Part shown: positions 1 through 64,000 of the stretch, piece by piece
Numbering within the stretch: position 1 is the stretch's first letter
How the letters are laid out: the number at the start of each line of letters is the position of its first letter
NCBI GenBank assembly: GCA_002104905.1
Contig: MCFE01000498.1
Span: forward strand, 2,258-66,257
Direction: 5' to 3'
From: Basidiobolus meristosporus CBS 931.73
Lineage: Eukaryota > Fungi > Basidiobolomycota
DNA: 64,000 nucleotides
The notes under the pieces: generated by a model
The model's input: only the letters and a program-made list of their open reading frames with translations
What the model was told of the DNA's origin: nothing
The model's database searches: none
Program-made: the position numbers and the translations under genes

Positions 1-659
1 TTATTAATAGTGGCTGGGGCACTTCCGTCACCGAGCATCCAGAACATCTTGCCTCGATGGACCACTCGAACGTGGGTTAATTGAGTTGCGGATCTAGCCT
101 CGTTGTTTCTGTTTCTTGCCCCGGGCCCAATACATTTATGGCACTCGCCCACATGGAGCATCCCTTCTCAGCCCACCACACCACCATTGCGGCTTAGCAG
201 GATGGGACGAATGGTCGGTTCCGGAGCTGCCTCTTAGTATTAAGTGCAAAGCGTATTTGATCTGGTGGTCCGGCAGTAATAGAGCCGTATTGGGGGGTGC
301 TTTATGAGGGAGGCGCCTTGACTTTCGGGCCTCAGGGTTAGGGTTGTCCCAGCGGGTTAGTGAGTACGGATGCCGTCGGTTTCATCCATGAAATTCGAGA
401 ACCTCGATAAGACACAAACCAATTACCGCCCTACGAAATTCAGCTAGTCAGGTGGGATAATTAATGTCTCCGGTGGATGGATTGATGAGCCAACTGAGCT
501 GGTTCCCTTCCGGTCTCGGACCAGGCAGTTGATTCTCGCCTCATTCACACCGAAGGCAAGGTTGGGTTAAACTCGCAGCTCAAGAGCATGTCAAGCAGAC
601 CCATCTGATAGCCAGTGCTGTACGATGGAGAGATGTTACACGGACAACAAGTGGGATGT

Positions 660-1853
660 TTATGGCGAGGGTTGTTGATATGGTTCCAAATCCATAAAAT
701 TGCTTTCCCACTGCTCCTATCAGCAACTCCAGATAGGCTTACCAATCAGAGCCATGCAAGTTGCCATCCTTACACAAGCGATAGCCATATTTCGCAGCAA
801 AGAGGAGGTGGCAATCTACTTTACTGATATCAATGCAGCCATACACTACATGTCTGAGTTGTCGAGCGAAGCGCACTTCTCTCGAGGACGGATCGGATCG
901 ATCGCGCGTCCGTTCGTGGAAACAGCGCGTATATCATAGTGTGCTCATGCAAATTAAAATCCAGCTGGCCGCTGAAAAAAAACGCTTCTATGCAACCATC
1001 CCCATCTTTAACACCGTTACATGACCTTACTCCTTGGAATCGGCAGGCGGCCAATGGCAGGGGCATGCGGAGCACACAAGCTTAGATTAGGTTGCACAAG
1101 GCGATGACATCAAGCTCGTGTTGATATGGTGATCAATGGATACACGTACTGATACAGCACCTTGAGGGCACCAGAGACTCATCAGCAACCATAGGAACGC
1201 TTTGCCGCTGGAACAACCCCGATAGCAAAGAATGGTCTCTAGAGCCCCAAGGCCATCAGGCCAATATTCCCATTTAACCCAATTAACCTAAATAGTTTAA
1301 AATGAAATCGGTTTCGGAGCCAGCGATTAACCATATCGATCGCTGCTGCAAGGGCATCCAGATACCGGTACCTCAGTCTGGCCAATACAATCACCTTGGC
1401 AAAGTGTTCAGTGAGGGAAGCAGCGTGGGCAGGATGCACCGGAGTGGCGTACACAGACGGGAGCTCCGTACACTATACATGTAGGCATTCAGACACCCAA
1501 CTTGGCAATTATGAGCAGAGCCTAGTGGGTGGAAGCTATCTTGGCCATCATCAACGACCATTTGCCACCGCAACCAAATTGGGCCAGCGTTGGTGATTTT
1601 ATCCGATGTGGCTGCTGAATGAGACTGGGAAATTCGGAATGCACCAATGGACAGGTCGAACCAGCTTGATAAGAAACCCCTAGAACTAGGTAAAATTGAT
1701 TGGAGGTTCTATCTGATGAATCTGACTCTGTAAACCCGCCGGAAGAACACACAATCCTGATGAGTGAGATTTGGCGATCTTGGTGATTGAGTGAGTGTGG
1801 GTGCTGGTGCTGACGGTGGGTTGGCGCTTAGACGGGGAGCGAATGTGCAGCAT
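660..1853 (-). CDS. Possible multi-exon gene of unknown function (boundaries tentative)
   Basis: Several short protein-like open segments on the - strand (e.g. TELPSVYATPVHPAHAASLTEHFAK; RQLRHVVYGCIDISK) separated by GT..AG-like intervals; divergent from the CBM21 gene. No family recognised. Confidence 0.25.
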
Positions 1854-2243
1854 TGTTGATGAGCGTTTCGCCATATATGCATGCATGAGACGACTGAGAC
1901 GAAACCTAGGAAACGCAAATCTTCTGGCCTTCAAACAATCGGTCAGGCTAATCAATTGAATCAGTCGATAGGCATGTATCGTGAGCGGATTCCTTCGATC
2001 ACCAATCTAAGCAATGCCTATCAATGAGTCAATTTAGTTGGGATATGAGTGTAACGCATATGACCAATTTGGGTTTTGGATTCCACATCCCCATCAACTC
2101 ATCCTGGCTCAGAAACTATAAATACCACCCACGGCGACCACCTTCCTGTCAACAGCTTGTCAAGTTCTTTCCCACCGACGCCAACACCAGGCAACAGTGT
2201 ATCTTCCACTCCTTCATCCTTCTTGTTATATATCCTCGACGCA

Positions 2244-3335
2244 ATGCCTTTCGTTGGTGAGAACGCAAAGCCTAAGAAGCCTCTTCTGGTAAGAAAGAAG
2301 AGCGGGGAGATCGTCAGACCCGTGCTGAAACCCACTCTGGCGCGCACCAACTCTGCGCCTACCAAATTCGTACATTTTGATTCACAACTCGAGTATGTCA
2401 AGCTCTTCTTGAAGAGCGAACGTCCCGAGTCCATCTCCAATCCTCCTTCGGACGATGACTGTTCGGACTCGGACGATTACAGTGAGCTCTCCAGTGACAA
2501 TGAGGAGGAAATGCAACTCACCATTCGTCTTCCAAACTTCCCACCCTCCATCTTCTCGGCATACAACAAGCCGGTGACTGTGGAGAAGGTGGGTTTATCT
2601 GAGGATAAATCCTGCCTCATTGGCAACGTCATGGTTCAGAACCTTGCCTTCCACAAAAATGTCATCATCAGATACACATTTGATTTCTGGCAGAGTGTGG
2701 AAGAGATGTCCTTGGACTTTAAGGAGGTCGTCATCAACTCCAGCGAGTCTTTTCCCGGAGTGGACAAGTTCCAATTCTCCATCAACCTTAAGGACAAGGT
2801 GAGCGTCAAGCTTGGCGCCCCCAAGAAAAACATGTTCTTCGCGGTCAGGTACCAAGTGGATGGACAGGAGCATTGGGACAACAACGAGGGAGTGAACTAT
2901 CAAGTTGAATTTGTTACTTCCAAGCCCAGGGCCCCCCGTTGCTCGTTTTCCATCAGCACCGCATCGAGCCGCGAAGACGCGATGAACTTCAAGCCTGCCC
3001 CTTTGAAGTCTGCATTCTCTGGCAAGTTGGGCTCTCGGTACAGCTTTGGTGTCTCTTTGGGATCTATGTTCACACCTCAACCCTTGACGGAGAAGGTGGA
3101 AAAGCCCAAGTCAACCTCCGCATACTTTTACACCACCAAGAAGTCCAACGGCTTCACCCACCCAGCCAACTCTTGGGATAATCACAACACCGAATTCGAT
3201 TTCTCCTCATTTTCCGCTCGTAGCCAATCATCTTATCCAGCCTCCACTATCTACGGCTCCCCCGAGTATTATTCGTACAGCGGCTACAGCTCGCCCTACA
3301 GCGTCTCTCCTCCCGCTGCCTGCATCCGCGGCTGA
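2244..3335 (+). CDS. Protein phosphatase 1 glycogen-targeting regulatory subunit (CBM21 domain; GAC1/PIG1/GIP2-like)
   Basis: PP1-docking RVxF-type motif KFVHF, then CBM21 motifs GNVMVQNLAFHKNVIIRYTFDFW and FAVRYQVDGQEHWDNNEGVNY. First ATG at 2244 (the ORF track starts at a TTG). Confidence 0.88.
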   Translation: MPFVGENAKPKKPLLVRKKSGEIVRPVLKPTLARTNSAPTKFVHFDSQLEYVKLFLKSERPESISNPPSDDDCSDSDDYSELSSDNEEEMQLTIRLPNFPPSIFSAYNKPVTVEKVGLSEDKSCLIGNVMVQNLAFHKNVIIRYTFDFWQSVEEMSLDFKEVVINSSESFPGVDKFQFSINLKDKVSVKLGAPKKNMFFAVRYQVDGQEHWDNNEGVNYQVEFVTSKPRAPRCSFSISTASSREDAMNFKPAPLKSAFSGKLGSRYSFGVSLGSMFTPQPLTEKVEKPKSTSAYFYTTKKSNGFTHPANSWDNHNTEFDFSSFSARSQSSYPASTIYGSPEYYSYSGYSSPYSVSPPAACIRG

Positions 3336-5259
3336 GAGACCCGCCAACACCTACCGTACTCTTTTATCGACGCATCCAAGTTTTGAAACACCTATGTAAT
3401 TGTAGTCAATGGATCTAGTTGATCCGTGTATATATCTACTGTATCCTATTAAGAATAAAAATCCACTCATTATCAACAGATCTTATCGGCATTTGGAGAT
3501 AGGGAATTAGTTTGGGGACAGCGAATGTTTTGATCAGAGATCAGGATGAACCAAAATCCCAGTCTAGACCGCAGGCGAATAAGGTTTCAACGAGGATCGG
3601 ACGTGGTTTTTCCACCCAGGAGCCAGCGCACGCTTACGGAGAGAGGGATCAGCTTGGGGGGACGTGCAGCCAGGTGAGTCAAGCAATGTATGTGGGGGCT
3701 CTAGACTGCACGCCACTTGAAAAGCGTCTTGCATTTGGAGATGAGTGTTGTTGTAAATACCTGAAACGTAAACTCAGCAACCACGTATCGAGGGTTAGCC
3801 AGCCGGATACGTCCTGTGCCGGATTAGGGAAGACTGGAGTCGAGCTTACCCAATACGGCAACAAAGTGTGGGCAAATCAAACTCCGGAAGCCACCTTTTC
3901 CATTCTTAAATTTGGATAAGGTGATGTCAACTCATATGTGGTAATGGCTGGCTAATGCAACACAGTAATATGATGAAGTCATGGTTGTTGTCAAGATAGG
4001 CTAGCATCCGCATTTGGTAAGATTCGTTGCAAGCAATGTTTGTGTGCGACTGGCTCATCGATAGTGTTCACTCTATGGTCTCAACATGTTGACTCTGTGT
4101 TGACCACCTACACCCACACCCACGCGTCAGTAGAGAACCCAGTGGACCGAAACAAACCGGCGATCCTGCTCAACCGGTTGGTAGGATTAGAGTGGGCTTT
4201 ACTTCGGCTGACCAATGGTGGATCGCTGTGTGTGGGTGATTCGCTGGGTCTGAAACACCAGTGGACTTGTTTGCCCTGAGGTGGTTTTGTTTCAGTCCGT
4301 GAAGCTAAACTAGTTTGCGTCGAGGATGAGGTGATGCTTATGAGATGATCACCAGACTCCTTGCATATATGAATTGCCAACTTGAATCAACTTGAAATAC
4401 TCCGAATCCACCAAATCCACCAAATCCATCGAATCCAAGCTCAGCATCCATTCCTGCCACCGTGCCAGCGCTGCGTTGATCTGGTTTGTCAACTGGCAGG
4501 ATGGCCAACACAACGGAATGCACAGAAGATCTGTCAAGGAGATCAGGGCTGTTGCACGGATTTGGTGATGATTAGTGAAGCAGAGGGAGTTAATAATGCC
4601 ATATAGATCCGCTTGTTTGATATCACTTGCTTTTGCTCCCATAGATTGTGGGAGTATTTGTGTGCGTCGCTTCTATACCCAAGTGCCTATTAGCAACCAT
4701 TTCTAGTCTGTATTCCATTGAGCAGCCTAACCATATTGACATCTCTACTTCTGCATTAAGTCTATCAGTGTGTTTTCCACGACGGATTAGGCTGCAGATC
4801 ATGAAACTTGGTTGGGCTGCTGAGGAGGGGATGTAGTAGAAGGTCGCCAAGATTTCGCCTCAAATATCCATTCACACGTCACAACCTAACTAAAATCTGA
4901 ACCAAATGTGTGTCGGCGATTTGTTTTCATTTGGATTTGGCTTCACAATCATGCTGCCGGTTGACAATTTACAATCATGCTGCCAGTCGGAGTTCCTGGG
5001 CGGTTTCAAGGATATTGGAAATGCTGTTGTTTAGATATCCATGACGTGTTGTTGCTCGGAGTTTGAAAGATTGCGCTCCTGTCACATATTTGGGCCATCA
5101 CTATACTCTCTCGCCAGGGCATCCGTACTCTCCTAGGGGAAAATGAAAAGTAAATTCGGAAATGTTTAGGTTTCTTTCGTATCACTACTATGGGTGTGCT
5201 GGTTAAGGAGGCCACTCAAGCAAAAATTTGATGATTTTCTAATAGGCCAAGTCCCAGTT

Positions 5260-5710
5260 TTTTAGAGCACTTCTTTCTTCCATTAGCTGTATCATTGCAA
5301 CTTGATAAGGTGTCCTGGACAAGACAGTTTGCTAAGTAGTCAAAAAGCCCAAAAACTTTGCCCACATGCACTTGGGACCTTCCTGAGTATATTTTGCTGA
5401 AAGAGTAATGAAGATACTCAAAGTGCTTGGGTGAACAAGTAGAGTATGTGCTTTCGCATGATGCTTTATTGAATGTAAAGAGGATATTTATACTCTTAGA
5501 TGATTTTTGCAAAAAAAACACAATGGATATACTTAGGAAGGCCCCAAAAAGATGTTTGAAGTTTAGGGATCTTTGGAAAGCTTTCAGATATTTCATGTCA
5601 AAGCACTTGAAGTTTTGGTGTTATACTCTTGGATCTTAGTGGGGAACTTGGCCAAATTACTCTAAGACTTGTAGACTGTAAGCTGAGTGACCAAGTCAAG
5701 AGAAAACTTC
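5260..5710. mobile_element. Highly decayed Copia LTR remnants (one +, one -)
   Basis: Patches resembling the 5942-6283 LTR, e.g. ccaaaaactttgcccacatgcacttgggaccttcct (~5350, +) and ttattgaatgtaaagaggatatttatactc through agtgaccaag (~5467-5695, -). Confidence 0.45.
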
Positions 5711-5941
5711 AGCACTATCACAAAATTGCAAGAGCTTTCATCTGATGATTTATCAAATGTTAAAGTGATATTGCACTTTCCCATGGTCATGGCAAGGAAG
5801 CAGGTGAGAATATCGAGGAGGGTGCAAAGCTTGAGGAGCTTTGGACAGCTTAAGATTTTTGATGACCCAAGTGTTGCAAGACACTTGGGAATATAGAAGG
5901 CAACTCAAGAGCTAGAAAACTGATTGACATTCACTTGTTCT

Positions 5942-6283
5942 TGTTGTAAAAATTCGGAATTCCACCTAAATACTCACCTAACTTAGTCACGTAGATCATT
6001 ACCTTCAAATCCTAGAGAATACTGACCAAATTTCTTGTTAGGATTTACTTAGAATATTTACCCAGAACATGCCCAGAGCATGGAACTTCTAAAAGTTGTC
6101 CAAACAGCCCCAAAATTTGCACACATGTTTTTGGGACCTTCCTTAACCTATTCTACATGTTTGTTATGCACAACCATGTAAAAGTATAAATACTACTTTT
6201 ACATTCAATAAATCATTAAGTGAAAACCACATAATCTCCTTGTCCTCCCAATCACTTCCAATATCTCCAAGACTCTTACAACA
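5942..6283 (+). mobile_element. Ty1/Copia solo LTR with 5-bp target-site duplication
   Basis: Ends TGTTGTAA...TTACAACA, flanked on both sides by GTTCT (5937-5941, 6284-6288). Homologous over its length to the LTR at 52279-52627, which is followed by a PBS and gag. Confidence 0.9.
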
Positions 6284-6398
6284 GTTCTAAACTGCACTCA
6301 GTTAGTGTATCTATACTTCTAGGAGAGCTTTGTAGTGAAAAAGCTGATAATGTCTTATAATCACAGAAAGCTGTGCATTAAGTTTGGGGATTTTGCAC

Positions 6399-6741
6399 TA
6401 TTGTAAGAGTTTTGGAGATATTGGAAGTGATTGGGAGAACAAGGAGATTATGTGGTTCTCACTTAACAAATTGTTGAATGTAAAGTAGTAATTATTCTTT
6501 TACATGATACTAGCAAAAAATACTTAAAACATGTCAAAGAAGGCCCCAAGAGCATGTATGCAAAGTTTGGGCTGTTTGGCCAACTTTTAGAAGTTCCATG
6601 CTCTGGGTACCTGATATTTTAGTGAAAATATTCCAAGTAAATCTCACAAGGAATTTGGTCAGAATTCTCTAAAATTTGTAAACTATGCTCCAAGTGACTA
6701 AGTTGGGTGAATATTCGGGTGTATTTACGAAATTTACACCA
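6399..6741 (-). mobile_element. Second, more diverged Copia solo LTR in opposite orientation
   Basis: Reverse complement aligns with 5942-6283 (e.g. ttgtaagagttttggagatattggaagtgattggg). Termini are degenerate (TATTGTAA / TTACACCA) and no TSD is seen. Confidence 0.8.
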
Positions 6742-8001
6742 ATTAGGACTTCTGACTTTAATTACAGTCATGTACTATACACTGCTAATGAGTTTTCAAT
6801 AAACTAATAGCTAAGCTTCATGATATGCATCAGAATGGTGATATGGTGGCATATACATTGTATGTGGCATGCACCTAACTTATAGAACCTAATCACAGTT
6901 CTTTTACTGCTTTATAGTATGTTTCTGATAGAGTATGCGTAGTTGAACTTGCGAATGAATGACAAAGAAGTAGAGGAAGGAGCGCTCTAAGGAAGTCTTA
7001 CGAAGCTGTGTTCAAAATAAGGGTTTTTGACACGTATGAATCTTGACATTCCTCTAGAATTTCATAACCTCAAAGAATTGTGATTATATATAAAATCACA
7101 ATGCCACATAATTCCACATACTCTTAGGTGCGGGCAAACAGTGGATTGTAGAGGCAAAAAGAAATTTTCTTTGGGGGAGGGGACTAGAAAGCTGAAGTTG
7201 AGTTCGCTTAGTCTCACAGCTTAATCATTCATATATCTTCAGTTTCTACTTTACAAACCATGATTTGCTAACTGAAGAATTTGCTCGCAAGACATTAGCT
7301 TATATCATAATGTATGAATAATTTAGGGACGAAACTATTTAATTCGATTTTAGAATCAATAGACTGACCTCAATTATGTCCATCCCGCAACACTCCTCGA
7401 TCGAAGCATGCTTTTTAAAGTTTATTTCCCTACGTAAGCAACAATTGAAATGGCTCCAACATCGGTACGAGTCGGAAATTTCCTAATCAAACCTCCATCT
7501 TTCAATATTTCTAGAGCCCTACCATATGAACATTATTTACGTGTTCAAAGCGAGCCCTTATCACCCATTAGTAGCTGTGGTATCATTCTTGGCGCTGTCA
7601 CTTGGTAAAACGACACTAAGCGTCAACTCCCTCTTGATTTATACGTGACCGGCTCTTTTGATATGGTGGCGCTGGAGATTTAGATGTTGCGCACCCTTCT
7701 GGCATTAACTGGATTTGGCAAGATTCTTGGTAGAGTTCCAATATGACTGGTCATCTCTTGGAATCCACGCACAGATGTATTTGAGGAACACCACATGAGA
7801 GCCAACTGCAACATCAAAGCGCAGTTGTGGACTTGCTTTATATGGAAGATCAGATCTTATCATTGCTCAAAGCGAGATACGACTAGCTAAATGCAAGACG
7901 TTCGGGGCTATCTGATGGAAATCTAAAACTCGGGTACTTCTCAAGGTTGATTAAGTATGGTAATTTGTAACATCCGATGGTGAATCTTATTCTCCAACAA
8001 T

Positions 8002-8069
8002 ATCCATTTTCTGTTGGCTCTCTATCTACATCCATTTTCTGCTGGCTCTCTATCTACATCCATTTTCTG
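8002..8069. repeat. 28-bp tandem repeat, ~2.4 copies
   Basis: atccattttctg(t/c)tggctctctatctac recurring at 8002, 8030 and 8058. Confidence 0.7.
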
Positions 8070-8701
8070 CGGATGAAAATTCCACAAGTGACGCAAGTGG
8101 TTACGAATCAGAAGCAGCGTTACAATCGTAGATATTATGCTCTACACTAGGATTATCAACAACCCAAGCATTCAAGCATACAGGCACACAGAGAATACGA
8201 GCTCTCAAAGATTTGCATACGATATATGGCTTCAATTGGTGCATATTTTTAGGTTTAGAATCTTCTACTCAGATCAATATCCCCTAACCCTAGCCTCTAA
8301 CCCTCATTGTTTCCTTTCTAGCATTGACATCAGCGAAACATACCAATGATTTCTCAGAAATACAAATAGAATGTGATGTACATAGAATCAAATCATGTTA
8401 ATCCTAGAAATCGATATCATTGCCTTATTAAGAAACAACTGTGTCACCGACTATTTAGGAATACCCGTCATCTTCCCAGAGCCAATGTATGTTTGGGAAT
8501 TCTACTGTATTTTAGGAACACTCATACTATTTTCGTTTAGTCCTATTCATCTCTGGTACATTCTGTTTATAAGTCGGGCGTTTGCCAGTGTTTGCTCTTT
8601 ATTTCCGTAGAGTTAGTGGAGGGTTGACAACGTTTGTTCCTTCATGCAGTAGACGTTCAAGAATATACACACAGCTTTCATTCGACTCTCTTCCCTGCGA
8701 T

Positions 8702-11700
8702 ATGACCGACCCGAACTCTTTTAACACATACACTGGGGCTGACTATGGTGGACTAAATATAGACGACAGTCAAATGGACTGGCTAAAGAGTAAAAAAAGT
8801 GATGAACCTTTGATAGCAGCACCCAGTGGTTCCTCTGTACCCCACATTAGACAGGTATTTCACCGATACAACACTGACGTATCCCGACAAAGGGCCATAC
8901 CTGCTTTTGGAACCAGAACCTGCCGGACCGATGTTTCGACGATCGGACGGCGTGAAGCTAATGACCCAGTATTCCAAGCATTAGATGAAAAGTAGCTGAC
9001 CTTTGTTGTTCTGTCAGTTCTACATATTTTCTCACCATCGTTTTCATCCTTCCCAGTTCCCCCGAACTTCATTCACTAAGTGAAAAGAGACAGCTGAGCT
9101 TCCTCCCAGGCCTCCGAAACAGGCAAGGGTGGACTTATGATAGAGTACGGGAGGAGTACAAAGAACGAAAAGTGAAAGAACGGTAGGCGAAGATAAAAGG
9201 GTAGCACTTCAGTACCTTTTCTAACACTGTGGCATGATCGACATTAGCGACAATCGATTCGGTCTCAGCCTATGGACGAAGATCAAAACGAAGGTGTACT
9301 GTGAACTGTACAAAGACAAACTCCTAGGCTTCGTCAATTCTGCAGAGAGAAGGCTCATCTTTGTAAATATCCATCGCACATCACGAGCTCATCAGCAGAC
9401 ATGTGACTAAGTCGACACTCCCCATGTAGGTTATACTCGACTTGATCGCCGATTTCCTATTCTGTATTTTGTACATGGTCGAGATGCAAATGTCCGAAGT
9501 AACTGGTTTTAGCCCACATTGGCTCTGGGTTGATCGGCCAACGGTTGTTTGGTACTTGATGATTCTTTTGACGTGCGAAAACATCATCTCTCGCCTCGCA
9601 CGTTAGTTAATCCTTTCTTCTCTTTCTTCCTTGCCTTTGCTAACTTTGCTTAAAGAGATTCTCTTTACCCAGACTACAAGGTAGGTGGTGGCTCGTTTCG
9701 TGGAATCCGAATGGGTCTTGACAGCCATGTTTTAGGTATTCAACCATCATCAGTCTGTACACTTTCTTGGACGTGGTCACAGGAGCCCCAGTGATCGTCA
9801 GTCTATTTATCAAGCATGGGCAATATCTATATGGTAATTGATGGATAGCTCCGGATTCCATGATCAAATCAACATCTAACCTTCATCACAAGTCCCATAT
9901 TTTCTTCGAAGTATTGTGGTGGTCTGGCGTATCAAGCGTGCCATCCGTAACGTCATCTCCATCAACGCAGACAGACTTTACGATCCGCTTCTTATGAAGC
10001 TCATTGTATTGGTCGCTTACATCATCATCATCGTCTACAATGGCATGGCAGCATTCCAGTACTTTGAATTGATGTTTGCCAACACAAACTACAATCTCAT
10101 CGAGAGCTTCTACTTCACAATCATCACCGTATCTACGGTGGGTTATGGTGACATAGTGCCAAAGTCGATTCCAGCCAAATTCGTGGTGATCCTGCTCATT
10201 GTTGTTGTCCTGACAATCCTGCCCGGCCTCATATCGGATATGCTAGAAACCTTGAACCAAAAGAATTGTAAGTCTTTGTTCACATGCCTTCACATGAATC
10301 CCTTTATCACTCACTCCGACAATTCCTTCAGCTGGCGGAGGATCCTATGAAAGAATAAGAGACAGTAACCTGATTGTGATATGTGGGGTGTTTGATCGCA
10401 TCCAAAGTGTAAGGGATATCCTCAACGGATTCCTTCATCAAGAACGACAGTCCACTACGACACATCTTGTGTTCCTCGGGCGTGAGAAGCCTACGGTGCA
10501 AATTAAGGTTCTTTTCAACATGCCTAGTTACAAAAACCGGGTAACGTACCTACATGGAAGCGTCTTGGTAAGTGTGGATTTCAATAGGCATTTCTTGGAT
10601 CCAGTGCTAATTTCTGCCGTTCTCTTGGACCAGAATACGCAAGATCTGAAAAGAGCTAGTGTGGAAACGGCTAGCGCCGTATTCATGCTATCAGGTATTC
10701 GTTCTTTGCACAAGGTTTACTTTGAGCAATAGGCTAACCGTTCATCAGATCGCAACGTAGTAGATAGTATTGAGGAGGACGAGAACAATACCCTTCGTAC
10801 CTGGGCCATTCATGTTTATGCTCCCCATGTCCCTATATACACGTACAATCACCATCCGTTTACTTCAGCCTATCAGAAGAGAGTTGTACGGCAGACGATC
10901 TGCCCTCAAGAGTTTCAACAGGTAGTCTTGTTGACATAGTAACCCATCCCAGGGTGTCACAATAGCCTAAACTTTATTTGTAGGCTCTGATTGGACACAA
11001 TTGCCTCTATAAGGGATCGGCGACGTTGATTTTGAATCTGTTGTACAACAGTCGGCCCATCGACAAATACTCGGAACCTTGGCAAGCGCAATATGGTAAT
11101 GGCATACGGAGTCAGTCAATGGAAGTGGCAAGCATACTAATTTCAGTGGGCATTAGATGACGGTTCAGGAAACGAAATCTATTCTGGTCTCGTGAACCCA
11201 ATATTTGTTGGGAAGCCTTTTACTTTTGTCTCGTGGGTGAGTATCGAGACTGATTCGTTTGTTATGCTCATTTTACTAATACATTTACTAATACCTCGAT
11301 ATCGCAGTATCTGTTCCAAGAGTTTCAAGCGATTCTGTTTGCAGTGAGTGTGTATGTCAAAAAGTCCAACTCCCACCACATCGTTCTGAACCCTGGGAGT
11401 CACTACCTGCTTGGGCCCAAAGACATATGTTATTACATCAGCCAGGGTCCCGAAGAAGTTAACGACATCTCCAATCTGGTACGTATGCTTGCCCCACTCC
11501 TCCGGCGAAATGATGGGCTGACGCCTCTTCCTTCCAGAGTCAAAGTCAATTCGAAACCTCTTTGAAGCATATCGAATATTTGACTCCTTCAGAGCGTGAT
11601 CTATTGATGAATCCGCATGTGGCCTCGAAATACACGACCTGCAATCGGCGATCAGTCATAGAGAAGTTCCCTTCGTTTAATTCAGATATCATCATTGGGC

Positions 11701-12987
11701 AACCGCCACCACCCTACGAGGACTTGGACACCCCGCTTTGCCATCTGCTCAAGTACCCAATTGAATCGGCAGAAAAGATCATTCTGCCAGACGCGCGTCG
11801 AATGACCGGCCATATTCTAATCTGCTCTGGCTACTCAGACCCGTTCAGATTGATATGTACCTTAAGGTGAGTGGTGTATTTACGTATACTCCGGCAAGCC
11901 CCCATTATTGACCACAGCTCTAGAGCCGCCCATATTACTTCATCTGAGCATCGTCACATCGTCATCCTTCGTAATCAGCCGCCTACCGAAGATGAAGTCA
12001 AAATATTAGGGGTCTTCCCCGATGTCTACTTTGTTATTGTAAGTTCATGATGCTCATTTGGGATGTGGCCAGATTACTAAATACTCTTCAGGGGTTGAAG
12101 AGAAGTGAGAAAGATTTGCTTCGTGCTGGGATATTGGGCTGTAGCCGACTAATCATCTTGAGGAGACAAAATGTTGCTCAAAAACATGATGAATATGTAG
12201 ATACATCAGTCATGTAAGTACCCTACCTACTGCTGAGCTGCTCTAAAGAGACGAAGGCTAATCCGACACCAACTAGTATGTGCAATCAATTGGCCAGAAG
12301 AATATTGAAGCAGCATGATGCTTGCAAGTATATCATGGTGGAATTAGGTTTGTAGACTCGCTAGCTATCGGTCTAGTGAAATTAATGCTAACCTTATTTC
12401 AGTTGAGCAGGAGAATGTCAAGCTTCTACAGGCGACGGATAAGCACTCCAAGGATAAATTCACCAAAGTCTTTACCCATGCTGGCATCTACGCGTCTGGC
12501 CAGGTGTTCGTTGACTGCTTGATCGACCATCTTTTCTACCAAGTACGATATTCTCTTTCCACTCCTCTGTAGGACCCTAGCATTAAATAGATTCCATTTC
12601 AGAGCTATCACAACAAAGCCATCATGAAGCTGGTCAAACTGCTTTGTGGATTGCGTAGCCAGAAAGATCTCGCCCTTGACACGAAGCTCGATATAACATC
12701 CTCGTACCTGTGCTATATCAAAGTCCCGGAGAAGTTTGTGGTCAGTGTTGGTTGGATTTCTCTTGCGCCCGAGCACACACATTAACGACGATCTTTAATA
12801 GGGGATGCCATACAACTCATTGTACAGAGAGCTTGCCACTGAGCAGGGGATCATACCACTTGGCCTGTTCCGCGCTCCTGATCTGGATCTTGGAAATACA
12901 ACGCCATTTGTATTTACGAACCCTGTACCAGCCATGCTGCTTAAGAATGACGATTTGGTATACGTCTTGAAAGTGACGTTTGATTAA
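8702..12987 (+). CDS. Slo/BK-family (Ca/Na-activated) potassium channel, multi-exon; start tentative
   Basis: Hydrophobic TM exons; pore FYFTIITVSTVGYGDIVP (~10110-10160); RCK-type cytosolic exons (VTYLHGSVL, DLKRASVETASAVF, GSGNEIY, PLGLFR, FVFTNP); ends DDLVYVLKVTFD*. Confidence 0.85.
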
Positions 12988-13254
12988 TCTCGACCGTGCC
13001 ATCATGTTCCATTCACGTATTGTTGTCGTGCTGACTATATATCGTGGACGTGTGTATATTGTATATTGGGGGAGATGAAAATGAACCAGCCGACAGCTAG
13101 AATACGTGCCCATAGAAATATATTAGCTACCTAATCACGAGCCTCACCATTGGCCAAATCCGTAAAAAATAAAGTCAAAATTTTGTTCCAGGCAAGGATT
13201 GTTATTTACGAGCATCTCCACCTCCCCTATCGCACACATTAGTTGAATCGAGGG

Positions 13255-14317
13255 ATGTTCTCACGTTGTGGCTTCAGCACCGCCCTCCGGCAAGTTCAGC
13301 GTGGATATACTACATCCAGGGTGGTGGATGCCCGACGCAACAGTTTCAAGCCATACCTTCTCCTTGGCGCCGGCTTGTGTCTGGGTGGGTACGGGTATTT
13401 AAGCTTTTCGCAGAAGAGAGTAGCTGGCATCGACTCTGACTGCTACACCCCGTTGTCCATCCAAGAAATCAGAGACGTCAATCACGACTCGAAAATATAC
13501 AAACTGGCCTATAGCGACCAGGAAGCTCGGGCCGAAATCCCAGTCTCCAGCTCGGTGTACGTCAAGGACGATTCTATGCAAATCATGCGACCTTTCACCC
13601 CCATCTCCAGTTCCGATAGCAAAGGTTACTTGGAATTGCTTATCAAGTTGTATCCGGACGGCTCGATGTCGCAGTTCTTGAAGGACCGCACAGTAGGTGA
13701 TGTTCTCGAGGTTCGCGGGCCCATTGTAAATTGGGAATACCAAGCAAATGCTTACAAGGCCATTGGGATGGTAGGTTTCGCCTGTCTGGGACTGTATGCC
13801 AACGATATCCTAATGTATGTTTCGTTCACCAAAAGGTTGCTGGCGGCTCAGGTATAACACCAATGTATCAAATAATTCGCGGCATACTTCAGAATCCTGA
13901 AGATAACACCCGGGTCTCGCTGATATACGCCAACCGTAGCGAGGAAGATATATTGCTGCGCCAGGAGCTTGAATCCCTGGCGAAGCTTCACCCCAAACAG
14001 TTCACGTTATATTTCGTCGTGGATAAGGCGCCGGAGACTCGGGAGTGGTCGCAGGGAGTTGGCTTCGTGACCAGAGAGATGATTTCTCAGCATCTACCGA
14101 AGCCAGCTGGCGACGTCAAGATTCTTGTCTGTGGGCCAGACGGGTAACGACGCCTTCTTTCGTTGATAAAGTTATGCACGTATGGTACTAATCAACCACT
14201 CTCGCTAGAATGATGCGCCATATCTCCGGTCCACGTGCGCGTGATTGGTCTCAAGGCGGCGTCTCTGGACTCCTAAAAGAGCTAGGCTACAGTGCCGAAC
14301 AAGTATACAAATTTTAA
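13255..14317 (+). CDS. MCR1: Mitochondrial NADH-cytochrome b5 reductase
   Basis: Mitochondrial-type N-terminus plus TM; RPFTP FAD motif; GSMSQ; AGGSGITPMYQ across an intron; CGPDGMM; C-terminus QGGVSGLLKELGYSAEQVYKF*. Three exons. Confidence 0.85.
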
Positions 14318-14811
14318 ATCATTCCATCTGCATTCACATACCATCAAACATGAATAAACTGGCATCAAGTCTGGCCAACCTAGTCCATGAGTAAACAACC
14401 AGCTATTACTTGGAACATCAGCCGTAACTCTGAGCTTTGGGATCAATTTGTGTGTCGTTTTCATTGGTACTCCAGATCCCTTGTTGTGATAATGACTCTG
14501 GATGGATGCGATTGGTCAAAATGTTGGTACGTTTAATTCGGAGCATTTCCACATCCCCAGGTGGTCCCGGTCTGTGACGTATACTTCCATCTCGCCCTTG
14601 TCAAGCTGCACACATTGATGGCGCGTGGTCCGATTCCGACCAAATTAGTTAGCAGGGACCTGAGCCAGCATCACAGAAATTGAACTTCCGTCCGGTCCTA
14701 TCGTCCCAGAGAGATGAAACTACACGCGGCATTCCTAGCATTTTTCAAGCGGGTCCAAATTTGAGTGGTGCTGAACTTGACCTTTTAACTTTTCACTTGT
14801 GTTGAATAGAA

Positions 14812-17800
14812 ATGAGTTGGGCAAAGAAAGACGAGGATGGAGGTACTGGTTCAGCCTTTCTGTCTTCCCTCGACCTCCCTTCCCCTGTGTGCCACTGTTA
14901 TTTACCTACTTCTATTGTGAACTTTAGGCGAGTCTGGCCTTTTGCATCACCTCGACAAAACCACAGTTCTCCAAGAGGCTCGAGTGTTCAACGAGACCCC
15001 CATCTCGCCCAAAAAGTGTCGCATCCTCTTGGCGAAAATCGCCTATTTGTTATATGTGGGAGAGTCGTTTGCCACCAACGAGGCCACCGACCTATTTTTC
15101 AGCATCACGAAGCTTTTCCAATCGAAAGATGTACCTTCCATTCAGCACCCTCACTTTTGCTTCTCACTAACCCTCCTTTGTGTAGACCGCCCTGCGTCAA
15201 ATCGTCTATTTGGTGATTAAAGAGCTTTCCACCATCGCTCAAGACGTCATCATGATCACGAGTAGCTTGACTAGGGACATGCAGCCCAACTCCGAAGCTA
15301 TCTACAGACCAAATGCTATCCGTGCGCTTTGCAAGATCGTGGATGTAGGCTTGTCTCCCTTTTTCCAGTGCCTTTGCTCGTTTTATTGATGTAGGTTTGC
15401 CTTCTCCACCAACAGGCCCATATGCTGCAAGGAGTCGAGCGCTTTCTAAAGGCAGCCATCGTAGACAAGACCACCTCTATTTCTTCTGCCGCATTGGTGT
15501 CCAGCTATCATATGCTCCCCATCGCCAAAGAAGTGGTGCGTCGTTGGGCTAATGAAGTTCAAGAAGCCATGAATTGCAAATCTAGTTTGGGATTCATGTC
15601 CTCGTCTTCATATAGCGGCAATGGCATCATGTCGCAATATCACGCCATGGGCCTCCTCTATCAAATTAGACAGCACGACCGTATGGCAGTGATCAAGCTC
15701 GTTCAATCCTTTGCTGGCTCAGGGAGAGGATTCTTGAGCTCCTCAAGCACACTTCGTAGCACCATGGCCCATTGTCTGTTGATTAGATACGCCTGCAAGG
15801 TGATGGAAGAAGATCCTAGGTTTGTAGACTCCTGATCCCATCTGCGATCCCGACGAGCGCTCGCTAAACAACAGGTTGACTTCTAGCACGCAGAGACAAC
15901 TCTTCGAGTTGCTCGAGGGATGGCTTCGCCACAAGAGTGACATGGTGAACTACGAAGCGGCCAAGGCGATTTGCAACATGCAGAATCTATCCGCCAAGGA
16001 GCTGTTCTCCGCTGTCTCTGGTAAGCACCATGTTGGTTTCTAGCGTAGGGCCACTTCTAATGCACCCATACCCAGTGCTGCAACATTTCCTCTCCTCCTC
16101 CAAATCAACCCTTCGCTTCGCCGCCATCCGCACATTGAACAGGCTGGCCATGACCAACCCCACGGCAGTGTCGGTGTGCAATATGGATATGGAGAACCTC
16201 ATCACCGATTCCAATCGTAGTGTGGCCACTTTCGCCATCACCACCTTGCTTAAGACCGGAAACGAGGCCAGCGTCGACAGACTCATGAAGCAGATCAGTG
16301 GGTTCATGTCGGAGATCTCCGACGAATTCAAGGTGATCGTCGTGGAGGCGATCAGGTCGTTGTGCCTGAAGTTCCCCGCCAAGCATGGCACCATGCTTGC
16401 GTTCTTAAGCGGCGTGTTGAGAGACGAGGGCGGCTACGAGTTCAAGAGGGCTGTGGTGGAGGCGATCTTCGATCTCATCAAGAACATCCCCGAGTCCAAG
16501 GAGATTTCGCTGTCCCACTTGTGTGAGTTCATCGAGGACTGTGAATTCACCAAGATCTCCGTTCGCATCCTCCACCTCCTTGGTGTGGAGGGCCCCAAGA
16601 CCCCGTCCCCCACCGTGTACATTCGTTACATCTACAATCGAATTATCCTCGAGAATGCCATCGTTCGCGCGGCCGCCGTGAGCGCCTTGGGTAAATTTGG
16701 AGTGAATGTCAGCGACGAGAATGTCAAGAAGAGCGTTCGTGTTCTCCTGACCAGATGTCTCGACGACGTCGACGACGAAGTTCGTGACCGTGCCACTTGG
16801 GCCCTCAAGGTGATGGGCGACGAGGTGACTGCCGAGAAATACGTCAAGGACGACTCTTCGTATGCCTTGGCCGCTTTGGAGAGAAGCCTTGTGGACTACT
16901 GTAGCACCCCGGAAAGAACCGAGACACCATTCGACATCTCGACCATTCCTCAGATCACCAGAAAGCAGGCAGAAGCCGAGCGTCACACCGTCAGCGCCAT
17001 CGATTACGCCAACCTCGGCACCGTGCCAAGCATGACCAGTGCAAGCTCACCTTCTGTGGCTCAAGCATCGCAGGCACCAAAGGCCGATCAACAATCGTTT
17101 GCTGCAGAGATGGCGAAGATCCCCGAGTTCGCCAGCTTCGGCCCTCTTTTCAAGAGCAGTATCAAGCCAGTGGAGCTCACTGAGAGCGAAACCGAGTACG
17201 TGGTTACCTGCACGAAGCACATGTTCGCCGAACACGTCGTGTTCCAATTCCACTGCCACAACACTCTCAACGACTCTCTTCTGGAGGATGTCTCGGTCAT
17301 CATGCAGACTGACGACGAGGGCTTGGAGGAAGTGGCTAACATCCCAGTGGAGCAGTTGGTCTACGACGTCCCCGGCTCCGTATTTGTGGCCTTCAAGAAG
17401 GAAGACCCCGAGGTGTTCCCAGTCGCCACTTTCTCCAACACGATGAAGTTCGTGGTGAAGGATTGCGACCCAACTACCGGAGAGCCTGATGAGCAAGGTT
17501 ACGAGGACGAATACCTGGTAAGCATAGGAGGATGTCGCACAAGCTTGTCGATGCTAACCTTTCTCACTTTTCACCGACTTAGTTGGAGGATGTGGAGCTC
17601 AGCATTGGCGATTACATTCTTCCCTCATACATCAGCGATTTCGGAAGGGTGTGGAATGATCTTGGTGAAGATGCCGAAGTGGTGGAGACATTTGCATTGA
17701 CCGCCCTGGACAGTCTCCAAGGTAAGCTCCTCCTGCTAGGCAAATGCGTTCCAGTAATCTCAACTGAATCTTGATTGAATTCTAGCTGCTGTGACCTCAA

Positions 17801-18018
17801 TTGTCGATATCCTCAGTATGCAGCCATTGGAAAACACCGACTCTCCCAAGAGCCAGACAACTCATACACTTCTGCTCTCTGGAATCTTCCTGGGCGGAAT
17901 CAAGGTGTTGGTTAAATCCCGTATGTCCTTCACCAAGACCACCGGAGTCACCATGGAGCTATCTGTTCGTAGTAGCGACGAAGAAGTTAGTCGGTTTGTC
18001 ATGGCAACCATCGCTTGA
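14812..18018 (+). CDS. SEC21: Coatomer subunit gamma (COPI)
   Basis: MSWAKKDED start, [59 protein letters not shown] appendage domain; spliced. Confidence 0.95.
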
Positions 18019-18256
18019 TTGGTTTTCAGAAGACGCCAACCATCTAAGTGTATCTCGGCCCTTTCCTGTTACTGCTGCTATTCCTACTCCTGTTCCTGTT
18101 CCTTTCCCCTACAACTGTCAACCTTTACCCCCCCCCACCCCACTATAAAAATAAACATAATGAGTGGAAATGATCTCGAATAGGCTTTATTTTAATATGC
18201 AGTTAGAAAATGAGGAAGTGTGGTGGGCATTGCTGTCTGCGCTTCTGAAATAAATG

Positions 18257-19471
18257 TTAGTCACGGAAGGCTCTACGAAGCGCTGGAGGAGTGCGCGACG
18301 GTGAAGGCTCTGAGTCGTGGCTGGCGTGTGCAACTTCAGGGTCTAGACTGACTTGCGTCGAAATGGATATTGGATGGGGAGCAATCCTTATTGTGGGTTG
18401 ATACACTGGTGCGCTGGACTCCCTCGGTGTTGCTTTACTAGGTACTCGTGGATGGTAGGAGCTGGTTTCTTCTCCAGAGTCCCTCGAGGATGGCGGTGAG
18501 GTGGGCGTTTCGCGGTGGATTATGCTGGTGCTGCTCCCGACCGAAATGGAATCCCGAGAGGCAACCGGCGGAGTTTGTTCTGCGCTGCTTCTCCGGGAGA
18601 TTGATGTAGTAACCGAAACGCGGGAGTAGCGGGAAGCTGGCAGAGTGCTATGCGAGCTATTGTCCTCAATTGAAGAAGTGGAGTGACCAACCTCACTCGA
18701 ATGGGACGATATTGACGATTGGGTATATGTGATGTTTCTACTCCAGGTGGTCGATGAGATAATGTGGGTGGTGTTGGTCCGTGCAATTGAAGTAGAATGC
18801 CTGGATTTGCTTGATAGATGCGAGGTTGGAGGTGGAGTATATGTGCTCCCGCTCAAGGAGGAGGCTGATGTTGACGATATAGTATGTGTTGTGTTTGTGC
18901 TTACCACTGTAGACAATGAAGCGTGAGTGGTGTTACTACTCCACGAAATAGAAGTGACTGCGGTGGTTGCGGAAGAATGCGATGTTGACAGCACTGTGTG
19001 GGTGATATTTATACTCCTTACGATTGATGTAGTTGGATACCGAGTCTCACTTGGACGATGCGAACTGTACGTACTCCAGGCAGATGGAGTCATGGATGTA
19101 TGAGAGCTCTCGCTGGTCCTCCAAGTAACGGGTAAAGGAGCAGTCATGTAGGAAGGAGGAAGAGTTTGTGACACAGAGGATGTGGTATCAATTTTTTGAG
19201 TACCAGCTGAAGACAAGGAAGACGCTCTACTTGAACTCCATGATATGGGCGTCGTTGGCAGTGAATGTGAGTGATACGAGGCAGAGGGCTGTTCGGAGAT
19301 GGGCCTGGATGTGGTAGAATGAGAGTTCGACAGGGAAGAGACCCAAGCGCATCCGCAGGTCGGGAGAGTTTGCTCCGAAGTATGGACATAAGTACCAGTA
19401 GGCGCACCAACTACGAAACTAGAATAGAGTATTGCCAAACTACCGATGGTGAAAAACGTTTTGAGAATCAT
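18257..19471 (-). CDS. Secreted Ser/Thr-rich mucin-like protein (404 aa)
   Basis: Signal peptide MILKTFFTIGSLAILYSSFVVGA; long S/T/H/P low-complexity body with internal N-[IT]-T-H-[TI] repeats; intronless. Confidence 0.65.
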   Translation of the reverse strand: MILKTFFTIGSLAILYSSFVVGAPTGTYVHTSEQTLPTCGCAWVSSLSNSHSTTSRPISEQPSASYHSHSLPTTPISWSSSRASSLSSAGTQKIDTTSSVSQTLPPSYMTAPLPVTWRTSESSHTSMTPSAWSTYSSHRPSETRYPTTSIVRSINITHTVLSTSHSSATTAVTSISWSSNTTHASLSTVVSTNTTHTISSTSASSLSGSTYTPPPTSHLSSKSRHSTSIARTNTTHIISSTTWSRNITYTQSSISSHSSEVGHSTSSIEDNSSHSTLPASRYSRVSVTTSISRRSSAEQTPPVASRDSISVGSSTSIIHRETPTSPPSSRDSGEETSSYHPRVPSKATPRESSAPVYQPTIRIAPHPISISTQVSLDPEVAHASHDSEPSPSRTPPALRRAFRD

Positions 19472-20068
19472 GATGCAGCTGCTTCGCCTTCACACTTAAA
19501 AATCTTGATTTATATGTGTTACAACTTGGGCTAAGTAAAGGCAAGCTCTACATATGGGTTTAGCAACTGGCTGAGGTTTAGTGGATGAGCACAACTATCC
19601 AAGCCCACACACCAAATCAAGCCTCTACTCATTTTCCTCACCCACACCCACACCCCTCCCCTATCCTCTATTTCTCCGCTCAAGTTGAACAGATTCGGTG
19701 GCATTGATATGTTTGACGCATAGGTAATAAAAATGATTCTTACCTTCATGATGATCATATATTTTAACATATGGATCAGCTAATGTGTGTTTGCGTGTGA
19801 AGGAGGGAGGAGGGAGGAGGTCAGATTAGTGGAACCGACGATCTTGAAACGAATAAACTGGATTAGCCTGATTTTCCCAGTGGTTGTCTGTTGCTCATCC
19901 CTTTACACTCGTCATCCTGTTCGTAGATGATGCACTTTACCATGTATCCATTACTTCGTTCTTCCCTGATTGATACTCATCCATATTCGTATTGGTTCAC
20001 CCTCAGCCTTGCCCCCCTTCAACAGATATAAGGGCAGAGTGCGTTCTGATTACTACCAACACTCAACC

Positions 20069-20440
20069 ATGCACTTCAACAATCTGCTCTCATTCGGCTG
20101 CTACGCACTCATGTACAGCACTCTTGGCCAGGCTGCTCCCACCAGTAGTCCCGCAAACAGAGCCACTCCCACTCCTACCGGCTCATGGTCCACCTCATGG
20201 TCATCATCGTGGTCGTCCCCAACAAGTTCCTGGACTTCATCATGGTCATCGTCCTGGTCCTCTGCTGCCGCCTCCACCCCCACACCCACTCACAAACCTA
20301 ACAACATCCATGCCAGAGCTCCTTACAGCTGGACATCCTCCTGGTCGTCAAGCTGGTCCGCGAAGACATCCTACTCTTCCTGGAGCAGCTCGTGGTCACT
20401 CCGACGATCTGCTCGTCCAAGAGCCACGCCAGTGGCATGA
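20069..20440 (+). CDS. Small secreted Ser/Trp-repeat protein, copy 1 (123 aa, intact)
   Basis: Signal-like MHFNNLLSFGCYALMYSTLGQA, then SWSTSWSSSWSS-type repeats (11 Trp) and basic sites HAR / LRR. Confidence 0.75.
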   Translation: MHFNNLLSFGCYALMYSTLGQAAPTSSPANRATPTPTGSWSTSWSSSWSSPTSSWTSSWSSSWSSAAASTPTPTHKPNNIHARAPYSWTSSWSSSWSAKTSYSSWSSSWSLRRSARPRATPVA

Positions 20441-20975
20441 TGAAATCATCTTATCTCTTGGTCAAGCCTTGACTTGCACACTCCACTCTTCTCAAATGGA
20501 AACCATTCAACATTGATCCCCCAAAATAAGCAATCTCATTCAATAAACATATGACCAGAGTTTTGAAAGTGACCAGCTCGCTATGATATTTATGCCATTA
20601 AACAAAATTGCCCTGATTGGCTGTTCTCTAATTGTTGCTGCTAGGCTCGACTATGCTCTACCCACTTATCGATGTGCTATCATCACTTTCATTCGCATCC
20701 GCATCCGCATCCACACCACTGGAGCTCTGTCATCCAGTCAGTAGCTCTATACCGGTGAGAATCAGGCTTACCAAGTGGTTGTAACTAGTGCTCATCCCTA
20801 TTCCTTCAGCCCGCATACACACTCATCCTCAAGTTTGCAATACCACATCAGTATTGGTGCTCCATCACCCTCAGCCAACAGCTACGCGAATATATATATA
20901 TATATATATATACTGGATGATCGAGAGAGAGATTCCACAGCACCAATCGATCCACCTCACTACCAACACTCAGCC

Positions 20976-21357
20976 ATGCACTTCAACAATCTGCTCTCAT
21001 TCGGCTGCTACGCACTCATGTACAGCACTCTTGGCCAGGCTGCTCCCACCAGTAGTCCCGCAAACAGAGCCACTCCCGCTCCACTCCACTCCTACCGGCT
21101 CATGGTCCACCTCATGGTCATCATCGTGGTCGTCCCCTGCTCGTTCTTGGACTTCATCATGGTCATCGTCCTGGTCCTCTGCTGCCACCCCCACCCCCAC
21201 ACCCACTCACAAACCAAACAACATCCATGCCAGAGCTCCTTACAGCTGGACATCCTCCTGGTCGTCAAGCTGGTCCGCGAGGACATCCTACTCTTCCTGG
21301 AGCAGCTCGTGGTCACTCCGACGATCCGCTCGCTCAAGAGCCACGCCAGTGGCATGA
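20976..21357 (+). pseudogene. Ser/Trp-repeat protein copy 2 (frameshift at ~21080 as assembled)
   Basis: Signal peptide and SW body lie in different frames (ORFs 20775 and 20788); 10-nt insertion gctccactcc relative to copy 1. Confidence 0.6.
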
Positions 21358-21506
21358 TAAAATGGCTACAACCCTCAGCCCAGCCTTAACTTGCACATTC
21401 CCCACTTCTCATATGGAAACCGTTCAACATTAGTTCACCCAGAATATGCAATCTCGTTCAATAAACATTTTCTATTTTTGCTACAACGACAATCCAGATA
21501 CCAAGG

Positions 21507-23060
21507 CTATTCCTCGCGTTTGATAGGCAAGTAGCCCACAGAAAAGCCGTTCATTTTCCGCTTGACTGGTGGCAAGGACAAAGTACTTAGTCTAAGGGAC
21601 AGCAGCAGCTCTAGACAGTGATCGGCTGGATAGAAGAGGGTCTCCACTTGCTTGTTTTTCTTCCATTTATCTAGGAGCCTAGGTTGAAATGGAATGGTGA
21701 ATGATCGTCCAATATCGCTCGCATACCCTTCTTGATTACCTTTGCCCATCTGGGTTGTGAGGATCCGAAACATCATTGTACAGGACTTTCAAGACTTTCA
21801 AGAATGATAAGTAAACCTAGGGGAAACGATCCATGTATTCTCTTGGGAAGTACCTGTAGTCAGTGGGTATTGCCCAAGCTCTTGGGCACTATCATCTGCG
21901 ATGGACACGGACAAACGGGCATTGGTAGCAACTGCAGTATTCCAGCTAAACACCCATATCTAGAGAACGATGTGAGCCACGTACTGGCAGGATAGAACAC
22001 CTAGCTCTCCTGAAATACCTGAAGTAAGGGTTCTTTGGTGGCCTTATCCTCGATGATGAAGTGATAGCTAGCGCTGGACTTGCTGATTTCTAACAGATCA
22101 GCGATGATGAAGCTCAGGAAGGACGGCTTCGGGACACTAGGCCATACACAATTGGTAAGTAGCTAGTTATTGAGAGCCCAAGCATGATCTATCTTTTACG
22201 TTTCGTGTTGGCCGATGGGAAGGGTCACCTCGTACTTCTTGAGCTTTGCCGCCACCAAATGCTCCTCTAAACGATTATCAGAATCATTGTATTCGTCAGA
22301 GTATATGGCATCGTTTCGTACCGTTATGATCCAACAACCCTTCGCCTAAAGTAGACAGACACCTTGAGCAGACTATTGAGTGCCATTTTTTGAACTTGAA
22401 CTGCTTCAACTAAACGGACAAAGAGGTCAATCCACTATACTCGCTAGACAAACCACGGAACCCTGACACTACCTTGGCACGATCTTGCTCTTCGGTCATG
22501 ACGGCAGTTGTGTCCAGATCTTCGCTGGAGACCAACAGATAGGTGTTACCCACAAGCAAGGTGCCAGTTCTAGCAGTGATCTCACCCTTCTGTACCTGCT
22601 TATAATCGTCCTGATGACACATCCAACAATCGACCAATTCGAGCCAATGTTCGGAAGGCAGATCCAACGTTTTTTGAAAAACATTTCCCTCCTTGGTCAG
22701 CGGGTGTTCACAGAAACCACACTTGATTGTGTTCACAGCCCTCAATTCGGAGGCACTAAGTGGGCTCGGTACCTCGCTTAGCAAGTGGTTATTACCCGAG
22801 AGCTTCGTCTGAACCAGAGGTAGCTTAAGTTCCGCCCCGTGTTCGGAAGGAGTTAGGCTGACTCCTCTTACCTGAACAGGGGCAGGTAAATGGATCTGCT
22901 CCTTCGAGAAGTGGATGTCGGTTTTGGTGACACGAAAGTTGACCTTCGTTTGAGTGGGAACCAGGGGATTTCCTACAAAGACATTGATGCTTTGTATATT
23001 ACTGAGCTGCTCCAAAAAATACGGACACTCAGACGAGGTGGTGGAGCATTTAGAAGTCAT
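21507..23060 (-). CDS. HECT-2 family E3 ligase, UBE3D/IPA1-like
   Basis: IKCGFC, LPSEHWLELVDCWMCH, GTLLVGNTYLLV; C-terminal LPPVKRKMNGFSVGYL; spliced. Confidence 0.8.
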
Positions 23061-23243
23061 ACTGTGTCCAAGATTGACGGCTATCTGGGTCAACCTCATT
23101 AAAATCACCCAATCCAGCTAGAATTGGTCGAGATTTCGAGTCGGTCAATAGGCAATTTTTCAATCCCACTCGACGGATGGAGTTTTGTTGGACTTTTTTC
23201 CCTGAACTCGAGTGTTTATTCTGATAGTCAACCTCCCTCTCAC

Positions 23244-24292
23244 ATGAAGTAGGTAGCAATTCGCTCGTATCGTTCAGTTGTCTCTTTTCGTTTCACTAAC
23301 CAGCTTGCAATATGTAGCGTTGTCAAAGAGATCCAGCGGATTAATTTACAAGAAGCTAGTCGTGATATCGATGGCTCTGGGTCCTGGCATAGTCAATACA
23401 AGGATAGCGCATATTTATTTGTAGGCGGATTACCTTTTGAACTCACCGAAGGCGACATCATATGTATCTTCTCACAGTAGGCTTACTTCCATCAAACCCA
23501 GCCCTACCTGTTCCCCTCTTACTAAATCGGATTGCATAGGTACGGGGAGATTTTAGACGTCAACCTGGTACGTGACAAAAAGACAGGGAAGTCCAAGGGG
23601 TTCTGCTTTTTGGGCTATAGCGATCAAAGAAGCACCATACTAGCTGTAGATAATCTCAATGGAATCAAGGTACATTTTTAAAATCGGGCTGCCTTTCGAC
23701 TTCTCAGAATAGTCCCAACTAATCTACTTGCAACTCACGATGCTAGGTATTGGAGAGAACACTTCGGGTAGACCACGTCGCAAATTACAAACCCCCCAAA
23801 GAGGGTGATGAACCAGACGCACCACGTAAATTCGAATACAACGCCGCGCCACCCCTATTAGAAGCCTCTTCCTCATCCGATTCCTCCCCCGAAAATGTGG
23901 ACGAGGAGGACCCTATGGCAGATTACATAAGAAAGAGGAAAGCTCGCAAAGAAAAGAAGAAGGCGAAGAAAGCCCGTAAAGAGGACAAAGAGAAGAAATC
24001 CAAGAAAAAGAAGGAGGACAAGGAATCCAAGGACGAGAAAAAAGTAGGCGAAGCCCCAAGCAAGCGAGAGCCATCTCTTGAAAGAAAGGAAGAGAGGTAC
24101 AGAGACGATTCTCGTACACGTTCAGACAGGCGTGATTCCTCTAGGAGGGAATCATATTCTCGTGAGGAGGGTGACAGACGACGAGAGCATCGACATCATC
24201 ATCGTGAGGAATCTGAGTATCGCTCGAAAGATGCGAAATATGAGGAGTCCTCTAGTAGATACAGGGATTATAGATCTGAAAGAAGGTATTAA
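23244..24292 (+). CDS. IST3: RES-complex RRM protein RBMX2/Ist3 (Snu17)
   Basis: [14 protein letters not shown] (5-nt first exon ATGAA), [58 protein letters not shown]; K/R/E-rich tail. Confidence 0.9.
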
Positions 24293-24478
24293 AATCTTTT
24301 AGAAAACGAGAATAAATGTGTAAAATACTCCAAAGATGAATTCGCTACTTATTTCTGCCATTAAAAACTCGTTTATTAATGAGATTGCTTATTTTGAGTG
24401 AACTGGTGTTGAATGATCTCCATATGAGTGAGGTTGAGTGTGCAAGTTAAGGCTGGGTTGAGGGTCGTAGTGATTTCA

Positions 24479-24825
24479 TCATGCCACTGGCGTGGCTCTT
24501 GAGCGAGCGGATCGTCGTAGTGACCATGAGCTGCTCCAGGAAGAGTCGCAGCTGAGAGATGTCCAGCTGTAAGGAGCTCTGGCATGGATGTTGTTAGGTT
24601 TGTGGGTGGGGGTGGCAGCAGAGGACCAGGACGATGACCATGATGAAGTCCAAGAACGAGCAGGGGACGACCACGATGATGACCATGAGGTGGACCATGA
24701 GCCGGTAGGAGTGGAGTGGGAGCGGGAGTGGCTCTGTTTGCGGGACTACTGGTGGGAGCAGCCTGGCCAAGAGTGCTGTACATGAGTGCGTAGCAGCCGA
24801 ATGAGAGCAGGTTGTTGAAGTGCAT
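24479..24825 (-). pseudogene. Ser/Trp-repeat protein copy 2' (frameshift plus internal deletions)
   Basis: Same ATG context; 11-nt insertion after actccc; part of the second SW block is missing (~24545-24560). Confidence 0.6.
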
Positions 24826-25357
24826 GGCTGAGTGTTGGTAGTGAGGTGGATCGATTGGTGCTGTGGAATCTCTCTCTCGATCATCCAGTATATATATATA
24901 TATATATTCGCGTAGCTGTTGGACTGAGGGTGATGGAGCACCAATACTGATGTGGTATTGCAAACTTGAGGATGAGTGTGTATGCGGGCTGAAGGAATAG
25001 GGATGAGCACTAGTTACAACCACTTGGTAAGCCTGATTCTCACCGGTATAGAGCTACTGACTGGATGACAGAGCTCCAGTGGTGTGGATGCGGATGCGGA
25101 TGCGAATGAAAGTGATGATAGCACATCGATAAGTGGGCAGAGCATAGTCGAGCCTAGCAGCAACAATTAGAGAACAGCCAATCAGGGCAATTTTGTTTAA
25201 TGGCATAAATATCATAGCGAGCTGGTCACTTTCAAAACTCTGGTCATATGTTTATTGAATGAGATTGCTTATTTTGGGGGATCAATGTTGAATGGTTTCG
25301 ATATGAGAAGAGTGGAGTGTGCAAGTCAAGGCTTGACCAAGAGATAAGATGATTTCA

Positions 25358-25768
25358 TCATGCCACTGGCGTGGCTCTTGGACGAGCAGATCGTCGGAGT
25401 GACCACGAGCTGCTCCAGGAAGAGTAGGATGTCTTCGCAGACCAGCTTGACGACCAGGAGGACGTCCAGCTGTAAGGAGCTCTGGCATGGATGTTATTAG
25501 GTTTGTGAGTGGGTGGGGGTGGAGGCGGCAGCAAGAGGACCAGGATGATGACCATGATGAAGTCCAGGAGCTTGCGGGGGACGACCACGATGAAGCCCAG
25601 GAACTTGCTGGGGACGACCACGATGATGACCATGAGGTGGACCATGAGCCGGTAGGAGTGGGAGCGGGAGTGACTCTGTTTGCGGGACTACTGGTGGGAA
25701 GCAGCCTGGCCAAGAGTGCTGTACATGAGTGCGTAACAGCTGAATGGGAGCAAATTGTTGAAGTGCAT
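25358..25768 (-). pseudogene. Ser/Trp-repeat protein copy 1' (extra SW repeat; frameshifts as assembled)
   Basis: Homologous to copy 1 with an added SSWSSPA unit; 1-nt insertions at ~25700 and ~25535 split it across ORFs 25282..25713 and 25358..25645. Confidence 0.6.
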
Positions 25769-26989
25769 GGTTGAGCGTTGGTAGTAATCAGAACGCACTC
25801 CGCCTATCCACACTTATAGCTGTTGGGGCTGAGGATGAAAGAATATCAATATGGGTGAGAGAAGATGAGAAAACGTAAGTGCTGATGTATTCATGAACTG
25901 GGTGCTTAAAAGCCAACCCAACATCGGCCTAAATCTATCTTATTAGGATCGTCGGTTCCACTCATCCATCCCACCCAATCCTACATCCCCCCACACTCCA
26001 GCCGATCCATATGTCTGGATTACTGTATTAGCCTCCTTAAAGCATATGACGTTTACGGAAATAGGCGAAATTGAAAACCATTCATAATACCAATCCGTCA
26101 AATGCATCACCGAGTCCGTTCAACTTGAGCAGTGAATGCAGTGTAGGGAGATAGAGGGCGAGGGTGAGGAAATGCGTGGAGACTTGATTTGGTATGTGGG
26201 CTTGGATAGTGATGAGATGGAGTTGATGCAAGGGCCTCACGGATTGCTTTTCAGGTGAAGAATGTAGACAACAGCCAATCGTGTTTCAGAATCATCAATA
26301 CCAACCAACTATAGATTTATAGGAAATAACAATGGTGACTATAATTGGCCAGCTAGGGCATGAGATATCAGCAATATAGAGTAACTCAGAGAATCACCAG
26401 CATTGCTGTCACAGGCCCTACCACTTCTATTCACATCACAAACAGAAGAAGCAACAGTCTTGGCAGAACCTAAACCAACAAGGAAACAAGCAGTCATACA
26501 AGGAAGATTCCATGATGGTGGGCCGAGTGTAATCTCCACCATCCAATCCCAGTACCAATCCTGATAACCGTTTGTCGAAACAGCCTTCAGCGACCAAATG
26601 GAACAATCGCATTCTTAAATAGAAAATTTTTGTTCCATTCCACCATGAAAAGAAATTAATCAATCATAGTTGAGTGGTGGTGTCGTAAATGGGATAATTG
26701 AGGTCCATCGCATTATTTTCCTGACTGTTGATAAATCAGGTTTCGTTCAGGTTTCTTTTCTCTAGTTTTAGTGATTTTGGTGCTGCCTCAACCATAGCCT
26801 ACTTTTGGGTGCCCTTAAAGCCTTTAAACAGAAGAGCACATTTCAGTCTTGGAGAGCCCCGTCCTCATCACGCGCGTGCTGCCCTTCCTTCCTACTCTAC
26901 ACTAGATAGCCATAAGTTTACAACCCCCCATCCAGCCCTAATCCTATACCTAAACTAGGTATTCGCTTCCAACCGCATCCCCCTTAACC

Positions 26990-29900
26990 AGTTTTCACGA
27001 TTGGGTCAAGTCATCGTAACCAACCGGACGAGTTCCCAGAACTCCAGCCGGTCCAACTCGTCCCCATAGAGAGCAACAGAAGCTCTAGGCCTAGCCCAAC
27101 CTTAGACACAAATCGCCTATTTCCTGGAACCCCAGATTTTGAGTTTGATTCCGAAGAGGAGGGAAGCTCTTTCGCCAATTCCCCTAATGGTTACACGAGA
27201 CTGTTGGTGAACGAGCGGCAAGGCGGAGATGTGCAGACCCCTGAGCCCAGTTTTTTCCAGAAAAACCTCTCAGGCCCCTCCAAGCCTTTCCGGCGAGCCA
27301 CGACTGCGGCTGGCGTCGATGAGTTCCGTATCATTTACCTTAACGACAGAGAGAAGAACATGCCCTCCAAATACCTCCACAATCGCATCTCTACCGCCAA
27401 ATACAACTTTATAACCTTCCTGCCGAAATTCCTGTTCGAGCAGTTTTCCAAATACTCCAACGTTTTCTTCCTGTTTACTGCCTGCATCCAGGTAAGTCGT
27501 GGGACTCCTCCCGCCACTCGTGGCCTTAGCATCCCCTAGGAAAGCTTACTGACTTGAAATTCCCAGCAAATCAAAGACATCTCCCCTACTTCCAAGTATA
27601 CTACCCTGGTTCCCCTTCTTATTGTATTGGCTGCTACCGCGTTCAAAGAGATTGTTGAGGATTATGTAAGGGCAACAGAGAATCCCCACCAGAGCCCTCT
27701 AGACTAACATCACGCGTATTTAGAAACGACACCAATCTGATGCTGAGGTGAATGCAAGAGATACAAAGGTTCTTCAGGGAACAGCGTTTGTCTCCAGGCC
27801 ATGGAGGGATATTGTGGTTGGTGATATTGTTCGTATTGAGGATCAAGAGTTTTTCCCGGCCGACTTGGCGCTTCTAAGTTCTTCGGAGCCAGAGGCCATT
27901 TGCTACATCGAGACCAGTAATTTGGATGGGTAATTGGCTGACGTGTGTCCGTATCATCTGCGTGATGTGTGTGCTAATGTCTTTATCACAACCACAGCGA
28001 AACGAATCTAAAGGTCAAACAAGGGCTAACCGAAACCGCAGATATCCTGTCTCCGCTGGCTGCCAGCCAAATGGAGGGTAAGTTGCAAGGGCACTCTTAA
28101 AGCATTTATTCTAATTGCGGCATCAACCACAGGGTACATCAAGTGTGAGCAACCGAACAATAGCCTGTATACGTTTGATGGGACATTAGTTCTGCTTCAG
28201 AATGGTACTGAAAAAATCATGCCCCTAGATCCCACTCAGATCCTGCTCAGAGTATGGAGTTGTTTCTTGCTGAAGTGTTGGAGCCTGTGGCTTATCCTTT
28301 TGCCGTTTAGGGAGCGCAACTGCGTAACACACCGTGGGTCTACGGCGTGGTCGTGTTTACTGGACATGAGTCCAAGTTGATGCGCAATGCCAGCGCGACG
28401 CCTATCAAGCGTACAGATGTCGAGAAAATGACCAACACACAGATCATCTTTTTGTTCGGAATTCTGCTTGTGTTGAGTTTATCGTGTGCTTTGGGAACTC
28501 TTATCCTACGAGTAAGTCGTCACGTTCGCACTGCCACCCTCTTCTTCGCCTGACAATTGACCGTGTTCTTCATTTGATTTAGATCAGGTTTACTGATCAG
28601 ATGGAGTATTTGGCGCTGGGCTCAACCAACATGTGGGCGGAATTTGGAAAGAATATTTTGACATTTTTGATTCTTTTCAACAACCTGATCCCCATCAGGT
28701 AAGCGAATCTTCGGGGACATGACGCGAGGCCTAGACTAACATTCTCGTCTAGTTTAACGGTAACCATGGAGGTTGTGAAGTACCAGCAAGCCGCGTTGAT
28801 CAATTCGGATCTGGACATCTACTACGCTAAAACGGACACGCCAGCTTTGGCAAGAACCAGTTCTCTTGTGGAGGAGTTGGGTCAGGTAGGCACGCAGCAG
28901 TAGATGTGGCCGTTTCACTCATGGCCACCCACTAACCTTGTTTTTAGATTGAATACATCTTCTCCGACAAAACCGGCACTTTGACCTGCAATGAAATGGA
29001 GTTTCGACAATGCTCGATCGCTGGCATAGGCTATGCGGATGTGGTAGATACCTCCAAATCGAACTTTGGAGAGTCGACTGGTGCGGGCCAATTCGACTTC
29101 AAACGGCTTATCGAGAACCTGCATTCCCACCCAACGGCCTCATATATCGACGAATTCCTTACTCTCTTGGCTACCTGCCACACTGTCATCCCCGAGAAGA
29201 ACGAGAAAAAGGAGGGAGACATCATCTATCAGGCATCATCTCCCGATGAAGGCGCCCTCGTAGAGGGGGCTTCTGTATTGGATTTCGTCTTTACGGTATG
29301 CGAGTCTACTGTTTCAACCCCATCGAGGAACACCTTCCTAACAACTTGTGTAGACTCGTCGACCCAAATCCATTCGGGTCCGTATTCTAGGCGAGGAGAA
29401 GGAATTCGAGGTGCTGAATATCTGCGAATTCAATAGTACTAGAAAGAGAATGTCGGCCATTATCCGGGGCCCCGATGGGAAGATCAAGCTTTATTGCAAG
29501 GGTGCCGATACCGTTATTCTCGAAAGACTAGGCCCCAATAACCCGTTCGTCGACACCACGCTGGCTCATCTCGAGGTGAGTTGATCAAACTTCAGGGCAC
29601 ACACCGTGTAAACCACTACTCACCATCTGAGCCTAGGATTATGCTTCGGAAGGACTGCGTACGCTTTGTATTGCTGTAAGAGAGATCCCCGAAGAAGAGT
29701 ACAGAGTATGGTGCAACATATATGACAAGGCGGCCACCACCCTAGTCAATCGCCAGGATGAGCTCGACAAAGCTGCTGAAATGATCGAAAAGGATTTGTT
29801 CTTGCTCGGGGCAACTGCCATCGAAGATAAGCTCCAGGACGGTGTGCCAGATACTATCCACACCTTGGCACAGGTATGTGGCTACCTTTCTTCATTGCTA

Positions 29901-31424
29901 CATGGATACAGAGCATATTTCTGACGGGGTTGAATAGGCTGGAATCAAGATCTGGGTCTTGACTGGCGATCGCCAGGAAACCGCAGTTAACATCGGGTAC
30001 AGCTGTAAATTGCTAACCGAAGACATGAGGCTGCTCATCTTTGATCAGGAGAATATGCAGGACTTTTCCAAGGCTCTGCACGAAAGACTAAGGGCAGTCG
30101 AAAGTGTCCGGCTCACCGGCAACGAGACCGAGGTCGGTATTCACTCTTGGTAGTTTTTCCCCGAGCCAACCGAATTCACACCCCTTTGTCCACCTAGCCT
30201 CTAGCACTGATTATCACCGGATACACCTTGGACTTCGCCCTCCACAAGGACATGGAAGTTCAATTCCTGAGCCTGGCCACCAAGTGCAAAGCGGTCATCT
30301 GCTGTCGCGTCTCTCCGCTGCAGAAAGCACTTGTGGTCAAACTGGTCAAACGTCATTTGAAAACGATCCTTCTGGCGATCGGAGATGGTGCTAACGATGT
30401 GAGCATGATCCAAGCTGCACACGTTGGCGTCGGTATCAGCGGTATGGAGGGTCTACAGGCGGCACGAAGCGCCGACTTCGCCATCTCCCAGTTTCGGTTT
30501 TTGAAGAAACTACTACTGGTCCATGGGGCATGGAGTTACCAGAGATTAAGCAAGCTTATCTTGTATTCGTTCTACAAGAACATCACCCTGTACATGACTC
30601 AGTTTTGGTTCGCCTTTTACAACGGCTTCTCGGGACAGACTGTGTACGAATCATGGACCATCAGTTTGTATAACGTCTTGTTCACCGTAATGCCTCCCAT
30701 GGTCATCGGAGTGTTCGACCAGTTCGTCAGCGCCAGAATGCTCGACAGATACCCGGAGATGTACCAGCTCGGGCAGAGGAAAGAGTTCTTCAACGTCAAG
30801 ACCTTCTGGGGATGGACGGGGAACGCGTTTTACCATTCGTTGATCTTGTTCTTCTTCGTCAAGTTGATCTTCAAGAACGACGCGGTTCTCGCAAACGGAG
30901 ATGTCGGAGGACAGTGGGTGTTCGGAACCACCCTGTATACCTCGGTGTTGGCAACCGTCCTCCTGAAGGCAGCCTTGGTGACCGATCTGTGGACCAAGTA
31001 CACCGTGCTTGCCATCCCCGGTTCCTTCCTAATCTGGATCGTATTCTTCCCCATCTACGCCGAGATCGCGCCGCGTATTGGCTTTTCAGAAGAGTACGAC
31101 GGGATTATCCCTGTGCTTTATGGAAGTGCGGTGTTCTGGTTCACTGTGCTGTTGGTGCCAACCATATGCGTATTAAGAGATTACACGTGGAAGTATCTTC
31201 GTCGCATGTACTTCGCAAAGCCCTACCACTGCGTGCAGGAGATCCAGAAGTTCAACATCCCCGATTACAGACCACGCATGGAGAGATTCCGCAAGGCGGT
31301 CCACAAGGTGCGTGCCATTCAACGTATGAAACTAAACCGTGGCTTCGCCTTCTCCCAAAACGAGTCCGGCCAGGCCCATCTCATCCGTGCCTACGATACC
31401 ACACACAAGAAACCCCAGGGATAA
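26990..31424 (+). CDS. DRS2: P4-ATPase aminophospholipid flippase (start tentative)
   Basis: [48 protein letters not shown] phosphorylation site, [25 protein letters not shown]-terminal RGFAFSQ autoinhibitory motif. Confidence 0.93.
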
Positions 31425-31599
31425 CCGCCTCGGCATCTACACCGAGCCCCTCTCCCACCCCAACCGTATCTCTCTATATACACTTTCTGTCGAATATAAT
31501 TTCTGCTTCCCACCCTTTACACCCTCGGTCCTTTGCTTGATTTTGTGAACAGCACCCTCAGAAGGGACAATAAACTTGATTTCCCGAAGTTTATTCGAA

Positions 31600-32529
31600 T
31601 CAGTCTGGGTTGGTCACCCTCAATGCCTTGGTGTAGTCCACGTTGTCGTGCAAACTGATGGACGATCTCCGCGAGAGGTACCCGGCGAAGTGGGGTAGCT
31701 CCTGGGTTTCTATTTCCCGAGTGCGTTGGCGTCTTCTTCTCCGGTAAACGAAGTACCCGACCAGGATGCCCCCGATCAATAGCACCCCGGCCAATGTGAA
31801 TATCGAGGCCGCCAACGCCTTGTTCTCGAGGAATGTCTGCTTGTTTGGCGTGGCCAGGCTCGTGGTGGGCGAGGCGTTGGCTTTGGTGTTTGAGGGGGTC
31901 GCGAAGGGGATGGTGGTGTGGGTGGAAGTGGAGGTGAAGGGTTTGCTAGCTAGAGCACTAGTCTGAGGAGTGCGGATTAGACTAGAAGAAGTTGTGACTG
32001 GTGTTGTCGGGGAAGTTGTGGCGAGGGTAGTGGAAGGTCTGGAGCTAGAAGACAGAGGTGGGGCGGAGGTGGGGGTAGAACTTGTGGAGGAAGTGGATGA
32101 GGATGAGGGTGAGGATGAGGTGGTGGCACTAGTAGAGGAGGATGTGGTGGTGGTGGTGGTGGATGGCTTTCTATCTGACACAATATATACATTCAAATAT
32201 TTTGCACCACCACAAGTCTCGAAGGGGTAGCCAGCGCACGGGATGTTGCATTTGCTGGAATCCACTCGCAGGGATAACGGCGGGGTGTAGTTACCACAGT
32301 AACATTCGTTTCCATTCTGAGTGCCAGCGTAGATGAACCCGCGGCTAGAGCAAACCTCGGTGCACTTACCACTGGACTGGTACTCGTAGACGTAGGGATT
32401 GGGGATGGTGGGATTCCCCGCCAGCCCATTCAGCAATGGAGTGCTAGACCCATCCGAATAGCACCCCAGCATTGTGTCTTGGGCAGCAGCAGCATACGAC
32501 AGTAATACGATCAAGAGAAGGGTTGTCAT
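31600..32529 (-). CDS. WSC-domain cell-wall stress sensor (Wsc1-like)
   Basis: Signal peptide; WSC cysteines (LGCYSD...CTEVC...QNGNECYCGN...CNIPCAGYPFETCGG); S/T stalk; one TM; tail SLHDNVDYTKALRVTNPD. Confidence 0.88.
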   Translation of the reverse strand: MTTLLLIVLLSYAAAAQDTMLGCYSDGSSTPLLNGLAGNPTIPNPYVYEYQSSGKCTEVCSSRGFIYAGTQNGNECYCGNYTPPLSLRVDSSKCNIPCAGYPFETCGGAKYLNVYIVSDRKPSTTTTTTSSSTSATTSSSPSSSSTSSTSSTPTSAPPLSSSSRPSTTLATTSPTTPVTTSSSLIRTPQTSALASKPFTSTSTHTTIPFATPSNTKANASPTTSLATPNKQTFLENKALAASIFTLAGVLLIGGILVGYFVYRRRRRQRTREIETQELPHFAGYLSRRSSISLHDNVDYTKALRVTNPD

Positions 32530-32855
32530 GGCATTCTCTCGCCCCCGACCGTCCCAGATGGTTTGGGTATTTATAGCCGGTCGCCGGTTGTTTTCGCAGA
32601 CTCGGGGTTCGAGAAGCACCATCGGGCCCGATGATTCGCGAAAAAATTCACTTAAGCTCAAAGCCTCTATTGGGGTTTCCTTGGGTCTCCTTGGCAGCCT
32701 CTGTTCGAGCCAAAATGGATGCCGGTTTTGGCACTAATCGCATCGATAGCACGCTTCTGTTCGACTCAGCGGTTATTTTTATACGGCCTTGCCATATCGA
32801 GGACCAGACAAGATCGGGCAGCTGATATACAAATGACTTTATTTGGGTGATAATT

Positions 32856-34146
32856 TCACAGGGACTGGATGGCATCTTTCACAATAGGCTGAACCTGTTT
32901 ACGGGAACAGTGGACGTTCATTTGCTCGTATGCATAGAATGGCTTCCGCCCGATCAGAACGGAGTCCTTCTTTTGCAGCTTCAACTCGGTCGATTCCAGT
33001 CGGCCGGGCAGGTCGTTCAGCTTGTCATTGTTGAGGTACAGGACAAGCTGTCTTGCGAAGTCCTGGGTGTCCTTGTTCTCGAAAGCAGTCATGATCCCCA
33101 GCAGATCCAGCGAGTGCTCCCGGGCGTAGCTCTCGACGGCTTTTGTGAACTCCTGCTCGCCATCACGCTCAAGCCAAGCATCCAGCGACCAAGTGACAGT
33201 GCTGATTCCAATGGGATATCCCGAGATCTTCCATTCCTTGTAGTCTTTGCGCAAAAGGTCTCTGGAGGGCAGGTGGTGGATGTTGAATTTGGCTTCGCGG
33301 ATTTCGGTGTAGTACTGCTGCGCCCCGGGAAAATCCATCGGGGTATCGATCAGGTATTCGATCAGTGTCTTGGCCACCTCCGAATCTTTCGGCCTAACCC
33401 GATCGTAGTGCTCATCTAGATTGATGGTGTCCAGCAAGATTGGTCCCAACGCTAGCATGGCAGTCTCATTACATAAATAGGTTTTGTGATTCGAGGTGCA
33501 CGAGCTCAGCCAATGGGAGATGATCAACGTGGTGCATGACCCAACCACCTCGATAATTCTAGGCTGGGCATCCAAGTAGAGACCTTCATCCTTGTGATGA
33601 TCCAAGATACCCTTGACGTAGTCGCCCAAGTAATCCTGCTTCGGGGCCAACTTGTTGTGATCCACGATGACCAGCTCAAGGGTTGCGGCGCTAGCCAAGC
33701 TCTTTAGGTCTATCTCATCGATGAACACCAGCTCGTCCGTCTTGATTCCGCACTTGTTGAATACATACGTACACTCGGTACGTAGAACGAACTCGTCCCT
33801 TGGAATATTGATCACCGGCAACCAGGTGACCTTGGAGTCGGCAGGCTCGAGCCTCTGGTGGAGGTAGCCGTGCAACAAGGAGGATGCCATAGAATCCAGA
33901 TCTGTCGCCCCAACGGAAAATACAAGAGGTTCGTCAATGCTACTTTACACAGGAGAGGAAGGGAAATGCTTTACCGGCCGCCTCGTTTCCTATAATCACT
34001 CTGTAAACCTCCTCCTTGCTTCGGGTCCCACCCCTGGCCACCAGGCTCAGGTTGGCCAAGAAGAGATGAAAATCAGAGCCAGGCATGGTGTGGGTACTCG
34101 CGCTGGCACCAAAAAACCAATTCTTGAGGAAGGTTAAAGCGCTCAT
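32856..34146 (-). CDS. PPX1: Exopolyphosphatase (DHH/DHHA2, prune-like)
   Basis: VIIGNEA|ADLDS across an intron, IVDHN, LDHH, VGSCTTL, LRKDYKEW, CSRKQVQP. Start may be 34146 or 34086. Confidence 0.85.
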
Positions 34147-34619
34147 GGTGCTGAGAATTCCAATCAAAAAGGAGGCGAAAAAAAGCGCAACACGGGATAA
34201 ACACCAAGAGAAAAATCCCCCTTTTGGTATAAATGATGAGTTAACTCTGGCCACTAGACGACTTTTAAGTGCGAACTGAGACGTCCCACTCCGTGCGTCA
34301 TGCTCACATCATGCCCCTCATCCGCACACCGCTCCACTCTACTCCGCCGCCCTCTTCCCCGTTCAGGAAGAATTGGTGGTTTGCGTTACTCTGAGGGCCC
34401 GTAATGCCCTTTGTCCAGATTCAGGGGCTTTATCAATGGGAAACTCTCACCCCTCACCCCTCACCCCTCGCTCTGACTCACTGCCTAAAGGAATAAATGA
34501 TCTATGCGATACGATGTTTACAAGCAATCCGTTTAATAAATATATATGTAGGTCTATGAAGATTAGAATATTCAAGAGTGTATAAAAAAGTCAAGACAAT
34601 GCGTGCTCCTCCTGAATAT

Positions 34620-36936
34620 TTACAGCTTTCTCTTTTTGATTTCGAACCTGTCCAACGCCGAGAACGATTTCGATTTGTCCAATCCCAAGCGTCTGTTCTC
34701 TCGGTCCTCCTTCTGTCGTTGGAGCTTCTCTTCCGCCTCCATCTAGATGCCAACACTCTGGGTTACTCACCAGGTCAAACAACGACACTGCCTCAGTGAC
34801 ACGATACCTTTTTGAAGTCAATGACGTTCTTTTGCTTCTTGCGGACGAATCGCTTAAGCGCAGAGTTTCTACCTCTTGCCTTCTTCTTGAGTTCTCCAGA
34901 CTTGAGGGATTCCTGAACGAAACAAACCACGTTAGCGTGATGCTTCGAGGCACCCAATGAATGCGTGACCACGGTACCTCTTGCTGTTTCTTTCTCTCTT
35001 CATCCTCAACAACCTTGGAGAATCGGTTGACTCTGCCGATAAAGTCGGGATCAAGTGAAATCATCTCAGGTTGAATCTATAACGCATGGTGAGTAAAAGC
35101 GCACGACCAAGGCGATCAATCCGTTCCGGTACCTTATTAAGCAGCTTATGAACTTCGGTCTCTTGGCGTTGCTTGGTAGTTTCGAATGGATTGGCCTCCA
35201 AACTATCGAAGTTAGGCTCACCAGCACCTATTCGAGGAAGGTTAGTATGGATACTTCCGCCTTAAAACAGGCGTCCGATGCTTACCTGGAATAACGATGC
35301 TAGACACACCAGAGCTATGACCAAATCCAAGGACATCATCGAATGGACAGAATTGCAGGTCATGCATGGTTGTCGATGGTAACAAATGGGTCATGTAGGG
35401 TGATTGCTGCTTGACCTTCAATGCATCTTTCCAGACAGATACATGGGGTCCCCAGCCGACACCCAACAGGCCGAGTTGAGAAATCGAGAGAGACGATGCA
35501 GGTGTGGGTGTGTAGTATTGATGCAGGTCCTTGTATGTACGCACATCCCAGATCTTCAGCTGGCCGTCAAGGCCGGATGTAGCCATGTAGCTAATGAAAT
35601 CAATGAATCAGTACTGGCATTGATATGGTCCGCGTCTCGCTATTACGTACTTTCCGCTGGAGTCAACTGCAATCGCCTGAACGGGGCCTTTGTGGCAAAG
35701 CATTTTGACTACGGGAGTGCTCATGTTTGGAGTCCACATGGTAACGGTACCTAGATGAGCCAGAGTTTAGTTCCTATTCAGGGGGCAGGGCAGGGTTGGA
35801 TTACTTACCGTTGGCATGACCGAGGTTCATCACGGCATTATGGGGATTTTGGGCTAGGGTGTTGCAACGGCCCAGACGGGTACGGTGCTCGACAACCAAC
35901 TTACCGGTGGAGGTGTCGTGGTATCTTAGCACACCAGTGTTGCTCTATTCACGCAGGTTAGCGATTGATGCTGCGTCCAGGGGAGACAGCGAGTACATAC
36001 CACAGTGACGAGTAGGAAGTGATATGGGAGGAAATCCAGCTTGTTGACGTCGACATGCTTCTTCATACTGTGAATTTCTAAGCCCGTTTGATCGTAGATG
36101 TATACGTATTTCTTCTGAGCAACCGCAAACATGGTTTCGTTGTGAAGCCACCTAAGTAGCAACGGTTAACGTCTATTTACGTGTGACCTAGAGATGGCCT
36201 GAAAGGAGCATACTTGACATCTCTGACGGTCTCTCCCAGGTGGATCTCACATCCAAGCTTTCCGGCCTTCCAATCAAACGAAGCAACATGGCCCTTTTGA
36301 CCACCAATTAGCATGTATCTAAACAAGCCTTGCGTCAGACCCTGTGGAAAGAAACAACCACAACAATGGCCACTTACTTGCCGTTGCTGGTGTAGTCCAT
36401 AGAATAAGGGCCGAACTGATCCAGCTTTAGGTCGAAAATCTGCAAAACCGAGAATCAGATATGTGTGTATGCCTGCTTCTTTCAAGGAAGCTCACCTTGC
36501 GAGCACTGTTGACGTCGAGATTCTCGCCCAATTGCTTCTGAGTGAATTTGTAAGTTCTCTCCATTCCCTCGGCCTCCAAGAAACTAATTCATGCCAAAGC
36601 CGTTAATAAAGCGCCCAGCGAAGCGTGGTCTATGGCTCATACCCTGCAGATTCGGTGAGAAGTAATTCCGAGCTGGCAGCCTTGTACGCTGCGTCATAGT
36701 ACTTCTTCTCCATTCTCTTGGTGGTTCCCTTCAACTTTTTATCTTTCACTCCCTATGAAAATGGAATTGCGTTGGTATCGGTGATACTGGGGGAGAATTA
36801 ACGAAAAACCAACTTTCAAACTAGCCGGTTTGCCACGAGAATACTTGCTCATCTTCTCGAGGTTGGGGTCTTTCTCTTCACTTGGAGCAGTCTTGGTGCT
36901 CTTGACTTTCGTCATTTGCGCTTGATCGTCCGACAT
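34620..36936 (-). CDS. UTP7: SSU processome WD40 protein Utp7/WDR46
   Basis: [69 protein letters not shown] (BING4CT); spliced. Confidence 0.92.
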
Positions 36937-37383
36937 TTTCGACAGTAACGTTAGGTGTTGGTGACTGAGAATGGGTTATAGTGACTGGACTAACGACAAC
37001 TATCAACCTGTAAAAAAAACTTCAAGTACAATGGAATGCCTGCCTCTATCCATCATCGTGGAATCTTTTTTTTTATTTCTCAATTGCAGTTCGTGGTTTT
37101 TTTTCTTGTAGTTTGATTAAGAATTTTGTTTACCAGTCACGCTGACCCATATCACGGTTGATCGAGATTTTGAGCAAAAACAATTGCAACATGAGTGGGT
37201 GGATGTGGATTTGAATGTGGATGTGCCATATGAATTTGGGCGTGGATACGGATCAACATGGCTATGATTTCCTGAGCATATTGAGTATCAATATTTCCCA
37301 CTAATTTTCTTGCTTTGTTGGTGGTTTTACTGCCAGTTTTTCTTGGTGTGTTTTCCTCATACTTCTCGTGAAGAATTCCTTCA

Positions 37384-39254
37384 ATGTTTGGGTCATCAAA
37401 TACTTTTGGTACGTACGATTGCAACGGTCACGGACGCTGGCCTTTGACGTGTTGCTGATCAACAACTCTGTAACATCTTTTCTAAATCGCTGTTGATTGT
37501 ATATAGGAAGCGCGTCATCCACCCCCGCTTTCGGCTCCACAACTACTTCACAGCCTGCTGCAGGGGGCTTTTCCTTCGGAAACAATAATACGACGACCAA
37601 CACAGGTACCACTGGTTTTGGATTTGGCAATACCAACACAGCAACCTCAACCGCCACAAATACCGGTGGATTATTTGGTAGCTCAACTACACCAGCAGCT
37701 ACCACGAATACCGGTGGATTGTTTGGTAGCTCAACCACGCCAGCAGCTACTGGGACCACCGGATTCGGCTTTGGCTCCACCGCAAACACTACCGCCAACA
37801 CTGGCGGGGGCCTATTCGGAAACACTGCCAATAACGCCCAAAAACCCGCTGGTGGTGGATTATTCGGAAGTACCAACACTGGCACCTCGTTGTTTGGCGC
37901 TAGCAACACCACAACCGCCAATACCGGTTCCGGTGGTTTGTTCGGCTCCAAGCCGGCCGGAACCACAGGGTTCGGCACTACCAGCACCGCCGGAGGTTTA
38001 TTTGGATCCACTCAAAACACAGGAGCTTCTCTTTTTGGCAGTTCGAACACTGGTGGGATGTTTGGAAGCACTCAGCAGCCACAGCAGCAAAACCAACAAT
38101 TGCAATCTTTCCTATGTGAGTAGAGAGGTTTTCAACGCACAATGAGTTCCATCCATGTATAACTCTTGGTATTCCTTAGCTCTCCAGCGCCCAGTACCAA
38201 CAACATGGGAGACTGTAGCCTTGATGAAGGAGTCGTGGGACCCACAATCACCCATGTGTTTATTCAAGGTAAGCTAGCTGGATTCCCTACGGTCAATTGC
38301 TTTGGTAGCTCATCGTATCGTTGTAGCACTATTTCTACAACCTAGTCCATCCCAGTGAGGTTCATCTCTATCAGAGACCCGCTAATCAAGACGAAACCCT
38401 CTGGAACGAGGCCCAAAAAGCAAATCCAAACCCTAAATGGTATGCTGTCACGAAGCATTGCTCCCCTTATCCTTCAGAATGCTCACCACTACAAAACCCC
38501 TCAGTATGGTTCCGGTTCTTGCGGTCGGATTCGACGACATCAAGAAGAGAACAGAGCAGCAGGAGATGCAAGCTCTGGCTCACAAAGCAAAGCTTGAGGT
38601 AGCTTCAATTCTGTCGACCTTTCTCCCCCACAAGTGCTTGGCTAACCTTGCGCGCGTTGCTAGGAAATCGCCGACAAAATCAAGAAGCTCCAGGAAAAGC
38701 ACTCACTGGACACCTTGGTGAAGATGAAGGAGTACAAGCGTCGTCACATGGACCTGGCTCATCGAGTCCTTCAAGTGAGTTGGTTGCAGTCCTCTAGCCC
38801 AATATGAATCCGTTGTACTGACCACGGGTCCAGCTTATGAAGCAGGTGCAGGTTCTACGTAACAAGGGATACTCTATTAGACCAGAGGAAGAGGCCCTCA
38901 AAACTCGATTGGAGAATCTCCATTTGGAATTACGCAAACCCTCACAATACAGATCTAGACTGCACGAGCTTTGGAGTCAAGTGCAGATGTTGAAGAATAC
39001 GAGAAGAAGCAATTCCAAGGGCAATTGGGAATTCGAAGTCAGCGATGAAGAGCAACTGGCTAACATTGAAAAGGTATTGATTCCTTGCTGATAGGTACTG
39101 CTCTTCTTTGCGTATGCTAAGACGTATTCCTCAGGTTCTTGCCGAACAACAAGCTGGCCTGGCGCATGTAATGGAGGTTTTGCAAAAGGATCTGAAGGCC
39201 GTGACCATCATGTCACGTTCTTTGGCAGAAGGCAATAATTCGAACTCTGCATAG
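37384..39254 (+). CDS. NUP57: GLFG nucleoporin Nup57/Nup54
   Basis: N-terminal GGLFG/GFGFG repeats, then WDPQSPMCLFKHYFYN, MVPVLAVGFDDIKKR and a coiled coil; spliced. Confidence 0.88.
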
Positions 39255-39488
39255 ACGCTTATCATCGCTTCGTTTATAAGGTTTTATTGAGCCAAACATT
39301 GGTGATAATCATGCTTGTATAAACATCTCTATAATAGCCCTTTCAATATAGCTTTCATTCATGGCAATAGAATCTTCAGTGATATCAGATTTAAATAAGC
39401 TTTCCAACAAAATGTTCAATAAAGTCCACAGCTGCCATGTATTTGGTTAGATTGATTTATTTACACAGAGCTAGTACGCCGCATAGAC

Positions 39489-40907
39489 TTAAACATCCCA
39501 ATAGTCCATGAGACCAGGCTGATTTCCCTGCTGGTTAGCTTGCGGGGAGTAATGGGGATAATGGGCAACGGTCGGATTAAGAGAAAAATATTTAAATGGA
39601 TACTCACCAAAGTTGACGCGAATCTGAACGTCTCCATCAGCGCCCAGTGTAGGAAACACCAGGTGCCACATCCCTTGTCGTGCCACCCCAAGGTTCACTC
39701 CATTCCGAGTAAAGAAGACGTCGCCGGTGGTGCGGTCGTATCCACAGCCAACAACATCCCCAGCACCAAACGGACCAGAGTAGTCGCGTCCCCCGTACCC
39801 ATCATCGACAAATCTCCGGCCATCGTCAGAATGATAGCCAACACTGTGGGCGTTCCACCCTGGCAGTCTGAAGTGTGGGTAAGGTCTGGTTGCCAAGCCA
39901 ATGGCAAAGACGGTGTCGGGGTCTGGCTTTGCCAGGATGGTCACCTCGAAGTACGAGATCGAGGTGATACTCTCCACAGGACACTGCTCCGGATCCTGGC
40001 ATATGGTGTCCAGCAGAAGTGCATTGTTTAGTGAGGCTGGAAGTGGAAGCTGAGTCTGAATGGACAGGTCATTGCCTCGAGAGTGGAAGTGGATGTTTGA
40101 GGTGTTGACCACTGATCCATTGTGGAAACGCATCGAAGCAGGAGTAGATATGTACTCATGGAGGAGTGGACTGATCAGCCAGTTACTCAATGCCAAATGC
40201 TTGTAATGTCCCAGGTAGTTGAGCTCTTCCAGGCTCGGTGGGCTGGTGGAAGGTGGAAAATCTCGACTAAACTTCAAGCCGGCCTCGAACTGCTCTTCAG
40301 TGGCATTGTTTGTAGAGTAATAGTAGTTGGGCGTTGTATCAGGAAGTATGTTAACATATACAGGTGGCGGCAGCAAAAGTACGTTATTACTCTTTTTGGA
40401 CACCAAGTTAGGGTTGGTGTAGGAAGGATAACTTGGTTCTACTAGTAGTGGAGTTGACGAGAGCTGCTGGTACGTGCGATTTTTCTCGCTTCGGCGAAAT
40501 CCACAACGACAAGATTTTAATATGGAGCTACCAAGTGCATAAATGAGAACAAAAGGAACCAGAATAAGCGGTGGGGATGCATTGGTATTACCCGGATGAC
40601 TTTCGTTTTTTCCTCCCCCGATTCGTTCTCCGCCACCATCACCACCTCCGCCGGTGCGTTCGCCACCACCACCTCCGCCGGTGCGTTCGCCACCACCACC
40701 ACCTCCGCCGATGCGTCCGCTACCACCGCCTCCTCCGCCGATGCGTCCGCTACCACCGCCTCCTCCGCCGATGCGTCCGCCACTACCACCACCGGTTCGT
40801 CCATCACCGTTACCGATTCCCCCGCCTCCTCCTTTCGAAAACGCCTTTTGCGTTAGTCCCAGGAGTAAAACCAAATAGAAACTTGACAGGAGAAATGAGA
40901 ACTTCAT
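39489..40907 (-). CDS. Membrane SPRY-domain protein with PPxY motif (Ssh4/Ear1-like), copy 1, intact
   Basis: Signal peptide, Gly-rich repeats (GGGGGSGRI), TM (LILVPFVLIYALG), PPVY, SPRY motifs YFEVTI, RLPGWNAHSVGYHSDDG, GDVVGCGY, FFTRNG, VNFG. Confidence 0.85.
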   Translation of the reverse strand: MKFSFLLSSFYLVLLLGLTQKAFSKGGGGGIGNGDGRTGGGSGGRIGGGGGGSGRIGGGGGGSGRIGGGGGGGERTGGGGGGERTGGGGDGGGERIGGGKNESHPGNTNASPPLILVPFVLIYALGSSILKSCRCGFRRSEKNRTYQQLSSTPLLVEPSYPSYTNPNLVSKKSNNVLLLPPPVYVNILPDTTPNYYYSTNNATEEQFEAGLKFSRDFPPSTSPPSLEELNYLGHYKHLALSNWLISPLLHEYISTPASMRFHNGSVVNTSNIHFHSRGNDLSIQTQLPLPASLNNALLLDTICQDPEQCPVESITSISYFEVTILAKPDPDTVFAIGLATRPYPHFRLPGWNAHSVGYHSDDGRRFVDDGYGGRDYSGPFGAGDVVGCGYDRTTGDVFFTRNGVNLGVARQGMWHLVFPTLGADGDVQIRVNFGEYPFKYFSLNPTVAHYPHYSPQANQQGNQPGLMDYWDV

Positions 40908-41424
40908 TAGCAGCCGGTCACACAATTCACCTGAGCATTTATAAGAGGCGAAACTGTTGCCCTGGATAAGCGATTATCCAGATTGCCAAGCGCTTACGGT
41001 TCCACCAACATGTGGGCAAACCCGATGGAATTTTCAGGCCAATCCAAACAACCCTTTGTCCCACCCGCCGCAATCGCCGCACTTTCGTAAGGCCAGACAG
41101 GAAAATCACCATGATTGCAAAGAATGTGGGTTCGCACGAGTACCTGCTATCCCCTACTAAATATCCTGACCACGTTGGCTTGCAAACAATACGCCTATTA
41201 AATATCACGGACTGACGTATCAGCAGCCTGCAAACCTTATGCTACGCCGACCCGGAATCTTAATGCTCCAGATAGAAGTTCTCGTGGGTATGGAAGGGTA
41301 CGATTGTCCACTCCATCGACCTGTAATATTGGTACTGAAGCCTCTTACAAGTGACGCTCGATTATAGAGAAAATCGCACGTGCCGTGGAATGCCGTCATG
41401 ATGTGACCCCAGGACATTGAATAT

Positions 41425-42635
41425 TTATTGTGCAAATACAGCCCAAGAAATCAGAGTATATGTACATCGCTTGCAACCTCTATACCAGTTGAGGATTTCG
41501 GCTCTATTGAGTTGCATGCCATTGCTTGAATTGGTTGAGAGCATATATTTAAACTGCGACTCACCGAAGTTGACATGAACTTGAGCGTCTCCATTAGCAC
41601 CCAGTGTAGGAAACACCAGGTGCCACATCCCTTGTCGTGCCACCCCAAGGTTCACTCCATTCCGAGTAAAGAAGACGTCGCCGGTGGTGCGGTCGTATCC
41701 ACAGCCAACAACATCCCCAGCACCAAACGGACCAGAGTAATCACGTCCCCCGTACCCATCATCGACAAATCTCCTGCCATCGTCAGAATGATAGCCAACA
41801 CTGTGGACGTTCCACCCTGGCAGTCTGAAGTGTGGGTAAGGTCTGGTTGCCAAGCCAATGGCAAAGACGGTGTCGGGGTCTGGCTTTGCCAGGATGGTCA
41901 CCTCGAAGTACGAGATCGAGGTGATACTCTCCACAGGACACTGCTCCGGATCCTGGCATATGGTGTCCAGCAGAAGTGCATTGTTTAGTGAGGCTGGAAG
42001 TGGAAGCTGAGTCTGAATGGACAGGTCATTGCCTCGAGAGTGGAAGTGGATGTTTGAGGTGTTGACCACTGATCCATTGTGGAAACACATCGAAGCAGGA
42101 GTAGATATGTACTCATGGAGGAGTGGACTGATCAGCCAGTTACTCAATGCCAAATGCTTGTAATGCCCAGGTAGTTGAGTTCCTCCGGGCTTGGTGGGTT
42201 GGTGGAGAGGGGAAAGTCTCGACTAAACTTCAAGCCGGCCTCGAACTGCTCTTCAGTGGCGTTGTTTGTAGAGTAATGGTGGTTAGGCGACATGTCAGGG
42301 GGTACATCGACATATGCGGGGGGTGGTAGCGTGGGCGGCATGTCTATTGAGAGTGATTCATTCGGAGTATTGTCGATATAACGCGGGTTTAACGTAGAGG
42401 GTTGGCGGGTAGATGGATTTTGTCTTACCGTTCTACTCCTTTTGCAAAACCTCAGGAAGTAGCAGCAACTAACAGAAGCGAAAGCACATATCCCCACCAT
42501 TATAAGGATCACGGCCCAGGGAGGTAATCCTCCAAAGGCTCCACCACCACCTACTAGAATCGTTAAGCCATTCACATCTTGAACGAAGCCCAAGAAAGAA
42601 ATGAAAGTAATAAGGGAAAAGCTACAGCTATACAT
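41425..42635 (-). pseudogene. SPRY/PPxY paralogue copy 2, split by a 1-nt deletion at ~42165
   Basis: TM/PPAY ORF (42144..42635) and SPRY ORF (41425..42153) are out of frame; taatgccc versus taatgtccc in copy 1. Confidence 0.75.
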
Positions 42636-43065
42636 TAGTATCTTGAACTGAGTTAGCGTTTACCTGGTACTTATAAATGCTAGTAGTTTGATCAATCCAT
42701 TTATCAAAACTATTTGGACCTTTCCATCGATACACAAGAATGTCACAGGCAACCCTGGGTGAACAATTAACTGGTTTGCCAAGAGTTTATTGTTTCACCA
42801 AAAATCAATAATGCCCTTCTTTTCACTCAATAATTGTTAGCTATACTTTTATCAAGGCCCACCCGGACCACGAGCATTTGGGTTTGTTAACATGGAGAAA
42901 TAATAGAGAGTGCTGACATTCATGAAGAATGCTGCTAACCAAATTTGGACAATCATGACTGCTATATTTTTATGATATATCTTAAATATGTAGCGCCAAT
43001 TATAAACCAGGAATATTTATACAAGCAACTATTAGACGGTATTCCACTTGAGGACTTGAGCTATA

Positions 43066-44240
43066 CTAGGTTGTGTCGCTAGGATCGGGCGAGTACGAGT
43101 ATTTAAAGGATGATCCGCCAAAGTTTACCCGAATTAGGACGTCTCCATCAGCGCCCAGTGTAGGAAACACCAGGTGCCACATCCCTTGTCGTGCCACCCC
43201 AAGGTTCACTCCATTCCGAGTAAAGAAGACGTCGCCGGTGGTGCGGTCGTATCCACAGCCAACAACATCCCCAGCACCAAACGGACCAGAGTAATCACGT
43301 CCCCCGTACCCATCATCGACAAATCTCCGGCCATCGTCAGAATGATAGCCAACACTGTGGACGTTCCACCCTGGCAGTCTGAAGTGTGGGTAAGGTCTGG
43401 TTGCCAAGCCAATGGCAAAGACGGTGTCGGGGTCTGGCTTTGCCAGGATGGTCACCTCGAAGTACGAGATCGAGGTGATACTCTCCACAGGACACTGCTC
43501 CGGATCCTGGCATATGGTGTCCAGCAGAAGTGCATTGTTTAGTGAGGCTGGAAGTGGAAGCTGAGTCTGAATGGACAGGTCATTGCCTCGAGAGTGGAAG
43601 TGGATGTTTGAGGTGTTGACCACTGATCCATTGTGGAAACACATCGAAGCAGGAGTAGATATGTACTCATGGAGGAGTGGACTGATCAGCCAGTTACTCA
43701 ATGCCAAATGCTTGTAATGCCCAGGTAGTTGAGTTCCTCCGGGCTCGGTGGGTCGGGGGAAGGTGGAAAGTCTCGACTAAACTTCAAGCCGGCCTCGAAC
43801 TGCTCTTCAGTGGCGTTGTTTGTAGAGTAATGGTGGTTAGGCGACATGTCAGGGGGTACATTGATATATGCGGGGGGTGGTAGCGTGGGCGGCATGTCTA
43901 TTGAGAGCGATTCATTCGGAGTATTGTCGATATAACGCGGGTTTAACGTAGAGGGTTGGCGGGTAGATGGATTTTGTCTTACCCTTCTACTCCTTTTGCA
44001 AAACCTCAGGAAGTAGCAACCACCAACAGAAATGAAAACAAATATCCCCATGATAATAGGAATCCCGACCCAGATAGGTAATCCTCCAAAAAATCCACCT
44101 CCACCTCTACCTCCACCGCCCCCGCCCCCTCCACCAGCACTGCCTCGACCCCCACCCCCTCCTTTGGCATATGCAAAAGAAATGAAAGCAATAAGGGAAA
44201 AAATACGGCTATACATTAGTAGCTTGAACTGAGTTGACAT
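43066..44240 (-). pseudogene. SPRY/PPxY paralogue copy 3, same 1-nt deletion at ~43719
   Basis: ORFs 43698..44240 and 43066..43707; the central part is near-identical to copy 2. Confidence 0.75.
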
Positions 44241-44516
44241 TTACCTGGTGTTTATAAGTGCTAATAGTTTGACCAAAATTGGGTGGACCTTTCCATTAAT
44301 GCACATGGACGCCGATAGAATTGTGATAAGAATTACCTTGTGCTCAGGTTCAGCCACAATCGGGAAACTGTCGTACATTGGACGTCTTGTACACATGGTC
44401 TTTCAATTACTGTGGTTTCCATCACAAACGCTGCTTTCGCTATTTCATAGCTCACATGGTAAAATGAAAACAAGCCACGGTTACTAGACTATTTGTTTAT
44501 TGCAATAACTGCCTGT

Positions 44517-45860
44517 TTAGGTGTTAATAGGGTTAGCAAGAACACTAGTGATGAATACCTTGATCGAGGCAAAGGTCTGCTTTCCTACTGGAATGATGTT
44601 TTGGGGTGGGAGAACGAATCCTGGGTAATTCTGCTTGGGAGAGAGTTCCACGGTCAATGAGGTGCTTCTGAACTTTTGTTTCTTAAGCACCTCGTCGCTA
44701 TAGAACCAATCTGCAGCATTTCCTGAAGCAATGTACAAGTCACTAATCTGTTGAGGAACGTATTGCTCGTTGGGATTCACACTGCGAATAGCACTCTTCA
44801 TATTTTTGGCTAATGCCGTGTATGGAGCTACGGTGGTTGGGTCGGTGTATGTCCAGCCGTAGGGCCACATGATCAGCTCACTGTAGGAGTGATAGTCAAT
44901 GGCACCAACGATTCCTGTTTGTTGGAAGTAATAGTTCATCAACGCCTTAACTTCTGGCTCACTTGCAGCCGACGGTCCCATATAGGTGTCGTCTCGGGGG
45001 TTGGTGGAAGATCCTCCTTTGTTCCAGTGGTCAGGCCAGTTTCTGTTCTACATTCAGAAGGTTACACGAATAATTCACGGGAGGAGTCTAACAATAATCT
45101 AGCTTACAGTATCTACTCCGTAGGATCCGTTACCGTTGTTACGACGGTTCTTTCGCCACAAGCGATCATTGTTCCAGGTGTATTCGTAACCATCTGGGTT
45201 TGAGACGGGGATGATGATGATTTCGGCCTCATCCAGGATTTTCTTGACGCCAGAATCCGTAGCGTATCCTGAAGCTAGGCCATCAGCCACGAATTGCATG
45301 GTTGTGGTAGCGATCCATTCCCTAGCATGTTGAAGTCCTTGGAACCAGAACTTTTTCTTCGCGACACCATTTTTGCTGGTTATTCTGACCACGGGGATGT
45401 CCTTGCCAAGAGTGGTCTTACCGATAGATGGAACCAAGGTCACCAGGTCAGGGTATTTCTGCGAGAGATTCTTCAGCCACTGGACGATATCAGTGAATGT
45501 GTGGTAGTTCTGGAACCAGGTCGTATCATCCACTGCACGCTTGGCAAGAGTAGCCTGCTTCAATGTCTTGGTCTCTTGGTCGATACTCTCTTGTATGTTC
45601 TCAATAAGCACCTCAGGCTCGAACACAGATAGACTTTCCAAGGCTACAGGAGAAGCATGGATATGAAGAACATCCGATGATTGATGCCAAATGTCCAAGT
45701 TGTTCTTCTTGACAAAATCAAATGCTTCATCTGAACGCTTCAATTGAACAAGCTTGTGATTATCATAGCGGACAGGACGAGCTAGAAACTCAGCAACTGG
45801 AGCGGCCAAGACACTTGATACAGACAAGAGAGCCAAGCAGAAAAGAGTAGAGCAGCGCAT
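44517..45860 (-). CDS. Secreted M14A zinc metallocarboxypeptidase with prodomain
   Basis: Signal peptide, QHAREWI, NPDGYEYT, RLWRKNRR, NRNW, DYHSYSE, SGNAADW, ELSP; one intron at ~45050-45105. Confidence 0.92.
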
Positions 45861-46265
45861 GTTGATGGATACTGCACCCGTCTCTCTCGTATTTTATAGA
45901 GCGATTCATAGTGCAAGAACAGACAGATGGGAATCCAAAGTGATCTATTGCCAAAAAGAATGACTCCTAATCCTACGTTGGTATAGCATCCTCGTCAATT
46001 TGATTGGCACTAAGCGGGATAGACTCTAGCAACAAGTGTGAGTGTGATACATAATTGAGCGATCCGCATTAGACTTTCTATAAATCATAAATATTTCCTG
46101 CCAGCACAGTAATAAATGGTTGATTGATTGATGATCAAGAACAAATCTAATTTCCCTAAAGATATAGTGCTTGCTTCCTCGCAAAGGACTGTTTATTGTT
46201 TAACAAGCCACCATGAACTCTCTCTCGATTCTTGGAACCTTCCGCCGTCTAGACTTCTACCAAAT

Positions 46266-46562
46266 ATCTCTTCTGTTATTCCAGCCTCTACCTAATCTCT
46301 CTTCTGTTATTCCAGCCTCTACCTAATCTCTCTTCTGTTATTCCAGCCTCTACCTAATCTCTCTTCTGTTATTCCAGCCTCTACCTAATCTCTCTTCTGT
46401 TATTCCAGCCTCTACCTAATCTCTCTTCTGTTATTCCAGCCTCTACCTAATCTCTCTTCTGTTATTCCAGCCTCTACCTAATCTCTCTTCTGTTATTCCA
46501 GCCTCTACCTAATCTCTCTTCTGTTATTCCAGCCTCTACCTAATCTCTCTTCTGTTATTCCA
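46266..46562. repeat. 31-bp minisatellite, ~9.5 essentially perfect copies
   Basis: Unit ctcttctgttattccagcctctacctaatct with no spacers. Confidence 0.95.
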
Positions 46563-47924
46563 CCTAGTATTTGTAATCTATGGAAAACTAAACTAGCCTG
46601 CTCATCCTGCCTTAGGGCCCAACATCTCCACTTAAATGACAACGGTCAGTGTTTATTTCCCCTGCAAAAGCAAGAAACTTTGGCAGTGATTACAAGGAAT
46701 AGCTGCTGAATCTCCTCCATGCTCAGTCACCCATGGTTTTTGCACTACTCCAACTTTTTGCCAAAGCTCAAGGCTATCTGAGAATCCTCATTTCCTGCTC
46801 TACGACAATATGTGGGAGGTATCCCCAATGAAACCGCCGAGAAGACCTACAAAACCAATGGGAATATATATCCAGAATTGCATGCGGTCCGGAATTCCAA
46901 AGCCTGAGTGGTCGGCAATGCTGTTCCGCTGAGCAATTTCACAATCCTTTGTTTTGTTGGGTATGTATAGTGTGCTTTCAGGAGGCCGAAATAATTGGGT
47001 ATTTAACTCATAGACTTTGACAGCCCTATTTATGGGAGATATTGACTAGTCTGTGAACTCCTCAATGATATTGCAGATAATATGCTAAGCTGTACAAGCT
47101 GTCACATGGGGATTTCATCTGCCTTCCTTGGATCTCTGCACCACTTCTTGGCTATGGATCGGAGTTTTACACAGCTCATGGCGAACAAAAGTGTATGTTT
47201 GAATCATCGAATGTCTTGGAAAGATCAGGGTCTTTCGGAGCATTTTTGAGAAACCTACTAGATTGTGCATTTGAGAGAGAACCCTACCAGATTGTGTAGA
47301 TGAAATGATGGGAAATTGGTCATTTTGGCTAATGTCAGCAGCATAATTTATGTGGTTAGTACAAGTGAAGTTCCATTGACTGACAGACACTTGTGATGCA
47401 ATCAAGCATCTATACTCTATTATAAGAGGCTATTTGTTGAAGAAGCCAATAGGCTATATTCGTGTTGAGTTTTGTAGCACTCGAGTAATTCCGTGTGTGA
47501 CTTTCGGCAATGAGGCATGTAAAATAAGGGAATATCTTGCATTTGGAAAAGCAAACCTGTAGTTGCAAATGCTACTCACTAGGCCTAACTACACAGTACT
47601 AGCTACAAACCTGTAAATGCCATGCTACCCACTGGACTTGAATAGGATCTTCCTGTGGAACCCATCAATGACAAATGATACACAAGTATTTGAAGTCATG
47701 ATAACTAATCTTCTCCCACAGCAATTGCGGATGGGATTCCAAATGCGTGTGGGCCAGGCAGCGCGAACTGATGCGTACCTTTCATGATCGCAAACCAGTA
47801 AAGATACCATGTTCCACCACATACACTATATACTATCCGAGGTTAATTTGCTCGCTTTTGGTTGCTATGTGACCTCATTACTAAGTATAAATACCCAGAG
47901 TTACGACGAAGACCACCAGTAACC

Positions 47925-50605
47925 ATGTTTCTAAGGGAGCGAAGCAAAGTGCTGATCCTTACTGTCGCTATTGGACTATGCGGTGCATTGGTTCCATTGA
48001 CTCAAGCAGCCGACCAACGCCCAGAGCAGCCGCTATACGATCTTGTTAAGCGCTTGCTGCCTGCTCAATACCAAAGAGAGATCCAATTTATGCTGAAGGA
48101 GACCATCTCAACCAACTCCACCACCAACGTCCACGATGTGTATCGCATCACTACCTCTAGAAGCTCAAAGGTAGTGATTGAGGGAGTCTCTCTCTCCGCC
48201 TTGGGTGCTGGTCTCAACTACTATTTGAGAAACACTTGCCAGGTTGATATGTCCTGGTCTGGAGATCGCTTTAGCGAACTCCCAACCAATCCCCCATCCG
48301 CAAGCTCCAATGTCATCCAAGGATCTATTGTACCTTGGAGGTATTATATGAACGTGGTCACAGCTGGCTACTCCACAGTGTTTTGGGACTGGGAGCGCTG
48401 GGAGCGTGAAATCGGTAGAGTTAGCCTGATGCTGCCCGGCTCATCATGACGTTGCTAATCATCGGCTATGCTAGATTGGATGGTCTTGAACGGTATCAAT
48501 ATGCCGCTCGCCCTAACTGGCCAGGAGTATATTACCCGTCAGATGTACTTGAACCTCGGGCTGCCACTGGAAGAAGTAAGTAGCTATTTCGTTGGTGCGG
48601 CCTTTCAGCCATGGAACCGCATGGGCAACATTCAAGGATCATGGGGGTTCAAGAATGATACTGGCGTGAAGAATGCATTCATCGATAGCCAGTTCGAGCT
48701 TCAGAAAAAGTACCATTTCTGAGTACAGTTATCTTCTCATCATCCATTGCACGCCTACTCACTTGATTAATAGGATCCTTCAGCGGATGAAGGCCTTTGG
48801 GATGACTCCCATCCTCCCGTCGTTCCAGAGCTTTGTTCCCTCTGCGTTGGTCCAAAGATTTCCCAACACCACGTTCCATGAAGCCACTCAGTGGTCCGGT
48901 ATGCCCCTCGAATACACCAAGGTTCACTATGTAGATCCTCAAGAGCCACTATTTGCTACACTGGCGGAGGAATTCATCAAGCTTCAGAAGCAGTTCTATG
49001 GCGAAAATGTTACTGACCATTACATTCTGGATCTTTACAATGAGTTGTTACCAGCCTCTTCAGATGAGCAGTACTTGAAATCCACCACCAAGGCCGTTGT
49101 GCACGCACTCAGAAAGGCCGACAAGAACGCCGTTTGGGTGATGCAGAGTTGGTTCTTGACCTCCACTCAGTTCTGGACTCCGGGTGTAACCAAGTCGTTC
49201 TTTGATGGGATCCGGGAGGCTGAGGGCAAGGCGTTTATCATCGATCTTTATTCTGAGGGATTGCCACAGTGGAAGCATACAGATGGTTTCTACGGCATGG
49301 ATTGGGGATGGAGCATGTAAGTTATCGGTCGATGGGTGATTTCGGCAGTTGATGGGTGATTTCGGCAGTTGATGGGTGATTTCGGATCACTAATGAAAGT
49401 CTCCTAGGATCAACAATTTTGCTGGCGGACAAGGGATCTTCGGGGTTCTTCCCACTGTGTTGGCTGAGCCATTTGCTGGGTACCATCATTCCGCAAAGAG
49501 CATGAGGGGAATGGGGGTCACACCCGACGGGATCAACACCAATGAATTCCTGTACCACCTAGTGTATGATATCGCTTGGAAGGATCCTAATCAGCCTTTG
49601 AGCGGTAAACCATTGCTTGACCAGTTCATCCAGCGGCGCTACGGTCCCAAACAAACTACCCCGTTGATGTTGGAGGCCTGGGACCAGATCTCCAAGTCTT
49701 TGTGGAACATCACCGGAGAGCTGACCGGTAAAGTTAAATCATATCTGGACCTCAACCCGAAGTTAGATATGGTGGCCTATGGATTTGAGCCTACCGTACC
49801 CATGTACGATACGGCTGTTGTGGCTGACGCCTGGAAGAAACTGATGCGATCAACCAACGGCCAAGAGGGAGGAGGCGCTCATACCGTTGTTCAGCAGGGG
49901 CTGGATGAACTTGCTCAAGAGGCCTCGTCGCTAGAGCTGACTCTAGGGTCGAAGGCCAATAACGCATCACCCGGGCTCCGCTTCGACATAATTGACGTGA
50001 CTCGAGAGGTTTTGTTAAATACGGTACTGCCAGCATTGCAAAAGGAATTGGTCAAAGGATTTAACCAGACTGATGTGCCTCGGATCACCCTCTATGGCGG
50101 TCTGATTGAAGCTTTGATACTAGATACCGACAGGTTGCTCTCAACGCACACTCAGTTCCACCTTGGTAAATGGTTGGGCTACGCAAAGGCCACGGCCAAA
50201 AACATGAAGGTGACTACCGGTGAGCAATCCATCACTCCAGCAAGTTACTTGGAATTCCAGGCACGTAACCAAATCACCTGGTGGGGTCCAGCTTCTCAGG
50301 GTGCCTTGGCCGACTATGCTTCCAAACACTGGGCTGGACTTGTCAAGACATACTATCTTCCTAGATGGCAGCATTTCTCAAAGTCCTTGCTACAGGCTGC
50401 TCGTAACGGCAAGGCCTGGGACCAAGATAGGTTCAATGCGGAGGTCGCTGCATTAGAGAGCAAATGGCAGTATGGTACATGGGGGCAAAACAAAGGGGAG
50501 ACATGGGGACCTTCTCCGCAGGATGATACGGTTGCAGTAGCGCAGGGAATTTTCCGTAGATGGGGTAAATTGGCCATCAAAATATCCCAAAACAAATCTG
50601 CCTAA
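47925..50605 (+). CDS. Alpha-N-acetylglucosaminidase (GH89, NAGLU-like), secreted
   Basis: [88 protein letters not shown]; three introns. Confidence 0.92.
49331..49384. repeat. 20-bp tandem repeat (~3 copies) inside a GH89 intron
   Basis: gatgggtgatttcggcagtt repeated. Confidence 0.85.
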
Positions 50606-51240
50606 AGTATTTCGTCAATAAAACCAGGAATACTCCATTATTAGTCAAATAAAGTAGGGTAAACGAGTATTCTACTTTGATGGTTTCTTCTACTACTAAT
50701 GACACACGCAAACCGAATGTGTACCGGAAACTATCATGTAGTTATCAATGCTGCCAATCTAATCAATCTTTATTGCCGCATTTCTTGGACTACGCTGAGA
50801 TTATCCCAACCATTGATTTCCCCATCCCGGGGGAAGTAGACCAGATCCTTCGGAAGCTCCCTTACTTTGGGTACAATACGTTTTGACACTAGAGGTACGC
50901 ACAACAAGGATGTTAAGTACAGCAGATGCCTTAGTCAATCGGAAGATATTTGCCTTGAGCCTATTTAGTTACTAATTATTAACCATAGAAAAGTGGCCTG
51001 CTTGATGGTAAAGCAGCAAGAATATTTTATTGCTGATATTTGGATACTTAAAAGGATCTTGATTGGAGCCTGGGTAATAGAGTGGGAACCTTAGCTGAGG
51101 GGTATTATTATAACTATTCAGCTCACACCCAAACCACTCTTACTAAAGCTTCCATTTAGCTTATTGCCAAACTCTGGCTTATTTACTTATCAGCTAGCTC
51201 TTAGAACTAGTGGAGGCCTGGTTTTATGTCCAAGATAAAA

Positions 51241-52060
51241 TTAAGGGGCTGAAAGTTACCAAGTGGTGAAATCTTTACTTACTCATGACAAGTATCTAAA
51301 GAAACCAAGCTAATATGAAGTGATCTCCAATAGGCTAGGTCTGACAGATATCTTCCTGCTATACCAGGTCTGAGTGTTAAGAAGCTGAGTGTTACTGTAT
51401 TTCCTAGTTAGCTAGGTCTGGGGGAGGTGTCCTGAGAAGTTAGAATCTCAGTGTATATGTGGTGAGTTGTACTGATTTGCAGTAGCTGAAATGTGACCCA
51501 AATAGCCAGCAGACTGGGGAACTGAGAGGAATATCTTGACATCACTGGTCAAGTTAAGTAGGCAAATATGTTGAAGTAGCATTTGAGAATCTCAGAGCTC
51601 AGGGGGTAGCAAGAGTGGTAAGAATGATTTGTCAACTGTATCATAGAGGGGAACATTCTGGAGGGATACTCATCATAAAGGGCATGTGTTGCATAAGGTG
51701 CAGCTTCCATAGGTCTGTCAAGTACATCATGTAAGTGAATTTAGGCTTTTCTAACTGCAGTATATACTTTGCACACTTCTTGACATCAGGATTTCTAAGT
51801 ATGATACTCTAGAAGGAATCAGATGCAGTGAGATGGGGTCTTCTTCAAGCAATGTTCAGTCAATTTTTGCAGTTGTAGAGTATGGAGTATAATGTAGTTG
51901 TAGGGTAGAGAAGTCTGAACTTGCATGACATAAACCAAAAAGCACCAAGTATAGCATATCAGTAGGGGTATTCAAATAGATTGAGGACCAAAGAGTTAAT
52001 GCACCAGATTGCAAACTTGTTATGTTTAGTGCAGTTTCCAGTGGTAGGCCCTAAGAAATA
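51241..52060 (-). mobile_element. Decayed telomeric non-LTR element (family A-like), 3' portion
   Basis: 51600-52050 aligns with 61000-61450 of the long element; begins with a degenerate 3' module ttaagggg...gttaccaagtggtgaaatctttact; multiple stops. Confidence 0.75.
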
Positions 52061-52224
52061 ATATTGTGAAGATCCTGTCAAAAGGCTGTTACAGAATATA
52101 AGTCCAATGAATAAGTGATACTAATACCACTAGGACACCACACAAAAACTGCTGGAAAAAATAGCACCTCAGATTTCACAAAATACTTGGTCAAAATTTT
52201 TGATCACAATGATCCCATAGTTGC

Positions 52225-52278
52225 TTAGGGGGTGGGAAAGTCACCAAGCTAGTGAAATCTTTATTTGAGTTAAGAACT
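52225..52278 (-). mobile_element. 3'-terminal stub of telomeric element family B, interrupted by Copia
   Basis: TTAGGG + ggtgggaaagtcaccaagctagtgaaatctttatttgagttaagaact matches 53312-53362. Confidence 0.8.
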
Positions 52279-52887
52279 TGTTGTAAAAATTTGCAATTCC
52301 ACCTAAATACTCACCTAACTTAGTCACTTAGATCATTACCCTCAAATCCTAGAGAATACTGACCAAATTCCTTGTTGGGATTTACTTGGAATATTTTCAC
52401 CAAAATACCAGGTACCCAGAACATGAAAATTCTCAAAGTTGGCCAAATAGCCACAAGCTTTGCACACATGTTCTTGAGACCTTCCTCAATCTTTTCTATG
52501 TGTTTGTAATGCCAAGACCAGGTAAAAGTATAAATACTACTTTTACATTCAATAAATCATTAAGTGAAAAACACATAATCTACTTGTCCACCCAATCACT
52601 TCCAATATCTCCAAGACTCTTACAACAGGTTATGAGCCCCAAGCTGTCACTCTCTGCAATGTCTAATATTGCTATTACTGGAATTTTCCCCTCTGCTGAA
52701 AAGTTGGATGGATCTAACTACCAAGTGTGGAAGTTGAAGATGAAGATGCTGCTACAAGAAAGAGGCATTTGGGATATTGTCATGGGAGAAGAATGCCCTC
52801 CTAAAAACATGGGAGAGAAAGCCTTAAAGTACCAGAAGAAAGAACAAAGTGCCTTTAACTGCATTTGCCTTAATGTTAAGGACAATT
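52279..52887 (+). mobile_element. Truncated Ty1/Copia (half-tRNA-primed type): 5' LTR 52279-52627, PBS 52628-52639, gag fragment from 52659
   Basis: LTR TGTTGTAA...TTACAACA; PBS GGTTATGAGCCC is complementary to the anticodon arm of initiator tRNA-Met, as in Ty5/copia; gag N-terminus EKLDGSNYQVWKLKMKMLLQERGIWDIV; cut off by TTAGGGTTAGGG at 52888. Confidence 0.9.
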
Positions 52888-53234
52888 TTAGGGTTAGGGG
52901 GGATGATAATGACCACAGGGTGAAATCTTTATTTAAATTGTAAATAAAGAAGCCAAGTTTCAATATGAATATCTGAGATGCAGTTAGCCTATATGATAAA
53001 CCTGGACTTTGCTGTATCCCAAATATCCTCAATATCAAAGTTTAGAAGAGAATGTAGCAAAACTGCTTGTTCACTGTAGTATTTCTTGAGGAAGTTTGCA
53101 ACTTGAAGGGAAGGAGAGTTTTTCAACAAGCTGGTAAACCTTTTGAGGAGTTCTTTTTCCAGAGAGAATGGTACAAAGAGTGGAATGTCTAAATGATGTC
53201 TGAATATATGCTCTGAGAGCTCCCAATCCAGCAC
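52888..53234 (-). mobile_element. Telomeric element family C: ORF1-like C-terminus directly followed by the shared 3' module (no RT)
   Basis: ORF 52989..53234 is open to the junction and similar to the ORF1 C-terminus at 63672-63857; ~90-nt 3' UTR with AATAAA, hairpin and CCCTAACCCTAA. Confidence 0.7.
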
Positions 53235-53310
53235 TTAGGGGGGAGACAGTCACCAACAGGTGAAATCTTTATTTCAGTTGAAACAAAGAAGCCAGTGCTA
53301 CTGTTGTAGC
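53235..53310 (-). mobile_element. ~75-bp 3' stub of family A
   Basis: TTAGGG + gagacagtcaccaacaggtgaaatctttatttcagttgaaacaaagaagccagtgctactgttgtagc, near-identical to 60841-60915. Confidence 0.9.
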
Positions 53311-53311
53311 A

Positions 53312-55320
53312 TTAGGGGAGGGAAAGTCACCAAGTGGGTGAAATCTTTATTTGGGTTAAGAACTAATTCAAGTACAAATAAAGAAGCCAATTAAGAGGTC
53401 TAGAACCTCTCTAATAAGTAATCTAATTTATGTTTTGTTTCATCTCTAATGTTTGTTTCAATAAAGTAAAGCTCATCAGGGGTAAATATAAAATTCAGGG
53501 GTTTTGGGGGAAGTACAAATTGTAGATGTTTCTGATCGATATAATCCAAGACTGGAACCCAGCCTGGGATTAGGTGTAGTAGGAAAGGTGTGTGGACTTG
53601 TAAGTAGCTCTGCCACGTAGATCTTAGATGGTCCTGAGCCAGTAGTCTTGGATTCTCAGCTTTTTGAAGTTTTGAAGCAAGCTCTGTTACTACAGCAGAG
53701 CCAACCAGGGTGTGCCAGCAAGAAGATTTCAGGGAGGAGTTAGATTGAAGCCATTGTTTGATGGAGGGGTTATGTGATATCTGAAGCTTGACTAGGAAGG
53801 AAGCACAGAGATAGATCATTTGGATTTGGTATGGGTAGAACCCAAAGGCTCCATTAGTTGCATGGATATAGGGAGATACTGGAAGATAAGGTACCAGGGA
53901 TCTGATACACTGATGGAGAAATTTATCCAGGCGGTGAAGCTCTCTGGAGGTTAGGAGTATAATGTGGAGACCAAATTCAAGTACCGGCAGTACATACTGC
54001 TTCAGAAGTATAGGGAACTTTTGAATTGGAGTGTCTGGAGGGACTACTACCAGAAGCTTTTTGAGAGCCTGTTGGGCAAGACTGATCCAATTATTCAGGT
54101 GGAGCTTTGAGTCAATCCCATGTTGACAAAACGGCAGACCTAGATATATTGCAGTTTGTTGTGGCAGAATGCTAGTGTGCTGTATAGTTGTAGTGCACCT
54201 AATTGGGACTGTCTTGGAAATTGAGAGTGAGAGGTTGCTGGCAGCCAAGTACTTCTCAATGATGGCAGTGTCTGCTATGGGATTAGGAGTAGCAATCTTG
54301 ATATCATCCGCATACAGAGTTAGTAGTGGATAGGGAGAGTCTGGTGAGGGGCCTTTTGGAAATAAAGGAAAGTCATGTAGCAATATCACAAATAGTAAGG
54401 GACCTAGTACAGATCCTTGGACTACTCCATTTAGAACCTCATAAGTCTCTGATGTACAGCTTGGATGCAAAATTTTGGCTGAGTTCTAACAAAATAGAGA
54501 ACGTACAAGAAGGGTCATTGGTAGTGTGGTAACTGCTAATAGCTTTCTCCAAAGCAGAGCTCTGTCCACAGAGTCAAAGGCTTTAGTAATGTCAAACAGA
54601 ATGGTTGGCAATGAGAATTGAAGTGAATGATCATGGCTTAGCACTACAGCCATATCCAAGGAGAGTTTGGGCAAGAAGCCAAACTGAGAAGGATGGAATG
54701 GATATAGTTGAGATTGCAAGGATCTTGCTATTCTAAGCTCAAAGATTTTCCAGCAGGTTGGTAGGAGTGAAACTGGCCAGTAAGAACCTGGGAGTGAGTG
54801 TTTCCCCTTCCCTTTGTATAAGGGTATTACATTTGCCTGTGACCAGGCCTTTGGGGTAGTCAATTGTTGGGCACAGATAGAGTAGAATGGGAGAAGTAAG
54901 TGACTCATTTTGGAGTAGCACACCCAGAGTAGATTGTAGGTAATCAAGTCATGTCCAGGTGCAGTATTTGCAGGAAGCTTCTTTAAAATTTTCTCCAGAA
55001 GCTTTGCTGAAACCAAAACTGGAGATGTTGGACTGCTGGATATGTTACCAGTATGGTAGAAAGGAGGAGTGGGATGCACGGATGAATCAAAGAATATAGG
55101 GGCCAGTTTGTCTGGTGATGGTATACTCCTTGCTTGGGGTCTCATGGCTTTGTATACTCTTGATATGGACCTTGTGGTGGCATTCATATTGACTAAGGGC
55201 AAGGTATCCATGATATGAGCCCATAATCTAGTATGCTCAGTGATCTGTAGTGACTTGGAGTAGGAGATTGCGCTTTCCAGGAGGTTCTGTGTTTTTGGGT
55301 TAGGGAAACATAGGTAGCTG
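53312..55320 (-). mobile_element. Telomeric non-LTR element family B, 5'-truncated; RT with one in-frame TAG (54486-54488)
   Basis: ORFs 54486..55397 and 53400..54470 are in the same frame: APGHDLI, QFGF, DITKAFDSV, GVVQGSVLGPLLF, YADD. Clearly homologous to, but diverged from, family A. Confidence 0.9.
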
Positions 55321-55322
55321 GA

Positions 55323-55502
55323 ATAGGGTGTAGGTGTTATAGTAAGGGCTAGGAAAAGGTTAGAAGAGCAGGGGGTTTGGGGGATGCAATCCCCCACACT
55401 GCTCCCATACTCTTTAAATTCCCGTTGGATTACTTTTCTCTCATTCTTGGTTCTGGTCCCTTAGGGTTAGAATTCCTCCTTCTAACACTTATCACCCTAA
55501 CC
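55323..55502. repeat. Degenerate interstitial telomere-like motifs
   Basis: tagggtgtaggtg...taagggctagg...ggttag right after B homology ends; TTAGGGTTAG at 55461-55470 facing CCCTAACC at 55495-55502. Confidence 0.4.
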
Positions 55503-55912
55503 ATAAATATTTTTACCCCACAATTGGCACATTGTTTGCTCATATAGTGGGCATGTCTGGGCCAATATTTGTCTCCCTATACTGTCCATATGCTCTGTAT
55601 AAGTCTTGATGACTATTTAATTAATAAATTGTTATTTTTAATGTATATCTAATAATCAATGGGATTCATCCCAATCTGACCACAATCCCATATTTTGATA
55701 AGCTTTGGGCACCATAAATTGTGCGGCCCTAATATGATAAAAAAATTCATGGCCAATACAAATTTTGTGTAACCCAATTGCTTTTACCAAATATAAAGTG
55801 TATCCCAAAGTTCAATATATATTATGGCTATAATAGAAACTTTATTTGACACCATTGCAACTACTACTTATATTCTATGTGCACATGTATCCTGTGGGAA
55901 TTGTAAAACTTA

Positions 55913-56623
55913 GCCACGTGGTACAAAAGTGCTTTTATTTTTCATCATGATAGTTTGACATGAGTTCCTAACGCACTTTGAAAGTACGCAGTAGCCATAC
56001 CCCAACAGGTTTTAAGGATGTCCACTAGCTACGTCTACTTGTGTCTAGCAGGAGCCATCAATCATCAGCCGCGCAATACTGAAATGCTTTTATTTTTCAT
56101 CATGCTAGTTTTGTATGAATCCCTAACGCACTTTCATAGTGCGCAGTAACCATACCCCAACAGGTTTTAAGGATACCCACTTGCTACGTTTACTTGTGTC
56201 TAGCGGGAGTTATCAATCATCAGCCACGTGGTAATAAAGTGCTTTTATTTTCATCATGCTAGTTTTGTATGAATCCCTAACGCACTTTCATAGTGCGCGG
56301 TAACCATACCCCAACAGGTTTTAAGGATACCCACTTGCTACGTTTACTTGTGTCTAGCAGGAGTTATCAATCATCAGCTGCGCGGTAATAAAGTGCTTTT
56401 ATTTTTCATCATGATAGTTTTACATGAGTCCTTAATGCACTTTCATAGTGCGCAGTAACCATACCCCAACAGGTTTTAAGGATACCCACTTGCTACATTT
56501 ACTTGTGTCTAGCGGGAATCATCAATCATCAGCCGTGCGGTAATAAAGTGCTTTTATTTTTCATCATGATAGTTTTACATGAGTCCCTAACGCACTTTTA
56601 TAGTGCGTGGTAACCATACCCCC
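55913..56623. repeat. ~155-bp subtelomeric tandem repeat, ~4.6 copies
   Basis: gcttttattt marker at 55931, 56086, 56241, 56395 and 56550. Confidence 0.92.
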
Positions 56624-57063
56624 AGAAAGTAGTGTGGATGCTTACTTTAAACCCTCACTTGTGTATTGTACGGACTATCAACAAACAGCCGTGTGGGAAT
56701 GGAACATCATAGAAAAGCATTGCTTTGTTGTTAGCAAGTATTGATGCGCAAATAGTGGTACTATGTGAATTATTGAGTAACTATTTACTCTAGTTGGTTC
56801 CAAGATATTCCTAGACAATATGCTCAAAATCAATATTAGCATCAATAGCTTGCTCTTTGATCACTAAACCACCGCACCCAATATGCGGTGGCCTTGGTTT
56901 TGTCTAGCCGTTGAGGAATGAAACCAGAGTACAGTCACAAGAGAGGCACAAGTGAAATGTGATGAAGTAAGTGTATATGAAAGTAATATAAATCTACAGG
57001 ACAGAAGAGAACAACTAGTAGTTAAACAGCACTCACTGACACTCCACCAAGTAGAGCACCAAC

Positions 57064-57543
57064 ATGGACAATAAACAAGTCATGAGGGGAAAGCTTAAGG
57101 ACCGCTACTTGGGGATCAAGACCAAAAGAGGAAGCTGCCTCTACCATAGCAGTCCTCACGCTCCAAAGGAAGACCAAGAGTCTATTATAGACAAAGATTG
57201 CGGCAAGAAGAGCAGTACAATTACCAGTTCTGGTAGTGGTACCTTTGGAAGTCCCAAATACCTGGAGAAAACTCGGAAAAAATTGGCAGATGACTCAGTT
57301 GTCCTGAGGAGAAAACAAGCCAATGCGATTGAGCAGTTCCAAAACAAAGTTCAGCTTAGTTCTTCTTTGCCTCACTACAAAGTACTCCAAGTGGCTTATT
57401 TGGATTATAAGCGTATGAAGGAGAATCAGGCAGAGACTGATAAGTTAAGTGATAGTAAATTGCATCACTTCTTAGATCAGGTCGAGAAACAGTTGCACAG
57501 CCAAGAGATGGAACAAGAATTGACAATTACAGAAACCAAATAA
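57064..57543 (+). CDS. Hypothetical 159-aa ORF in the subtelomeric block
   Basis: ATG-initiated, charged and helical-looking; no recognised domain. Confidence 0.3.
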   Translation: MDNKQVMRGKLKDRYLGIKTKRGSCLYHSSPHAPKEDQESIIDKDCGKKSSTITSSGSGTFGSPKYLEKTRKKLADDSVVLRRKQANAIEQFQNKVQLSSSLPHYKVLQVAYLDYKRMKENQAETDKLSDSKLHHFLDQVEKQLHSQEMEQELTITETK

Positions 57544-58752
57544 TTTTGCCAATGTAGTTTTGCATTTTAATAAAATAAAAGGGTGCTGATAAGAACAGAA
57601 TAAAGTAAACTTATGTGTACATCAAATGATTCAAATACTGGCTAGATGGATGTTACATAGAAGCAAGAAGCTCAGTAACCTCAAAGGAAAGATATGATGA
57701 ATGGGCCACCAACATCATCCAAATGAGTATAAAAGTGGAGAAAGGAGACATAATCCTTCATAAAAAACAAGAAGCATGGAAGCAGGCAGTAGCCGGGTAG
57801 ATGCCAGGAGTGAAGGTAGAGTACAAAGAGAGCAAGGAAGGGGACAAGGACGCGGAAGAGGACGCGGAACCGGGTGCGGAAGAGGAAGAGGGCAAGGAAG
57901 TGGCCAAATCCAAGAGGAGCGTGAAGGAGGTGTTGCAGCAAACGTGGATGATGCTGAGCAAGCTGCTGTAGTCACTACCAGGCGGCCGGTCAACCAAGTT
58001 TCCCAAGCATTGTCAGAGGTTTGACAAGAGCTTCTGGAATATAGGACAACATTGCACCATGAGATATTGCGACGTATGTGCCAGGAGATTAAACAAAGGA
58101 GGGGTGATATTGTAAAGCTAAATTGGGATATTGCTGGACTTCAAGCCCAGATTGATTTCAGTTTCCACCATTCTACTGAGGCATTAGTGGCATAAATGGT
58201 AAAAACGTTTGCCCGCATCAGGGCAAGCAATAAGCAGGGTGCATCTTCCAACCCAGGTGTACTTGCAAGCGACAGTATTGGAGGGGATACTACTTCCTCC
58301 CTCAAACCTACCACAAGCCAAGAGACAAGAGCAGAATCCTCCACAACAATGAGAATGGCCCCCACGCAGGTTGATATGGAAGTGTGCAAAGAAGACGTGG
58401 AGAAGCAGAGTGGGGATACTATAGGCCAACCAGAAACTGTAATGGAGGCGGAGAGACCAAGTCATATTGTCATCTTAAAAATACCACAGGTTGATTCATT
58501 GCTATCACTTCCCCCATCATCACTATCTGTGCCCCCATCACCACCGCCATCCTCTGGCTAACTTGAGTAAATAAAGAATTTCCACCATCCCAAATCAATG
58601 AATTGACAAGTAATAAGTTGAACTGATAAGATTGACGATTTACAGACTTATATATGTGAAGTATGTAGTACTTAAGAGCTTTCAAGTTGTGGTGTATTAT
58701 CAAGTATTCACCGTCACATAAATCACGCAGCAGTTGTTGTATCCCTATCCCA

Positions 58753-60584
58753 ATGGCATTAGAAGCCAGCAGTTACAAGGAGCATTGGAAAAATTTTGGC
58801 GTTTACCTGGCAACAGTGGCAGGTGTAACAAAACGCAGCTATTGCTCAATGACCATTACCCCATCTATGAGATACTTGCTATTATATGGAGGGTATTCTG
58901 TTGAGCACTTTCAAGACAGCAAAATATCCCCACCTTATGATGAGCGTATAGCTGAAGAAACATCCAGCTGTGGAATACTCTATGAGCCCAGTTCAAAGGT
59001 TCAAATGATTCACCTTGCAGATCTACATGGTGATGAAGACATCACAGTGACAGTTCTCCCAACTCCAGACAACATATCAACTACAGAGGCAGCCAAAGGG
59101 GTGATTTTAATTGGCAACAGCTGTGCTAGTGACCACAAGAATCTCTACATATATGGTGGTTTTGAGCTGAGCCGTAGAGAATACTCAGGGCAACATGGAA
59201 GTGCCAAAAAATGGGGGAAAAAAGCAATACAAAGCAAGAGTGGGGAGACAATCAATAGAAGACTGAGCAAGCTGGAGGTAATCACGTACAAAGATGGCAA
59301 TGGATGCTCCAGAGTATTGGAGACAAGGCCATTCTTGAATAATCCGGCAAATATGCCTTCAGCAAGAGGTTGGGCAGTTCTTACGTATGCATTTGATTGT
59401 TTATTCTTGCTGGGCGGCTATCCTACACCATTGGAACCACCTTATACCCAACCAAATGGGAGTTTTTTAAACAAGTTCTACTGTTTAAAATTGCAAACTG
59501 GTGATTGGCAAAGATGATATGTACACTCAGCAATACAGGAGCTTGGAGAAAACTTTATTGCTGTGGTAAACAAGTATGGCAACAAAATCCAATACATCAA
59601 CAATGCAAATGTTACATTCACCTATGATGTCAATAATCAGATCTAGATTTACCCTCCCAATCCAAGTCCGGAAGAAATGAGTACAAAGCAGCTACTAGGG
59701 CGCCTTCTTAATGAATTGGCAGCAATCTCTCAGCGGCACAAGAGGGAAGGCGAAGGAAGTGCTGAGACTGCAAATATCTTGCGGCATAGTGCCCATGGTC
59801 TTACTGTCCCACTTAAGAACCATCAAGCATTTGGCATACAATGGCTGATGTATACAGAGGCCATCCATAAAGGAGCATTGCTTGCCAATTCCATGGGACT
59901 TGGAAAGACATTGCAGATATTAAGTCTCATATTGGAGACACCTGAGCAAAGGCCAAATCTTATTGTTGTCACGCTTGGAATACTTCTCAATTGGGTGATG
60001 GAGATAAAGACAAAAACAAGGATATCCAATGAAGAGCTTCACGTATTTCATGGAAAATTCCAAGCTATCAAGTAGTCAGATATGGAGACTAAGAGGATCG
60101 TGCTCACCACCTACCACACACTATGTGTTGAAGCAAGGAACCCTGATTTGCCTATATGGAATGTGAAATTTGGCCAAATAGTGGCCAATGAGGCAGATAC
60201 ACTTAAGAACTACAAAGGTGGTAGCTTAAATGCAGTGAGTAAAATTGATGGAGAATCCTTGATACTTGTCACTGCCACCCCATTCCAAAATGAGATTATG
60301 GATCTTTATTCATATTTCACATTATTCAATCTATGGGAAGGCATTCCAAAGGATTTCCATTGACTCCTACTTGAGGAGGCCAATGCAAACGGGCTAGTTG
60401 AATGGGTTGTAGAAAGACTTGGCCCATTAATATTGAGACGCATTCCAGAGTCGCAAATACTTGGAGAACGCGCAGTATCCATGCCTAGTATTCAAGAGCA
60501 GATTGTCTTGTGCCAATTCTTGCCGGAGGAGCTGCAGGAGTACAAACAACTGCAGTCAAGTCTTCCAGAGGAAGTCGGTTGGAT
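58753..60584 (+). pseudogene. Intronless kelch-repeat + SNF2-family ATPase gene, decayed and 3'-truncated
   Basis: One reading frame broken by stops at 59515, 59644, 60073 and 60361. Kelch-like LLLYGG, LYIYGG, PSARGWAVLTYAFDCLFLLGG; SNF2 motifs HQAFGIQWL, LANSMGLGKT, IVLTTY, VANEAD, TATPFQNEIMDLYS, LGPLILRR. Cut by GGGTTAGGG at 60585. Confidence 0.85.
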
Positions 60585-60840
60585 GGGTTAGGGGGAGACA
60601 GTCACCAAAAGGTGAAATCTTTATTTCAGTTGAAACAAAGAAGCCAGCGCTACTGTTGTAGCTTTGATACAAGAGTGTGTAGCTGAGGGGAATTTGTAGG
60701 TAAGTTAATAAGAAGTGATGATAGTTCTTCAGTGCTCAAGACACTGTTCAGTGGGAAGGGGTAGCAAGAGAGGTAAGAATGACTTGTGAACAACATTAAT
60801 GAGGGAATGTGATAAGGATTGATATTCATCATAAAGGGAG
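60585..60840 (-). mobile_element. ~250-bp 3' stub of family A
   Basis: Near-duplicate of 60841-61095 beginning GGGTTAGGG. Its C-terminal frame (...SSLLINLPTNSPQLHTLVSKLQQ*) matches family B's C-terminal length better than the long copy does. Confidence 0.9.
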
Positions 60841-63800
60841 TAGGGGGAGACAGTCACCAACAGGTGAAATCTTTATTTCAGTTGAAACAAAGAAGCCAGC
60901 GCTACTGTTGTAGCTTTGATACCAGAGTGTGTAGCTGAGGGAATTTGTAGGTAAGTTAATAAGAGTGATGATAGTTCTTCAGTGCTCAAGACACTGTTCA
61001 GTGGGAAGGGGGGTAGCAAGAGAGGTAAGAATGACTTGTGAACAACATTAATGAGGGGAATGTGATAAGGATTAATATTCATCACAAAGGGAGTGTGCTG
61101 CTGCAGATATTGCTGCCAAAGGTCTGTCAAGTACTTCAGGTAGGCCAGCTTGGGTTTTTCTGACTGCAGAATAAATTCAGCAAACTTCTTGACTTCAGGA
61201 TCTCCAAGTATAGTTCTCCAGCAGGAGCCAGGTGTTGTGTGGTGTGTTCTCTTCCAGGCCTTAATCAGTGGGTTGTTGCAGTTGTGAAGTCTGAGGTATA
61301 ATCTGGTTCTAAGGTAGAGAAGTCTGATCTTATAGGGCATAAACCCAAAAGCACCAAGAATAGCATGTCTGTAGGGGCATTCAGGCAAATGAGGCACCAA
61401 GGAGGTAATGCACCATACTGCAAACTTGTCAAGCTTAGTGCAGTCTCTAGAAGTAAGAGAGAGAAGTGGTAAGCCAAATTCCAGGACAGGGAAGACAAAC
61501 TGCTTGAGTAGAAGGAGGCAGCTGGGAGCTGAAGTTGTAGGAGGAGTAACAGCCAGTAGCTTGTGGAGTGCCTGTCTTGCCAGGAGAATTCTCTTCTTCA
61601 GGTGTGATCCAGAGTCTAGTCCAGTAGGAAGGAAAGGAAAGCCAAGATATGTAGCAGAAACCTGAGCAGGTAGAGTGGAGTTCTCCAAGTTGATGGGAGA
61701 GCCCAAAGGTACTGTCTTTGCAATGGAAAGCTGGAGATTATTCTTCTGCAGATACTGGTGGATGGTCTGGGAGTCTTGTTGCACATTGGAGGAGGATATT
61801 CTGATGTCATCAGCAAAGAGAGTAACCAGGCAGTCAGCTGAGAGTCTTGGGAAATCATTCATGAAGATGGCAAACAGTATAGGACCAAGCACAGAGCCTT
61901 GAACCACTCCATTAGGAACTGAGAACACAGCTGATTGCTCACTTGGGTGCAGAATTCTTGCTTGTGGATCCAGAAACAGAGACCTGACAAGGAGAGTGAG
62001 AGAGGTACTGGAGAAGCATTGCAACTTGGACCAAAGCAGATTTCTGTCAACTGAATCAAAGGCCTTAGTAATATCAAACAGAACAGAGGGATACTTGCAC
62101 TGGAGAGAGTGATCTTGGCTAAGTATGACTGCATATTCCAAGGAGAGGCCAGGAACAAAGCCAAACTGTGCAGGATGAAACTTGAGGGAGTCAGAGTAGA
62201 GCTCCTGAGCTAGCAGAAGCTCAAACACCTTTCTGCAGGTGGGCAGCAGAGATATTGGCCTGTAGGAGCTAGGATCCAGGTGCTTTCCTTTACCCTTGTA
62301 CAGTGGCAGAACATTTGCAAAGGACCATTCCTCAGGAGTAGAAAGCTGGGCTGAGCATTGCTGAAACAGTAGAAGCAGAAGTGCAGACATGGCCTTGGTA
62401 CTAGTCTTCAGAAGCTCATAGGAGATTGTGTCCACACCTGGGGCAGTAGAGTTGGGAAGCCTCTTGAGCACATTATGGATTCTCCTTTGATCAAGTGCAA
62501 GTGGGATGGGCAGAGTCTTGAAGTCAGGATGAAAGCCAGGAGTTGAGTACTGCTTTGTAGAGAAGAAGATGTTAGCCAGCTGTTCTGTTGAAGGTAACTT
62601 CCTGGAAGAGGGCCTCATTGCCCTGTAGAGTCTTGATACTGTTCTTGTTATAGAGTTGGAAGATTGCAGAGGCAAAGAACTCATAATATGATCCCAGAGC
62701 TGAGTATGCAGAGTGTGGTGAATTGCCTTGGAGTGGTGTATGGCTGTCAGAAGGAGTTTCTCTGTTTTTGGGTTAGGGAAACTCAGGTAGCTTTGTTGCA
62801 GGGCTGAAACAATGGATTCCCATTTTTTTGAGGTAACAGCAGTAGTCTTGCATGGCAGTGAGAGGGAGGCAGACACCAGAATCAGATGCTTCACAAAGAG
62901 CCAGGCAAAGTTGAGATCATCTGGCAGAGAAAGTAGCAAACTGGCAAGCTTCAAGTAGTTCCCAAAGTCTTTCTTCTGATTCTTGGTAGCTTTGTGGGTG
63001 AGCACAGTAAGTTTTGGCAGCTTCTTCTTCACAACTGGTTGCATAGAAAGGGACCAGGCTGGGTGGTCAGAGGCTCTCAAGGATCCTAGCTCAGCTCCAG
63101 AGAATTGCTTAACTTCATTCACAAAGTAGAGGGCAGCAGCAGAAGGGCAGATCCAGTCAACACATCTTTTCTCAGATTGAGCACCTAGTGCTAGCAGGTG
63201 GCTTTCTCTCAGGAAGTTCAGTAGGAATGTAGACCTTGGCTTCATTCTTGCAGTCAGAGTAGTCTTGTTCTCAGGATGGGGAATGTTGAGATCTCCAAGC
63301 AAGATAACAGGTGTTGATATAGATTGTTGGTATTGCTGAACCTTCTGGCATATAATTTGCACTTCCTGAAGGGCTAGACTTGGAGGCAGATAGCAGAGCA
63401 CCAGACTGATAGTTGGCAACTGGAGAGCAGCACAGTCAGGGGAGTAAAGAGGAACACAGAGCTGAGGAGTATTGATGGTAGAAGAGATGAAGCAGATAGA
63501 GGAGGTATTCTTTGTTCTAGGAGTAGAAAAGCAATATAGATTAGTCAAAAGTATAGAGGGTAGCTGGACATCAATCAAACACAGGAGGGAAAATCTTGAA
63601 AGAAGTCTCTCTAGAGTTGGTCTTGATGGCTGTATGCTGTTGCAGTTAAGCAACAGAACTTCAGGTAGTCAGGCAGAGGTTGTAGCTTCTTCAGAGGCAG
63701 CATTAACAATGTGACCTGCAGAGTCCCAGAGCTCTTCAAATGGTGCATCACTTAAGTCAGCAAGGAGGGAAATGGCATGGTTCTTGAGGAAGTATGCCAC

Positions 63801-63857
63801 ATCATAGGAGGGGGCTTGTCTCTTGATGGCAGCAAAGAAAGACAGAATGGCAACATG
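60841..63857 (-). mobile_element. Long telomeric non-LTR retrotransposon (family A): ORF1 C-terminus + ORF2 (APE endonuclease-RT), 5' end capped by the telomere
   Basis: 926-aa ORF 60873..63653. APE motifs NCNS, LCYLPPS, LLGDLNIPH, VDWI, SDH; RT motifs APGVDTI, YRPISLLPTCRKVFE, QFGF, DITKAFDSV, QGSVLGPILF, FADD. A probable 1-nt deletion near 60960 alters the extreme C-terminus. Confidence 0.95.
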
Positions 63858-64000
63858 GGTTAGGGTTAGGGTTAGGGTTAGGGTTAGGGTTAGGGTTAGG
63901 GTTAGGGTTAGGGTTAGGGTAGGTTAGGGTTAGGGTTAGGGTTAGGGTTAGGGTTAGGGTTAGGGTTAGGGTTAGGGTTAGGGTTAGGGTTAGGTTAGGG
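63857..64000 (+). repeat. Telomere (TTAGGG)n, G-strand on +; right chromosome end
   Basis: About 23 TTAGGG units running to the end of the window, with two short variant units (TAGG, TTAGG). Confidence 0.98.

Follow-up and report, generated by a model that had tools for sequence, protein, structure and literature searches.

MoTeR, Cnl1 and FoTeR are fungal telomeric LINEs and are all of the REL-endonuclease type (PMC12810828; PMC12857005). In MoTeR1/2 of Magnaporthe oryzae, Cnl1 of Cryptococcus and FoTeR of Fusarium, the 5' end points toward the chromosome end, the 3' terminus carries a telomere repeat or part of one and no poly(A), the copies are head-to-tail and 5'-truncated, the interstitial tracts range from AGGG to two repeats, and LTR elements occur in the arrays together with relics internalised after breaks (PMC7367193; PMC12857005; PMC12810828). 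For MoTeR arrays in particular, the same orientation as in the present elements, copies truncated at the 5' end, invasion by LTR elements and interstitial tracts of <=2 repeats were reported, and the short tracts were explained by breakage of longer ones (PMC7367193). The elements studied here, from a chromosome end of Basidiobolus covered by a 64-kb stretch of DNA (the window), are like these systems in all these traits, and the architecture of their arrays is that of MoTeR arrays. However, MoTeR, Cnl1 and FoTeR belong to the CRE/R2 group and have one ORF only, with a restriction-enzyme-like endonuclease at the C-terminus, whereas the Basidiobolus elements have an N-terminal APE fold, an additional ORF1 and no REL/CCHC, and their host is an early-diverging fungus outside Dikarya.

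APE-type LINEs aimed at telomere repeats are found in Bombyx mori (TRAS1 and SART1, R1 clade), and TRAS1 lies in the same direction as the elements here with respect to the G strand. TRAS/SART, however, are poly(A)-tailed and seated in long TTAGG arrays, and the cleavage specificity of their EN has been demonstrated, whereas the Basidiobolus elements lack poly(A) and are flanked by <=2.5 repeats. HeT-A, TART and TAHRE of Drosophila (Jockey clade) form similar head-to-tail arrays at chromosome ends with the 3' end inward and heal broken ends, and TART and TAHRE encode both APE and RT; they differ in their poly(A) tails and in a host without telomerase, while the Basidiobolus end is still capped by TTAGGG. 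The Tx1- and L1-group elements have an APE-type endonuclease, and Zepp of Chlorella is poly(A)-tailed. For the Penelope-like elements Athena and Coprina, details of the terminal copies and of G-overhang priming were reportedly given by Gladyshev and Arkhipova in 2007. Another account describes, for the same elements, an RNA 3' end complementary to the telomeric G strand, 5'-truncated copies at termini with short telomere stretches between them, and G-overhang priming as the proposed mechanism (10.1101/2021.04.23.441226). Such elements differ in having a PLE/telomerase-like RT and no endonuclease, whereas those of Basidiobolus combine a LINE-type RT with a conserved APE domain. Tx1-1_ACar of the Anolis lizard (Tx1 group) and Zepp are also listed among telomere-associated retrotransposons (PMC10088271), in an animal and a green alga, respectively.

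A preliminary description of this DNA had named MoTeR and other precedents, with the likeness of MoTeR arrays, Cnl1, FoTeR and Tx1-1_ACar missing from its list. Its statement that no fungal APE-type LINE of such behaviour had been described holds in the literature searched; mobile elements ending in telomere repeats were already known, and it is the APE enzyme type for which no fungal report existed. The Basidiobolus elements probably belong to the telomere-targeted class, lying at ends, in one orientation and with their 3' ends on telomere repeats both in the window and in contigs of other samples. It is probable that they represent several families, related to one another, of a non-LTR retrotransposon of APE type that is specialised for chromosome ends, and primed by the G strand, in a Basidiobolus-like fungus.

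Architecture of the chromosome end

The last 12.8 kb of the chromosome arm consist mostly of unidirectional LINE stacks, to which all seven same-strand 3' ends of the 64-kb window are confined. The seven copies are 65-3019 nt long, are without LTRs and have a 3' module in common. The core GTGAAATCTTTATTT of this module, at <=1 mismatch, was found at 51266, 52252, 52920, 53260, 53338, 60612 and 60864, in all seven cases on the + strand (the antisense strand of the element), and nowhere else in the window; at <=3 mismatches there were 10 matches against 2.6 expected over the same 64 kb. The 3' ends previously placed at 51241, 52225, 52888, 53235, 53312, 60588 and 60841 were thereby borne out. 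Searches with the ORF1 and ORF2 proteins (tblastn) located LINE coding sequence always on the minus strand, at 51644-52057, 53394-55343, 60624-60853 and 60876-63857, with no match in the genic DNA of positions 1-51000. All copies have the 3' end centromere-proximal and are 5'-truncated, and every junction in the window is free of an A/T run, its tail being telomere-like and not poly(A), so the single polarity, truncation and absence of poly(A) noted earlier were confirmed. Each copy opens with 0.3-2 telomere-like units. One or two TTAGGG or a variant had been proposed for each start, which was confirmed with a small correction at 60841, where no complete TTAGGG is present.

The oldest and most proximal copy, E1 (51241-52224, minus strand, 984 nt), is 5'-truncated and adjoins unique DNA ~600 bp past a NAGLU gene, whose domains lie at 48673-50605. 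It starts with the degenerate tail TTAAGGGG (+), its core at 51266 has one mismatch, and 138 aa of its ORF2 can be aligned at 54% identity. Against its truncated 5' side lies E2 (52225-52289, minus strand, distal boundary approximate), a short family-B 3' fragment with the tail TTAGGGGG, to which positions 484-530 of contig L002 match at 91%; similarity between E2 and E5 stops after GTTAAGAACT. A Copia-type LTR-retrotransposon fragment follows on the + strand (52290-52887), comprising the upstream region and the N-terminal part of gag (DUF4219, E 3e-10; Retrotran_gag_2, profile positions 1-51 of 172); it is cut at 52887, and no further Copia sequence was found distal to that point. Three copies of different families come next on the minus strand: E3 (52888-53234, 347 nt), a family-C 3' fragment whose tail, TTAGGGTTAGGGGGG, is the longest of the window; E4 (53235-53311, 77 nt), a family-A 3' fragment with the tail TTAGGGGGG, which abuts the truncated E3 and is 97% identical to the 3' end in L009; and E5 (53312-55460, 2.15 kb), a family-B copy with the tail TTAGGGG that extends from about residue 225 of ORF2 to the stop. 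E5 has one in-frame stop codon, its ORFs at 53400-54470 and 54486-55397 sharing one frame, and is 65% identical to residues 238-890 of protein P0005 (tblastn), with homology traceable to ~55458.

Directly on the truncated 5' end of E5 stands TTAGGGTTAG (55461-55470, + strand), a relic of an older telomere, with an inverted CCCTAACC distal to it at 55495-55502. The two LINE stacks are separated by a 5.1-kb non-LINE block (55471-60587) containing a 155-bp satellite in 4.6 copies (55912-56622), small ORFs, a Kelch-like ORF and an SNF2-related ORF, the reading frame of the last being broken by stops and cut at ~60587. The truncated SNF2 is abutted by E6 (60588-60840, minus strand, 253 nt), a family-A 3' fragment starting with (GGG)TTAGGGGG, in which the GGG before the tail is of ambiguous origin. 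The terminal family-A copy, E7 (60841-63859, minus strand, 3.0 kb), starts with TAGGGGG only. Its 3' module (60841-60885, minus strand) exemplifies that of all seven copies, its ORF2 is uninterrupted (60873-63668, APE then RT), and beyond the UGA at 63669-63671 the last 62 codons of ORF1 (63672-63857) remain before truncation inside that ORF. The terminal telomere (63860-64000, + strand, (TTAGGG) x ~24) sits directly on the truncated 5' end, forming ~24-24.5 perfect repeats over ~63857-64000, and the antisense strand of the element runs on into the telomeric G strand. Decay follows position, E1 being degenerate, E5 having a single stop and E7 an open ORF2, in an age gradient.

The relic TTAGGGTTAG at the 5' end of E5 means that former chromosome ends are truly recorded here, and the truncation of two unrelated genes, the Copia-type gag and the SNF2-related domain, agrees with the preliminary description. 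It had taken every junction as a former end, which is more than the data require: E6 forms a tandem pair, 96% identical, with the first 252 nt of E7, and some junctions could be explained by template jumps of the RT or by tandem duplication instead. That tandem pair is also what would be expected if the stack arose mainly from DNA-level processes, i.e., break-induced replication from other ends, unequal exchange or D-loop tandem amplification, and end joining, with few primary insertions. The 5.1-kb block between the stacks must itself derive from a DNA-level event, and comparable events are documented in MoTeR arrays (PMC7367193). As the main origin of the stack, however, such processes are unlikely: the neighbours in 52888-55460 belong to families C, A and B and are thus not mutual duplicates, tail length differs from junction to junction, and the mixed-family order of the window does not recur in the other contigs.

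The 3' module and the telomere-like tails

At least three divergent families (A, B and C) have one 45-nt 3' module in common, conserved between them at only 41-67% ORF2 identity. Its RNA-sense sequence is AAAUAAAGAUU-UCACC-loop-GGUGA-spacer-C5UA(A)(CCC...). In an alignment of 13 sequences (RNAalifold) the hairpin has 5 bp and a variable loop, with one compensatory change from U-A to A-U. A conserved 3' stem-loop with a short terminal repeat is likewise present in UnaL2 of the eel, a stringent-type LINE, in which, reportedly from the work of Kajikawa and Okada in 2002, this 3' end is needed for initiation and presumed to pair with the target. The terminal repeat of UnaL2, however, is unrelated to the telomere and its copies are dispersed.

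As read from the DNA, the RNA ends in C5UAA plus 0-1.5 further CCCUAA units. Sixteen junctions, from the window and from contigs L002, L003, L008, L009, L011 and L012 of other samples, had the tails TA, TAA, TAACCC, TAACCCTAA or TAACCCTAACC, i.e., the host telomere unit in variable register; in six of the 16 a TA or TAA tail lies directly against non-telomeric DNA, without a GGG contributed by a target repeat. The other-sample contigs have head-to-tail arrays of the same kind, some of which include full-length copies, and in L011 and L008 full-length 5' ends (TCTTT...) are directly joined to the ...TAACCC of the next element. No target-site duplications were present at junctions of the window or of these contigs, as expected if copies were added to ends, such duplications not being a strict LINE requirement, and at nested junctions the interrupted sequence was not seen to resume distally. 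The distribution evidence comprises one chromosome end (the 64-kb window) and contigs of 2-8 kb; a metagenome DNA scan for element copies returned no matches.

In many LINEs the 3' terminus is a short tandem repeat instead of poly(A), and an ordinary dispersed LINE whose 3' tail resembles the telomere by chance might have built up passively in a gene-poor subtelomere. This is very improbable, given one orientation in seven of seven copies, a tail identical to the host telomere unit yet variable in register, the lack of target-site duplications and resumed targets, 51 kb of genic DNA without copies, and the same arrays in other samples. Regarding tract length, tracts of >=3 repeats break in Magnaporthe while those of <=2 persist, which speaks against inferring, from short tracts, that telomeres were short when insertion took place (PMC7367193).

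Coding regions and endonuclease type

ORF1 contains a Zn-ribbon and a coiled coil, with a conserved domain at the C-terminus, and is separated from ORF2 by a single in-frame UGA in all copies. In ORF2 an N-terminal APE fold precedes the RT (RVT_1, E 5.5e-26), the closest solved structure to which is the RT of human L1 ORF2p (E 1.4e-12). R2 proteins match at E 0.05 only, compared with 1e-12 for L1 ORF2p, and no REL or CCHC motif was present in the C-terminus of ORF2; together with the N-terminal APE fold, these results led to rejection of membership in the CRE/R2 group. The elements are APE-type LINEs, as the preliminary description had it, with a LINE-type RT and a predicted N-terminal APE nuclease.

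The Pfam matches of the APE domain are below the curated cut-off (E 3e-4; E 3e-6 for P0005). An AF2 model of it (pLDDT 86, pTM 0.80) matched the folds of TRAS1-EN, APE1 and L1-EN at E 3e-11 to 8e-10, with TRAS1-EN on top but barely above APE1, the two not being distinguishable. The catalytic Asn, Tyr, Asp-x-Asn, Asp and Asp-His are invariant, the catalytic Glu is replaced by Asp in every family member, and dN/dS is ~0.12 for APE, which is under purifying selection, and 0.07 for RT. The conserved residues and this ratio suggest, at the level of sequence, that the nuclease is used. A profile built from the family domain matched no solved APE by sequence, and the domain is thus atypical; the EN chains of TRAS1 and R1Bm also gave no sequence match, either to the family or to the outgroups nearest to it. 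All of the closest relatives are LINEs with APE+RT, and the APE is present and constrained, for which reasons membership in the endonuclease-deficient Penelope-like elements was rejected. Maintenance of the APE domain is an observation against a life on free ends only, where its loss would be expected as in EN-minus Penelope-like elements.

Proposed priming at the chromosome end

The anatomy of the arrays agrees with a G-strand 3'-OH as the primer. The 3'-OH would pair with the UAACCC tail and prime first-strand cDNA, the RT would then copy the RNA outward and so lengthen the chromosome, and telomerase would afterwards add repeats onto the new cDNA end. At the six junctions with TA or TAA only, the primer would most likely have been a chromosome end devoid of repeats or, after a template jump, a fresh cDNA end. 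The elements are no substitute for telomerase, since perfect TTAGGG repeats cap the terminus. A free G-strand 3' end had originally been proposed as the primer, with which the polarity and telomere-like tails agree; a nick made by the APE in duplex telomere repeats, a possible second source of the 3'-OH, is allowed equally well.

Insertion that depends strictly on the endonuclease and is site-specific for telomere repeats in double-stranded form, like that of TRAS1/SART1 or as proposed for MoTeR, has somewhat less than an even chance. Here the APE would nick the G strand within TTAGGG, the short tails of resident copies included, the RNA tail would pair and ordinary TPRT would follow, the short tracts between elements being mere survivors. 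The APE fold and catalytic residues kept under purifying selection, the orientation shared with TRAS1 and MoTeR, and the similar MoTeR arrays in which only tracts of <=2 repeats are kept (PMC7367193) all argue for it, and insertion into resident tails would also yield head-to-tail arrays, including the precise full-length joins in L011 and L008. However, six of 16 junctions have TA or TAA beside non-telomeric sequence without the GGG of a target repeat, and the truncated gag and SNF2 would require a telomere to have formed de novo beforehand, with the element then entering its first repeat. The Asp in place of the catalytic Glu and the atypical APE, with no solved APE matched by the family profile, also speak against it.

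That the ORF2 protein can prime on a chromosome 3' end that is bare or critically short with its own C-strand-like RNA tail, the nuclease being unneeded, is proposed tentatively and stands clearly below even. If true, an APE-type LINE would serve as a telomerase-like back-up healing broken ends in a telomerase-positive fungus, and would represent an extant transitional stage linking ordinary LINEs to telomeres of the Drosophila type.

Concerning the transcripts, an AAUAAA lies 30 nt upstream of the RNA 3' end inferred from the DNA, which could mean that they are polyadenylated.

Element ends, families and the history of the subtelomere

About 24 TTAGGG units close the + strand (63857-64000), so the end of the window is a chromosome end and the + strand is its G strand. 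The first 51 kb carry ordinary genes, and a coatomer-gamma exon (16030-17700) shares 90% identity with Basidiobolus ranarum and about 70% with Glomeromycotina and Mucoromycota proteins, in line with the fungal host assumed in the preliminary description; this host is an early-diverging fungus in which canonical telomeres are still present.

Seven LINE copies, E1 (proximal) to E7 (terminal), have their 3' ends at 51241, 52225, 52888, 53235, 53312, 60588 and 60841, exactly where the preliminary description had placed them. The 15-nt core GTGAAATCTTTATTT was found at ≤1 mismatch seven times (51266, 52252, 52920, 53260, 53338, 60612 and 60864), always on the + strand and nowhere else in the 64-kb window, and a telomere-like start precedes each core by about 25 nt; when up to three mismatches were allowed, 10 matches were observed in the window versus 2.6 expected. 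The tblastn searches with element proteins recovered LINE coding remnants at 51644-52057, 53394-55343, 60624-60853 and 60876-63857; all lie on the minus strand, and the first 51 kb yielded none. The single polarity and the lack of poly(A) claimed earlier were both confirmed, no A-tail being present at any of the seven junctions.

In every copy the first-strand cDNA runs on from the G strand, starting with a tail that resembles the C strand and varies in register. In the RNA sense, E1 ends in ...CCCCTTAA and is joined to unique DNA, E2 ends in ...CCCCCTAA on the body of E1, E3 in ...CCCCCCTAACCCTAAAA on a Copia gag, E4 in ...CCCCCCTAA on the body of E3, E5 in ...CCCCTAA on that of E4, E6 in ...CCCCCTAACCC on SNF2 and E7 in ...CCCCCTA on the body of E6. 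Nine further junctions among the related contigs from other sequencing runs (L001-L015) showed the same kinds of tail, i.e., TAA, TAACCCTAA and TAACCC in L002, TAACCC in L003 and L011, TAACCCTAACC in L008, TAACCC and TAA in L009, and TAACCCTA in L012; in most cases the flanking sequence was again a 5'-truncated element, but from another family.

The copies fall into families A (E4, E6 and E7), B (E2 and E5) and C (E3), of which at least three are carried by the related contigs. ORF2 identity between families is just 41-67%, yet all have in common a 3' module of about 45 nt (60841-60885 in E7), composed of AAAUAAAGAUU, a hairpin (5 bp, UCACC/GGUGA) whose loop varies, a short spacer and C5UAA. 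The module had 0 matches in a metagenome scan, and Rfam gave no match in window positions 50000-64000. In families A and C, a UCUUU(G/A)UUU lying upstream could base-pair with AAAUAAAGA of the module (60841-60905 and equivalents), a pairing spotted by eye in an alignment of 13 module sequences and not recovered by RNAalifold; such a stem would bury the AAUAAA hexamer.

A history of the subtelomere can be proposed from these junctions. Unique DNA stops at 51240, and E1, now decayed, and E2 would have come next. A Copia-type element would then have arrived and later been broken in gag at 52887, with E3, E4 and E5 added afterwards. E5, truncated at about 55460, may have been capped by a telomere that was later internalised: TTAGGGTTAG(AA) at 55461-55470 sits directly on its 5'-truncated end, followed 24 nt later by an inverted TTCTAA...CCCTAACC, so that 55461-55502 looks like a telomere remnant, possibly from a head-to-head fusion or a capture event. 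A 5.1-kb non-LINE block (55471-60587), which separates the two LINE stacks, would have come in next; it holds a 155-bp satellite in 4.6 copies (55912-56622), a Kelch-like ORF (58687-59517), an SNF2-related reading frame interrupted by in-frame stops (59677-60587) and small ORFs, and no inverted repeats were found in it. Finally, the block would have been broken in SNF2 at about 60587, E6 and E7 added, and the 5'-truncated E7 capped by the present TTAGGG repeats. Decay follows an outward gradient, E1 being badly decayed, E5 having one stop and the ORF2 of E7 being open. At none of the breaks in the window is the interrupted sequence taken up again distally. The cuts previously noticed in Copia gag (52887) and SNF2 were confirmed. 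With its truncated Copia, internalised telomere, captured 5-kb block and truncated SNF2, the window offers a natural model for subtelomere turnover.

The endonuclease and the priming of additions

ORF2 of E7 is uninterrupted and matches RVT_1 at E 5.5e-26, with weak, sub-threshold endonuclease matches. A profile of its N-terminal 245 residues matched no solved APE by sequence, and only a fold search succeeded: the AlphaFold model of the domain, built on 17 sequences, is confident (pLDDT 86, pTM 0.80) and matches TRAS1-EN, APE1, exonuclease III and L1-EN at E 3e-11 to 8e-10. Across the family, the catalytic Asn, Tyr, Asp-x-Asn, Asp and Asp-His do not vary. Every member has Asp in place of the metal-binding Glu, which is Glu43 in L1-EN (motif L-I-D-V; window 63570-63572, ORF2 residue 33 counted from UGA, the same column in all relatives), the remaining catalytic residues being canonical; the nuclease may be attenuated or altered. 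Comparison of E7 with L009 (76% identical) gave a dN/dS of 0.12 for the APE region, against 0.07 for the RT, and the former value indicates that the APE domain is maintained by selection. The ORF2 C-terminus contains no zinc knuckle, RNase H or restriction-like endonuclease motif.

The simplest reading of the junctions would be target-primed reverse transcription from a G-strand 3'-OH paired with the UAACCC tail, and G-strand-primed, tail-guided addition at chromosome ends is considered probable. At 6 of the 16 junctions only TA or TAA lies beside plain non-telomeric sequence, which argues for an RNA origin of these bases and for priming by a repeat-less end, or by the end of a nascent cDNA to which the RT had jumped. 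Moreover, the two truncated genes and the telomere relic show that broken or eroded ends were involved, and the present junctions were more likely primed by free or broken ends. The preliminary description had gone further and proposed extension of the G-strand end in the manner of telomerase. The anatomy fits that proposal; the conserved APE domain, which argues that the nuclease is used, speaks against an exclusive use of free ends, and a telomerase-like, nuclease-independent reading is a real possibility, though less likely than not. The same conservation speaks for a strictly nuclease-dependent route, and the same arrays would result if the APE directed insertion into the tails of copies already in place; this route is a reasonable possibility, somewhat short of an even chance.

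The shortness of the junction tracts was rejected as proof of end-priming. In Magnaporthe, interstitial telomere tracts of ≥3 repeats break and only those of ≤2 persist (PMC7367193), and short tracts are therefore no sign of short telomeres when the elements arrived. Events at the DNA level certainly contributed to the array as well, as the 5.1-kb block attests, and possibly also the 252-bp pair formed by E6 and the first 252 nt of E7 (60589-61094, 96% identity), a two-copy tandem that could have arisen by two independent additions, by template jumping or by tandem duplication.

Relation to known telomeric elements

Telomere-dwelling retroelements arose several times, in the insect Jockey and R1 clades, the CRE group of Dikarya, the Penelope-like elements of rotifers and basidiomycetes and the Giardia elements; the case for a kinship between retrotransposition and telomerase rests mainly on them. 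The feature described here is real and well supported, and belongs to the telomere-targeted non-LTR retrotransposons rather than to a categorically new system. The architecture of MoTeR arrays is a near point-for-point match to that of the Basidiobolus arrays (PMC7367193). The fungal MoTeR, Cnl1 and FoTeR are members of the CRE/R2 group with a restriction-like endonuclease (PMC7367193, PMC12810828, PMC12857005), which the Basidiobolus element lacks. TRAS/SART and HeT-A/TART are, like the Basidiobolus element, of the APE type but are poly(A)-tailed. Athena/Coprina have a telomere-complementary tail in common with it and differ in lacking a nuclease and in having a different RT. Tx1-1_ACar and Zepp are of the APE type. 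Both are listed as telomere-associated (PMC10088271), like the Basidiobolus element, and differ in their hosts, an animal and a green alga. In the searchable literature, Repbase being outside its scope, no fungal LINE that is both APE-type and telomere-tailed was found described, and the earlier statement that none was known held to that extent; no telomere study of Basidiobolus was found in the searchable literature either.

In an exhaustive HMMER search the family appeared isolated, with about 5 representatives (50%-identity clusters) at ≥49% identity among 1.8 billion. Next came one 1996-aa Artemia protein (E 1e-112, six matched stretches, 31% identity), and all further matches were at E 1e-51 or weaker. 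The closest outgroup sequences, unnamed proteins with APE and RT from arthropods and from a Mucorales fungus, show no affinity at the sequence level to EN chains of TRAS1 or R1.

An APE-type LINE and a 3' end that is complementary to the telomere instead of poly(A) are traits so far seen only separately; here they are joined in an early-diverging fungus that keeps canonical telomeres, in several co-existing families with one common 3' module. This combination makes it directly testable whether a telomere-like RNA tail alone is enough to send a LINE RT to chromosome ends, and whether the nuclease is still needed once the RT has been so redirected.

Complete 5' ends and the ORF1-ORF2 junction

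The contig L003 at first resembled a full-length copy in non-telomeric flanks, a would-be counter-example that was rejected by way of L008 and L011, in which the tail of one element directly abuts the complete 5' end (TCTTT...) of the next; the "flanks" turned out to be the 5' UTR of the element itself, arranged head to tail. Full-length 5' ends begin with TCTTT(G/T)A... straight after the ...TAACCC of the distal element (L011 4437-4520; L008 4-80). In these two contigs a (CATC)3 run lies about 55-60 nt inside the 5' end, and its G/T-rich cDNA strand, GGATGGATGGATG, might, as a speculation, help telomerase to seed repeats.

A complete ORF1 was seen in related contigs only. Its N-terminus carries a CxxC...CxC ribbon; it also has a coiled coil and, at the C-terminus, a conserved domain of 150 residues. 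It fell into no Pfam family, and sequence searches of the PDB gave no significant match. Its AF2 model has a mean pLDDT of 55 (about 80 in the C-terminal domain), and an L1-like RRM is not claimed, the RRM/ferredoxin-like matches in Foldseek being non-significant.

ORF1 and ORF2 share one frame in 11 of 11 copies from at least 7 divergent lineages, with only a single TGA between them and CTN directly after it. The TGA lies at 63669-63671 in the window, 2112-2114 in L001, 2669-2671 in L002, 905-907 in L007, 1666-1668 in L008, 1449-1451 in L009, and 1595-1597 and 6702-6704 in L011, and is also present in L013, L014 and L015. The APE domain begins 5-6 codons past it, and a conserved ATG is absent from the 11 copies. 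Since UGA-CUN is a classic leaky stop context, ORF2 is probably made as an ORF1-ORF2 fusion by stop-codon readthrough, which to our knowledge is unusual among LINEs.
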